From: Podarcis filfolensis
Lineage: Eukaryota
DNA: 64,000 nucleotides
Direction: 5' to 3' (one strand)
Assembly: GCA_964270895.1 (NCBI GenBank)
Contig: OZ185438.1
A model generated the notes under the pieces. It worked only from the letters and a program-made list of their open reading frames with translations, did not search any database and was not told where the DNA came from. Positions 1 through 64,000 of this stretch are shown piece by piece (positions within the stretch are counted from its first letter, which is position 1; every line of letters begins with the position of its first letter). The position numbers and the translations under genes are program-made.

Positions 1-503
1 TATATTCCCTCTTTAAAAAAAAAAAAAAAAGCTTGGTTTGCTGTTAGCTCCAATTTGAAGCCTGCAGGAGTTAGTTCACCCATCACCATTTTTAACTGAC
101 GTTGGCCCAAGCTGAAGCTGCTTTGAGGTTTTTGAGTTAACTGGTGAGTTAATGATGTTTTGGATAAATTCCATTTAAAGACCCTTCCCCTCAAAATGAA
201 GATCTATACGCATATTGCATCACAAGGCTTATGATACGATTCATGCCTGCATGAACTCAAACTACAGCAAGCAGAGTGGTGAGGTGGCATGCTCACCAGA
301 TCTGTGGTCTGTCATGTCACTGCTGCTTTTTGGGAAAAGACTGAAAAGGCTGGGAGCTTGAGGTAAGCAGCTGGGATGTGACTAACCAGAGATGTGGTGA
401 GCTCCGCTGCCCCACCCCAACTTCCTCTACGTGAATGAATGTATGCCTTAAGAAGACATCACAACTTGCCTGCAACTCTAGAATGAAGGGGAAAGCATTA
501 GAG

Positions 504-640
504 CAATGATGGGCAAACTTGGCCCTCCAGCTGTTTTGGGACTACAATTCCCATCATTCCTGACCACTGGTCTTGTTAGCTATGGGATGATGGGAGTTGT
601 AGTCCCAAAACAGCTGGAGGGCCAAGTTTGGCCATCACTG
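504..640. mobile_element. Palindromic hAT MITE
   Basis: Near-perfect foldback; exact 8-bp TSD CATTAGAG (496-503 and 641-648). Confidence 0.9.
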
Positions 641-1358
641 CATTAGAGGATAAGCTGGTCTTTGGGAAAGGTAGTCTAAAAATCTGAAAATCTTCCAAGG
701 TGCCCAGTCTTCTCAAGGGCACTATTTGAAAATTACTCTTTTGTCATATGAAGTGTCCTTCCCACTTCCCCTAAGTGGTGTTCTCATTTTGTATTTTTAT
801 AGTATGAACTGTCCTGTGATCTCAAGATGAAGGGAGCTATACAAATTTAACAAATTAAATAAAAAGTAGCAGAATTAGTGCTCTTACACTGCATTCGTCT
901 GACCCTGAAAAATGTATTGAATTATTCTCTTCCCCCACCTTGGTTCTTCATCAAGTGAAACTCAGTAGCCAAAAATGTTTGACAGTGAGACAGTTAATCA
1001 AGTGAAAAAATGAAAATACATAATACTTTAGCCTTCAAAAATAAGAAAAGAAAAAAGAATGAACATTCAAGGAAAGGTAAACACTGTATTTCACACAGAA
1101 GGAGAAAATGAAATGAAAAGTAAACTGTAAACAGCTAATAAATTTTGCTTTTTGAGTTTTTGCTTTCTCTGAGTCAATAAATAATCTAGGACTAAGATCC
1201 AAAGAGCTACTTTGAGTGATCCCTAGTGTTCATATATACCCGGTGGAATCCTGAACTTCTCTGTCATGTTCCTTGTCATGGTATGACAACATTCATAATG
1301 TTTTAAAGAAATAAATTCTTCAACTTTCAAAAATAGGATAACCATGCATGACTGGGAG

Positions 1359-1548
1359 TTCATAGAACTGTAGAGCTGGAAGGGACCCTGAGGACCATCT
1401 AGTCCAACCCCCTGAAATTCAGGAATCTCAAGTAAAGTATCCATGGCAGAGGACCATCTAACCTCTGCTTAAAAACCTGTATGAGAGTCCACAACCTCCC
1501 AAGGGAGACTGTTCCATCGTTGAACAGCTCTTATGGTCAGAAACTTCA
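1359..1548 (-). mobile_element. CR1 LINE 3' fragment
   Basis: Recognised CR1-type end (tcatagaactgtagagctggaagggaccctgagg...tagtccaacccc). Confidence 0.65.
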
Positions 1549-2021
1549 AGAAATTTAAGTCCAAAATGTGAATCAGTCGTGATTTTTTATCCTAGTACAG
1601 TATGGTAAAGGGAGGGGGTTGTAATGGTGGGGGGGGGGGCTTATCCACACCGACCTTTTGCCCTGTTCCTTCCTGCTCTTTCTTCTCCTTAAAACTGAAT
1701 TGGAGCAGTGTTTGGGTTTTCTGCAGATTGCTCCAATTCAGCTTTCATGGGGAAAGCTCTGGAACAAAAGGGGCGGGGCACTTGGACAGGGAGCTTTTAA
1801 GCATGGACCTTTGTCTGGAAAGAGAGGAGGAAAGGTCAGTGTGAATGGTCTGGTCAGCTTCCAGGTGGGGATTTTTCCTCTATTGAACTGAATACGGATT
1901 GGTAGAGTGTCAGGGACTGGGCAGATGAAGAGCAGGACCCCGACCCCCCGAGCCTTCCAGAGAGGAGGGAGAGGGAGAGAGTATGGACCCAGGATAATGG
2001 TGGCTTGAGACAGGACACACC

Positions 2022-2587
2022 CAGTGCCAGATTTACCTATAAGCTGTTATGTACTGAGTTGAATAGGATCCAGATTGCAGCAGTCTGATTGGTCCACAGG
2101 AGCCACCCAATCCAGCTCCAGGTGGAGGTGAATCTGCAACCTGATTGGCCTACACGAGAATCCCGGAATTTGCCAATCACGTGGGGCCCACTGTGTAAAT
2201 AATGTATATAAAGCAGACATTCTGGGGGAACTTCCATTCCTCCTCACCACTATGAGCTGAATAAAGAGCATGAAATCCACTCTCGACTCAGAGTATATTT
2301 TATAAGCTAAACAAGCTATAGCTTAGGGCCCCCAAAAAAATTTAAAGGAAAAATAATGGATGTAGATTTCCAAAATATAAGATAAAAAACAAATAAAAAA
2401 ATAAAACCTACATGCAGCAAGAGTGGCAAATGTCTTTAGATACCTATTGGGTCCATAAATTACCATATAGCATATATTCAACACAAGAAACAGTGACAAT
2501 TTGTTGTTGACAAAGGACAGCTGGACGTAGAAAGGGCCCCATTACCTTCAGTAGCTTAGGGCCTCGTCAAACCTAAATCTGGCCCTG
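2022..2587 (+). mobile_element. Non-autonomous hAT element
   Basis: TIRs CAGTGCCAGATTTA / TAAATCTGGCCCTG; exact 8-bp TSD GACACACC; paralog at 58532-58940. Confidence 0.92.
2045..2302 (+). mobile_element. Solo LTR (Gypsy-like) nested in the hAT element
   Basis: TGTTATG start, TATA-like TATATAAA, AATAAA, 5-bp TSD TAAGC (2040-2044 and 2303-2307). The empty site is visible in the paralog near 58550. Confidence 0.88.
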
Positions 2588-3116
2588 GACACACCCCAGA
2601 AGAAGAAAGGAGTTGGGAGATAACGGCTGCTGAAGAACAGGAGCAAGACAGCAGGTGCACCAGCCCTGAACAGAGACAGGAATCAGATGTGTTAGGAACA
2701 GTGCAGCGGCCAAGTGACACAGTGTCTCTGGAGAGTATGCTAGAGCCCCCTCCTTCCCCGAGAACCCTTTGTATCTCAGAGCAGAAAGTCAAACAGAGAC
2801 AGGGGGATTTCCTGAGCAGCAACCATGAATAGTAGGAGGGGTCTGAGGGCTAGGAAGTACCTGCCAGGGGGTGGAGTGGCAACGTAGGGTCAAGTGTGAG
2901 GGTGTACATTCCATGTCTCCCTGTGTTTCGGTGGATTAAATTAAAAGAACTGAATATGCTCTCTCTGCATCTCTGATTTCACTAGGCAGATAGCTGTTGA
3001 TGGCAGCTCCTGACACAGGCACATTGCAGCTTTTTGCTGTAAATTCCCTTCCTGCTACCCTCAATAGTTAAAACTGCCACCATTTGCCTAGAATAGTTAT
3101 TATTTTCTGGTATCTG

Positions 3117-3339
3117 TAGGGTTGCCATATTTCAAACAGTTGTTGAGCTTTTTCCGGTTTTGCCCAAACTTATTGTGCATTTGGGCAAGACCGCTTTTAA
3201 AAATGCCATTTTTAAATTGAAAAATGGCAAAAACGGTTGAAATGGGCATCCAGATTTCCCCAGGCATTTTCCCGATTTCCGCCAGGACACTGCTGTCCAC
3301 CACAGTGTTCTGGATATGTCCGGACATATGGTAACCCTA
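3117..3339. mobile_element. TIR MITE (hAT-like)
   Basis: TAGGGTTGCCATAT...ATATGGTAACCCTA termini. Confidence 0.7.
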
Positions 3340-3594
3340 GATCCGTCCCTATTTTATCCTTTTCCCCCGTAAGTTGCTAGGGCTCTCCAGGTCCTCCCTC
3401 CCCGCCAAGTGGAAGTTTTATAAAAGTTAAATCTCTGTGGAACACAATGCACCTTGCATCTAGTGTCCACAAGATTTCCACACTTCTTCAAATGTTGAGA
3501 TTAAATTTCAGAAGTTTAAACATATCAAATATGCATTCAAACTGTATTGTAATAGAACATGGACATCAAATAAATGTATTGTCATTTAAATCAT

Positions 3595-4016
3595 GTAATA
3601 ATAATAATAATAATAATTTATTATTTGTACCCCGCCCATCTGGCTGGGCTTCCCCAGCCACTCTGGGCGGCTTCCAAAAAAATATTAAAATCCTCTAATA
3701 CATCAGACATTAAAAGCTTCCCTAAATAGGGCTGCCTTCAGATGTCTTCTAAAAGTCTGATAGTTGTTGTTCTCTTTGACATCTGCTGGTAGGGCGTTCC
3801 ACAGGGCGGGCGCCACTACCGAGAAGGCCCTCTGCCTGGTTCCCTGTAACTTGGCTTCTCGCAGTGAGGGAACCGCCAGAAGGCCCTCGGTGCTGGATCT
3901 CAGTGTCCGGGCGGAACGATGGGGGTGGAGACGCTCCTTCAGGTATACTGGGCCTTTGAGGCCATTTAGGGCTTTAAAGGTCAGCACCAACACTTTGAAT
4001 TGTGCTCGGAAACGTA
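3595..4016 (-). mobile_element. L2-clade LINE 3' end with (TTA)n tail
   Basis: ORF2 C-terminus LVLTFKALNGL.GP.YLKERL...RAFSVVAPALWNALP is typical of L2. Confidence 0.88.
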
Positions 4017-4868
4017 AGTTGGGAAGATTTTATAAATGTCAGACTAATGCAGAAACAGAACCCATTCAAACAGTCCACTGAAAATAGATAGATTCACCCA
4101 CTCTACATACAACATCCTATTTTCATATAGATTAATGCTGGAGGATATGTTCACTGAATGTACTTTATAACATAAACTCTTTACTGTGGTAGTACTGTGA
4201 ACCATCTGCATCTTGGGGGCAGAAAAAGCTACACCATGTCCAACTGTATTGGATAGTTTGACTGACAGAAAGCAATCTGTTTCTGTGAAATCTGTTTGAA
4301 ATCCTTTATCCTACCTGTTTGTATAAATTATACATTTGAGAAATTTGTGGTAGAATAATTTCCCTTGAGGCAAAGTCTTAATTGTGTGAATGTGGTAGAA
4401 ATCTATTCACCTCCACCCGCATGGCCCACTTTCTGTGAATGTGCTGCTTGTCTATAGCTGCAGGCTCCTGGGAATTCACACTAAAAAAAAAATCCTGGTA
4501 CCAGTTCCATTAAGTTTTCTTTTAAACCAAGTTCCTAAGAGTTCACCTGGAAAAAATTGACTCTATGCTTTTCTAAAGTACTTCCCAGTACAGCTAAATT
4601 GGACACTGCTGTTTTAAATTAGAATTCTCCCTCTCCCTTATTCTCTTTTAAGTTCTGGTGGTTGAATCCGTAGTCAACGGAATTAACGTTCAGCCAAGCT
4701 TAGGAAGTACCTTTGCTGAAGTTTGAAGATGTTCATTTGAGACATTCAGATGTACTGCATTAGAGAATCCCCCCTTGCTTCTAACTCTTCTCTGATGTAG
4801 CCACTTTGAAAGTTTGTACCTAGAATAGACAAATGATTTCTGAAAGTGAGGTGGCAGTCAGTAAATGT

Positions 4869-4984
4869 TAGGCTTGCCATATGTCAGAAAAATTCCTGAC
4901 ATGTCCTGGTTTTTGGGTATAAAAATGGCGTCAGTGGAGATTTTTTTTTTGAAAAGCTCAACTTTTCGAAATATGGCAATCCTA
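4869..4984. mobile_element. hAT MITE
   Basis: TAGGCTTGCCATAT/ATATGGCAATCCTA TIRs; TSD GTAAATGT/CTAAATGT. Confidence 0.8.
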
Positions 4985-5349
4985 CTAAATGTAAACTTTC
5001 AGCACTTCAGGAAAAAAACAAAACATGCATTGGCTTTGAGCTATGAGCTCTTTTCTGAAACAGACACTCATCAGATGAGATCTACCACACACTTGACCTT
5101 CTCTTTATTCTCAGCAACTAATTTTTCCATAAGACCTGGGTCAGCGAGAATCCAGAACAATTACAATGCAATCCTAGCTATGTCTACTGAGAAATAAGTC
5201 CCATGGAGACTACTCACAAGCAAGTGGGTACAATATAGTAATCTAGCCTTCTAGCACAATCTTAATTATGCCTACTCAGAAGTCCTACTGAATTCAATGA
5301 TGTTTACTCCCAAGTAAGTGGGGTTGGATTCCAGCTAGACAGGATGATC

Positions 5350-5508
5350 CAAACCCTGCCTGGCAGTTGGTTGGCATCTGTCTGTCTTGGGAGACAATGA
5401 AGGAGTGCACCTATGGGGGCGAAGTCAAACCGTTGGAGAGTTACAGCCTTTGCTGTGGCTGTAGAGGCTGAAATGGGAGAGACATGTTTTGTTGCAGCTG
5501 GAGCAGGT
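5350..5508 (-). mobile_element. RTE-clade LINE 3' fragment
   Basis: Encodes a C..CNKTCLS.ISLYSH-type C-terminus; homologous to 60262-60410. Confidence 0.7.
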
Positions 5509-5509
5509 G

Positions 5510-5857
5510 TAAGGTAAAGGTAAAGGGACCCCTGACCGTTAGGTCTAGTCGTGCCCAACTCTGGGGTTGCGCCGCTCATCTTGCTTTATTGGCCAAGGGA
5601 GCTGGCATACAGCTTCTGGGTCACGTGGCCAGCATGACTAAGCCGCTTCTGGCGAACTAGAGCAGAGCACGGAAATGCCGTTTACCTTCCCGCCGGAGCG
5701 GTACCTATTTATCTACTTGCACTTTGATATGCTTTCGAACTGCTAGGTTGGCAGGAGCAGGGACCGAGCAACGGGAGCTCACCCCGTTGCGGGGATTCGA
5801 ACCACCGACCTTCTGATTGGCAAGCCCTAGGCTCTGTGGTTTAACCCACAGCGCTAC
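5510..5857 (-). mobile_element. Sauria SINE, near full length
   Basis: tRNA-like head with GGTTCGAATCC B-box and (ACCTTT)n tail. Confidence 0.88.
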
Positions 5858-5945
5858 AATGGCATTTGCTTTTGCCTGGTGCAGTAGTTCAGTCTGCTTG
5901 TCGAGTGATACTCTGAGCTCCAAGCATCCACTGAAGCAGGCAGAC

Positions 5946-6189
5946 TGTTATGTACCGAAGTTCTCACCCTGGCCACCAGGGGGTATTGTGTATGTAGTTT
6001 TCACTCAGGTCCACGTAAGTTAATTTAGGCAGAAAACCATGGGCTGTTGTTGTTACAATGTTGACAGCAGGCTGCCTATAAAAGCAGGCCAGCTGAGCTG
6101 TTTGCTGTTCAGTTCACTTCCAGCTTACCTATAAAGAACTACGTGGAGAAATCTCTGTGTTGTCTGCTATGTCCTCCCACTACTTAATA
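5946..6189 (+). mobile_element. Solo LTR, possibly nested in an older LTR-like sequence (about 5870-6477)
   Basis: TGTTATGTAC start like the 2045 LTR, TATAAAA, end CTTAATA; TSD CAGAC/GAGAC. Confidence 0.65.
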
Positions 6190-6915
6190 GAGACTATGGA
6201 GAGTGAGCACTTAATTGACCGGGGGCTGCCCAGCTAAAGGCGGGTGATAGCTGAGCAGGGAAGAGCGATGATCTCTCCCACTGATGAAGGCAACCTGTTG
6301 TGCTTCTACCTTGCTCCAATCAGGCTGAGCTTGTAATTCGTAACTGCTGCCTTCTGTGTTGTTTTTGCTGCATTTGCATCACTGAAGTGACCTTGCTGGG
6401 ATGCAAGCCTGGGAAGTGTGTATGCAGGTCCCGGGTTGCCCAGAATAGACTATCCCCCTCTTGGCCGGGCAGTGACAGAGCATGAAAGAGCAGTAGAGCT
6501 ACCCCTGTACCTGCAGTCCTATTGCTCAGCCAGGGAAATCATCATAGCAGCTTGGAGCTGGCTCAATAACTGGGCCTAGGCCATGCCTGATGTTCCCCAG
6601 TGGCACCAGGTCAGGAAACTTGGTAAGTGCACTTAACCAGGTTTAAAGCCCCAAAAGTGCCCTCACATGCTTTCACAACAACTTTTCAGGAGCTAATTCT
6701 AGGTGACAATCAACAACATTAACAAATTTGGTAATATCTGTATATTTAGGAAAGCCATTAGTGCATAGTATTATTATTTTATTATTACTTTAATAACTGT
6801 CTTCTTCATAAGTGTCTCGAGGTTATGTGCAATAAAAATGGCAAAAAACAGTTTAAAATTAAAAACACACACCAGCGGATACATTTAAAACTAAACTAAA
6901 ACAAAGTCCTATTTA

Positions 6916-7007
6916 CACAGCTGTCAACGTTTCCCCCCTTTTTAAAGGGAAATTCCCTTCTTCTGAATAGGATTCCTCGCAAGAAAAGGGAAAAGTTGAC
7001 AGCTATG
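6916..7007. mobile_element. Very short hAT MITE (92 bp)
   Basis: CACAGCTGTCAAC/GTTGACAGCTATG TIRs; exact TSD CCTATTTA. Confidence 0.88.
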
Positions 7008-7199
7008 CCTATTTATCCAGTTGGGAAAGCCTGTCCAAACAAAACTATGAACTGGCATCCATTTTCATTAGATGCTTAGGCTGGTCCATGCCTAGATTTC
7101 TCTTGATTTCTCTGCACTTCATGAGTGGACCATTTAACTATTGCATACAGCTTGATATACCGTAAATCACAAATGAATCAACCCTTGATAACTGAATCT

Positions 7200-7498
7200 G
7201 TGTGACGGTTTGAGCTCCCGTTGCTCTGTCCCCTAACCTAGCAGTTCAAAAGCACACCAGTGCAAGTAGCTAAATGGGTACCGCTACGCTGTGGCAGGAA
7301 AGTAAATGGTACTTCTGTGTGTTCTGGCATCTGTCACAGTCCTCCGTGCACCAGTAGCTGTTTAGTCCTGTTGGCCACATGACCTGGAAGGCTGTCTGTG
7401 GAGAAACGCTGGCTCCCTCGGCCTGAAAAGCAAGATGAGTGCCGCACCCCATAGTCGCATTTGACTGGACTTAATCGTCCAGGGGTCCTTTGCCTTAC
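7200..7498 (+). mobile_element. Sauria SINE, 5'-truncated
   Basis: Homologous to 37437-37805. Confidence 0.8.
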
Positions 7499-8471
7499 AC
7501 CCATTGAAATCAATGGATCAAAGTGACTTCATTGGTTTCAGTGTGTCTACTTTGAGTACGAGTTAGGTATCACCCATTGTTTTTAAGGAGATAATGGAAG
7601 TTTTGGCTGTGGTGCCCTCATATTTTAGACATCCCTTGATATTTCATGAGTGAAATGACAAATATATATGCACAATCCAGCCTGTAGTAAAAAACGAAAA
7701 TTCATATTATCGTCATATTATCTATATTAAGTCATGTGCCTTTGACACACATCTTTCTTCATTTTCTTTATTCAGTGTCAAGGTTGGTATACCCCTCGTT
7801 GCCTTTATGTTTGTGATGTACACTTTGCAGGCTTCCTGCAGAGGGTGATGCTCATGACCCTTCATGAATAGGATCCTTTCCGTTTTCAGTTATAAAGTAG
7901 GACTGGCAGAGGTGGGGGGGGGGGCTGACTGCAATTATACTTTTGGTGGGGAGGAACGTATGTGCATCTATCTCAGAGGGATTTCCCAGAATCAACAGCT
8001 CTGTGTATAACATAAAGGAGGGAGGGCAGTAATTCAATATTTCTGAAGCAGAGGATGCAAGCCCACCAGCTTGCCCGTAATTCATGCTATAATTCCATCT
8101 CCTTTGCATAATCAGGGAGATGAGCTGCCAGCAAACTGTTCTTGTACAAGGGAACAGCAATATGCTGGAGTTTTCTCTGTAAGCTGGTGTGTTCTGATCA
8201 GCAGAGCCATGTGGAATAAGAAATAATATTTTTAAATATCATTTTTTAAAAGTAAAACGCAGCTGCCAGTTTAGCATTCCTTTGCAAGTTATTAACTACA
8301 TAGCTTGGGGGAAGGTTCTGGAATCATTTTGGGATGGCATTTTAACAGGCCAAGTGCTTCACAGTCTTAACCTTGCACATGACCTTTCAGCCATCAGTCT
8401 TTCTTCATGTAACTCCCAGAAATATATTTCTGGGTTTTTTAAACTGCCATGTAAATGTTATTTATTTGACA

Positions 8472-8473
<2 letters not shown>

Positions 8474-8517
<44 letters not shown>

Positions 8518-8530
8518 GCTATTATTATTA
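8474..8530. repeat. (TTA)n microsatellite
   Basis: Read directly. Confidence 0.95.
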
Positions 8531-8593
8531 CAGAAGGGGGAAAACTGATTTGGGGATTTTAGGGTGAATGGGATTAGTGAAATAACACAGTAG

Positions 8594-8709
8594 CAGTGCA
8601 GCGGCAGCAGGAGGACCCATTAGCTAAAGTGGTGCTTCAGGTTAAGAACAGTTTCAGGTTAAGAACGGACCTCCGGAATGAATTAAGTACTTAACCCGAG
8701 GTACCACTG
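8594..8709 (+). mobile_element. Tc1/mariner MITE family A, 3' half
   Basis: Matches the right half of 61307-61548 and ends GAGGTACCACTG-TA. Confidence 0.85.
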
Positions 8710-9080
8710 TACTGCAAAAGTGTCATCCCACCAGAATACTAATGTAGCCCATAGGTCTGTGCTAATGACTCTTTTTATCTCAAGAATGGAGGGGGAAATA
8801 CTGGAAGTTTCAATAGTTTGAAAACTTATTTTATTTAACTCCTAATTATTATGGAAACATAATCTGCATTAGTAATCCCATTCTGGTGTGATAATTATGT
8901 TAAACATATATGTGAGGGCAGAAAGCGATATGGCAGATTCAGATGCAAATTCTTTTGCGCGTCGAGGTCCCCAAGACACCCCCCCAAAGAAAACCACAAT
9001 TGACACTTAATTTTTGTTTAAGGTTTTTGGCATAATTTTGGCCACAACTTTATTCAAATTACAGCAATGTGAGTGGTTGC

Positions 9081-9483
9081 TTAGGCATTGGTAGCACTAA
9101 CTGACCCCGCACAGGGACAGCTCTGACATTCGTACCCCCCGCGAAGTCAGCAAGGGTAAGTCACCTGGGGAGAGAGACGGGACTGGGAACCATGCCTCAC
9201 CTCTCCCCAGAATGCTCCCAGGGGCTTGCGTGGCCCTAGCCCCTTGCCAGGGGGTTTCGGACAAAAGCATGGGGAGCCCCTGGGTTCCTTTAACGGAAAA
9301 CCCTTCAGCAGCAGCATTTTGGAGGGGCAGGCACAGCCAAATCCATACCCCTCCACCAGCAGCAGCATTTTGGAGGGGCAGGCACAGCCGAATCCATACC
9401 CCTCCACCAGCAGCAGCATTTTGGAGGGGCAGGCACAGCCGAATCCATACCCCTCCACCAACCAATTCCAGACCAATGCCTAA
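9081..9483. repeat. Ngaro 3' cassette 1, bounded by a perfect 12-bp inverted repeat and containing 3 x 51-bp tandem repeats (9307-9459)
   Basis: TTAGGCATTGGT at 9081-9092 and ACCAATGCCTAA at 9472-9483. Unit AGCAGCAGCATTTTGGAGGGGCAGGCACAGCCRAATCCATACCCCTCCACC. Confidence 0.9.
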
Positions 9484-9519
9484 CCGCCAACTGAGCACTG
9501 AAGCTCACCGCCAAACCAC

Positions 9520-10445
9520 TCACAAATGCAACCCTTCCTTCAATCCCAAAGCAACCGCAGCCAACCAGGTGTCGTTCCCTACAGGGGAAAGATATACCCC
9601 ATCTGTCCTAAAGAGGGCAACAGCATTGAAGGAAATAGCAGGGTGCAATATCACAGAACCACTGTTATTTTATTTATTTATTTATATATATTTTATTTTA
9701 TTTTTATTTATTTATTTTATTTTATTTTCCACCGCCTTATTAACATGCTTTCTGGCCTGCTCAGTGGTAGTTTAGGCATTGGTTCCGACTATCTGCACCT
9801 GACCTCAGCAGGGCAGCACTGACGACTGGGCCCCACCATATCATCAGTACAAGCAAACATTGTGGGTGAGCAATGAACCAGGATCAGACTCAAGCGCACC
9901 CCAAATTCTCCAGGGACCCTTGCGTGGCCCTACCCCTCGAAAGGGGTCGACAAAAGCATGGCGAATCCTTGGATTCCTTTAAAGGATTACCTTTGCGCAT
10001 TGGAGGGGACAGGTGCTCCGACCCCCCCTCCAGACTACCTTGAACCAATGCCTTAAATTATTTTGAGTCCAGGGAGAGCTGCCATCAACTCATCCAAGTC
10101 CTCCTGCATGCAGGAATGCAAACTTATGCTGTAAGAAGACGGCAAGTCATTCTCGTCCAGCGGCCCCACTAGCACTGCGGGAGGACCTGCACAGGTCACA
10201 CTCGACCGCACCAAAGGAAGGAACTCCTCCCAAAGCATTCCCCATCTGGACACCCAGTGTATGTTCACATGGGCAGGAAGACTGAGATGGCGCCCCAGTC
10301 TAGACTCGTCAGCGCGCTTGCCAGCCCAGTGTACAATGCTTTATTATTTTATTTATTTATTATTTTATTTTATTATTTTATTTTCCACCGCCTTATTAAC
10401 ATGCTTTCTGGCCTGCTCGACCACAATCCAAATGTGCACAGCTGC
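9520..10445 (-). pseudogene. SGNH/GDSL hydrolase ORF remnant of the Ngaro element (interrupted twice)
   Basis: HIWIV|SIVHWAGKRA...WGMLW...PPAVLVGPLDENDL...PGLKII|EQARKHVNKAV..GSVILHP...LFRTDGVYLS corresponds to SGNH blocks I, II, III and V. Confidence 0.8.
9772..10056. repeat. Cassette 2: diverged homolog of cassette 1 with the same terminal inverted repeat
   Basis: AGGCATTGGTT at 9774-9784 and AACCAATGCCT at 10043-10053. Shares CTTGCGTGGCCCTA, GACAAAAGCATGG, TTCCTTTA and TGGAGGGG..CCCCTCCA with cassette 1. Confidence 0.85.
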
Positions 10446-10488
10446 TCCTATGAAAAAAGGAAATAACAGACAGGCATCAGCACAGACA

Positions 10489-11369
10489 TCATTGGTGACA
10501 CTTCCTGATGTAACCCTTGTCAGCATCAGACTTCCAATGACCCGTATTCACAATCCTGTCTACTGACAGGCCCCCAGTGTGCAGCCTTTGCAGCAGCCCC
10601 ATTCGGAAGGAATGAGGCGTGTTCAGCGGTAGGCAAGCCACAGGCCGTAGTAACTGGTGCACGATGTAAGCACATTGATGCCTGGCTAACGGGAACCCAT
10701 TTTCATGCACTAGGAGCGGGCCAGCCCCCAGGGGAACAAAAAGCCAAATATTTCTGGTATCCATAAACCGGCGAGGTGAGGGGAAGCCTGATGGTGGCAC
10801 TCCTGCCCACTAGGTCTGTTTTAGAGTTCCCAACTCTAATGACCAGCTCCAAAGCAGATAAGGAAAAGTCCGGAAGCAATAAGCCTCCAGACTCTCAGCC
10901 CCGTGCTGGCTCCAACACAATTTCCCCAACCCTCAGTGCACCAAAAATGCAATGGAATACTGGAAGGAGTCTCGCCTTGATCTTTAACCAGCAGGCAAGT
11001 TATAACTTGTTGCAGATAGGTAAAAATTTACCGACTTCCTGCCCACTGTCGTATGAGGTTGGAGCCTATTCCAACCTTCCAAGGCCCTGTGCATGACAGA
11101 CTTTATACAAGGGTCTCTGCAAATTAAAGCTTTACTATAACAGACATTGCAGCGGACTGAATACTGATAGTTTTAACAGCACATCCAATCTGCAGCAGGT
11201 GGACCAAATACTGCAGGATCTGCTCACAGGATGGGGGCCAGTTCTTCTGAATGGCCGAGGACTGCCAGCTTAAGGCTAAGAAATCCATCCAGGCCTTCTC
11301 ATAAGAGCTAAAAGCAGAAGGGGAAATGGAAGCTGCTGCTCTCTGTAATTGACAACTAATTGTTGTCAA
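10489..11369 (-). pseudogene. Tyrosine recombinase remnant
   Basis: N-terminal SAFSSYEKAWMDF, then FGALRVGE (10921-10947), SKTD, PHSFR and GHWKSDADKGYIR: the catalytic R-K-H-R-Y motifs are recognisable. Confidence 0.9.
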
Positions 11370-11389
11370 AGTGCCACAGGTGGTCTGGA

Positions 11390-11830
11390 AAAGTTTGGCA
11401 GTAGCTGAGTGTCTGGAGCCCAGGATCTGAAGCGCTCCATCTGAAAATGGGATAGAGTGTCAGCGACATCATTAGAGGATCCCGTAATCAGGAGAGCAGA
11501 AAGCACAATATTAAACCTTAAGCGGCGCAGCTCGAAGTGTGAGCGGAGGGGCGGAGACTCTGCTGGAGCGTGAGGACTGTTTTGCCAAGACGCTCACCAC
11601 TGCCTGGTTATCAGACCAAAAGCAGATCCGATGGTCACTTAACTCCTCGGGCCACATGTGAACTGCTACTACAATGGGGAAAAACTCAAGAAAAGTTAGG
11701 TCACATAATTGCTTCACCACACTGGGCTTGAGACCATGGCTTTGCACACCAGCAGCCCCTGAAAGAATGAATGAATGAATAAATAAATAAATAAAAAACC
11801 AAAGGGCAAAGATCCAGCAGCATCTGCCTT
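11390..11830 (-). pseudogene. DIRS/Ngaro RNase H remnant
   Basis: DAAGSLPFG..FQG, LTFLEFFPIVVAVHMW, FWSDNQAVV and NDVADTLSHFQ match the DIRS-type RNase HI pattern. Confidence 0.88.
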
Positions 11831-13080
11831 CACCTCACTTGGTAAGCGTACATGAAGGTAAGGGGACCTCAGGCTGCAGGCAGCCTGGCCTAGCGGGAAT
11901 GGAAGGGGCGGCCTGGGGCAACACTCTGCATGCAAGATTAATTAAGTGACCCAGCAAGATTGGATCTGATGACACATCACTTGCTTCAGAGGAAGTATTA
12001 CAAAATAACTTCCTTCAAGGCAGACAGCTTTTCCATAGGCAAGTGGTATGTTTTAGGAATGATATCCATCTGGATCCCTAAATAAATGTGATTGGCTTGC
12101 CCTGCCAGGCTCAAGGCCGGTGTACATGATGATGATGAGACCCCGGGCGATGAGACAACCTGGCCAAGCAGGAATGGAAGGGGCAGCCTGGGGCAACCAC
12201 CCTGCATGCAAAATATAACTGACCTAGCAAATGAAAGGATCTGACAAAGCAACACTTGCTTCAGAGGAAGTATAACAAGAATAACTTCCTTCAAGGCAAA
12301 CAGCTTCACCACAGCAAGCAGATGTTTGAGCAACAATATCAAGCTAACCCCCAAATACATTAAAAGGGGCAGTAGGACCTACTGTCCCCTATCCACTGCC
12401 AACAGAACACCCAGCTCCCAGAGGGAACAAAGGGTGTCCAGAAAGCCTACGAAAAGGCTGGTGTCACATGAACCAGCCAGTAAAATAATCCAAATTAATG
12501 AGTCTTGACTCACACTGTTCAATCCAGAAAGGCGCTAAAGGACTTGAGTGCTGCACAGTATATTGCGCAACCCATCGGCATCGCCTTATCAATAATAAGG
12601 GCTCCATCCAAATTAAAGCCCAACCACTTAAAATCTCGAGGGTGAACCGGCAGCAGCCTAACAGCCGAATGAATATCGCATATTGCCAACAGGGCAGCTC
12701 TTCCAATTTGTTGGTAAGCTCAACCACCTGATCCAGAGACGCGTATTTCACGAAACAATTCTGGAAGGATAGCGTCATTCGCTGAGGTGCCTTTGGGCTG
12801 CGATAAATGAGGATCAGATGGAATTATATGGGGCTTTCTTAGGGACAATCCCCGATGGGGATAAATGAAGATCAGGAATAGAAGGAGGATCAAAGGGGAT
12901 CCCACCATACGTCTCAATGCAAGCTGCTTCCGAACCTTCTTTCAGGCTACCTCAGGTAGCTCTCTAACTGACTTTTGATTTGCTGTATTCCGAGACACTG
13001 GCTGAAGAGCCAGAGGAATCCCAAACCTTGAGAAAACCCTTGCAATCCCAGCAAGCTGTGGGAATGATGGCAGCCCTGCG
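11810..13080 (-). pseudogene. DIRS/Ngaro reverse transcriptase remnant
   Basis: Fragments NQKSVRELPEVA.KKVRKQ, PSDPHLSQPKGTSAND, VKYASLDQVVEL and YLGIQMD...LPMEKL resemble DIRS-order RT motifs. Confidence 0.82.
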
Positions 13081-13089
13081 TCTAACATT

Positions 13090-13316
13090 CTAAAATACAG
13101 TAAGGCATCAGACATTAAAAGCTTCCCTAAACAAGGCTGCCTTCAAATGTCTTCCAGAAGTCTGGTAGTTGACATCTGGTGGAGGGTGTTTCACAGGACG
13201 GGTGCCACCACCGAGAAGGCCCTCTGCCTGGCACCCTGCAACTTTGCTTCTCGCAGTGAGGTAACCACCAGAAGGCCCTCCGTGCTGGACCTCAGTGTCC
13301 AGGTAGAACGATGGGG
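13090..13316 (-). mobile_element. L2 fragment inserted upstream of the Ngaro RT
   Basis: Colinear with 3700-3930. Confidence 0.85.
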
Positions 13317-14060
13317 GAGCATGCAGCAGTCCCTTACAGGGACCAATCCTGCAACCTAGACATTACCAGCACCACGTGCTGACCAGCTGAGCTATCCAGG
13401 ATGATACTTAAATACCTGGAACAGCCTCACCCTGACCCCCGTAGAGGTCCAAGGTTATGTATGAATCATCATCAGAGCCCAGGGATGATGCACCTGCGCA
13501 AGTTGTCCGCATGTCCCCATCCCTGCGAGGAAGTGTAAGCATCATCCCTGCTCCTCTTTGCCCTCCTCCTGGATTGCCGCCTCCGAAGAGCTTCCTTCTG
13601 GAAGAAGGCACCTGGGGCACCAGCATGTCATCCGCTGCAGGAGAGGCAAGCTCTGGAGGCATCTGCAAAGGCCCTGCCATAGTCTGCAAAAAACTAAACA
13701 ATGTGAGGAACCGGTGAAACCAATGCTTCGTGCACCACTTGGGGACGCTATTCAGGCCAGAATCGCTGCCCGAGGCCATTGAATTCTAGGGCAAAGCGAG
13801 CAAAGCCTTAGGATCACCTGCTAGGCCTGACATAAATAATTCCAATGAAATAACAAACTCGAGGCAGCCCACCGCCTGACCAGGTACCCCTGCTTGCCCT
13901 TTTAGAGGGAAGCACCTCCTCAAGAAACCCAATTTTATTTTCATTTCCTTTCTTTTTTTGGGGGGGGGGGAGTGATGAAATCACAAATGGGCCCAACTAC
14001 CCAGCAACAGAATAGTCCAAAAGGAGCAGTTTGTTTTGTTTTGTTATAACAAGGGCTAAG

Positions 14061-14120
14061 AGGGGGATATGAACCCTGTCTCCCAGGACCTAGTCCTGCA
14101 CTCTAGCCACTAAGCCACAA
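14061..14120 (-). mobile_element. tRNA-derived SINE head fragment
   Basis: TGGCTTAGTGG A-box and GGTTCATATCC B-box on the minus strand. Confidence 0.55.
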
Positions 14121-16869
14121 TTCCTCTCTAACATGGTGGTAGCCACTATCAGGGCAAAACAAACTTGAAGAAAATACACTTGTTCAGAAACAGCATAGTT
14201 AAAGAGCATACACAGAGTGCTCATAGTCATTGGAGGCACAGAGACCCTGGCTCCACTCTGTCTGCCCCAAATATGCAATAGCAACTGAGCCTGCAAGCAA
14301 AAGATACATTCTTAGAGAGGGAATGAGTCACATGTCACAGAGACTTCACAATTTACTGCTACCTGTAGCAGGCTTGGCCTGAATGTAGGTCTCACTGCTT
14401 CTGCTCTTAAGAATCTTTGACTCATTGCAATATTAAAGGAAGCTCAAAATGGTGCTCCTGCCCAAGGCTAGATTAAAATTCGGCCAACAGCACTGCACAC
14501 ACCCAAAATAAAGCCACCTTTGGGGATACTAAAACGAAAGTGATTCCAGCTAAGCTGGGAACAGCCTGACTAGCCCCACAATTAACAAACAGGCAAAATG
14601 AGGGAAACCTTTTTGCAAAAGAAAGCCCCTAATGGGGGCTCCCTCCCTATTGGGAAAGGCAAGCCCAGGAGGATGATGCCCAGTTAGCGCTCACAGGTAC
14701 AGGGAGAATCTTCCCACAGGGCAGGGTAAGGGGTGGGGTGGGAAATCAAAGGGGAAAAGGGGGGAATTAAATTATTTAAGGGACTAGAGAGGATTAAAAA
14801 GAAGGGGGAAATAAAGAAAATGTAACCAGACAATGAGAAGATCACTCCACGGTCCAGGTGCTCCTGGTGACCTGAAGCACGCAGCGAAAGAGGACGTCCA
14901 TTGCTGCGTGCCTTGTATTTAACAAATAGGGCTGTCAATCAGCAAATGACAACATCTAATTTTCCCCAGTAACAGCCCGCCCCTGCTTACGAGTTGGCCA
15001 AACCATTTGCCTAGTAACAGTGAGGTGTCTTGTCAGCCCCGCCCGCAACCTGTGCTCTCCATGAGGGAGAACACGCTTTCTGCATTGCTCTTGCCAGATG
15101 AGACTCTATTTTGCTGGACTGCTTAAGCCCTTGTCCTGTCACATTCAAAGAGAGATTTTCAGCAGCTGTGGTTTTCTGAATTCTTGCATGAAAAGCTGCA
15201 CCTGCCCAAACTTTTATGCTTTCACCTTTATATGAAAAGCAGCTGGGGAAGAAAATGTGTGTTTCCTCCCAAGCATATTGCCTTAGCTTCAGAATACACC
15301 TATATTAGGAGATCAGATATCATGATCACCTGACACTTTATAAAATGGAAATCCAGGCTCAGGGGTCTATGAAATTAATTACAGCATAAGGGGAAGGAGT
15401 AATTAATACTTTTCCCACAGAGCACTTTTGCTATCAAAATCACACCCCCCCCGGTTGCTTTTGTACTCATATTGTTTGCTTGCATCCTTGTGTGTCTGCA
15501 TTTCCATTTTCCAGAAGACTGATAACAAAAAAAAGAAGATAATGGACCTCCAGTTTTCCTATATGCTTGAGAGAAGGGACTTCCAGTGTAGCCTTCTTTC
15601 TAAGAGGCTATTTTTCTATGTACAGTGATTTTGTTTCTTCATCCAGGTATTTGATCATTTGAACTGCACCCACCGTCCACAGTGATACAGACCGGGCTCA
15701 ATGACATGCCAGTGACAAAAACCCCTCAGTTTGGCTTTATGTGAGGAAGTACAAGACAAGTGAGTGAACTTTCTCTTCTTGTCTCCATTCTTCTGCATAA
15801 TAAACAAAATGGTTTGTGTATGTGTGCTGCACAATGCCGGATTATTTTTTATAATGATTTAGATATTGAGTATCCACCTGGGGAAGATGCAAACACACTT
15901 CCTTTTCACATTTCTCCAGGTGTACAAGTGGAAAGTAAAAGTCCACTCAGGCTTTCCATTTCCTCCCTTGCCTGGCTTTCAAATGTCCAAAGCCCTGGTT
16001 AAAATGGTAGAAGGCAAAGCACAGTGCTGGATTTGTGTGTGTTCCTGCTCTCCTTTCCTTTTAGACGTGGGGATAGGGGGCTCTTTGGAAGATTCAATAA
16101 AGGTAACTGTTTGCTTTTGCTTTGAAGTGAACTCCCCATCTGAATTGCTTACTAGAGAGAAATCCCCACTGAGCAATGTGGCACTCACTGTATTTCAAAA
16201 TAAACATGCCCTGTAGTGTACAGGTGGAGCTGCTGTTTTCACCCTGCCACCTAATATATGTGATGTAGTAGATTAATTATCAGTCCTTTTAATAGCTGAA
16301 TCAGGAGGTGATTGCTGACAGCACTGAAGCCACAGCCTGAGAAACAGCAGGATGACATGCCTGGGGGGAGCCTGGAAGTTTGCAGTGCAAAAAAAAGTTT
16401 TTAAAACACCTGAGCTGATCCTCCCTCCTCCACCATCCCAAGGAGGTCTGCGTATGCCCAATGGTCACTGTTCTTGGGTAACAGTTGGGGGGCAGGACAG
16501 GACATTGGGAATGAGGAGTGGGGTGCCCTACTTGGAGAAAATGGCTGGCTGGAAATCCTTTTATGAGAAAGGGTACGCTAGAACATGTTGTTATTGATCC
16601 TACTTGTTTATACCCTGTTTCTGAGCATGGCAGTGTTTTTATGTGGCTAAATACAGAAACAGGGTCAGGACAGGAAGCAGATGAAACCCAGTTGAGACAT
16701 CTGCCTTTGTAACCAACCCACAAACAAACAGATGACCAGGAATTATTAGGCAAGCATCGATATGTGGAAGGTTAGATTGGGCTTAAGACTTATTGTCCTG
16801 AGGCAATAGGTGGGAGCTCTGGGTAGCTTGGAATGCTCTCCTCACCTGATTGTTCTCGGTGTCAAACTA

Positions 16870-17035
16870 CGCATTAGAAAAGTGATAGCATATACTGAGT
16901 CCATGTAGCTTCGTATTGTCTGCTCTGACTGGCCAAGGCACAGGCATTTCCGGTCTAGCCTAAAGATGCTGAAGATTGAACATGGGACATTCTGCCAGCA
17001 AAGTAGATGCTCTCCCAATGAGCTACGGCCCTCCC
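16870..17035 (-). mobile_element. tRNA-headed SINE fragment; a related copy lies at about 47420-47720
   Basis: gattgaacatgggacattctg...gctctcccaatgagctacggccc is a reverse-strand tRNA-like head. Confidence 0.5.
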
Positions 17036-17886
17036 CAGTGTAGGTGTATCAGAGTGAGGATGGTGAAGGAGAGGGGGAAATATCTCCATTATTTCCCACC
17101 ATGGAGAATATCAAATGCTACCACTTGTGTGGACTAATCTTAAATATCTTATCTCCATTTCTTGCTGTGTGTAATGTTCTTTCTCAAATGTGACTGATTC
17201 AGAGGTTATTCAGACAGTGAATATTCTCCAAAAATCATTTCTGTAGACATAAAATATTGTGCTTCATAGCAGAGCAGGCATTTATCAGCTGCTGGGTAGA
17301 ACTGGATTTTGAATGCTACCGAAGAGCTTGTACTTTTATTGATTACTGTGCTGTAATCAAATAATTTTCTAGTGGCAAATGGCTCCAAAACCCATCCTCT
17401 TTGTTTCAAAAAGCAATTATCCATAAAGATGTTCATTGCTTTGTACACTCCTCCAAGAATGCTATTTCTTACATAATAGAATTCTTTTTTTTCAAAGCAG
17501 CTAGCTGCAATTTTTTTTAATGGTTTGGGCTTTGTCGGCACATCAGACATATTTTACATGTTGGCCTGTCTGAGATGCAAGAAGCCACCTTAAATCAATA
17601 CTTCTTTAACGAGAGTTTGAAATTAGAGTTCTTGTCGTTGTGGAATAACTGCAGGAGTCTTCTTGACGGTGATTGAATGTGGTCCAGGTGTGCTAATAGC
17701 AAAGGGAAAGATACACAAGGGGCATTTTCTCAAAGTATGCCTTTACCTTAATAGCAGATAAGGTATTTAGGTACCCATCGGGTGCACATTTGCAGCTGAA
17801 TAGGCTGCAAGTAGAGCAACACATGAATGTGTCCCTTTCGGTGGTGCAATCATTATGTGTATCACTATATATCATGATGCCCATGG

Positions 17887-18476
17887 CATACCTTCAATAT
17901 TTTCCAAGGACAGCCCCAGAATTATGAAACCCATCCTGGCTTCTGATTTGATCCTGGAATGTTCCTATTCTCCCTCCCAGCACTGTCACCACCAAGCTCA
18001 GGAAGGAGGAGAGGCCAGCGCTCGTCCTGAGCGACCGCAGTGGCTGCAGTGGCAGCTGTGAGGGAGCATCCTGTTGCCTCTCCATGGCCTCTCCATGGCC
18101 GCTGCTGCCGTCCTCCCCCCTTGGGCATCTCTTAGTGGCTGCTGGAAGAAAGACTGCTACCTCCAAAGCTCAACCTTGCGTGATGCAAGAGCCATGAGGT
18201 GCAGGCAGAGGGCAGAGCGAAAGTGGGAGCAGAGTGGAGGGCAAGGAGTACTGATAGATGGATAGCTGCCCCTTTCTAAAATTTATTTATTGGTGTGTGT
18301 TTTCCTTTTTGTAAATTTACCAAAGAATAAAATAATAAAATAAAATAAAAATATGGATTAAGGGGTTTTCTAAGGATGGTGAAGGGTGTGCGCGCGCTGT
18401 GTCCTGGGGTGTGTGTTGAGGAGGGTCAGTTGGGGTGTGTGTTCCTATTTGCATCTGAGGAATGTTGGAGGGTATG
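17887..18476. mobile_element. TIR element (non-autonomous DNA transposon)
   Basis: CATACCTTCAATAT / ATGTTGGAGGGTATG termini, both flanked by CCATGG. Confidence 0.6.
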
Positions 18477-21400
18477 CCATGGTTGTGTACAAACAGTGTT
18501 TCTTTGACACACGGAAGAAATGCAGTGCATGGTATTTAGCACACAAGTCAGCTCCCTGATAATCAAAGCTTTTGGTTCCAACCCCCTCAAGTTTCTAGCT
18601 CCCATGCAAATGATGTGTTAATCATAATAAAAACAATTGATCATTTTCCACATATGTTCTAAGGTGCTGTAGAAAGTATAATGAGCAGTTTAAAAACAGT
18701 AAAAAAGAACAAAAAATAAAAGTAGATGAACTTTAAAACAACACAAAGTGGACATCCATGGCAGAGACCTATGTACCCCTCTGGAAATGTTTGTCAGAAC
18801 AGACTTTTTCTGGAAAGTGCTGATAGAACATTCACAACATATTTCAAGAGGAATGGTGTTCCACAGAATAGAGTCATGCACACTGAGAGCCCTGCTCTGA
18901 ATAGATGTGGACGATACCTGCTGGAATCTCAGAAGTCAAAATGGGTGGCTAAATAAAACTTCGTGTTTTAGGCTTGCTACTGTTTGCAGGAAATAGTTTG
19001 TTGAGGCATGATCGCACAGCGCTATGGCCAACATACCCAGACCCCAATTGCTTATTTCCTGGTTCAGCAAGCTTTTGGTTTGTAGCATCAGTCAGACAAA
19101 TAAATTAGGCCATCTGTTAATTGATTATGTCTGGTTCAGTGTCAGGCCACTGGCAGAAGAAACAATTAGCCTCTCCCTTCAGGCCTCTTTTGTTATTAGG
19201 TTTTAATTAATCTTTGTTCCTAGAAAATATAATTGTGTAATGAGAGCTTTTATATGGAGAATTCGTTGAATTTGCCTTTCAGATGGTTTCTCTCTTAGTG
19301 ATTGTGCTTCAAGTTTCTTCAAGGCTTTGTTTAGAAAAGAATCATTCCATTTGAATAATGTCCCCTCCACTGTTTACAATGCTTGCACTACTTTTAACCA
19401 CACAATATTGCCATGAGATAACAATGATTTTATCACATAATCAGCATAACTTCACTGCAAAATATTGTTGTCATGGAAATTTCATGGTGAAGAGAATAAA
19501 ACCTCTGAATTTAAATCTGAGAAAATGGGAATTTGGAATTTGGAGCATAATGTTAAGATGTGTTCAGATTCTAAGGATAGAATTCACGTGGGCTGCTCTG
19601 GGAGTGCATGGGGTACAAAAGGAGAGCAATCCACATTGCGCAAGCGAACGTCCTTGCGCAAGACTTCAGCTGACGGAGCTGTTTAGGGTAATCCTGCCCT
19701 AAATGTGGAAGTGTATATTTATTTATCTGCAATGAGATGCAACAGAATTTGTTGCCTGGATGTCCACCAGATCATAAAGATGCCCCTGTCTCCCGAGCCC
19801 TTCCTTCTGAGGAAATTGAACCCAGGGTAAGGCCCTGGAACCACTAGAATCTCGCACCGCTCAGAGACTGGGGTGGCAGGCAGCAAGCCAAAGCCATCGT
19901 CACCTTTTCTTATTTTGCACCAGTGTGTCTTTGCTGACTGGGTGTTCAGCTGAATCTAGTCTCCCTCCACACAATTTACTTTACTTACAAGCAGGCCAAA
20001 ATTCCTTAATGTCTTACATACATTATAGCTAATCAGCATATTTTCTTTCCTGGCTTTTGAAAAATTCATACTTTAATTCAAATGCAATATCAGGCTGAGC
20101 TGAAAATCATGGTTGGTTATTACTTTCATTGTTCTCTTAGGTAAGCACATGCACTATAGGAAAAAACCCAAATCAGTGAATTAGCCTAGCATTTTGAGGA
20201 CAACGTGAACTTACTAGGTCAGTGTGGCAGAGCGCCAGTGTCTGTTACAAGCTTACAGTGCTTTAGGTAAGTAGATTTCTTTAATGCAACCAAGCATAAT
20301 CTTTCTAGCAATTTTATTATCATTATTCTTAAAGCCTTTAAAACTCTAGTGCTGCTAAATTTAACAATGCAGGATTAATAACAAACACACTCAGCAGCTG
20401 AGGAAACCATTTTCTCCCCGTGTATGAATTTGAGGACAAAACTATCTCAGTTTGTTATTCCTGTGTTAAATTGAAATATAATAAGACTGCAATTCTCTAT
20501 CCATGTTGTTATTCTGAGTGTGGAGTTCTGAACATACTCACCTGAAAATAAGCTCAATAGAAGTCAATAGTACTTACTTTTATGTGTCTGTGAGTTTGGC
20601 ACTCAGAAGTCTGCATTGTATCTTAACGTAGTGCATATTTTAATAGGATTAGAAGTGCTGGCATCTCTTTTGAATGTGTGGAGCTGAATCATGATTATAC
20701 CTGTTGTTCTGACCTATGAACGACTTAGGTGTATCTTGGCATTCTGTGTATCTTGGCAGAGTTTGGTTTGTGCATGACACTTCTCCCCATATACACATCC
20801 ATAAATGACTGTAAGCAGACAAACAGAATGAATATGTGTATATATGTATAACCTTTGAAGAAGTGGACCAGCTCTGGGAAGCTCTGAGAGGTCTCCATGT
20901 TAAGCTGTCTACACCTTAGCTGCTTAAAACTCAACAAGGTCCTCCCTCCCCCAACTGCTTGCAAATCATATTTGCATACAGAGAGGTGACATGGATGTCT
21001 TCATCTGTGTGCGTGACCTGTTTTGCTTCCCTGCTCTTGCAGCCCCCTCTCTCCAGAACTCCTATTCACAAAACTGTCATCTGAGCATGTGGGATGGCTT
21101 TCTCAAATGTACACATCGGACTTAAGTACAAAGTACCGTAAATGTGACTTAATTTTTCTAGCCAGATTGAAGCGGGTTTGAGGAAAAATGCACCAAACAG
21201 CAGTATTTATGAAGAAACCACTGGATTGATATGGATTGCGGTTAATGTTGTATGTATGCAGTTTCCAAAATTAACACTGGTAGTGCACCGGAGTGCAACT
21301 CTACAAAACAAAAATCATCATAGCAGGCAAAGGACTGTTCTGGAACCTTTCTTTCTGATGTGGCAGTTTTCTAAGAGTGAATATTCCAAATTAATAGGCA

Positions 21401-23538
21401 GCACCTGCTATCTGAAACAGTACATTCCTAGAAGCTGTTCTGTAAAACTGTTCTATTTTACATCAGGCTCACTAAGACAATATATGTGCTTTAAATTGTC
21501 TAGAGTGGTATACAAATGCAAAGTGTTGCTAGGTGTGGTTTTTTAAGTTACAAAGGCATTGGATGTAGAGTGAGAATTGACCACGTTGGTTAACTCTCTT
21601 ATAGGAACCTGTTACTGGCGTGGCATTGGGAGGCTACACTAGTTAGGTATCCTATGAATCTAGCAGGCAAGAACAGAGGCAGGGCTGATTGTCTGCAAGC
21701 TACCAGAGTGAATAAGTTTTCATTCTGTAAGTCACCCCATTATATAATATTTTATTCTTCCTCTACAGTGCATTATATATCTTGCACGAAGGCAGTCAGC
21801 TCTTGTGAAATCCATTCCGTGTCTGGATAACTCATGAGAGCTTGATGAAGGTGATATAGCAGTCTCCAGTTTTGCAGTCTTCCCATATGCGTTGAGCTGG
21901 GAAAGGAGAGGCTTTTACCTTAGACAAATATTACAGGGCCTGTTATAAGTATTTTGTGTAATAGATATATCCAACACTAAAGTTATGTTCATTTTAAAAG
22001 CATGCACATATTTCATATGGAATTTGGCTGCAGATCATAAACTAGTAAGACTGACACCCACTTTATTACATCAGCAGAATCCCTCTGGTGAATTACAGCC
22101 CAGTGTGCACTTGGTGAACACTTGTGCTCCTATATTTCAAGACATTAACTATACCATGTGAATAATGGATTATAATACAGTATATCATCTCAGTTTCAGA
22201 GCATACTGTAACTTTGCTAGCAGTCTAGTATGTGCATGGCCCTGTATGACTACTCTAGCAAAAAATGTTACAGATCTGGAGTAACAGTTTGGGGGTGCAA
22301 GGGCACCCATAACTGCTAGTGAATGTTAGAAATTAATAAATGGTAGAATTTAGATAATATTTGGAGTATTGAAGGGAAGATGCCATATGTTCGATTTAAA
22401 CTGCAGGACCTAAGCCAGGAAATCACACTGGGAGAAGGGCCATCAAGGTGTAATTACTGGACAATGGCCAGCCATTATGGGAGACATGATGTCACCCAGG
22501 AAATATGGGTGCTTTTGAAATTAAGAGGTTGCAGAAGAAGGAGGAGAGCCCGATGAGCTGCCAGATGAAGGCTAGAACCATCCTGGTGGGCTGGCTGAAT
22601 GCAGGCTAGGAAAGATGCATGGAGATGCCTGGGATTCCAGTACTGGGCTGCTGTGGAGGACAGGCTCCTCCTGAGGTGGGAATACTGTGAAATCTCTCTC
22701 CACTAAAAGCAACTCATTTCTCCCAAAGGAACATGGACCCTGATTGAGTGCCAAGACCCTTGGAATCTCATGCATCATTTGGCAGAGATTGGGATGGCCA
22801 GTAATGATATAATTATTGTGAACCATAAATAAGAAGGTTGCAGGAGTCAGATTTTGTCACCTGAAGAAAAGTACGTTGTTCAGTAATGAGTCTGAAAACC
22901 TGAGAGACCAGCAAGCCGGCTTCATAGCTGTGTGCATAGCAGGAGCATTGCTTCAATAATGCTCTATCATGAATAATATTGCATGATAATCTGGTGGATT
23001 CTTTATTCCTTTCAAACATAGAGTATCAGGTGGTCCTGTAACAAAAAGTCCCTGATATGTCAGTCCTTAATGTCACCTTCTATTCTGCCTGTTTGCCATA
23101 TCGAGATTGCCTTCGGCATTTTTGTGTTGTATCCCCAAGCATATAAGAGTAAGGATGAAATGAATTTCCTGTCTTGCTTAAGATAATAATAATAATAAAT
23201 CTGTTCCATTTCACCCCCTAAGATGTAGGATGAGCCACCAGGTGAGCCATTTGCCAAGTATGTAAAATTTTCTTCATAAACCATATAAAATAAAACATAT
23301 AGTCTTTTCAGTTCTGACAGATGCAACCTTAGGAAGAATGCTGGGCATCACATCTGAGTTTCCTGAATTTTGAATACTAGATTGTCACACTGAATCATGT
23401 ACTTGTTTCCTTGAAGTGAATAGAGTGTTCAGGACTGTAAATTAATAGGATCTATAGACGAAGATCACAACCAAACTCAATTTCCCCTTCCCCTTCCCTT
23501 TCCTCTGCACTCTAACAACAACCATGGTTTCAGCAATA

Positions 23539-23756
23539 CAGTGGTACCTCAGGTTAAGAACTTAATTCATTCTGGAGGTCCGTTCTCAGCCTGAAACTGT
23601 TCTTAACCTGAGGTACCACTTTAGCTAATGGGGCCTCCCACTGCTGCCGGAGCACGATTTCTGTTCTCATCCTGAAGCAAAGTTCTTAACCCGAGGTACT
23701 ATTTCAGGGATAGCGGAGTCTGTAACCTGAAGCATCTGTAACCCGAGGTACCACTT
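23539..23756 (-). mobile_element. Tc1/mariner MITE family A
   Basis: CAGTGGTACCTC TIR after TA; reverse homolog of 61307-61548. Confidence 0.88.
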
Positions 23757-25012
23757 ATGTTGACTCAAATGCAGGCCTCAAATGCCAGAGCTGCACATAA
23801 ATGCTCAGATACCTATTTATCTCTCTTGGCAGCATTCTTTGCAGCTGTCAACTTGCAAATGCTTTCTGGATGTTTCTGTTATTAACTTGGTTGGTCTGTA
23901 TTTTTTAGCTTGGTGAACTCATTGTCATTGGTTCACATCTTACATTTACTGAAGAATGAAAGGAAGCAATTCAAATGTCAAGGCCAAAATTCAACCCAGA
24001 AAAACAGGTAACATAAAAGAAGAAGCAGTGGTCTTTTTTAAAAAAAATGCTCCTCATCCCCAAGTAACTAAACAACTGCATTCACCCAGGTAAAGTTCAT
24101 TTCATTACCTACTTTATACTAATAAGTATTTATTCTTTATTGTGACCAAATATGGAAAACAAGTTTTATTAACCAAGACCCTTTACAGACAGAATATGGA
24201 ACAGGAAATAATGCAGATGCTGTAAACTAAACTTTGAAAATAAATAAATATTTTTTCCTGAGCTGGAGCTAAGATGACTCCTTTAAGCAAAGCAAAACAC
24301 AACCCCTAAGACAATTCCCTTGACAGTGCATGTCAGTTACTAGCTTGTAAGCAAATCCTTGTTTGTTTCTTCATATTGTATTTTTCCTGCGTGAAGATAT
24401 GGCATCTCTTTCTACTCTCGGTTAACACAAAACTGTTTTTGATTTGCAATATACATCAATATCTGTATCTGATACATTTTACAAGCTGCAGTTAGAGACC
24501 TTCATTAAAACTTTAAAACTTTGTGGGGAACAAAACAACAATGCATTTCCCCCATCGCTCTGGTCATAGCAATTACTGTCCTTTTAAAACAGGCTCAGCA
24601 TCATTAGTGGAGCAGAAGCTGTGAGGCTCTGCTTTGTTTCCTGCAACATTGTTTCCCCTTAGATCACAGCACTCGGATCCACTGCTGTTCTGCGCTGCTT
24701 TGGACAGGCAGGTCAAACTTGAGGGAAAAGTACTGTAATCAGAGCACAAAACTCAGGATACCAGAAGGGTTTGTTGATGTCGTTCAGCTACAATAGATTA
24801 TTGATATTCATTTATTTATTCAGCATATAATATTTAATATTAAAATTTCTGCCATCTAGAAATTAGTTTAAGCTGCTGCATTTATACTACAAATCAATGT
24901 ATGCACATGAAGTATCTGTGTTGGGGAAGTAAAAAAATGGCATCATTTTGAAATCTGGGCAATTTTCCCCAAGCTACAATGATCAAATAATGAATTTGTA
25001 TGTGTGAAACAG

Positions 25013-25100
<88 letters not shown>
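25013..25100. repeat. Compound (GT)n(GA)n microsatellite
   Basis: Read directly. Confidence 0.95.
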
Positions 25101-25102
<2 letters not shown>

Positions 25103-27212
25103 CTTTAATCCCAGACCTGGTCATAATGCTGACATGCATTTTTATGTGTTTTTCCCTATTTTCTTTTTAAACCATTCCTTCACACTTAGTCAATGCATTT
25201 GTATTCTGTACTTTGTTGTAAAACACGACTGTTTGACGGGTTGTTTCTCAAACCAGCTTCACCCAGATTGGAGTCCTCAAGCCATTCCTAATTCATCCCC
25301 AACAAGGTGTGGACAGCTATGCACAGTTTACCTTCCCTGCCCCCTCATTAATGCCCCCTGGGGTGTACACAAACAGAAACAAATCTCACACTAATGAAGC
25401 TATTATGAAGAGCTAGGAGGGTGGAGGGGTGGGGGTGGGAGGAGCCGTGAAATACACCCGGGGGGAACACACCCATAGACAAAAATTTGCAGGAAGCTCT
25501 TTGTATTGGTCTTGTCTTCCACAAGACTGGGTCCTTGACCAGAGCCAGCTGTGCTCCTTGCTCAAATCAGAATAAAACTCCTCTTTATAAATTACTATTT
25601 TTAAGTTTCTGTTCAGGACATGAGAGCACTACATCTCCCAGCAGTGATAACTGTATCATTACAATCTGTGCATCCAGCAAGTATAGAGGAATAAAGAAAC
25701 AAGGCTGTTTTCAGCTTTAAAAAGAATCCTTTCCCCCAAGGAGACCCTTCTTGTTCTTCTTGTAATTAACGATCAGAAACTATTGATATCTGAATTAGCT
25801 AGAACAACAAGAACAAAAATAGATTAAAAAAAAATAAAATCCCAGAAGATCAAGCTATAGAAAGCTCTGTCTTAATCAAAGAGTGTGCATTTGTGATAGC
25901 AGAGATGGGCAGGTTTGTGCTATTTAAAAACAAGATGGTGAGAGAGGGAGGGAGAGAGACAGAATTTGTAGCATAACCAGGTCATTGGCCTCATCATGAT
26001 TTCAGTCCCATGCAACTTGACCTACTGCTTTATTAGCTCGGTTATTGTTTCTGTTCATGCCAGGGATAGAACAACAAAGTCAATGTAGAAATGTGATCTT
26101 CCTAAGAATTATACTAACAACTTGCTGTCCACACAATTAAATAATTCAGTGTAATTTCAGATACTCTAGTTTCCAGAATGCTTTGTCTGAGGTAAACTAT
26201 ATTAACCCTGGGGTTGGTGCGGCAAAAATCCTCCAGAATTTGTTCTCTAAAAGTGAGATACTTTAATTATGTTGTCCCTGCCAGGGCAGTTTTCTCAAGC
26301 ATAAACTCTGCAATGGCAAGCAAATTATAACTCTGTATGTGTGTTTTAAAGCAGCAGCCTTAAAAAATCTGCTAGTTTCCCCACTGAAAATATAACGCAG
26401 TCCATCCACAGCAGGAGCCGTAGCTTGTTAGCTGTAGTGTGGTCTAGGCAGGCAGGATAAGAGTGGACTTGGTCAGGGAGAGGAAGCCAATGAAGGCAAA
26501 GCCACAAGCCTCTTTAGGCTGCCCTAGGGGAGGTTTGAGGAATTCGATCTTTGCAAAATACTGAGTTCATGCTTCTTCAAATGTTGCATTTCTTGCAGAT
26601 TTAAATACCCGTTTTGAGAGAAAAGACACATTTAAATATGTATTAAAATATATAATTACATAATTTGGAATGAAAAAGCTGAGGACTACATCTACCCTTG
26701 CATTTTATTTACAGTGATTTGATCCTTGCAAATTCTCTTAGACGCTGCCTGCCTTAATGCCCAGGCCCCTCCTCTACACATTCTTTATATTCTTGTCAGT
26801 ATCTGCACTTGCTGATATTACCATACTACTTAAATAAGACTGGATAATATACTTATCTATGTAGTGCTGTTTAATGAATTCTGCCTCCCCGCTCCCCTTG
26901 CATTTATTTTCACCTTTTAGCTGTTCAGACACATTCTCCAAAAGCGAGGATGAGACAGTGCCGCTATATCTGAACCACATGATGATAGGAAAACGCTCGT
27001 GCAGACATATTTTGAGAGGAATGTAAAAATAATGTAGAGGTTATTGGAGAAATGTAATGTAACGGAAGTTTGAATTTAAAAGATGTGTGATTGACGTGGG
27101 CTGGAAGCAGACATATCCAACTTTCCATAGGGTGCCTGCAGCGCAGCTGCCTTTTGGCCAGTGCACTTTTTAAAACCCACTTTCACCCAGCCTTTGGAAG
27201 TAAGCTATCAAC

Positions 27213-27351
27213 TTGGACTGCTCAGTCGGTAGAGCATGAGACTCCTAATCTCAGGGGTCGTGGGTTCAAGCCCCAGGTTGGGCAAAAAGATTCCTGCACT
27301 GCAGGGGGTGGACTAGATGGCCCTTGTGATCCCTTCCAACTCTAGGATTCT
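27213..27351 (+). mobile_element. tRNA-Lys(CTT)-derived SINE with a CR1-type 3' tail
   Basis: GCTCAGTCGGTAGAGCATGAGACTCCTAATCTCAGGGGTCGTGGGTTCAAGCCCC resembles tRNA-Lys and is fused to GGACTAGATG...CCCTTCCAACTCTAGGATTCT. Confidence 0.8.
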
Positions 27352-28430
27352 GTCTATTTTGCACATTGCATGGAGGGCACCGGATGGGCCCACAAAACTG
27401 GTTTTCCTATTGGTTTGCTTTTGCTACTGTAACTCATCCCTCATTCAAAGAGTTCTGTAGTCAGTAGTGCCCGGGCGAAAATTGGGAAACTGTCTGGGAA
27501 AATGTCGGCAGTGTCAACAACTTTTGTGTCCAGATTTTCACTTTTTGAAATACGGCAACCCTATTGTAATAAGCCAGTACAATTGTGAGAGTCATACATT
27601 CATACTGAAGGTGATGTTAAGGAGTTTCTTGAAAGTCATTTTTTGTTTGAATGAAATGCAGAAAACATTCTGGGGTTCTTTCTTTTTTTTTAGTTCTAAA
27701 TCATGTTTTAACTTTACAGATGAAAGTCATATGCATTAAAAGTCATATAACCTGGGGTGCTCAATGTCATAAATCAATGCATATTTAATCAAAACGAATT
27801 TGCTTTTGTTTTCACGTTGCTGCATTATACTCCATCAATGTAATGAGGTCACTCTTGCACTTAATTAATTGTGCATGCTTATGCTCCCCCCGCCCCCCTT
27901 TGCCTTCTGGTTATACCCGAGATTTCATATAACGTTGATGGATGATCAGTACCTACTTTCCAAATGGGCCAAGCAATAAAGTTCAGTTGTAAATTGATTT
28001 TTTAAAGAGCAATTTAATTATTCTAAAATTTCAGATTAGTTGCAAGCTTTCCTCATAAAAGAACATGGATATCCTCAGGGCTAAGACTGTAAAGGTAAAG
28101 ACTTTCTATGATGTTCAACATGGCCAGGAATGGCCAGTTTAAGAACCACATTATAAGCTTCACAGATCAAACTGCATCCTACCGCTTTAAAGCTCAGACG
28201 CTCTAAACATTAACAGAATCTAGAAGATTTGTCAAAACTTTTCTGGAACTTATTGTATGGGATAAGAGCATGTTGAGCTCCACAAGCTGGTCAAATATCA
28301 GCTAAGAAATGACTGAGATATAGCAGATTAAAATGTTTGTGTGGGTCTTTGCAGCCCCCAACTCCCACTCTAATTCACAGCAACTGATATTTGCCCAGGC
28401 ATAACAGAGTGTCATGAGTTTGGAGTGAGT

Positions 28431-28924
28431 TGTGGAGTTAAGACCCTTTTAATTCCTGGATCCAGCCTGGATTCAATTGCTGGACTAGCCAGGCCAGTCT
28501 GGCTCAATGATCCATAGAGGAGAGGAACAAAGGGAGTGGCTCTGTGCCAGAGGGCAAATGGGTGGGCCTCCCTCCCCCAACTGTCTGTTAATTAGAAAGA
28601 CTAAAGTCCAGAGCTGACGACTTATGTGAATTAGAAGCTGGAGGCAAAAGCTGCAGGTTTGAAAAGCAGAAAGAGACAGCCATGGATGATTTCTGCTGGG
28701 ATCAAAGGCTGCAGCTATGGGAGAAGCAAGACCCTGCTGGGGTGTTGGTGCTATGAAGCTCTCCATTGCAGGCTCAGGATGTATATATGTGTAAATAAAC
28801 CATATATCATAAAGACGCCACATTCTCCGCGGTGCCTCATTCACAAAAGGAAACACGGACCCTGCGTAAGCACCTGGAACCCCTCGGATCTCTCACCGCT
28901 CAGCGATTGGGGTGGAGTGCAACA
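28431..28924 (+). mobile_element. Probable solo LTR
   Basis: TGT...AACA ends with internal GTAAATAAACC and a U5-like segment; boundaries uncertain, no TSD seen. Confidence 0.5.
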
Positions 28925-30129
28925 ATATATACACATGTTTTTCGTGCTCATTTTAGCTGTGTTTAAAAATATATAATGTGGTTCTTAAACAGACCAAAAA
29001 TGACAGAAATTCTTATCCTTTACAGTCTTGACCTTGTTCATCTATGATGAAATCTTGGCAAATTGCTAAGTATCTAGTGTGCTAAGTAACTAGTGATAAG
29101 TTTACCAGTGCAACACAACAAACAAATTATTTAAATCCTAACCATTTAATTTTCTTTTAAAAATAAAAATACATAGATTGCAGTATGCTATCTTACGATG
29201 AACTGTGGCCAGGCATTACTCCTCACTAATGACAGACAAGCTATTAAGCAGAGCTGATGTTTTGTGATTTTAAAAGGGCAGTTTATTCAGTCCTACAGCT
29301 TAGTAGCCAAATCTGTCCAAAATAGCTAAAGCTACATATCACAAAACACATAACATAAGATGACATATCAAGGTAACAACAGCAAAATTGTAAATTCAAA
29401 CTCTGCCTCTATCTGCCCACAACTCTCCCTCAAAAGTCTTCCTAAATGAAAGTTTTTTGAACTTGTTGGCAACAGTAGAAAGATGGAGCCCAATGTACCT
29501 CTCAGGCGTCCCCAAGGATGGTGCCATAACTGTATAAAAGCAGCAGCAGCAAGCCCAAAACAAAGGTTCTCACAGTATAGAGAGGTTTGTTTTTCCTTTT
29601 TTGAAAAAGGCTAAAACACAAGATAATGAAAGGTCTGCTCATGCATTTAAGCTCTAAAATGAATTTGGGGGCTTTGGAACAACCCTCCATTCTGAGGTGC
29701 CATGTGGTGGTCTTGAAGTTCCTTTAGGCAATGCAGCTTTTGCTATTCAGAGCAAGACAAAACACAGCATGTGGTGGACTCTGTGGAGTCTATGTTGAAA
29801 GGCAGCTGCAATCTGTTTCCCTGCAAACAGATGAGATAGGCACTGGCACACTGTCAGTATAATTCCTGGATGGATAGTTCTCCTTACCAGGAGACCAACT
29901 AGTATATAGCATACTATCTAACCTGAATTGTATTACAGCACCTTCAGATTGGGATGTCTCCATTGGTTAGCTAGTTTTAGTGCACTTTAAAGTTCATAAT
30001 ACTTTGAGATTTACCCATTATGATTTCAGATTTGAAGGTTAGAATTGTACTTATTAGAACCACTTTTCTAGAACTGTCTCCTCTTCCCAAGCCATAGTCT
30101 ATCCTAGTTAAAGAAACAAAGTTATAAAG

Positions 30130-30687
30130 CAGGGGTCAGCAAAAAAAATTTAGCCGCTGGCCGGTTCACTGTCCCTCAGACCTTGTTGTGGGCCAGAGAA
30201 GCTGCACTGGGGGGGGGAGGAGCTGGAATAAGAGGCAGGGGGGCAAGTAGTCATCCTCCCCCCCACCTCCAGCTGCTGCACTTACCTTCCCAGGGGCTGC
30301 CACCACAGCTGCTGCTGCTGCTTCTCGTGGGGAGGCAGAGCAAGCTCGTCTGCTCCGCTCTCTGGCCCACAGGAGCACCAGGAAGGAGGAGGGAAGATGA
30401 GCAGCGCGAAGGGGCTGGCTCCAGAGAGGGGCTGCTTAAAATGGTGCTCAGCCAGCTCAGCCCAGCCCCCTTCCTCCTCTAGGCAGGGCAAGGAGAAGCC
30501 AGGAGGAGGGAGGGAAGAGGCATCACCACGGTGTGTGTGAGGGAGGGGGGAATGGAATGGCACTGGGGGGGAATGGTGCAGCCTGAACGAACAGAATCCC
30601 CACGCTGATTCACGGACAGTCCGTGGGCAGGATCCTGAAGGCAGTTGGGCCTGATCCAGCCCGCAGGCCTTAGTTTGCTGACCCCTG
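30130..30687. mobile_element. Non-autonomous hAT element
   Basis: CAGGGGTCAGCAAA/TTTGCTGACCCCTG TIRs; exact 8-bp TSD TTATAAAG. Confidence 0.92.
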
Positions 30688-33600
30688 TTATAAAGGATCC
30701 TTTCAATCACATTTCTTTTCATCTCATTAATTAGATTTCTTTTTGTTCTCAAGCATAATGATGAGGAAGCCAATGGTCATATTTATTTTTAAAAAATCAG
30801 AGGCATTTTTTAAAATGTGGAGACAGCAGCCACCAGCAGCGCACAAGATGTGGTGCATGGAGGCGGCCACAGAGACGGTGCATGGAGGTGGCTGGTGTGG
30901 TGGCATGCAGGGCAGAGGCTGCAGAGGTGGTGGTGGCCAGCCGCAGCGGGTGGTGTGTGGAGGCAGCTGCAAAGGTGGTATGCAGCTACAACATGCAGCC
31001 ACAGCGGCGGGGGGGGGGGGGAGCCGGGCACTCACAACAACAAAAATTTGGAGCGTTGGCACCCAGGGCACTGGGGAGATGGTGCCTATGAATCTCTCTG
31101 TGCTAGCCTTTCATCCAAAGTTCATCACAGTGCAAGAAACGGAACTGTAAGTTTTTCTCATGGTAAACCTACATGCTACAAGAAGCATACGCCTTGTCAC
31201 CAACAATGGAGAATAAGAGATAACTGCGCACAGAGGGTCCTGTTAGGTCCTTATGTCAGGAATAGCCTTTTAAAAGATCAGTATTATTCCCATGGAACTT
31301 TAAGCCTAGATTACTTAGCTTGCAATTCTATACCACCTACTTACTTGGGAGTAAGCCTCATTAGCAGAACTTATTTCTATGCAGTTTGCCTCTTTTCCTT
31401 GGTGGGATACAGCAAAAAACTTTAGCTTGGTACATTTTGATCAGATAAATGCAACACCTAACAATTACTTTACTTTAATGTGTCTTCTGAAGAGCTACTC
31501 CTAGCCATTTCATACCATCCTAGCCTGACACCCTTTAATTCTGTTGCATTAGATGTATGGCACTGATGTAGTAAGTGAAGGATGTCATTGTGCTGACAAT
31601 GGAATAAAATGAGGGATTATTATAGCAGGAAGCATTACAAAGCAAATTCGGTTGTAAATTATTTCTGATTATCTTTATCAAGGTGTAGAGCTGACATACT
31701 TAAGGAGATATTTCAGTTCTTGTTATCTTATTACTGGTCCTTTGCGAAAATGAATCTAATGTTCATAGAAGATTAAGTTCTAAATGATAGTATTAGAATC
31801 CGCTTATCTTATTTTCCTTCAGTCACCTTCGGATCTCCTAAAAGGCAAATGCTGCGTTGCTGCTGGCTTTCAAACCAGCTTCAGGTGCCATTTTAAGGGG
31901 CCATGACATGTAAGCTGATTTGTAAATTTAAATTATGTCTAATGTAAAAGATAGGAGGAATCTCTTAGAATGGTAGTCAATGACTTCTGCAACAATTAAA
32001 GAGAAAGACATTTGTGACATTTGTGGAGTTGCTGTTATTTGGTTAACAATACTAGTCAAGCTGCTTAGAATTCATTGTCATAACTTCATTGCAAATTGGA
32101 ACGCTGAGTGAAGCAGTGAGCTGTTCATGCCCTTTGGAACTCAAAAGGAGAAGCTTCAGAAAGAGCAAGAGAATGCTCAGCTGATTTTTGTGGCTCTATA
32201 ATGGTGCACTTTTGTAATCTTTTTACTTTTATTTGTATTTTTTATATCACATCTTCATACTTCTCAAAATTTTGTGGGTGAAAATGGGGGGAGAGCATGT
32301 TTAATTATAAAATTTACGCTCAGGATTTGTTCCCACCAGCACCTTCCCATTGCTGAAAGTTGCTTCTTTTGCTCTCTACATAGCATGCATTTACTTTTCA
32401 ACAATGTGTCCTGAACAGAGAGGGTGGCATTCAACCAAGTTTTACTCAGAGTAGACCCGCTGAAATTAATAAACATGACTCTGGGGGCAATCCTATGGCA
32501 AGGTCTGTTGGGATGGGCAACTTAGGATGCAGCAACTTTCTGGCTTAGTCAGGGTTAAGTCACCAGCCCGGGCTCAGCCAAAGATACTCCCCAGTAATTT
32601 ACTCACCCCAACTGAAGCTGGCTGAAGGGTTGTTCCAGAGGTGTAATATGGTGGGACGGGGGGGGGGGACGACGACTTAGGCTGGATCATGTGACCTGGC
32701 AACCTGACATAATACACAGTTTTAAAGGCTTGTTTTCCCTCTGCCAGCTTTAGGCAGCAGTAGCCCCAGAACTGAATGGGGTTTAGATCCAGTTTCAGCT
32801 TACATTGCAACAATGCCTGGAGGGCACCAGGTTGGGAAAGGATGACATTGGGCTTTTGCCTACAAGATCGTACTTTGACATGCTCAGTTTCTTTTCACGA
32901 TAACCTTTAAGTTTACTTACCCATCAGTTTCCCCCTATCTTGTTCTTGCTAAATTTCACAGCCAAATTTCACAGCTAAATTTCACTTATTTTTGGATTTT
33001 TAGCTTAGCCCAAAAACTGGCTACACCATCTGTGACATAGATAAATATGCCACCTGCTCTTTGTTTTTTGTTCAGAGATGTTGGATAGCATTGGACTATG
33101 AAATCCTATTTGTTATGGCTCCATTCTGATTTTGGACCATTCAATATCTATCAGCATGGACTTCTTCAACCAACTGGTGTCCACATTATTGCAGGGTTTT
33201 TCTTCTCTAGCTTCTTGGTTTTGTGTTTTAAAACTCATTACTCAGAAGTAAGCCCCTGTGGGTTCAGTGGGGTTGGCTTCCTAGCAAGTGTGCCCATGAT
33301 TACAGCCTAAGTCAAATATGGATTTGTCTCATCTTGAGAACACTGTATGGAATACATATCCTAATGTTATATGGTACTTTTCTGTCTCTACGTGTCCTTA
33401 CTTCTGTTTCCTTCTAATCAACTATGTAATACTGCCCACTGGGAAATGAGAAACGAGACAAATATTTATCAGTTTCAAGGACAGAACTACGCAGTTCAAG
33501 GACTTTCGAAGGGAATGTCTTAGAACCGCAGTGTTGGGCTGAATGGAAGTGACTCTCCTACAACTCACTGAGTAAGTTTTGCTTACCTTAACAATATAGA

Positions 33601-34414
33601 GGTATCAGCCTGTGACAGGGAGCAAATCAGGGATCAGCCATGACTGGCACTAAAGTTAATTTTAAAATAGACTTAGAAAATTAACTTATTAAATATTAAG
33701 GGTCAGTATTATAATGGCTTTAAAAGATCAGGATCTATTTCATGTCAATTCAAAGTGGTGATTTATTTGTGATGGCTGATGAAAGGTTAAAGTCACAGTA
33801 GTTTGAAAGATCGTTTCAACCTTTATTTCAATGTTGTCTCCAGGGAGATATAAAAATGTATGTAGGAGGAAGATTGCAGCAGAGCAGTGGAAAAATAGTC
33901 TGCCAGGAGGACTGGAGGTTTCAAAGGCTTGCTAGTGAGACAGTTAACCTATCACCCCTGGGTTTTCTGTTCAAAACCCACTCAGGTGAATAGGAATCAG
34001 ACATTATTCTTCAGTTCTTTTCCATCATACCACACTCTCAAGGCAATCTGCCCTCCCATTTAAGTCCATGGGCTGCTTTTGTGTCCTGCTGGGCACCCAG
34101 CGCCTCTGGAAAGTTCAACAGCTACAACTTTTGCCTTTGTTAAAGTGACCCATGTGGTCCTGCCATCCATACCTGATAAGAACATATTTTTATACTTGAA
34201 AATATATCCATACCCACTGACACCTGAAAGTAACTGTTGTGACTGCTGTATGCATTGACAGTTCCAACTGAGACCCAGGACCACTGGCTCAAACTTCACA
34301 CCAGTCTGTGGACTGGTCCAAATTACCACGGCAAATTACGAACACAAAGCTATTCCTGTAAGTGCTTCCTGTAACATGAGAAATAGAAATAGTTTAGGGA
34401 AGCTTTTAATGTTT

Positions 34415-34500
34415 GAGGAATTACTGTATTTTAATATTTTGTTGGAAGCCGCCCACAGTGGCTGGGGAAGTCCAGCCAGATGGACGGGGTATAAATAAAA
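34415..34500 (+). mobile_element. L2 3' tail fragment
   Basis: GGAAGCCGCCC...GGGGTATAAATAAAA, same family as 3595-3680. Confidence 0.75.
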
Positions 34501-34645
34501 AAAATATTGTTATTGCTGTTGTTGTTGTTTTTGTTGTTGTTATTATTATTATTCTAGCATGTTATTGCAAAAAAGTAATTTGTAGGCATGGAGTCACTTT
34601 TCTGTGTCGATTATTACACAACAAACCCCACTTCCCTCATTGCAG

Positions 34646-34647
34646 TC

Positions 34648-34679
<32 letters not shown>

Positions 34680-34830
34680 CTTATTATTTATACCCCACCC
34701 ATCTTGCTGGGTTTCCCCAGCCACTCTGGGCAGCTTCCAACAAAATATTGAAAATACATTAAAACAGCAGTAATTGAAAACTTCCCTAAACAGGGCTGCC
34801 TTCAGATGTCTTCTAAAAGTCAGATAGCTG
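34646..34830 (-). mobile_element. L2 3' end with (AAC)n tail
   Basis: Colinear with 3600-3770. Confidence 0.82.
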
Positions 34831-36375
34831 TTTAAAAGGTTGTAGTCTGTTTCAGCCACACTTGGGTCTTGTGTGTCATTCACTGCCTTCCTCAGTGCCT
34901 TCATGGGTGGTTTGGACAGTGCAAAAAGCCAACAAACAGGAAAACAGTTTCCTCCCTTGAACTAAGCCTAGTTCAACTTAACTCATTTCCCAGAATCATT
35001 ATGCTGTATCTATTCCTTTTTTGTTTCATTTTCATTTTACTTTTAATTTGTATACCACCTTTCCATATTACTATGCATAAGGCTGTTTACAAGCTGAAGA
35101 AACAACAAACAAAATATACAACAAAGATCACATATGCTATAACAATCTGATCCAATACAAAAAAGTCCTAATAAAAAAAAACCTTTAAAATAAACAACTG
35201 AGATCAAATAAAGGTATATTCAACAATCCATTAGAGTATAATAGTACACAATAAAATTAAATATTAATAATTAATAATTAAACAGACAATTAGCAATTAC
35301 TGTACAATAAATAATTACTAAACTTTGGCCCAGGGAACACAAAGGGTCACATCTGTCCATATAGGTGCTTAGATCAGGTTCAGAGGTTCTGCTCTGCACT
35401 TACACCTGAGAAGTGACTGTTGCCTGGTTTGCTTGTCATGGGTAAGCTGAACTATGGCTTGCCAGGACCAAGTGCATGTGTAGCTCCTGGAGAGGCGCTT
35501 ATACCCGCTTTGATCCTCTCCTGTCCTTTTAGCTCAGTGTAGTGCAGCAGCTAAGCCCAAATTTTCTGTTGGCTACAGCTTGTGGTTAAGGAGGAGAGAG
35601 TTTAACTATGATCCTTCTTTTGGATGATGTGCTAAGCCAAACCTTGACTTAGCTGCCATGCCACACTAAGCTACAAGAACCAAAGGAGTTAAACAGAGGA
35701 GCAAAACAGCAGCAATCTGCTACTGGGGAGCCAGCACAATAGCACATTCCCCCTGAGCCATGATTTCACTTACGGTTACATGCAGACCCAACCAAGGTTC
35801 TAGAATTCTCCATTCAGGAGGGTTGCCTGCATCCTCTCCCTTGTGGCCGCTAGCAGAACATAAAGACTCTCTCATCTCAGAGATCATTTGCTGCCATGGC
35901 AATTCAACTGTCTATTTCCAGCTGCTAATTTTTAAAATAGTATTTTAGGGTCATTATCTTTATGTTATGTTTCTAAACTGTCACTTTAAGATTGTAAAGG
36001 TTTTTAGAATTAGTTACCGTAATTATTCCATTGGCCACTGTGTTTTATTTAGAAAAATGGAGTGACATTCAATGATAGTAATACTCAGAGTAGATCCTCT
36101 GAAAGAAGTATACTTAAGTTCATTAATTTCAGTGGGTCTACTCTGAGTATGATTTAGTTGGCTATCACCCATGGATTTAGTATGAATAAATCAAAAGCAT
36201 TTTACATGGAAGTCCTCTGTGTCCTTTCTGAAATAATACAGTCCAGCCAAAGCTTACCATTGTGAATATTCTGATCGTGTGTTCTTCTCTCATTTTAACA
36301 AGTTACTGAATTAATCAAATAAATTTATGTAAAAGGGTGTTCAGAAGATTCTATTACTGACAGTTTTTAGGATTA

Positions 36376-36631
36376 CAGTCATACCTCCAGTTGTGAATGT
36401 GAACCCATGCGGGAGGCACGTTCGGAACCCACAGCGTTCGTAGCCTGAAGCGCTGCGTCTGCACACACGCATGATGCAATTCAGTGCTTATGCGCATGAT
36501 GTCATTTTGTGCTTCTGCGCATGTGCGAGCAGCAAAACCTGGAAGTAACCTGTTCCGGTACTTCCAGGTTTGGCGCGGTCCACAAACCGAAAACGCGCAA
36601 CTTGCAGCGTTCGTAACCCGAGGTATGACTG
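36376..36631. mobile_element. Tc1/mariner MITE family B
   Basis: TA-CAGTCATACCTC...GAGGTATGACTG-TA. Confidence 0.88.
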
Positions 36632-37436
36632 TAATTTTAATTGATTTTATCTGCTATATGCTTTTGGTAATTTCTATGTACATTTCTTAGAAACTTGGAT
36701 GCTTAACTAGCATATAAACAGCTGAAATAATACATAACTGCTGATCATTGCAGTTAACATTGGCCAAGAGGTAACAAAGAACTGTAGCCAAAACACCAGA
36801 TATGGAATCTGCAGACACACCTGTCATACAAATCTTTTGCCTCCATCTATATTGGATTCTAAGTATGGGGGGGGGGATCATGCCAGATTAATATTCCATC
36901 ACAACTGTGAAGTGACCATTGGCAGGAACAGCTGATTTGCAGGAAACGGTCTCTCCCAATGTGCTTGTGCCATCTGGGAGCTCTTTTGCTCTTGTCCTGA
37001 AAGTGAATATTAAAGTGCACGCTGAAGAGTTTGACACAGAACCACAAAGAAATCTCAAAATTGTGGACTGAGTAGATGCCTCTTGAGTTTCAATAATTCT
37101 GTGTCCTTTTTGTCTTTCTGTGTATGCACAGATTTACAGTATCTATTTCATGCCAAGCAGTATTTGTGGCTGTTGATGAGAATGGCACTTGCAGCTGCCC
37201 ATCCAGTTCGTAACTTGGTTAACCTGTCTGGAATATATTGGAGCTAGAAGAAACTCCCCCCAAATCTGCAAAATACGAAATGTGAAAGCTTTCGATAATG
37301 TGGCCAATGACGCATGACTGTGTGAACCAGCCATTTGCATGACAGTCATTGAAAAGAAAAAAATGAATGTAGTATATAGCAGGCATGTCCAACTCCCTGA
37401 GATCTACTCCCAGTATAAAAAACTGACAGTGATCTA

Positions 37437-37805
37437 GGGACACGGGTGGCACTGTGGTCTAAACCACGGAGCCTCTTGGGCTTGCTGATCAGAAGGTCGG
37501 CGGTTCGAATCCCTGCAACAGGGTGAGTTCCCATTGCTCTGTCCCAGCTCCTGCCCACCTAGCAGTTCGAAAGCATGCCAAAAAGTGCAAGTAGATAAAT
37601 AGGTACCACTCTGGTGGGAAGGTAAACGGCATTTCCATGTGCTGCTCTGGTTTTGCCAGAAGCGGCTTAGTCATGCTGGCCACATGACCCAGAAAAACTG
37701 TCTGCAGACAAAGGCCGGCTCCCTCGGCCAGTAAAGCGAGATGAGTGCCGCAACCCCAGAGTCGTCTGCGACTGGACTTAACTGTCAGGGGTCCTTTACC
37801 TTTAC
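37437..37805 (+). mobile_element. Sauria SINE, full length
   Basis: GGGACACGGGTGGCACTGTGG head, GGTTCGAATCCC B-box, TTTACCTTTAC tail. Confidence 0.9.
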
Positions 37806-38603
37806 AACAAGGGAAGATGGAATGGCGGGGGGGGGGAGTTCACATGCCATTGGAACAAGTGGGTGATCTGGTGTGAGGTAACTATCCACCACCTGGCAGG
37901 TAAAATTGTGGGTGCCACCCCCAGTGCCACAAGAACTTGTCAGAGATTGAGACCTCCTACCAAAGTGATTTCCCCCTCCGCAAGAAGATGTGAGATTTAA
38001 AGCTTCTAGTGTTCCTAGACATTTAAAGACTTTCTTCCCAGACAAGATGGCTCTATACAAACCTTTACCCACACAGTTCAAAAACAGGCACTGTTCTCCT
38101 TATTTTAACCTTTATTTATAAAATATATTCTTATATTATCACACTTGGAAATCCAAGCATATCAAGGTCAAGCTGAGCTGCTGTTTTTCAAAACAAGCTC
38201 TGAGATAACATCAAGATGGGAAAGTGTCTACAAAAAGCATTCCCATAAAATTCACACCCTTCACTTGTTCACAAATTGCCCTCCTTGCTTTAGTTCTCTG
38301 CTAAGTGGCTAAATACAAGGTGGTCCCTCATGCATCTGGGATCTATTTCAGCTGTTCTCCACCATGATCCAACAGCCAGTGTAGAGGCAGTGCATTGAGT
38401 CCCATGGCTCACAGATTGGACAGATCTTTAGGTGTGATGGGGTTGTGCTGCTCTTGTGCTAGCATTCCCATCTGGCATTGCAAGACATTGAAGGCAGGTG
38501 CACCAGAACATGATAAGTCAGTGTGGAAAAAGGGATATTATGTGAAGGAAGCTCATAATTAGTGGCTCAAATAAAACTTGAGCATAGTGGGATCCAATCA
38601 TTA

Positions 38604-38607
38604 CTAT

Positions 38608-38654
<47 letters not shown>

Positions 38655-38709
38655 TTTTGTATACTTCCCTTCATCCATGGATCTCTGGGCAGCAGAAAAA
38701 TACAAGATG

Positions 38710-38762
<53 letters not shown>
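38604..38762. repeat. (TTTA)n and (TC)n(TA)n microsatellites
   Basis: Read directly. Confidence 0.9.
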
Positions 38763-39189
38763 ATAGTGGCTCTTTCAGTCTGGAATCAATTTCAGAAAAT
38801 AATGCCTACAATTCTGGAATTGTACAAGTATATATGTCCCTTGCCTCGTTTACCAAGGCTGCATACACACCATACATTTATAGCACATCTGCCTCCACCA
38901 AAGAATCTTCAGAACTGTAGTTATCCCTCATAGAACACTCTTAACAAACTACAATTCCCAGAAGTTTTTTGGGGGGGGCAGAAAGGGGTGCTTTAAATTA
39001 ATGGAGCGTGTTGTAGACGCGCTCTCTCTTCCAGCCTAGAATGTGGTTGAGTTGTTGCAGGAATCTAAGTCACTGCATGAAACAGAGGCAACACTTAAAA
39101 AAACAAAAAACAAAAGGGGGAAAAGAACCAATTATCCACCTTGTATTAAGGTAGGAGACCCTCAGAAAGGCCTGAATCAATCTTTGGGA

Positions 39190-39310
39190 CATGGGTGTAG
39201 CCAAGGAGGGGCAGCTGCCCCCCCAATCAATAAAAATCAATAAAAATCTGAGGTTCTGCTTCCCCCTAACAAAAGCCTGCCCCCCAACAAAAATCCTGTC
39301 TACGCCCATG
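39190..39310. mobile_element. hAT MITE
   Basis: CATGGGTGTAG/CTACGCCCATG TIRs; TSD CTTTGGGA/CTTTAGGA; paralog at 58136-58264. Confidence 0.85.
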
Positions 39311-42021
39311 CTTTAGGAGGCATTTTAGCCCCACTTCAGCCCAGCTTTCATTCATCAGCCTCTGCTTTAGCCAGCCATCTCCTGAGCTCCCTTTCACTCA
39401 GCTTTCTATAACATCCTTGTTCAGCTTTCCTGCTTTTCCTTCCCCTCTTGCCTCTGATCCCCTTGGCTTGCTGCCAGGAGCTGGTGGCATCCACAGCCCT
39501 CCATAAATCACAGTTCCCTTCAGTCCTACCACACTGACCTATCATTTCTGTCACAAAAGTTGCACTGGTAGCTGATTGTCTGACAGACCCTTCTCAATGA
39601 ACTAAGATGTTTGTGAACACACCATTAGATCCATGGCTGGCCCTGAGGCAAAGTGAGGTGCTGACTGCACAGAGCAAATGTTAGGGGTGGCAAATTTTGT
39701 CCACAGGCTAAGGCTGAGTGTGATGATCTCAGAGTAGATGCACTCTTGAGAGGTTTGCAGGCAGCAGAGAGGTGATGGGGTCTCTAACACGACTCACTTG
39801 TTTTCCTTTCCTGCTTCATTAGTAGTAAAACTTGGGCAGGACACATCATTAGATTAGATTTACACTGATGGTGCAGTTTATTTCATCCCTTTTATAAAAA
39901 ATAAAATAAAAGAGAAACCAAACACATCAACATCAAGTCAATAATACATAGTTCTCCATTTATAAGCTTTTCAAAAAAAAGAAACAGGACAATACTCCCC
40001 TGGTATAATAAAATGTAACAGCACAAGGACACCAGACAGGTAACCATTACATGTTTCTTTTAGTGCCACTGTTAAAGAGCTCCTTTCTTTCTTTGTTAAG
40101 CAATTTCTATGACATGCTTGTGCCATGTCCATCCACTTGCTTGGATGGCTATTGTGGGTTTACAGGGATTTCTAATAAACTCAAAAGCCCCAACAAAGGA
40201 AGAGTGCTTGCTACAGTGGCACGTGCTCAAATGCTTATGGCCTCTACTGCATATAATATAACACAATAACTTCATTCAATGCCAAATCCTAGATATCACT
40301 GAATTCTCATTTTTATTTCATATATCACCATCTACCTGAACTGCAAACGCCGCCACCTCAGCATCAGAAATGAGAGACCGTTGCTTGAGCTTTTGTATAT
40401 GTTTGCTCTAATTCAGAGACAGCTCCCAATAGTACTTAATAGACAATGGTGTGTGTGTGTGTGTGTGTAAGAGAGATAGAGTAAAACACGGTTCAGAAAC
40501 TGCAAGGACAAATTTCTAGTGCCTGCATAACTCCATTGAGTTGAGTATGAATTGTCTCATATTTTCTTCCAAATTTATGTCCAGCCCTGATATTTTAATG
40601 ATTCAGTTGTTCTGCCGCTATTCAACTTTTCACAACCTTGGAAAAGATATTTGTGCCTATTTGTTTATTTTCCCTTCTCTTGCTCTCAGTCTTAATTGAT
40701 TTCACTAACTCTCAGCAACAACATAGTGTTGCCAAATCAGATTGGCTTTATAAAGTGATGACTTTGGGACCTCGTTTTCCTATAAGATTCCAGATTGGCT
40801 GGGATTATGTAAGCAAATACTCCCGGAGGGTGAAAGAAGCATCAGTCAGGTGTGTGGGGTGCCACTCAAGCCAGAGGAGTCGGCAGCATTTAGCAGGATT
40901 TTTTAAAAAGGTAAACATTCACATAAAGTATTTTTCAGAAACATTTCACTATTTTCTACTTGCAGATAAAAACTGGGCAATATTCACTGCATTGCTTATT
41001 ATCTCCTTTCACAAGGGTCTTGCAGTGGAATTCCATGCAGAAGACTTTTTTTTTTTTTTTTTTGCATAATACAGAGTAGATAGCATATGTGACAAAGGAA
41101 GTTTAAAAAATAGATTACTTAAATGGTTATGTCAGAATTGAGGAAAAAGCTGTTTTCAACACTGATATTGTACCTGGCTTGCAAGAGATATTTCAGGAGA
41201 TATAAAAGATTTAAATAATGGATTCTTGGCACATTTAGTTCTAATGTTTCAGTATAAAAAGCCCTTTAAGCTCTCTGCATCAACCAAGGAAGTATTTCCT
41301 AATGGGATAAGTTTGTTTCAGCCAATTTCTGTTTCACCATATTGCAAAATATTTTGGTGAACTCTTCTAAACCTTTAAAAATACTCTTCAGCTTCTACTA
41401 AATACAAAACAGGGAGAGGAATGTGAAACCAAACATTTAGAAATTATACAGTTAGTGTCAGGTTGTTCCAAGGAAAAGGCAGGAAATTGACATTTATTAA
41501 AATAGTTATGAAAAATTATAGGTGACAGCCAGTGTTTGTCAGAGTAGGCCCATTGACTTGGATATAATCCTACAAGAGGGATATGCTGTGCATTAAGAAA
41601 TAAGTATAATTTTCCCTCTCTGTACTAGAAGAACCAAGCCATATTGTATCACTTTATAATAAACTGGAATGGGATGATTATTTTAGGCTTATGGTATTTT
41701 GGGAGCTGATAGTCCTTAACCACATATTTAAAATATTGCTGCTTCTGCAGAAACTCTCATAGAATCAGCGTTTGATTGAGATTTTATATTTATATATATC
41801 TAAAAAGCTTTATATTAGAAAAAGCAAGCAAGGACAATTTGAAGGAGCTATCAGTCATCAAAACATTGCCTCAGTTATAGCATATGAGATCATTAACACC
41901 TCAGATTTCCATCTGTTTACAGGCAACCTGTGTTGATTGAAACTATAAAGCGTAGTAAAGACTTTGACACCTGTAGGCAATCATCACTTGATAGCTGCCT
42001 GACTTCTTATCAGACAACTGT

Positions 42022-42072
<51 letters not shown>
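42022..42072. repeat. (AAC)n microsatellite
   Basis: Read directly. Confidence 0.95.
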
Positions 42073-42073
<1 letters not shown>

Positions 42074-43963
42074 CCCATCTTATATATGATTGTGGGTTGG
42101 CAAAGGTCTTCTAGATAGCAATGGTTTGGCAAATTTATTCTACTGTGGTTTTGGAGAGGGAGAATGTAAGTAAAGGAGTGCTTGCTGAAGGCTGTATTAT
42201 GTGGTTTTACCTACTTGCATCTTAGATCCAAAATAGATGAGGAATTAATTGCTGCTGGTGATAGTTAAAAACTCCAGTGGAGCCAGGGGGAAAATGCATA
42301 TAGCTTAAAATATATTTTTTGCAGTTGTCAAAAGTGTTGGCTTGTGTTCTACTGGAGTTTTCCTGATTAATGTATTGCAGCATTTAACAGAGTCCCCCTT
42401 TCCCAAGCAGCAGGAAGGTTCATGACAGCTATTTATAGGACGGTTCTCTAGAGAGGAGTAAGTACTGGATCCTTTTATGCTCCTATTATATCTATTTACT
42501 TTCAAAGATACAAACTGAGCATAGGAGAGCAATCAAACATTAGGAGTAAAAGCATCTTTCAATGCATCAGGACCAGTTCATCCAAAGTAAAAGTAAAAGA
42601 CACCCAGTCCACCTAAGCTGGAAACCTTTGAACTGAGCTTCAGAAAGTCACCCTATTTTGTCCAAATTCCAGTTGCTCAGTTCTCCTTCATCTCCTCCCC
42701 AACCAGGGTAGCTTCAGTAAGTAGTCGCTATCAACCATCAAGAGCCATCGAATGCCAGCCAGCCAGCTCCCTCAGCTAGCAAACTATTCAGTGGTCTTGA
42801 GTAAATATAATTTTGCATAGCCAAAGGCATGTGTGCACTGCAGGTCCTTCATGTGCAGTGACTAAGGTCCCTTTGCTTCTCTAATGGTGTGGCTGCAACC
42901 TTTTGGGGTCTGAGCAAGGGAGCAGCTCATGACGAGATGCTATCCAGAAAGGGATGCAGAATAATGTAACTGAAACATTTGTTGTCTGCCCTATGCAGTG
43001 AATATTTTTTGCCATATTTGAACTACCTTCTTAAACTCTCCCACAAGTTATATTAATCTTATGTATATTAATGGTTCTGAATTGTCATTAAGCAAGTAAC
43101 TGGCTCCCAAGGAACGACTTCCCACTCAATTAAGCCAAATACTGTTTTCTTTTAGTAAATGTCTGATGACTGTTTGCAGGTCAAACTTTTAGTCCTTACT
43201 TGCAGCTGGAGATCATTCAGATTGTTAGGTCAGCCTCTAAGACAATCCCTCTTGCACATGCATTGCTTAAGCACAGCTTAGCCATGATAGCTAGAAAAAA
43301 ACTCCATGTTTAAAGTTAGTATACCTCTGAATGTCAGACGCTGGGGACAAACCACAGAAATGGTGTCTTACCTTCATGCACAGAGGCATCTCTCTGGCTA
43401 TTAGGTGAGGCGAATGCTAGAATTGATGGATATTTAGTCTGATCCAATAAGGTTTATGTTTTTTATCCCAGTTAAATATTCAAAAGGCCATGGACTGGCT
43501 CAGCTGTATGCATACCAGATATAAAGACATAATTCTTTATGCCTATGAAAGTCTTGGGCAATGTAGCTTGGACCCAATGGCCAAAACATGGGTAATGGTA
43601 GGCTTCGGGCATTCACTACGGAACGCACAAAGGTGCCTCTGGGAATGTGTGGGGCTGGGGGAGTCATGCATGCACATAGTGCTCCCAAGACAATGTGTGA
43701 GCCGGAAGAGGCTCATCATTGGAAAAGGGTTTCAAAACAGGGATGGGAACCCTTAGCAATCAGAGTTCCTACAACTAGATTGGGCAGCCTTCACACAATG
43801 AACTGGGTAACTCTTCAGATTGACGCAGAAGTACTGCTGGCACATGTGATCTCAAATGTGGGGCAGCAGCTAGCTCCACATTTTCCAGTTGGCACTCTTG
43901 CATATTATGTGCTGGGTGCCTGAAGAAAATGTGTGGGAATCCAGGTTTTGAATTATGTTGGTA

Positions 43964-44148
43964 CAGTCATACCTCAGGTTGCGAACGCTGCAGGTTGCGC
44001 GTTTTCGGGTTAGGGACCGCGCTGAACCTGGAAGTACCGGAATGGCTTACTTCCGGGTTTCAGCGCTCATGCATGCACAGAAGCGCTGAATCATGTCATG
44101 CAAGTGTGCCTCCTGCACAGATCACGTTTGCAACCTGAGGTATGACTG
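43964..44148. mobile_element. Tc1/mariner MITE family B
   Basis: Same TIRs and TA TSD as 36376-36631, opposite orientation. Confidence 0.88.
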
Positions 44149-44735
44149 TATATAAATGCCAGTGAGTTTTAGAAATTTTGATTCCATGCCCATTACAGGT
44201 CAGTTCTGACAACAGCCCAGCTTTGTCAAAGTATCATCACTGAAATAAAACCAGTGTTCTATCGGGCAGTGACCAATACCCTTAAAACAAACAAGTGTGA
44301 TTTATGCTCTGCTGTGTCAAAATTGCAGGCTGATTTTGTGATACATACCAGTGACAGCTACAATGAGGATAGATGAGAGCAAAACATATTCCTTTAGAAT
44401 CGCTTTGAATCTTGATTGTTCAGATGAAATGCTAGTTGCAATTTAACTTACCTTTCCATTGGCCTATTTTTCCTTGACAGCTATTTACCCTGATTTTCCC
44501 CATTTGATTCTTTCTTTCCCCTTCCTCCCTAATGTGCACTGTCTTTTCTTTAAAATGTATGACTTTTGTGCCTAACAATTTTAAATGTATTTACTATTAT
44601 TCGTTTTGCCATCATCAGATCTCTCCATTGAGTGACTACTTCTCAGCAGGTCTACCCAGGGGATTCTCAAAATTATGCCATTGAGTCTTGGTAAGTACAG
44701 TAAGGAGAAAAGTTCTGCTTGGGTTTCTGTAAGTA

Positions 44736-44960
44736 CAGTGGTACCTCAGGTTACATATGCTTCAGGTTACATACGCTTCAGGTTATGGACTCCGCTAACC
44801 CAGAAATAGTGCTTCAGGTTAAGAACTTTGTTTCAGGATAAGAACAGAAATCGTGCTCCAGCGGCACGGCGGCAGCAGGAGGCCCCATTAGCTAAAGCGC
44901 TGCTTCAGGTTAAGAACTGACCTCCAGAATGAATTAAGTACTTAACCCGAGGTACCACTG
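44736..44960 (+). mobile_element. Tc1/mariner MITE family A
   Basis: TA-CAGTGGTACCTC...GAGGTACCACTG-TA. Confidence 0.9.
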
Positions 44961-46149
44961 TACATATCTTTAGGAAAATTTCTAGCTAGATTGCATTCTG
45001 AAATATAGGTACTTTGCCACTATCATATCTGCTGCAGTAACTCCCAGTCATGAATGCTCAAGGAATTTGGTCTCCTGTGCTTGACCTATCTGCACTATCA
45101 AGCTTGACCTTGATGACACAGAGATCTTCATCATGTGCATGTTCCGTTTTATCTGAGCACAGATTCACTATATCTAGGACCTCTTACAATATATATATAT
45201 AAACCTCTCTGCACTTGCTTGTATGGACATACGTGTGAGTCCATCAGAATGATGAATACATTTCAGAATATAACTCTTGTGTAAAGAGTTGGGGGCAGAA
45301 AACAACAATCCAGAGGATCCGAACTAAATTTCTGTTGTCCTCTATTACTTGGTTTACAGCCTACTGCTTGTTGTTTCTCTTATTTAATTAAAGATTCTGG
45401 TTCAGATAAATGTTGCATGGGAGTGCTATAGTGTGTTTTGCAGTGCAAAGATTGACTCAATCCCATTTTTTATTAAACCAGACAAAAAAAAACATGCTTG
45501 GTAGCTCTCAGGTTGCTAACTGGATATTGTGATATTTAATGTATGGTGTGCTTAGTTTTGTGTCAACTCAGCCAACAAGATTGCTTTGGCAGATGCACTT
45601 TCACAAGGCATGTATAAAAGCAGGGAGTGGGAAGATTTTGAACTTACATTACCATATCTGTGCTCTTTTGACAATAACATTTGGACAATAATTTCTGTCA
45701 GGACACCCTGGACTTTATCAAAGTCCAGAGAAATGTGGTTTTTATTATTGCATTTCACAGGCAATTGAGAATGCGGGGGGGGGGGGGGATAATAATTTGA
45801 GTTGAGTTTGAGCATCAACCTATTGTGAATTGCATGGCCCCACTTTATAAAGCATCTGAGCATGTATGGAATGCACCTCCCACGTTGCTATACTCATCCG
45901 GCCTCAACTGTAAATGTTCTGGTGACTACTGTAAAGTGCTGTACAGTATTGGGGTGGCGGGGTGGGGTGTCACCCTTGAAGATGGTCCTGAGGCTGCAAC
46001 TAGAGCAGAATGTGGCTGCTAACCGAGGCAACCCATGTGACCACGTGTGACAGGTCCTGAAAGCCCTGCTCTGGCTGCCAGCCAGCTCCTCTGCCATTCA
46101 TGATATTAGTACTAGCATAGAAACACCTTAATGACTCAGGAGGACTCAA

Positions 46150-46578
46150 GCACCTAAAAGAGCACCTTCTCCAGAATAAACCATCTCAGCCCTAAAATCA
46201 TTCAGAGAGGCACAGTTGCCATTCACCCATCAGACAGCCTTCCCAGCTGCAGTTTCCCCATTTGTGGAATGCCCTCCTTAGTGAGGTGTGTCTGTTTTCC
46301 CCATTCTTAAATTTTGAGAGGAAGTTAAAAATATTCTTGTTTACTCAGGCATTTGATAGCTGAAAGTTTCTGTTCCTGGCATGGAAATCGATTGAAATTT
46401 TAAGCTGGGAGAGTGCATTATTATTTTATATGTTTTTTAGATGATTTAACTTTTTAAAAAATCATTTTTAGATTATTAAAATTGTTTTGAAACAATTTTT
46501 AATTGTTTTATCACTGATGCATTTGCTGCCTTGAGCTCCTTTGGGAGGAAGGGCAGCATAGAATTCTAATAAATAAAT
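46150..46578 (+). mobile_element. Old L2 3' fragment
   Basis: TTGTGGAATGCCCTCC (LWNAL) and a GCCTTGAGCTCC...AATAAATAAATA tail. Confidence 0.6.
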
Positions 46579-49500
46579 ACTTGTAAGGTGAAGAATTCAG
46601 GATTTGAGGGTAGAGCTGCCAGGCAGTTTGAGTCCCAGGACCTCTCTTTTTCATTAGAAAAAAGCCAGTTTATTTTTAGTAAGGTCAGAATAATAAATTT
46701 CCACATCAAAACAAAACAAAATGTTAACGTACATTCAACGCAAGAACTATACATGAGTAGGCAGATATAGTCACGATGACCTTCCTCTGTTAAAGATCAC
46801 CATAACAACATGCTACATTTGATTTAACAACATTAACTTTGATCATTGCTGCAGCCGATGCAAACTGAGTAACTTTTATGGGGTTACAAATTTGCCAATA
46901 CTGTTTCAAGGAGATTCAGTTTTCTAAAGAAACTAAACATTAGAAACCTGATTGAGCACAGAAGCAACTAGTTCCCCCACAATTCTTGTTTTTATCTGTA
47001 AACCACCCTGAGTCCCATCAGGGAAAAAGGTGGAGTATAAATATAGTTGTTATTGTTTTTATTATTATTAATAATAATAAGTCCATTGTTTGCATGACCT
47101 GCCAGTGCACTGCTGTAAATGTTTTTCTTAACTCATATAGATTAACAAAACAAAAAACAAAAACCCAGCCTCACAGCCAAAGCAGTCTGTCTGATCAACT
47201 TATACCTTGGCGATAAGTGCAATGTTCACACTACCAACAGATTTGATTGAACATTAGTGTACCCAAGTTTGCTTTTGGACTGGTATTTTACAGAAGAGAA
47301 CCCCTGCACCTTCAGACATATTGTTGTTGTTGTTGTTGTTGTTGTTGTTTCTATAGAATAAGCACAATTCTCCCTTTTTGCAGATGCAGGCGTCTCACTC
47401 CACTAACATCAGAATCAGCCTTTTACTGAGTCAGACCACTGGTCCACCTAATGCAGTGCCGTCTGCATCAGGGACAGTCAACACCATGCTCCCTGGATGT
47501 TGTTGAGCTTCATCTCCTTTCACCTCTGGCCATTGGCTGTGCTGGCTGCAGCTGATGGGAGCTGTAGTCCAGCAATATTTGCTACCCCTGGTCTCCATCA
47601 ACTGCAGTGGCTCTGTGGGATTTCAGGTAGGAGTCTTTCTGAGCCTTAACTGGAGATGCCAGGGATCAAAGCTGGGAGGTTTTGCAAGCATGTTCTCTTG
47701 CATTGAGGCACAGCATTTCTGCTATTGCTTTGGCTCAAAGAAGTGCAGGATCCCTTGCTTCTCTCACATGTTTCTGTGCTATAAGAAATGCCACAGTCCC
47801 CTGAAAGGAGACGGGCACTTTATGTAAGTGTACCTTTGAAAAACACGGGTAAAATCAGCAAGAACATTTGACAGAAGAGCTGCATGTGTAAGTAAGCAAA
47901 CGCTTACTTTGGCCTTGCAGGTCTAGTAGTCATGCCCATTTAGCACAACATCATCCCATCAGTACTCATGCCCATTTTTAACCAAACTATTCCCAGAGGA
48001 GATAATTTTCACAGCTAGGTTCAATGCTTTGCTATCAGCAGTTGTGAGACTGATTTCCTAGACTCCCATGGAACTCAGATTTCTTAGAAAAGAAGTTTAG
48101 TTGAAGAGTTAGACCATGTTCTCCTGAACTGCAATTTTTATAGGGATTTAAGTTTCCCCTTTTTATCTCCCCAGTATTTTCTCTCTACTTGAAGAACTCA
48201 GTTGAATTCTGTATCTTAATTTTAATGGCAAACTCCAACCCTGAGATCACAGAAAACATAGGTAACAATTATTAAAGTGATTCTGAATCGAAATTGTCTG
48301 AATATTTATTTCTGATTGTTCACTGGTTCTGTTATATTCTCATTCTAAAGGGAAAAATATTGCCCTCCCTCTCACTAGGGGTGCCTTGATAACTGTGCAC
48401 TGTATTGGAGGCTTATGGACTGTTGACCAAGTAAACTGAAATAGTCATTGCTTAACAGAACTGATTATGAAATAAAATATCATACAATTGACTCTGAGCT
48501 TACACTGAGCACACTGTCACCATCAGAGAAATGTCTAAACTGTACAACTTAGGGTGGTACTTCCACACCACTACTAAGACATGCATGCTGCAGCTCTGTA
48601 CCTTGTGGCCATATAAACTCATTGTAACCATGGGATTTAGGAGAGGGTAGGGAACACTGGTAAGCAAACACAGTTGACCAGGACTGGGGAACCTCTGGGC
48701 TTCCAGATGTTGTTGGACTTCAACTCCCATTAGCTGCAGGCAGCATGGCTGGTGGTGAGAGATGATGGAGTCCAGCTACCACCTGAGTGCCACAGTTCCC
48801 CCATAAACCACACAACAGATTATTTACAAAAGCATGCCAACTTTTAGAGACAGCTTCTATCCACTTTATCTGCACATTTTGCTCCATTTTAGCCAATGCA
48901 TCGTGCCTCCTTTGACACAACTTTGCTATGCCTTGTTCCTTTGGTTTGAAACTTGCATTGTGGGTGGCCCCCAGCATTTTAACACTCTCTCTAGCATCTA
49001 GCATCCGAGAGTGCAAATGCTGATACCAGGAACAGCTGTATCCCAATGCAGGCTATAGCAGGCCCTACCAACATTCTCTTTAGCGTAAGAGCTCGTTGCC
49101 CTGGATTGAAAACTAGCTAAAGATCAGTTGATGATCTTGAATAGTACCTCCAAAAGGAACAAAGGCAATGCTGACGCCCAATCCAGAGCTGTAAGTAACA
49201 GTGCAATCCTAATTACATGGAAGCTCCTCCAATCAGAGTGAGCCTTATTCCCAAGTAAGGGAATCTAGGATTGCCAAGTTAGAAAAGTTCCCTTTACACA
49301 TTATATGTGTGAAGAGGGCTCTATGCACTGAAAGAGGCTTGCTGCTCGCTCTGCTCTGTTATTGGGTGTGGTTCACTGACCTCAACCCCAAAGTCCACAT
49401 ATCAAGACCTATGAATGTAGAGCTTTGCATAAGCTGGAACCCTGAACAAGTGGAAAACCAGTTGTGTGGAAGCCTCCCAGCACACAGAGTTATCCCACAG

Positions 49501-50110
49501 TCAACATATGTGACGTTTATATCCAACTGATGTCATGACCCATGTAGAAAAATAGAACTGAAAAGGACCGAGGAGCAATCTATCGAACTTAGGCCCATTG
49601 CTCAACATTTCATAACTGCAGTCTAAACCAGTGACTTAGATGTGTGAACTGAACCATCAGAGTCAAAAACTACAGAGATAACTTCTGAATTATCTCACTT
49701 CATTTTGCACACAATTCCTTTTCACTGGAATCAATTCATACTTCCAGCTTTGCATTCTCAGGTGATGGGAAATCAAGGGGCATAGCTGAATGTGTGCACT
49801 GGCTCTTGGAAACATCCAAACCTTGTCCTGCTCCAGCAGCTGCTATTCCTACTGGTGTTTCTGTGCCACCCTGCACTCATAAGCCCCACATGTAGGATGG
49901 TGTAGAGAGATGACTGACAAATCCAGTTTTCTGCATATTTATATTTTCTTTGCTTGATTTGTCCAAGACCATAGTAAATATTCTGACAGTTTATCTAAAC
50001 CTAGCTCTTTGATTTCACAGACTGATGTATAAGAAAATAATATTTATGGAAAGTTACATTGGATTGCATTCAGTGACATTTCATATACTGCAAAGTACAT
50101 TGTAAACATA

Positions 50111-50132
50111 TGTGTGTGTGTGTGTGTGTGTA

Positions 50133-50166
<34 letters not shown>
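50111..50166. repeat. (TG)10-TA-(CA)9-(GA)n compound microsatellite
   Basis: Read directly. Confidence 0.95.
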
Positions 50167-51739
50167 AAACAGGAAACATCTAGGGCTGTAAATACAAAAA
50201 AAGGGAGATGTGTATCTCAGAGATGCTGGAAAGGCTGAATGTTCACTATTATGGTAGCCCAACATGTTTCCGCTCAAGAGAACCTATAAAGAAACAGATG
50301 AGCCAGCCCCTGAAGAGGCTCCCTTGAACTTAAACATGTTGAGCTAACATAATACCAAATTTTCATCCTTTCAAGCATCTCTGAGATACATACCCCCCCC
50401 TTTTAATGTATACATATCCACATACATAGTGTGTAGGTAGGTAGGCATCTAGGTTCCATAAAATAACAGATAAATATTATGAAAATATAGAGTTTTTATT
50501 TGCAGACATATAAACACTTTTGGTACAGTACAGACATATTGTCAGAACTCAAGAAAAGTGTCAGTTCTAAGCAGAGCACTCATTTGCCTTGTTTTACACA
50601 GCTAGATTTGATGGAGACATCTGGCATGAAAGTTTTGCAGCTTTTGCAATCATTGTTAAAGGTGTGCATTGCTGATAACCCCTCTGCTGTGTAAATGCAG
50701 AGATAGGCAGGTGTCAGTTCTGGGAAGATATGTCACTGGCTTTAGGAAGGAAAGTTATGGGCATGATCGAAAAGACTAAGCTAATGAAAAGGAAGGGAGC
50801 CAAGAGTCAGTAATTAGCTGCTGTTCTCTCACACAAAATACCCATTGAGAGAATAGCAAGAGCCCAAATTTAAAAAACCAAAGGTTCATATGACCAATAA
50901 TTTTTGTTTCAATATGAGATATCTAATTCAGAAACATTGCTTTTTTAAAAAAGAAAAAGAAAAATTATACAACCAAAGTGATGGAATACTACTGATAGAT
51001 CATTGAAACTACAAAGCATTATTAACAACAACTAGGGATCACTAGATCAACAACAACAACAAAATTAGTTGGGGTGGTGGTAGATGGAACTATAATATTC
51101 TGAAATGGAGGGATATTGATCGTGGGCCCCAGTCCAGAGATATTTGCAGGCAGTGGGAACTGCACACAAGGATCTCTCCTGCAGGCCTCAGTAGATGAGA
51201 AGGATTGTAAGCTCTGCCTCTGACACCGTTATTCACCTATTTGGAGCAAGAGGGGTGTCTGAATCAGCAGTTTAGTAGTGAGTGGATGAGCGGAATGTAG
51301 AATTTCTCCCTGTCACATCTTTTTGTATTTAAGGTTCAAGGCCCATAAGGACAATGCATGCATGGAAACATTTTCCACATGCAGATAGTCTTGATGGAGT
51401 CGGCATGATGGTTATCAGGCTCTCTTACTCTCAAGTAATAGAAATTGATCCTTAGAAATAACTGGCATTTCACTGCTCCCTTACTTTGCTGCACTTAGTC
51501 TACAGCCTTGTGCACTCTTACTTGAGGAGAAAGCCTCATTTAGCTCAGGTCACTATGCATAGGAACAGGCTGTTGTACTTTAGATTCTAGTGGCAGGTAC
51601 TCAAACCTCTTGAAGGCTTGGGGAAATCTTGCACAGAGGCATCCCAAAAGTTTCAAGAAGTGTTATGTCAGGGAAATTGGCAACAGAAACCCTTTTCTGC
51701 CCTGTGTACACCTCAACTCGTTCGCATCCCAGATGGCAT

Positions 51740-52497
51740 ATTTATTTTATTTGTTCCAAGAGATACTGATCAAAATACTGCTGAAGCAATTTATAATGTT
51801 TGTTCTCCATATTGAGGTGAAAGTGAACATCTAATTTCTGTCCATAACCTCACAAGGGGATAATGGGTACCCTCAACAAATTGCACTTCTTGTTAATGCC
51901 GTTCCTATATAGAGGGAGATTTATATATTTAATCATCTGAGGTAATAAAACATTCTGTTTGATTTACCAGTGCATATTTTCTTGTCAACTTCTTGTATAT
52001 ACAATAGAGCATATAATTATTATACCTCAAACCCATACTTTTATTTTGTTTATTTTTCCCCTTTAGAAAAACAATGTTTTAAAATATACTTTTCATTTTC
52101 TTTTAAACAGACTCATTTACAGGAATGGCAGATGTTGCCCTCTTGTGGTAAAAAATGACTTAGGAATGAAAAAGAATTTAACAATGAATTTGTCATTGTC
52201 TTACCTTTCACTTTATGAATACTGACTTAATTTATGGGTGGGTCTTGTGATGACCAAGTCTACACAGACAAGTTATGAGCTGTTAGCACTATGGTTTCAT
52301 AAAAAAGCTGTACAATGAATTTGATTTTCTTTTTCTTTTCACTGAAAAAAAGCTGTAGACAGCTACAGTATTTACAATTATAATAAGTTATAAATCAGTA
52401 GTCCTTCATTGTAGCTACTGCTGACAATCCTGTATCTGGGAACTTTATCACTATTCAGAATTATTAGGTTTTGGTTGAGATTATCCATTTGAAGCCA
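51740..52497 (-). promoter_or_regulatory. PCDH20: Proximal PCDH20 3' UTR with candidate poly(A) signals and Pumilio elements
   Basis: AT-rich. AATAAA on the minus strand at 52049-52054, 52040-52045 and 51741-51746; TGTAAATA at 52369-52376; TGTATATA at 51996-52003. The transcript end is not determined. Confidence 0.5.
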
Positions 52498-55230
52498 TCA
52501 GATATTGGAAATTTCCACAGGCCTTTTCTCCAGCATATGAAGATCAATTCTTCCATTTAATGGGATTTGTACTTCCAAAGTTTCGTCTCCTCTGTGGTAC
52601 TTTCTTCCTCTCCTTAGGCAGATGTAAATACCCATTCCAGTTACCAATGTTATTGAACACAAGCTTATTACTGACAGGACCACTAAGGTAGGCATGCAAG
52701 ATGCTGATTCTACTCTTTTGTGTGTGGGTTCTATAGAGATTTGTGGTTCTTTTTCCTCAACGTTAATATCAGGTTCCTTTCTTAAAAGGCTTTCAATGTA
52801 GCTCTCGTTGCTCACAGTGTCATTGACAAAGAGGTTCACCATAACTGTGGAATGCAGAGGTTCTGGGTAACCATGATCACTAACCTTAACAAGAAGCCGA
52901 TAAAGGCCATAGTCGTTTTGCATTAGTGACTCCTCCAGAGTGATGTTGCCTGTCTTGGGGTCAATCTTAAAGGAGTCTGGCCGGGGACCTCTTCTCCCTA
53001 TGATGCTGTATGCTATGACTGCATTCATGCCGGTATCATTATCTACAGCATAAACTTCTGTGATAGGAGAGCCAGGTAGAGTAGAAGGGAGGACTAGGAG
53101 GTAAGACATGTTGGACTGTGGAAACAGGACCAAGGGTGGGTTATCATTGATGTCCAGCAAAAGGACAGTTATTTTTGCAGTCGAGGACAAGGCCGGATCA
53201 CCTCCATCGACTGCTTCAACCCATAAGATGTATGAGCTCTGCTGTTCCCTGTCTAGAGAGACCTTAGCTCTTAGCACTCCTTTGCCAGTGTCTATAACAA
53301 AGATGTCACTTCCATTTACAACAGAAAGTGCTACCCAGCCATTTTGCCCTATATCTGCATCCGTGACACTTATAACTCCAATTTCCCCAAAGCCTGGAAA
53401 ATTCTCTGGCACAAAAAAACTAAAATCCTTGTTGATAAATCTTGGACTGTTGTCATTTTTATCCAGTACAGAGATGGTAACTGTGGCTATTGATTCTCGG
53501 GCTGGTACTCCAGAATCTACTGCTTTAACTGTGTAGCGGTATTTTTCTCTCTCTTCTCTGTCCAGCTGGGTGGAAACTGTCAAAACTCCTGTGACTTTAT
53601 CTAAAGCAAAATATGAAGGGGCTTCAGGCCCTAGGAAATAAGACACTTGTCCTCTTTCTCCACTGTCAGCATCTGTTGCATGTAGCTTGGTCAAAAAAGC
53701 ATTGGGGACATTATTTTCTTCAATTGATAATTCTATCAGTGTTTGAGAAAAAACAGGTGAATTGTCATTATCATCCAGAACCTGCACTTTCACTATTTTA
53801 TTGACATGGAATCCTTCAGTATTCCATGCGATCACTGATACTTCATAGAACTGTTGAGCCTCATAATCCAATGGTTTTGTAGTCTCCAGCAAGTACTCAT
53901 TGTGATATGGTTTGTATGGTGACAACCTGAATGGGCCATCACCATCCAAATAGCAATCCACTTTGTATTTTTCGTCTGGATCTTTTATGGTAAAAAATGC
54001 TATCGGTGTGTTAACAGGCTCTAATTCCCTCAGGTAAACCACCCCTTCTACTTCATTAGCTATAAAACGAGGAATCACTTCAGGAGGTCTCATTGTGACT
54101 TTGATGATGGATATTAACACAGTGATCACTGCAGGGATACAACCGGGACCGTTGGCTAATACGCTCAACCGATGGAGACGAGGAGTGTCACCATTAATCC
54201 TCTTGGAGAGCTTGATAACACCTGTGCTTTCATCAAGATGAAACAAAGTGCGGGATGACTGAGAAACCTTCTGGCTGTAGGAATATGTGATCTCTGCATT
54301 GATTCCCTGATCCACATCCACAGCATGGACAGAGGCTATGGGCAACCCAATACTAGAATTCCCAAAAACTGTGACATTGATCTGGGTCTCATTGAACTGT
54401 GGGCAGTTGTCGTTGATGTCACTGATGCCAATAGTGAGGGTGGCACTGCCCACCAGTGGAGGGACTCCTCCATCCTCTGCAGTTATGAGGGTAATATATT
54501 TGTCTCTGGCCTCTCTGTCCAAGGCACCCATGACAATCAGGTAAGGCGTTCTTTCCCCACTTTCATTTTCCTCCACATCCAATGTAAAAACCCCAAAGTC
54601 ATCTTGCAGGTGGTATGTCTGGACCCCGTTGCTCCCCATGTCTGGGTCAACTGCCGGATGCTCTATAGCTAAACGGGTGTTGACTGGTGAGTTCTCAGGC
54701 ACAAAGAGGTGGATCTGTGGCATGGGAAAGCACGGGGCATTGTCATTGACATCGTGGATGGCAATCTTCACCTTGACAAGGCGGAAATACTCCTGAGGCA
54801 ACACCATAACATCCAGCAACAGCAAGCACGACTCAGAAGATGGTACTGGGGAGGAGGAGGAGGAGGAGGAGGCAACCACACTAGAGCCAACATTATCCTC
54901 TGTGCAGAGCGCCTCCCGGTCAATCTCCTTTGCGGAGGTGCGCAGTTCTCCAGTCTGGTTGTCCAGGTTCACATACTGACCTCCTAATCCCTGGGAGGCA
55001 AGGCTGAAGGAGAGAGGGGTTTTCCCCCATTGCTGAGGCTGCTGCTTCCCCTCTACTGTGGCCTCTCCCTCTCCCTCTGATGTTGCTTGGACCTGTAAAT
55101 CCTGGGCTAGATTCCCGATCAGGAACCCGGAGGGCAGCCCTTCATTGATGCTGTAGAAAAGTTCAGTGGCACGACTATAGCTTGCAAAGCAGTTGAAAGG
55201 TCCAAGGAAGAGCAGGAAAAGGAATAAGTT
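52498..55230 (-). CDS. PCDH20: Protocadherin-20 coding exon 2 (910 aa: signal-peptide core, 7 cadherin repeats, TM helix, short cytoplasmic tail)
   Basis: 916-aa ORF with cadherin linkers DVNDN/DINDN/DDNDN/DKNDN/DINDN, a TM segment (LVVLSVISLCSITLVTGMGIYICL) and the end ...EISNI, matching my recollection of mammalian PCDH20. The true exon start is the acceptor tttcctcAG at 55231-55232, with branch point CGCTAAC at 55254-55260. The ORF-track GTG start is intronic. Confidence 0.97.
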   Translation of the reverse strand, partial: NLFLFLLFLGPFNCFASYSRATELFYSINEGLPSGFLIGNLAQDLQVQATSEGEGEATVEGKQQPQQWGKTPLSFSLASQGLGGQYVNLDNQTGELRTSAKEIDREALCTEDNVGSSVVASSSSSSSPVPSSESCLLLLDVMVLPQEYFRLVKVKIAIHDVNDNAPCFPMPQIHLFVPENSPVNTRLAIEHPAVDPDMGSNGVQTYHLQDDFGVFTLDVEENESGERTPYLIVMGALDREARDKYITLITAEDGGVPPLVGSATLTIGISDINDNCPQFNETQINVTVFGNSSIGLPIASVHAVDVDQGINAEITYSYSQKVSQSSRTLFHLDESTGVIKLSKRINGDTPRLHRLSVLANGPGCIPAVITVLISIIKVTMRPPEVIPRFIANEVEGVVYLRELEPVNTPIAFFTIKDPDEKYKVDCYLDGDGPFRLSPYKPYHNEYLLETTKPLDYEAQQFYEVSVIAWNTEGFHVNKIVKVQVLDDNDNSPVFSQTLIELSIEENNVPNAFLTKLHATDADSGERGQVSYFLGPEAPSYFALDKVTGVLTVSTQLDREEREKYRYTVKAVDSGVPARESIATVTISVLDKNDNSPRFINKDFSFFVPENFPGFGEIGVISVTDADIGQNGWVALSVVNGSDIFVIDTGKGVLRAKVSLDREQQSSYILWVEAVDGGDPALSSTAKITVLLLDINDNPPLVLFPQSNMSYLLVLPSTLPGSPITEVYAVDNDTGMNAVIAYSIIGRRGPRPDSFKIDPKTGNITLEESLMQNDYGLYRLLVKVSDHGYPEPLHSTVMVNLFVNDTVSNESYIESLLRKEPDINVEEKEPQISIEPTHKRVESASCMPTLVVLSVISLCSITLVTGMGIYICLRRGRKYHRGDETLEVQIPLNGRIDLHMLEKRPVEISNI

Positions 55231-55928
55231 CTGAGGAAAGAGATGCACGTGACGTTAGCGAATGGCATGTCCATCTGAGAGCATCAGTTTAATCACCCCC
55301 TCTCCATTTTGCCCCCCAAAAGAGGTCTTTCTGTGCAAGACCTTGCATTGGACCATTATCTTCAGAATTCCTACCGAATTAACAATCCAGCCTACACAAA
55401 TCCACCATCTGAGTACATCCTCCTGAAAAATTTCCACCTGCCTCATATTTTTGACCTCTACACCCTCCCAATACTTAGTGCCAGTCTTCAGTCTAAATAG
55501 ATCACCATCTCCTTCTGTTGCACACAACCACCAGCCCTGAAACATGAAGTCCCCAAACTCACCATCAATAAATGAAGAGTTGTCATCCCGTTTACCCTTA
55601 ACTGTTAGTTTCCTCAATAAAACAGTCATAAAGAATTTGTTAAAAAGAAGCAGTATATGTATATGCTCAAAACCACATATGTTTGTGCCTATAAATCCCC
55701 ATGCTGCAGTCTAGATCACTATACAATGCCATAAAGGGTGGGAGAAACAGAAGCATATTTAAACTTCATCTTCAGTTTCCTCACTATCTCAAATGTATTA
55801 GCATTTTTGTCAAGCCATAAACAGATTGTGAGTGAAAACAAAACAGTGGGCAGCCATCTAGGAACAAAAGCATAAACCATCGTTCTCTGCATAAAATGCA
55901 TCACTGTTTAATTTTGTATTTTTCACTT

Positions 55929-55966
<38 letters not shown>

Positions 55967-57076
55967 AATACAATATACTGTGTATATATATATAGAAACA
56001 TTGCTTTTGATTATGCAAGACTGCAGGTACCATCCTCTCTTCTTCAGATTAGTAATAGAGTTGGCTCCGTTTGTCCAGCAGATCTAGGAACGGCTGTCCT
56101 TTGCCAGATATGGTCATCTAAGGTGCCTTTGCCACAAATTAACCCTTTCCCCTTCCCTACTGGGAGATGACACAAAACCATATGCAGCCACAGCTCATCA
56201 CAGCTTACTGTGCACTGACAGAAATGTTAGCCACTGCTGCTTTGACTTCATGGGTTCTTCCCCTGAAGTTAAACAAACATGTCTTCAACCCAAAGAACAA
56301 TTTCTCGAGAATAAGATCCACTGAAATAAGCAAGTATGTGTGACTAGGAATGGCCACACATGTGCATCCTCCTCGGTCCCTTTTAAAGCCACAGTACTGG
56401 AAGAATCTTGTCACACATGGTCCCTTTCATTCTCTGTTAGAACTATCACGCTCCTGGGAGCTTGCAGACCTTAATTTAAGGATTGGGTGAGGGGGGGGGA
56501 TCCTTTTCTGAGTTCCTTTGAGCACACACAGTGGTCCTCCTGGCCTCATCCGCTTTTTCTCATGCACAGCTCTGATTGTATGCCCGCTGACTCTCAAGAA
56601 GGGCTCGCTGAGGGTCTTTACCCAGTGCGCACACACTTCTAAGTAAATCAGCATAATAGGATCCTGCTGCAACACCACCTCCCAAATAAATGCACAGGAT
56701 TGCAGCCTTGAGCTGTTGTTATCAATCCTCCTCTCATCACCATCGTGACTTACTCTGGATAGCTACAGGATCGCACCGTTAAAAGACAGCTACAGAACTG
56801 GCAGCCTTGCCTCCTGAAACTGTTGCTTCTGCCGCCCCTCTTTCTACACCTGCTCCAGCGCCTCCCACCCCCTTTTTACCATCATTTCTACACTCCTAAA
56901 GCGCTACATTTGCCGTGCCGCTTCCCCACGGGCGAAGTTTCCTTGCTCGCTCCCGCCCAACTTCGGCTCGAAGCGTCCGATCTTGCGCACCTTTCCTCGA
57001 AAAGGATCCCAAAGAAGCGCAAAGAGACCAGCAGGGCAGCCTCTCCAGACCCCCTTCCTCCCCCCGCTTAGCGTAC
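55231..57076 (-). other. PCDH20: PCDH20 intron (1846 nt, GT-AG, phase 0)
   Basis: GT donor, branch point, pyrimidine tract and AG acceptor; the reading frame is preserved across the junction. Confidence 0.88.
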
Positions 57077-58000
57077 CGGCAGGTTCCTCTGCGTGGCGCT
57101 TGTGCTGCTCCCAGGGCTGGATCGCTGCCCCATAGCCAGCGGCCGGTGCCTCTTCGCCGGGAGCCGGCGGGATCCTAGGGCCGGGGGCGAGCTGCGCCGC
57201 CTCTCATTCCCTCGGCTGCTCATTCCAAATGCGGGCATGGAGGTCCCCGCGCGGGGAAGGGAGGGAGGGAGGCGCGCCGGGGAGGGGAAGAGAAGCGGGG
57301 AGAAACAGCCTCCCTCCCTCCCTCCCTCCCTCTCGCCCGGCTCCGGCGCTCATGCAAATCCCTCCCGGACTCCAGCCAATCGCCTCGCAGGGCGCTCAAT
57401 TAACCCCTGGCGGGCGGCGGGCGCTCCGCTTCGCCTGCTGCGCCGCTTGCAAGCGCAGCCTCTGCCCGCCGCGCTCCGCAGCCTGGGCGGCGATCTTTCC
57501 GAGGCCGGAGTCTCCGGCTGCTGAGCGCGGGGCGGAGGTTTGAGCGGCTTCTCCGCCCTCCGCTTCTTTCTTCGAAGCTTTCCGGGCGGGAACCCAAGAC
57601 GGCGAAGAGAGGAACCCAAAGGAAGGAGCGAGAGACGGGTCGAGCTGCCGTCCCCAATATCCACCCGCTTGCCTTAGCGACTTTGGATGAAAGTAGCGCG
57701 CCAGGAGACGAGGTCCACGTGTGGACGCGCTGGAGGGCAGTCCTGGTCCAGCGAGAGGAGGCTTCGGGCTCCGGGCATTTGGGGAGCCCTCAAAGCGGGG
57801 GCGGGGGGGGAGAAGAGGAAGAAAGGAGCCCCGTTGCATCCCAGGCATGGGAGCCCCCCAAATATTGTAAGGGGCTGCCCCCCCCCCCGCAAGTTGATGG
57901 GTGTTGCCATTCACATGGTGTGGGTGTGCTGCTTCTTGCGATCGATTATGTGGGGTGGCGCTTACCTGGCCACCCCCGGGATTTTATTCAAGTTGGTACC
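56820..58000. promoter_or_regulatory. CpG island / PCDH20 promoter, with octamer ATGCAAAT (57352-57359), CCAAT (57376-57380) and homeodomain core CAATTA (57387-57392)
   Basis: Abrupt rise in GC and CpG content around exon 1 in an otherwise CpG-depleted window. The motifs were read directly; their function is inferred. Confidence 0.8.
57077..57223 (-). CDS. PCDH20: Protocadherin-20 coding exon 1 (MSSRGNERRRSSPPALGSRRLPAKRHRPLAMGQRSSPGSSTSATQRNLP)
   Basis: Manual translation ends RNLP, followed by the donor GTACGC (57076-57071). It joins exon 2 in phase 0 (NLFLFLLFLGPF) and resembles the mammalian N-terminus as I recall it (MRGRGNARSS...MGR...SSTSYRNLP). Not in the ORF track. Confidence 0.9.
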
Positions 58001-58135
58001 CCTGCTCCCCTTCCTCGCTTGCCTTGCTAGGGTTGCTTTCCGACTCGTGCGCTCCAGATCCCTTGTTCAGCCCCGTATCTCAGGCACAGAGCAATTCCGT
58101 GGAACAGTTGTAGGGAAGAAGAAGGGGGTTTGTGC

Positions 58136-58264
58136 CCTGGGCGTAGCCAAGGGGGCTGGGGGAGCAGCTGCCCCCCATCAGTACAAATCAATACAAATTC
58201 GAGGTTCTACCCCCTCTAACAAAAGCCTGCGGCCCCCCCCCCCCATATCATGGTTATGCCCCTG
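58136..58264. mobile_element. hAT MITE
   Basis: Homolog of 39190-39310; TSD GTTTGTGC/GTCTGTGC. Confidence 0.8.
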
Positions 58265-58531
58265 GTCTGTGCCCAACCTGTCCTCGGAGAATGGGCTCCT
58301 CCCCTTTAGCTTGCTTCACACTTGGCCTTGCCGTGGCGTCTGCACGTCTGAGGTTTAGCTGCCCATGAAAAACGCACCTTCCAAGTGCATTGGGACACGT
58401 GTTTGTTAAAATTAATTTATTTATCACATTTATTTCCTGCCTTTCCTCCCAAAGGAGTCCAGGGAGGTTGATTATACAGAGCCAAACTTAAATGTCGTCT
58501 GTCCCAATCGTATCTGAAGTGGGGTATGAGT

Positions 58532-58940
58532 CTGATACGGATTTACATATAAGCTAAACAAGCTCTAGCTTAGGGCCTCACTCTCTTGGGGCCCCCCAAA
58601 AAATTTGAAGGCAAAAAAACCTGGATGTACATTTCCAGAATATGAGATAAAAAACAAATAAAATAAAACCTACATACAGCAACATTATGTATTAATAATT
58701 ATTTCACAATTAATATACTTCTTCTTAATTGTATTTCAGTTCAACAATTACTTTGATAAAATACATATTTTGTTATGTGCAAATGGCTTTAGATACCTAT
58801 TAGGTCCATAAATTACCGTATAGCATGTATTCAACACAAAAAACAGCAACAATTTGTTGTTGACAAAGGACACCTGGACATATAAAGGGCCCCATTACCT
58901 TCAGTAGCTTAGGGCCTCATCAAACCTAAATCTGGCCCTG
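58532..58940 (+). mobile_element. Non-autonomous hAT element (paralog of 2022-2587, without the LTR)
   Basis: Colinear sequence ending TAAATCTGGCCCTG. Confidence 0.9.
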
Positions 58941-59101
58941 GTCAGACATATATTGAATGACCAGACAAGACATATATTGAATGATCAGACAAGACACATA
59001 TTGAAAGATGCCATCATGTATAGGCCACACATATCAGAAAGCCAGGTTGGCTATAGCACTCCAAGTGTATGCTTGGAGAGGAACCCAGGTTTTCTACCAT
59101 G

Positions 59102-59520
59102 CACCAGTACCAGGAATAGGGGTGCAAGGGGCTCAAGCCCCCTAAATATTTTGAAGCATGGGGCTCATCCCCCCCAGTATTGAGGAGGCTGACATCCCCT
59201 GCTGCCTTCGGGCACCCTCTGTGCGCCCCAGCCCCCATCCGGAAGCCAGGAGTGGGCTGGGATGAGCGAGGGCAAAGATTGACCTCCGCATGTCCCACCC
59301 GGGCCCAGTGCACGCCATGGGGAGAAGGAGGTGGAGCACGGTAGCTGGGCTCTGCTCTCTGCCTCCTCCTCCCTGCCTGATGCTGCATGCGGAGAAGGAG
59401 GCCAAGCATGGAGCAGCGCCGTTCTCCCCATTCCTCGGTGGGACATGTCACGTGACACCACATGATTTGTCACATGATGCAGCCCCCCTAATGTGGGGGG
59501 GGGGCAAGTAGGTGCCCCTG
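59102..59520. mobile_element. Non-autonomous hAT element
   Basis: Exact 8-bp TSD CTACCATG (59094-59101 and 59521-59528); right end GGTGCCCCTG. Confidence 0.8.
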
Positions 59521-59720
59521 CTACCATGTAGCCCTAAGTGACCACAACGTGTTCACACATATCTGGGATTGAAGGGACAACCTTGAATTTGAGTAGGGGT
59601 CTTATAGTACCACCACATTGTAAATTTTGAAGTGAATGGGTCTCAACATGACAGTTTCCAATGTCCTCAAGGAGAGACTCAAAATGTAGGCTGCCATGCT
59701 GATGTTCATTCTCTCTCAAA

Positions 59721-59752
<32 letters not shown>

Positions 59753-60261
59753 CGGCAAAACATAGCATAATATCCAATTTATTAAGATCAGCATGACATG
59801 CTTAGTTTTCTGGGAGTAAACTCAATTTAACTCAGTATTGCTTCTGACTGCATAGGTTCAGCTTGTAAAATACACTGAGCTTTAACAAAAGACCTTCAGG
59901 CACCTGAAGTATAATCTGTGGCTCTTAATTAGAAATGCAAACCATCTTGCAAAAAAAAAAAAAAAGTGTTACTATTTAAATTGCTAGTATGAGGTGGGAA
60001 CCGCATCAGAGAAAAGGAAATAAGTTTCCTGTTTCTGTTTGCTTGTATTTCTCATTCTTCAACTTCTTTTATGTTAACCTGTAGCAAACGTGACTTGAAG
60101 GCTGGCATCCTCAGCCCCACCATGTGGTCATCTCTGGCAGACGAGCCAGTGCCTGGAGACAGTCAGGTCATGTATCCATAGCAGTGACTAGAGGAGGAAT
60201 GACTGTTGGGAGGAGTGCAGAGAGAAGAAATGCCATGGTACACCTCCATTAGGACAAATGG

Positions 60262-60410
60262 ATGCCTTCATCTGCTCCTGCTGCAACAAAACATGTCTCT
60301 CCCATATCAGTCTCTACAGCCACAGCAGGCACTGCAACCTTAACAGTTTGCCTTCACCACCAAAGATGTTTGCCTCCATTGTCTCCTGAGACAGATGGAT
60401 GCCAACCAAT
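60262..60410 (+). mobile_element. RTE-clade LINE 3' fragment
   Basis: Reads AFICSCCNKTCLSHISLYSHSRHC; homolog of 5350-5508. Confidence 0.72.
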
Positions 60411-60989
60411 CAGAAAGCAAACAAATTTGGAAGCCTCACTGTCACCTATTTCAAGGAGGGCCCACCAACAAGCAGACGCCATAATTAGTCCTGCTCAGGG
60501 AAAAAGTCCAGAAGCCGTCATTTCCTTCCACTACACCAATGCTTTATCGTTTCTCTCTCTCTTATTTTTAAAATGGAACAATTCTCCCACACCAATACAT
60601 TGGTTAGTGGATTTGTTTCCAGCAACTTCACAGCAACTGCCTGCTCCAATTAATGTTCAAGACTTAATGTAGCAAAAGATTAAAGCAAAATAGTTGTCGC
60701 TGTTCAAAACTAATGTACAGCCTGTTCCATAATCCAGTGAAGCTGAAGTGCTTGGCTTAACTTCAGTGATGGGCCTGAACTAGCTTTGGGCCAAGAATTT
60801 CACTTTAACCAGGTCAGTGTGGATCAGTTCCACTAAAGTTGGGCAACTGGATTCAGACAGCACTTAAAAGAGAGTTGCTTAATTTAATCTGGCTTGTTTT
60901 GTGGGTTGCATACATCTATGTGGTGCACTAGCATGTGTTGTTTATAGGCTACAACTACAAAGTGCATTTGTCCAGGCAGAACCTCATAT

Positions 60990-61290
60990 GCCTCTGGTGA
61001 GCATAACAATAATCTTTTTGGATCAGACCAAAGCGCACACCTAAGTCAGTGCTCTGTTCCCAGCAGTGGCCACTCAGATACCTCTGGGAAACACCAAGCA
61101 GGGCACAAAGGCAAAAGCTTTCTCTTGGTGACTATTTCCAGAAGTTGGTGTCCCGAGGTATACTATTCCCTTTAGGTTCCATAGAACTATTATGGCTGTT
61201 ATCACTGTGGGTAGCTCCATCCTCCGTGAAATTGTACAATATCCACTTAAAGTCATTAAAGTTAGTGGGTGCCACTACATCTTATAGTAG
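60990..61290 (-). mobile_element. Old CR1 fragment
   Basis: ggatcagaccaa...cagtggccactcagatacctctgggaa resembles CR1 3' sequence. Confidence 0.5.
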
Positions 61291-61306
61291 GAAGCCCCAT
61301 AGATTA

Positions 61307-61548
61307 CAGTGGTACCTCGGGTTACATACGCTTCTGGTTACATACGCTTCAGGTTACAGACTCCGCTAACCCAGAAATATTACCTCGGGTTAAGAACTTT
61401 GCTTCAGGATGAGAACAGAAATCGTGCTCCGGCGGCGCGGCGGCAGCAGGAGACCCCACTAGCTAAAGTGATGCTTCAGGTTAAGAACAGTTTCAGGTTA
61501 AGAACAGACCTCCGGAACGAATTAAGTACTTAACCCGAGGTACCACTG
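61307..61548 (+). mobile_element. Tc1/mariner MITE family A, intact
   Basis: 18-bp perfect TIR CAGTGGTACCTCGGGTTA with TA TSDs. Confidence 0.93.
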
Positions 61549-62059
61549 TAGTTGTATCTTGTTTGAATTTGTTGGCAATTAGTTTGATTTGGTGATCCTG
61601 AGCTGTCCTCTTATGAGAGGGGGCAATTATGCATGGATAAACAAAGCTAAATCTAAATCTGCTTGAGATTCCTACACCAGACCAGCTCAGTTGCTGGTGT
61701 GGTCATTCTGCAAATATCAAGAGAAGTGTTTACAGCACACTTTGCCTGCATAGAGCAATAATTTAATGAAACAATAATACTTTGCAGTGCTTTTTGAATG
61801 TGCAAGCATTTCTCAGTAATTTCCATCCCAAGAATGAATTCCAAAGCTTTACTGCAGAAGAGTCTTAAATCTAGGTACAAGAACAAAATACAAAGTAACA
61901 CATTGTACTAAGGTAGGACACCCTGAAAATCACTGAGCTTTTTTTTAAGGAAACCACCACTGAGCTTTTTTTGTTGAGCCAAAAAGACACATTTTTTAAA
62001 TTGCCTTCCTAAGACATTTCAGAAATTCCCCACAGATGTAATTTCTGCCATTACTGTAA

Positions 62060-62206
62060 TTACTGAACTGCGCAACAGATTGAACCATACTCCCTTAGTT
62101 AGGGCTGTCATACGTCCCGGGAGGTACTGTCCGGGGAGGTACTGTCCGGGATGTATGACAGCCCTAACTAAGGGAGTATGGTTCAATCTGTTGCGCAGTT
62201 CAGTAA
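62060..62206. repeat. Perfect inverted repeat (54-bp arms, 39-bp spacer)
   Basis: 62060-62113 is the exact reverse complement of 62153-62206. Confidence 0.95.
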
Positions 62207-63540
62207 ACTTTATTCTCTCAGGTCTCAGAGAGAGCTCAGTTTCTGGGTGCTAAGTCATAAGGTGGTTTAGTTCACTGAAATGGAAAAACACCAACCTTCC
62301 ACTTTCATCCAGAGTGGAACCTATTGCTTAAGGGAAATTGACCTTTACAGCATTCAAAATACAAGGCTCTCAAAAACAGCTTTTTATGTATATTAAACTT
62401 AGAACTTTAACAGCTCTATGTGAAACACAAAGTACCTTCAAACTACTTAGCTTTTTCTTGCTATCTTAAATTAGTGGGAGCAGAAAATGCAAGTGTAGTT
62501 TTGTGATTTAATAGTACATGTAGGATAAGTATCCTTGGAAATGGATAGCACCTTTTCCTGCAGGACATTCTGAAGTCCGCTCTGCAGTTTGCACAATCCT
62601 GCACTGACCCCCATGACTGCCTTGTCAGTTATATAGATGAAGGAAGGGGAAGAGAAGACTCAAGTCTCTGGCACACTGAATGCAGATACCAGATGATCAG
62701 CATGAGTGTATCTGAACAGACTCAGTCCATTTCAAATGAGCTTCACATAAAATGCCTTGCCATTGCCATCGCCGTGGGATGCTGCTTGTACATCTGGTAC
62801 AGTAGTGAATCCAGAGTGGGAAGCTTTCATGTGAACAATCAGAGATTTCTCATTTTGTGTTGACTTTGGTAATGCAAACTGCAAGTTCATCTCAGGGCAG
62901 GGAAAAAGGAAGAGACACATCTTGGTGGAGCATTCCTATGGGTTATGCCCACTTCTATAACCTTATCCCCAAAGTCACAGGGAGAAGTACTTCCCACTTC
63001 CCCAATGGAACACTTTCCACCTACGTATATATGAAATTATGTTATGATCTTCAGGCCTGTGTTACTCATGTAAATGCTCAAATGTGCACAGGTGACCTAG
63101 GAATATTCATATGCTTTCTCTCACACACATCAACTTTCTGCCTTATTTTTCATACATTTGGATATTGTCTCCTGTGCAGTAAACCTGGATGGCAGCTAAC
63201 ATTACTGAGGGAACTATCCAGCAAGATCTGCTAGGCCTAGGGGCTACCTATTAATGTCACCAACTGATCAAGAAGGACAAGTGTTTATTGATCTGTGAAG
63301 TGCCACAAGATTCTGTTGCTGGTGCCTTGATTGGCAGACCTATTTTTTTCTGGGGCACCATTTGTCTTTCTTCCACAAGAAGACATCTGCTGTTTTTGCT
63401 GCTTCTTGTTTCCTCTTCCCTTCTCTAGGCCTTTCTGGTGAACCTTTTGTAGTACTGGTGTTTAGCTGATTCAGGGCTCCAAATGTCTTTCTTCAAGGAA
63501 CTGCTACTGTTTTGGAATATAACTTTTTTCAGCCACTGAG

Positions 63541-63919
63541 GTAACGGTAAAGGACCCCTGAATGGTTAAGTCCAGTCAAAATTGACTATGGGGTGCAGCA
63601 TTCAACTTTGCTTTCAGGCCAAGGGAGCCAGCGTTCATCCGCAGACAGCTTTCCATGTCATTTGGCTAGCATGACTAAACCGCTTCTGGTGCAACGGAAC
63701 ACCATGATGGAAGCCAGAGTGCATGGAAACACCATTTACCTTCCCTCTGCTGTGGAACCTATTTATCTACTTGCACTGGTATGCTTTTGAACTGCTTCGA
63801 TGGCAGGAGCTGGGACAGAGCAATGAGAGCTCACCTCATCATGCAGATTCAAACCGCGACCTTTCGATCAGCAAGCCTAAGAAGCTCGGTGGTTTAGACC
63901 ACAGCGCCACCTGCATCCC
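63541..63919 (-). mobile_element. Sauria SINE, full length
   Basis: Reverse homolog of 37437-37805. Confidence 0.88.
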
Positions 63920-64000
63920 ATCAATTCACTTCAGCCACTGAAGTTTTTGTTGTTGTTGCAGTGCAAATGCAATTCCCCTTGATACCCGCTACACCCCCAC

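Follow-up and report, generated by a model that had tools for sequence, protein, structure and literature searches.

The split direct repeat 'B' of Ngaro retrotransposons was described by Goodwin & Poulter (2004), as far as their account is summarised in PMC9210276. The folded domain considered here occupies the same place as this repeat, at the 3′ end of the element after the tyrosine recombinase (YR) and hydrolase genes; the window (the whole 64-kb stretch of DNA that was analysed) departs from the described layout in carrying one true B repeat and an extra cassette within the hydrolase gene, not a B1-A2-B2 arrangement. For elements of the DIRS order, the start of reverse transcription and the rebuilding of the ends are not known (PMC7192593). 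A hairpin at the 3′ end of DIRS-1 has been proposed to prime reverse transcription (Poulter & Goodwin, as cited in PMC7192593). This hairpin shares with the present domain the order of elements, the region of the RNA and the open question that it addresses, but it is only about 14 nt long, whereas the present domain is of 270–370 nt and comprises 13 helices. In the literature searched, no folded domain in the Ngaro B repeat and no non-autonomous lizard Ngaro is described.

In R2, reverse transcriptase (RT) recognises a fold in the 3′ UTR of the RNA; in stringent LINEs and their partner SINEs (e.g. UnaL2), the mark is the folded 3′ tail. Like these folds, the domain is 3′-terminal and non-coding, keeps its shape as the sequence drifts, and persists in deleted derivatives. 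The analogy is functional only; R2 and the stringent LINEs are target-primed non-LTR elements, whereas Ngaro uses a tyrosine recombinase and free cDNA. A second parallel is with the bacterial integron attC site and CTX phage site, folded single strands of 57–141 nt that are substrates of tyrosine recombinases. Imperfect inverted repeats, conservation of structure and not of sequence, short conserved ends and residence in a tyrosine recombinase element are shared with the present domain. However, the attC and CTX sites are simple hairpins with extrahelical bases, whereas the domain here favours the RNA-sense strand. On balance, it is probable that the two cassettes in the window are copies of a folded non-coding domain at the 3′ end of a Ngaro element and that this acts as a cis-acting RNA domain.

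The cassettes were delimited in an earlier, sequence-only reading by a shared 11–12-bp inverted repeat, and this is borne out. With up to one mismatch, TTAGGCATTGGT occurs at exactly four sites in the window, which form two inverted pairs, 9081-9092(+) with 9472-9483(−) and 9772-9783(+) with 10044-10055(−); the chance expectation is 0.42 sites, and four were reached in none of 100 shuffles. A core site of the lox/FRT/dif type, with a spacer of 6–8 bp, was considered and rejected, as the cassette arms are 256–379 nt apart. The internal stems named in that reading are likewise all present. The CCCC..GGGG stem lies at 9241-9255 in cassette 1 and 9933-9946 in cassette 2. The TGGAGGGG..CCCCTCCA stem occurs once in cassette 2 (approximately 10001-10033) and three times in cassette 1, where the three stems sit within an array of 51-nt tandem units (9306-9460). 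The CTGACATTCG..CGAAGTCAG stem of cassette 1 (9124-9151) has an equivalent, CTGACGA..TCATCAG, in cassette 2 (9821-9849). Overall, the cassettes are 59% identical over 296 aligned columns, and in a BLAST comparison of one with the other only 9205-9305 with 9899-9994 (some 100 nt in the centre, at 78%) and the 5′ flanks align. In minus-strand folds of both cassettes, the inverted repeat forms the closing helix of a multi-helix junction. Folding z-scores are −2.6 for cassette 2 and −5.7 for cassette 1, the latter value exaggerated by its tandem hairpins; including the flanks of cassette 1 gives −6.1. The folded domain exceeds the limits first noted: it begins at the stop codon of the hydrolase gene (9522-9520) and ends immediately ahead of AATAAA (9054-9049).

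The sequence is that of a vertebrate; there are no long ORFs near the cassettes, and no conserved ORF runs through the cassette domain. Stop-to-stop frames on the minus strand contain remnants resembling RT, RNase H and tyrosine recombinase; a Pfam search of ten such frames of the broken element gave no hits. An exhaustive HMMER (phmmer) search with the recombinase piece at 10492-10809(−) gave 76 hits, with E values down to 3e-11. Among the full-length hits, the highest-ranking are recombinase-like proteins from Podarcis muralis, the gecko Paroedura picta and the frog Eleutherodactylus coqui, and one hit (from Paroedura) is named an integrase/recombinase XerD homolog. The hits to this piece are recombinase C-termini, and the element therefore has the tyrosine recombinase characteristic of Ngaro. 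In the related copy L002, an intact SGNH hydrolase ORF of 177–191 aa comes after the recombinase ORF, and the relative P0077 carries PF13472 (SGNH hydrolase). An SGNH hydrolase after the recombinase, with no methyltransferase, is a vertebrate Ngaro trait. Upstream of the recombinase, where RT/RNase H would be placed, window DNA is similar to the RNase H ORF of L002, although the window fragments themselves have no Pfam hits; in the relative L006, RVT_1 is found on the gene corresponding to the RNase H ORF. The recombinase matches, together with hydrolase fragments matching the L002 ORF, identify the element as a Ngaro-type retrotransposon on the minus strand. Split direct repeats in the order A1 ... 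B1-A2-B2 are absent from the window, which has no A1 and no second tail. Each of five Podarcis copies has a single B, and no upstream partner of the 3′ repeats was found in the window or in L001, L002, L004, L005 or L006. The window copy is a truncated, rearranged and dead member of Ngaro.

Read along the minus strand, the element begins with RNase H and RT remnants (11514..12941), placed by DNA similarity to the L002 RNase H ORF and by RT/RH motifs read by eye. These are followed by tyrosine recombinase fragments (10492..11459) with stops and frameshifts, placed by phmmer and by DNA similarity to L002. The hydrolase gene is in pieces. Its N-terminal fragment (10057..10340) corresponds to L002 residues 13-107 (BLASTP E 8e-24, 44% identity) and is preceded by T1 (10341..10418), which lies between hydrolase residues VG and HS and is a second copy of a short hydrolase segment and microsatellite also found as T2 (38/38 identical). 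Cassette 2 and a 9-nt tail stub (9771→9763) together span 9763..10056 (covariance model E 2e-20) and replace hydrolase residues ~108-126, with inner helix arms at 10044-10056 and 9772-9783. T2 (9661..9762) comprises hydrolase residues ~127-138 (EQARKHVNKAVE, 9762→9727, which matches the homologous place in five hydrolases) and then an AT-rich microsatellite that replaces about seven codons. The C-terminal hydrolase fragment (9523..9669) corresponds to L002 residues ~146-190 (BLASTP E 1e-13, 47% identity).

The remainder is non-coding, apart from an overlap at its start: the 5′ strand of an outer helix (9524→9514) overlaps the hydrolase stop codon (9522→9520). A small hairpin (9507→9492), present in minimum free energy (MFE) and consensus folds, and GGCGG (9488→9484), the base run that opens the B repeat of an intact frog element, lead into cassette 1 (9073..9483, given also as 9483→9072; covariance model R1 E 2e-21, and MFE fold). 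The inner closing helix arms of cassette 1 (9472-9483 and 9081-9092) enclose a multi-helix interior, which includes the three tandem 51-nt units at 9306..9460 (TRF 3.0 copies, 99%), each forming one G-rich hairpin (TGGAGGGG..CCCCTCCA); contig joints indicate that the number of these units differs among genomic copies. The 3′ strand of the outer helix, AACCACTCACA (9068..9078), is complementary to 9514-9524 at 11/11 positions and is paired with it in the MFE and consensus folds. The terminal (B) repeat tail (8957..9072) is homologous to the tails of L001, L002 and L006, and contains AATAAAGTTGTGGCC (9054→9040), located by motif search. The 3′ end of the element is placed at ~8957, as contigs of two related species track the flank to 8956 and then diverge.

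In five Podarcis muralis Ngaro copies the module is found at the same place, with both 11-bp arms unchanged. All five have the same order: the hydrolase stop, ~35 nt ending in GGCGG, TAGGCATTGG...CCAATGCCTA enclosing ~250 nt, and the tail, which opens with a complement of the last part of the hydrolase gene and contains AATAAAGTTGTGGCC. Cassette 1 has this context (stop at 9522-9520, GGCGG at 9488-9484, AATAAAGTTGTGGCC at 9054-9040). In cassette 2, hydrolase codon ~107 runs straight into the 5′ arm, and no more than 9 nt of tail remain past the 3′ arm. As hydrolase fragments flank cassette 2 and precede cassette 1, cassette 2 interrupts a single hydrolase gene. The junction between hydrolase and cassette 2 is shared by L003, a sister copy from a public run (92.6% identical), and in two related genomes several contigs join cassette 2 straight to a normal tail (joint 9059→9763). 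This indicates that cassette 2 belongs to a deletion subfamily, which lost the rest of the hydrolase and kept the cassette and tail. Cassettes 1 and 2 represent two subfamilies, and not a local duplication. The breakpoint of the deletion subfamily is exactly the first base of the inner helix; the subfamily lacks the outer helix, small hairpin and GGCGG, and still multiplied, to tens to hundreds of copies. The pairing of cassettes in the window, with cassette 1 in its normal place and cassette 2 inside the same hydrolase gene, would on this evidence be an accident of rearrangement.

T1 and T2 start at the same base, which would fit copy-choice by reverse transcriptase from a 5′-truncated RNA. 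Three other readings of this part of the locus were rejected. The 74-nt T1/T2 unit (9689-9762, 10345-10418) is not a LINE 3′ tail, as it reads EQARKHVNKAVE, hydrolase residues ~127-138, and has a depth of only ~15-25x in related genomes. Cassette 2, spacer and cassette 1 do not form B1-A2-B2; the spacer codes for hydrolase, cassette 2 is tail-less and in other copies it runs straight into a tail. Tandem duplication of a unit of ~690 bp is inconsistent with hydrolase pieces that are different parts of the gene, and with cassettes that are 59% alike while the T units are identical. Three Logan contigs containing hydrolase (L010-L012) stop before the cassette.

Contigs of two related genomes were aligned to 8800-10900, where the single-copy flank has a depth of ~97 and ~70. 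Relative to single copy, depth is ~9,500-fold in the tail bin 9013-9083, 250–1,900-fold in cassette 1 and 30–570-fold in cassette 2, with only 15–70-fold over hydrolase and recombinase sequence. Past the 5′ arm of cassette 1, the majority of other copies share one consensus sequence (agreement 0.95), which on the element strand ends ...GTCACAACTTGTAAGGTT before GCGG and resembles the end of a frog A2 repeat, ...GTCACAGCTTAGGGTTA before GGCGG. This suggests that most genomic cassettes follow an A repeat and not a hydrolase gene, and loose ends in contig depth suggest A-B junctions elsewhere in the genome. The cassettes behind an A repeat may be solo A-B remnants, formed in the manner of solo LTRs, or non-autonomous A-B elements. 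As solo remnants explain the excess equally well, cassette abundance is not counted as evidence for a requirement in cis; the position of the deletion-subfamily breakpoint at the inner helix carries more weight. RNA reads are few, run in both directions and show no poly(A) end.

Conservation of the fold was assessed by RNAalifold on an alignment of seven cassettes (two from the window and five from Podarcis), which gave the closing helix and nine internal helices. Within the cassette, standard pairs make up 88.3% of pair cells, compared with 33–54% when the 3′ partners are slid by 1–3 columns, and there are 16 compensatory pairs, compared with 7.8 ± 2.0 in shuffles (0/500) and 5–9 when slid. 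A whole-domain alignment of six sequences, from the hydrolase stop to AATAAA, adds the small hairpin and the outer helix of ~26 bp, the 5′ strand of which is formed by the last hydrolase codons and the 3′ strand by the start of the tail. In the whole domain, 99 pairs are predicted, 90.4% of cells are paired, compared with 36–50% when slid, and 25 pairs are compensatory, compared with 11.1 ± 2.3 in shuffles (0/500) and 6–11 when slid. The covariation rests on six to seven sequences with an effective number of ~3, and the slid and shuffled controls flatter the structure, since it was predicted from the same alignments. Within these bounds, the suggestion that structure is kept above primary sequence holds, with compensatory changes exceeding both controls. 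The outer helix has been replaced wholesale between lineages: where the window has TGTGAGTGGTT/AACCACTCACA, Podarcis has AGGTATTGGC/GCCAATACCT with extensions. Duplexes of this helix have energies of −35 to −41 kcal/mol, whereas shuffles give about −20 ± 3.5, and four of the five Podarcis copies lie far below the shuffles.

The sequence-only reading did not recognise the cassettes as a described element, in agreement with the Rfam results: no cassette match was found at E values up to 1 in the window and up to 0.5 in four relatives (L002, L006, L007 and L008), nor any to hammerhead, HDV-like or twister ribozymes in the same sequences. A hammerhead reading was rejected, as CUGAUGA is present in cassette 2 only and has no Rfam support. 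The inverted repeat, whose conservation among homologs was proposed as a check, is kept in every homolog found. The covariance model, also proposed there, had a divided outcome. A model of a 135-nt core built from lacertids finds all lacertid copies (E 1e-16 to 1e-34), and detects neither the gecko nor the frog module, even with filters off.

Comparison with the gecko and frog elements defines what is conserved more widely. The gecko copy has a closing helix of 21–30 bp, unrelated in sequence, at the same place, and its fold has a z-score of −7.2. In the frog, the intact element L008 carries split direct repeats: A1 (898-1060) is equal to A2 (6859-7021), and B1 (6598-6859) to B2 (7112-7373), the latter pair at 99%. 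Its B repeat includes AATAAAGCTGTGGCC and opens with GGCGG, immediately following the hydrolase gene; this layout indicates that the lacertid domain and tail are the B repeat. The frog B repeat folds no better than shuffles (z 0.0 to −2.0). Beyond the lacertids, the features in common are the position, GGCGG, the closing helix and the tail motif, and not the internal architecture.

The most likely mechanism can be set out as follows. The domain lies between the SGNH-hydrolase stop codon and the conserved AATAAAGYTGTGGCC, inside what is the 'B' split direct repeat of the intact relative. The inverted repeat first noted is its inner closing helix; outside this lie GGCGG, the small hairpin and the outer helix of ~26 bp, the last pairing the final hydrolase codons with the start of the tail, and its interior holds a G-rich hairpin plus four to five helices that make up a central domain. 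By analogy with the R2 3′ UTR and the 3′ tails of stringent LINEs, such a structure would most likely be a docking or start signal for the reverse transcriptase or Gag of the element, with recognition by the element's own proteins occurring at the start of reverse transcription or at RNA packaging.

The strand on which the fold is best formed bears on this. In the consensus, G-U pairs outnumber A-C pairs by 60:14 (4.3 to 1), whereas slid controls give ratios of 1.0–1.2, and the MFE of the coding strand is below that of the antisense strand in 13/13 folds, by 4–40 kcal/mol. This coding-strand bias favours RNA, or the plus strand of DNA, over first-strand cDNA. We infer that the domain works as a folded sense-strand RNA and is needed in cis for replication.

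A less likely reading is that the fold acts as DNA, as a single-stranded or cruciform substrate or guide for the tyrosine recombinase, or in end joining at a circle junction. Both 11-bp arms are invariant among the lacertid copies, as expected of a protein-binding sequence, and the invariance of the inner helix means that within lacertids pairing cannot be separated from protein recognition of the sequence. The cDNA intermediates of DIRS-1 are single-stranded (PMC7192593), both junctions of the cassette 2 rearrangement fall at the base of the helix (one precisely at the 5′ arm, the other 9 nt beyond the 3′ arm), and the domain lies in the B repeat, which helps to restore the ends. However, first-strand cDNA is antisense, in which 60/585 pair cells become A-C mismatches and which folds worse in all 13 comparisons, although plus-strand DNA would still fit. 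In addition, the arms are ~250 nt apart, compared with 6–8 bp in known recombinase core sites, and the sequence of the closing helix is quite different in the gecko. The cis-acting RNA domain is preferred. The more specific proposal that the B-repeat fold is the Ngaro RT start site, by docking or as a self-primer, or else an attC-like ssDNA substrate of a eukaryotic tyrosine recombinase, is speculative and is put forward tentatively.

It is distinctly unlikely that the domain has no function of its own and is a G+C-rich, hairpin-prone spacer riding with the terminal repeat, its apparent covariation arising from few, related sequences and from a structure predicted on them. The sample is indeed small, several consensus helices have 15–20% unpaired cells, the hairpin unit expands and contracts freely, and the frog repeat gives no folding signal. 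A passive spacer is difficult to reconcile with arms that are invariant in seven sequences at 44–59% overall identity between species, with outer and closing helices wholly replaced between lineages, with a G-U/A-C asymmetry that is missing from the slid controls, and with a deletion subfamily that ends precisely at a helix.

The chances are slimmer still that the domain controls 3′-end formation, the outer helix masking the start of AAUAAA at the hydrolase-B1 boundary and so allowing read-through to B2, whereas behind an A repeat the helix would be unable to form and the signal would be used. The 3′ strand of the outer helix does end at AATAAA and includes the first three bases of this signal in the pairing (columns 13-15 with 517-519), its 5′ strand consists of hydrolase codons, found only upstream of B1, and AATAAAGYTGTGGCC is kept from frog to lizards. 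Against this, just 3/6 bases of the signal are paired, no poly(A) ends are seen in RNA reads, the copies studied have a single B, and in the frog the two contexts show no such difference in folding.

Of the two suggestions made from the sequence alone, the cis-acting RNA/ssDNA module stands as the best reading, and the small unit moving on its own does not: a check for standalone copies found no target-site duplication and a module always placed after the hydrolase stop and before AATAAAGYTGTGGCC. That each cassette is a MITE-like inverted-repeat transposon inserted independently, as terminal inverted repeats of 11–15 bp, a size of ~270–400 bp, the position of cassette 2 inside a gene and TAA at both of its ends might imply, is very improbable, given a module that keeps its place in every Ngaro copy of three lizard lineages, the lack of a consistent duplication (TTA/TAA, GTA/TAA, and CAA at the L003 left end), conserved flanks that pair with each other, and a single consensus (0.95 agreement) upstream of other copies.

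At the level of the window the result is modest, as the copy is dead and rearranged. In annotation, caution is warranted: hairpin cassettes with terminal inverted repeats in squamates can be Ngaro ends and not MITEs. More generally, this is a folded terminal-repeat domain in a retrotransposon order without one in the literature searched. Deleted subfamilies keep the domain, and elsewhere in the genome its copies far outnumber those of the coding genes. Conserved, covarying and fixed in position within the terminal repeat, it offers a concrete target for probing, binding and mutation in the study of DIRS/Ngaro/PAT replication. If true, the reading of the fold as an RT start site or an attC-like substrate would, for tyrosine-recombinase retrotransposons, define a cis-acting replication signal for the first time.

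When contigs of two related species' genomes are aligned to 8800-10900, the tail bin (9013-9083) reaches approximately 9,500 times the depth of the single-copy flank, and stands 5-10-fold above the adjacent bins. This bin holds the motif AATAAAGTTGTGGCC, which is common to frog elements and, with one extra A, to gecko elements. Upstream of most cassette-1-type genomic copies, in the loose ends that extend beyond 9487, the consensus is similar to the frog A2 repeat at its 3' end. By depth, junctions in which A precedes B outnumber those in which the hydrolase precedes B by about 40 to 1.

Within cassette 1, a 51-nt hairpin unit is present in three copies (9306-9460). The number of units differs in other genomic copies, where joints skip or repeat 101-166 nt. 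A piece of the hydrolase (EQARKHVNKAVE), together with an AT-rich microsatellite, occurs as two identical copies at 10341-10418 and 9661-9762. One copy lies at its natural position and the other is inserted close to the hydrolase N-terminus; both begin at the same base. A copy-choice event is a possible source of the doubled unit.

The frog element L008 (898-7373; Eleutherodactylus coqui) is an apparently intact canonical Ngaro, with identical A1 and A2 repeats (100%) and B1 and B2 repeats at 99%. It is located in a gene model for Dishevelled, within a stretch that looks like an intron. L009, a recombinase-bearing element on an ENA contig, has direct repeats 3' of the recombinase gene (6440-6650 and 6917-7125), but these do not resemble the module seen in lizards. 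In L007, one of the relatives searched against Rfam, a perfect palindromic hairpin at 9137-9228 matched several miRNA models on both strands, below threshold; this is probably a repeat hairpin, unrelated to the B-repeat fold.

Recognizable Ngaro sequence in the window is bounded on its 5' side by a LINE/SINE-like repeat, of which the 3' end is present (13092-13400, minus strand). A similar sequence, inserted at 25075-26330, splits the hydrolase of the Ngaro copy L001. The sole long ORF in the window (52498-55248, minus strand) encodes 916 aa.

At the 3' end of the element, the left flank (8801-8956) is matched with 2-3 differences by contigs of the two related species, which run on into other sequence from 8956/8957. 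This boundary may correspond to an empty site. If so, the window Ngaro copy, despite its many stops, may represent a lineage-specific insertion.
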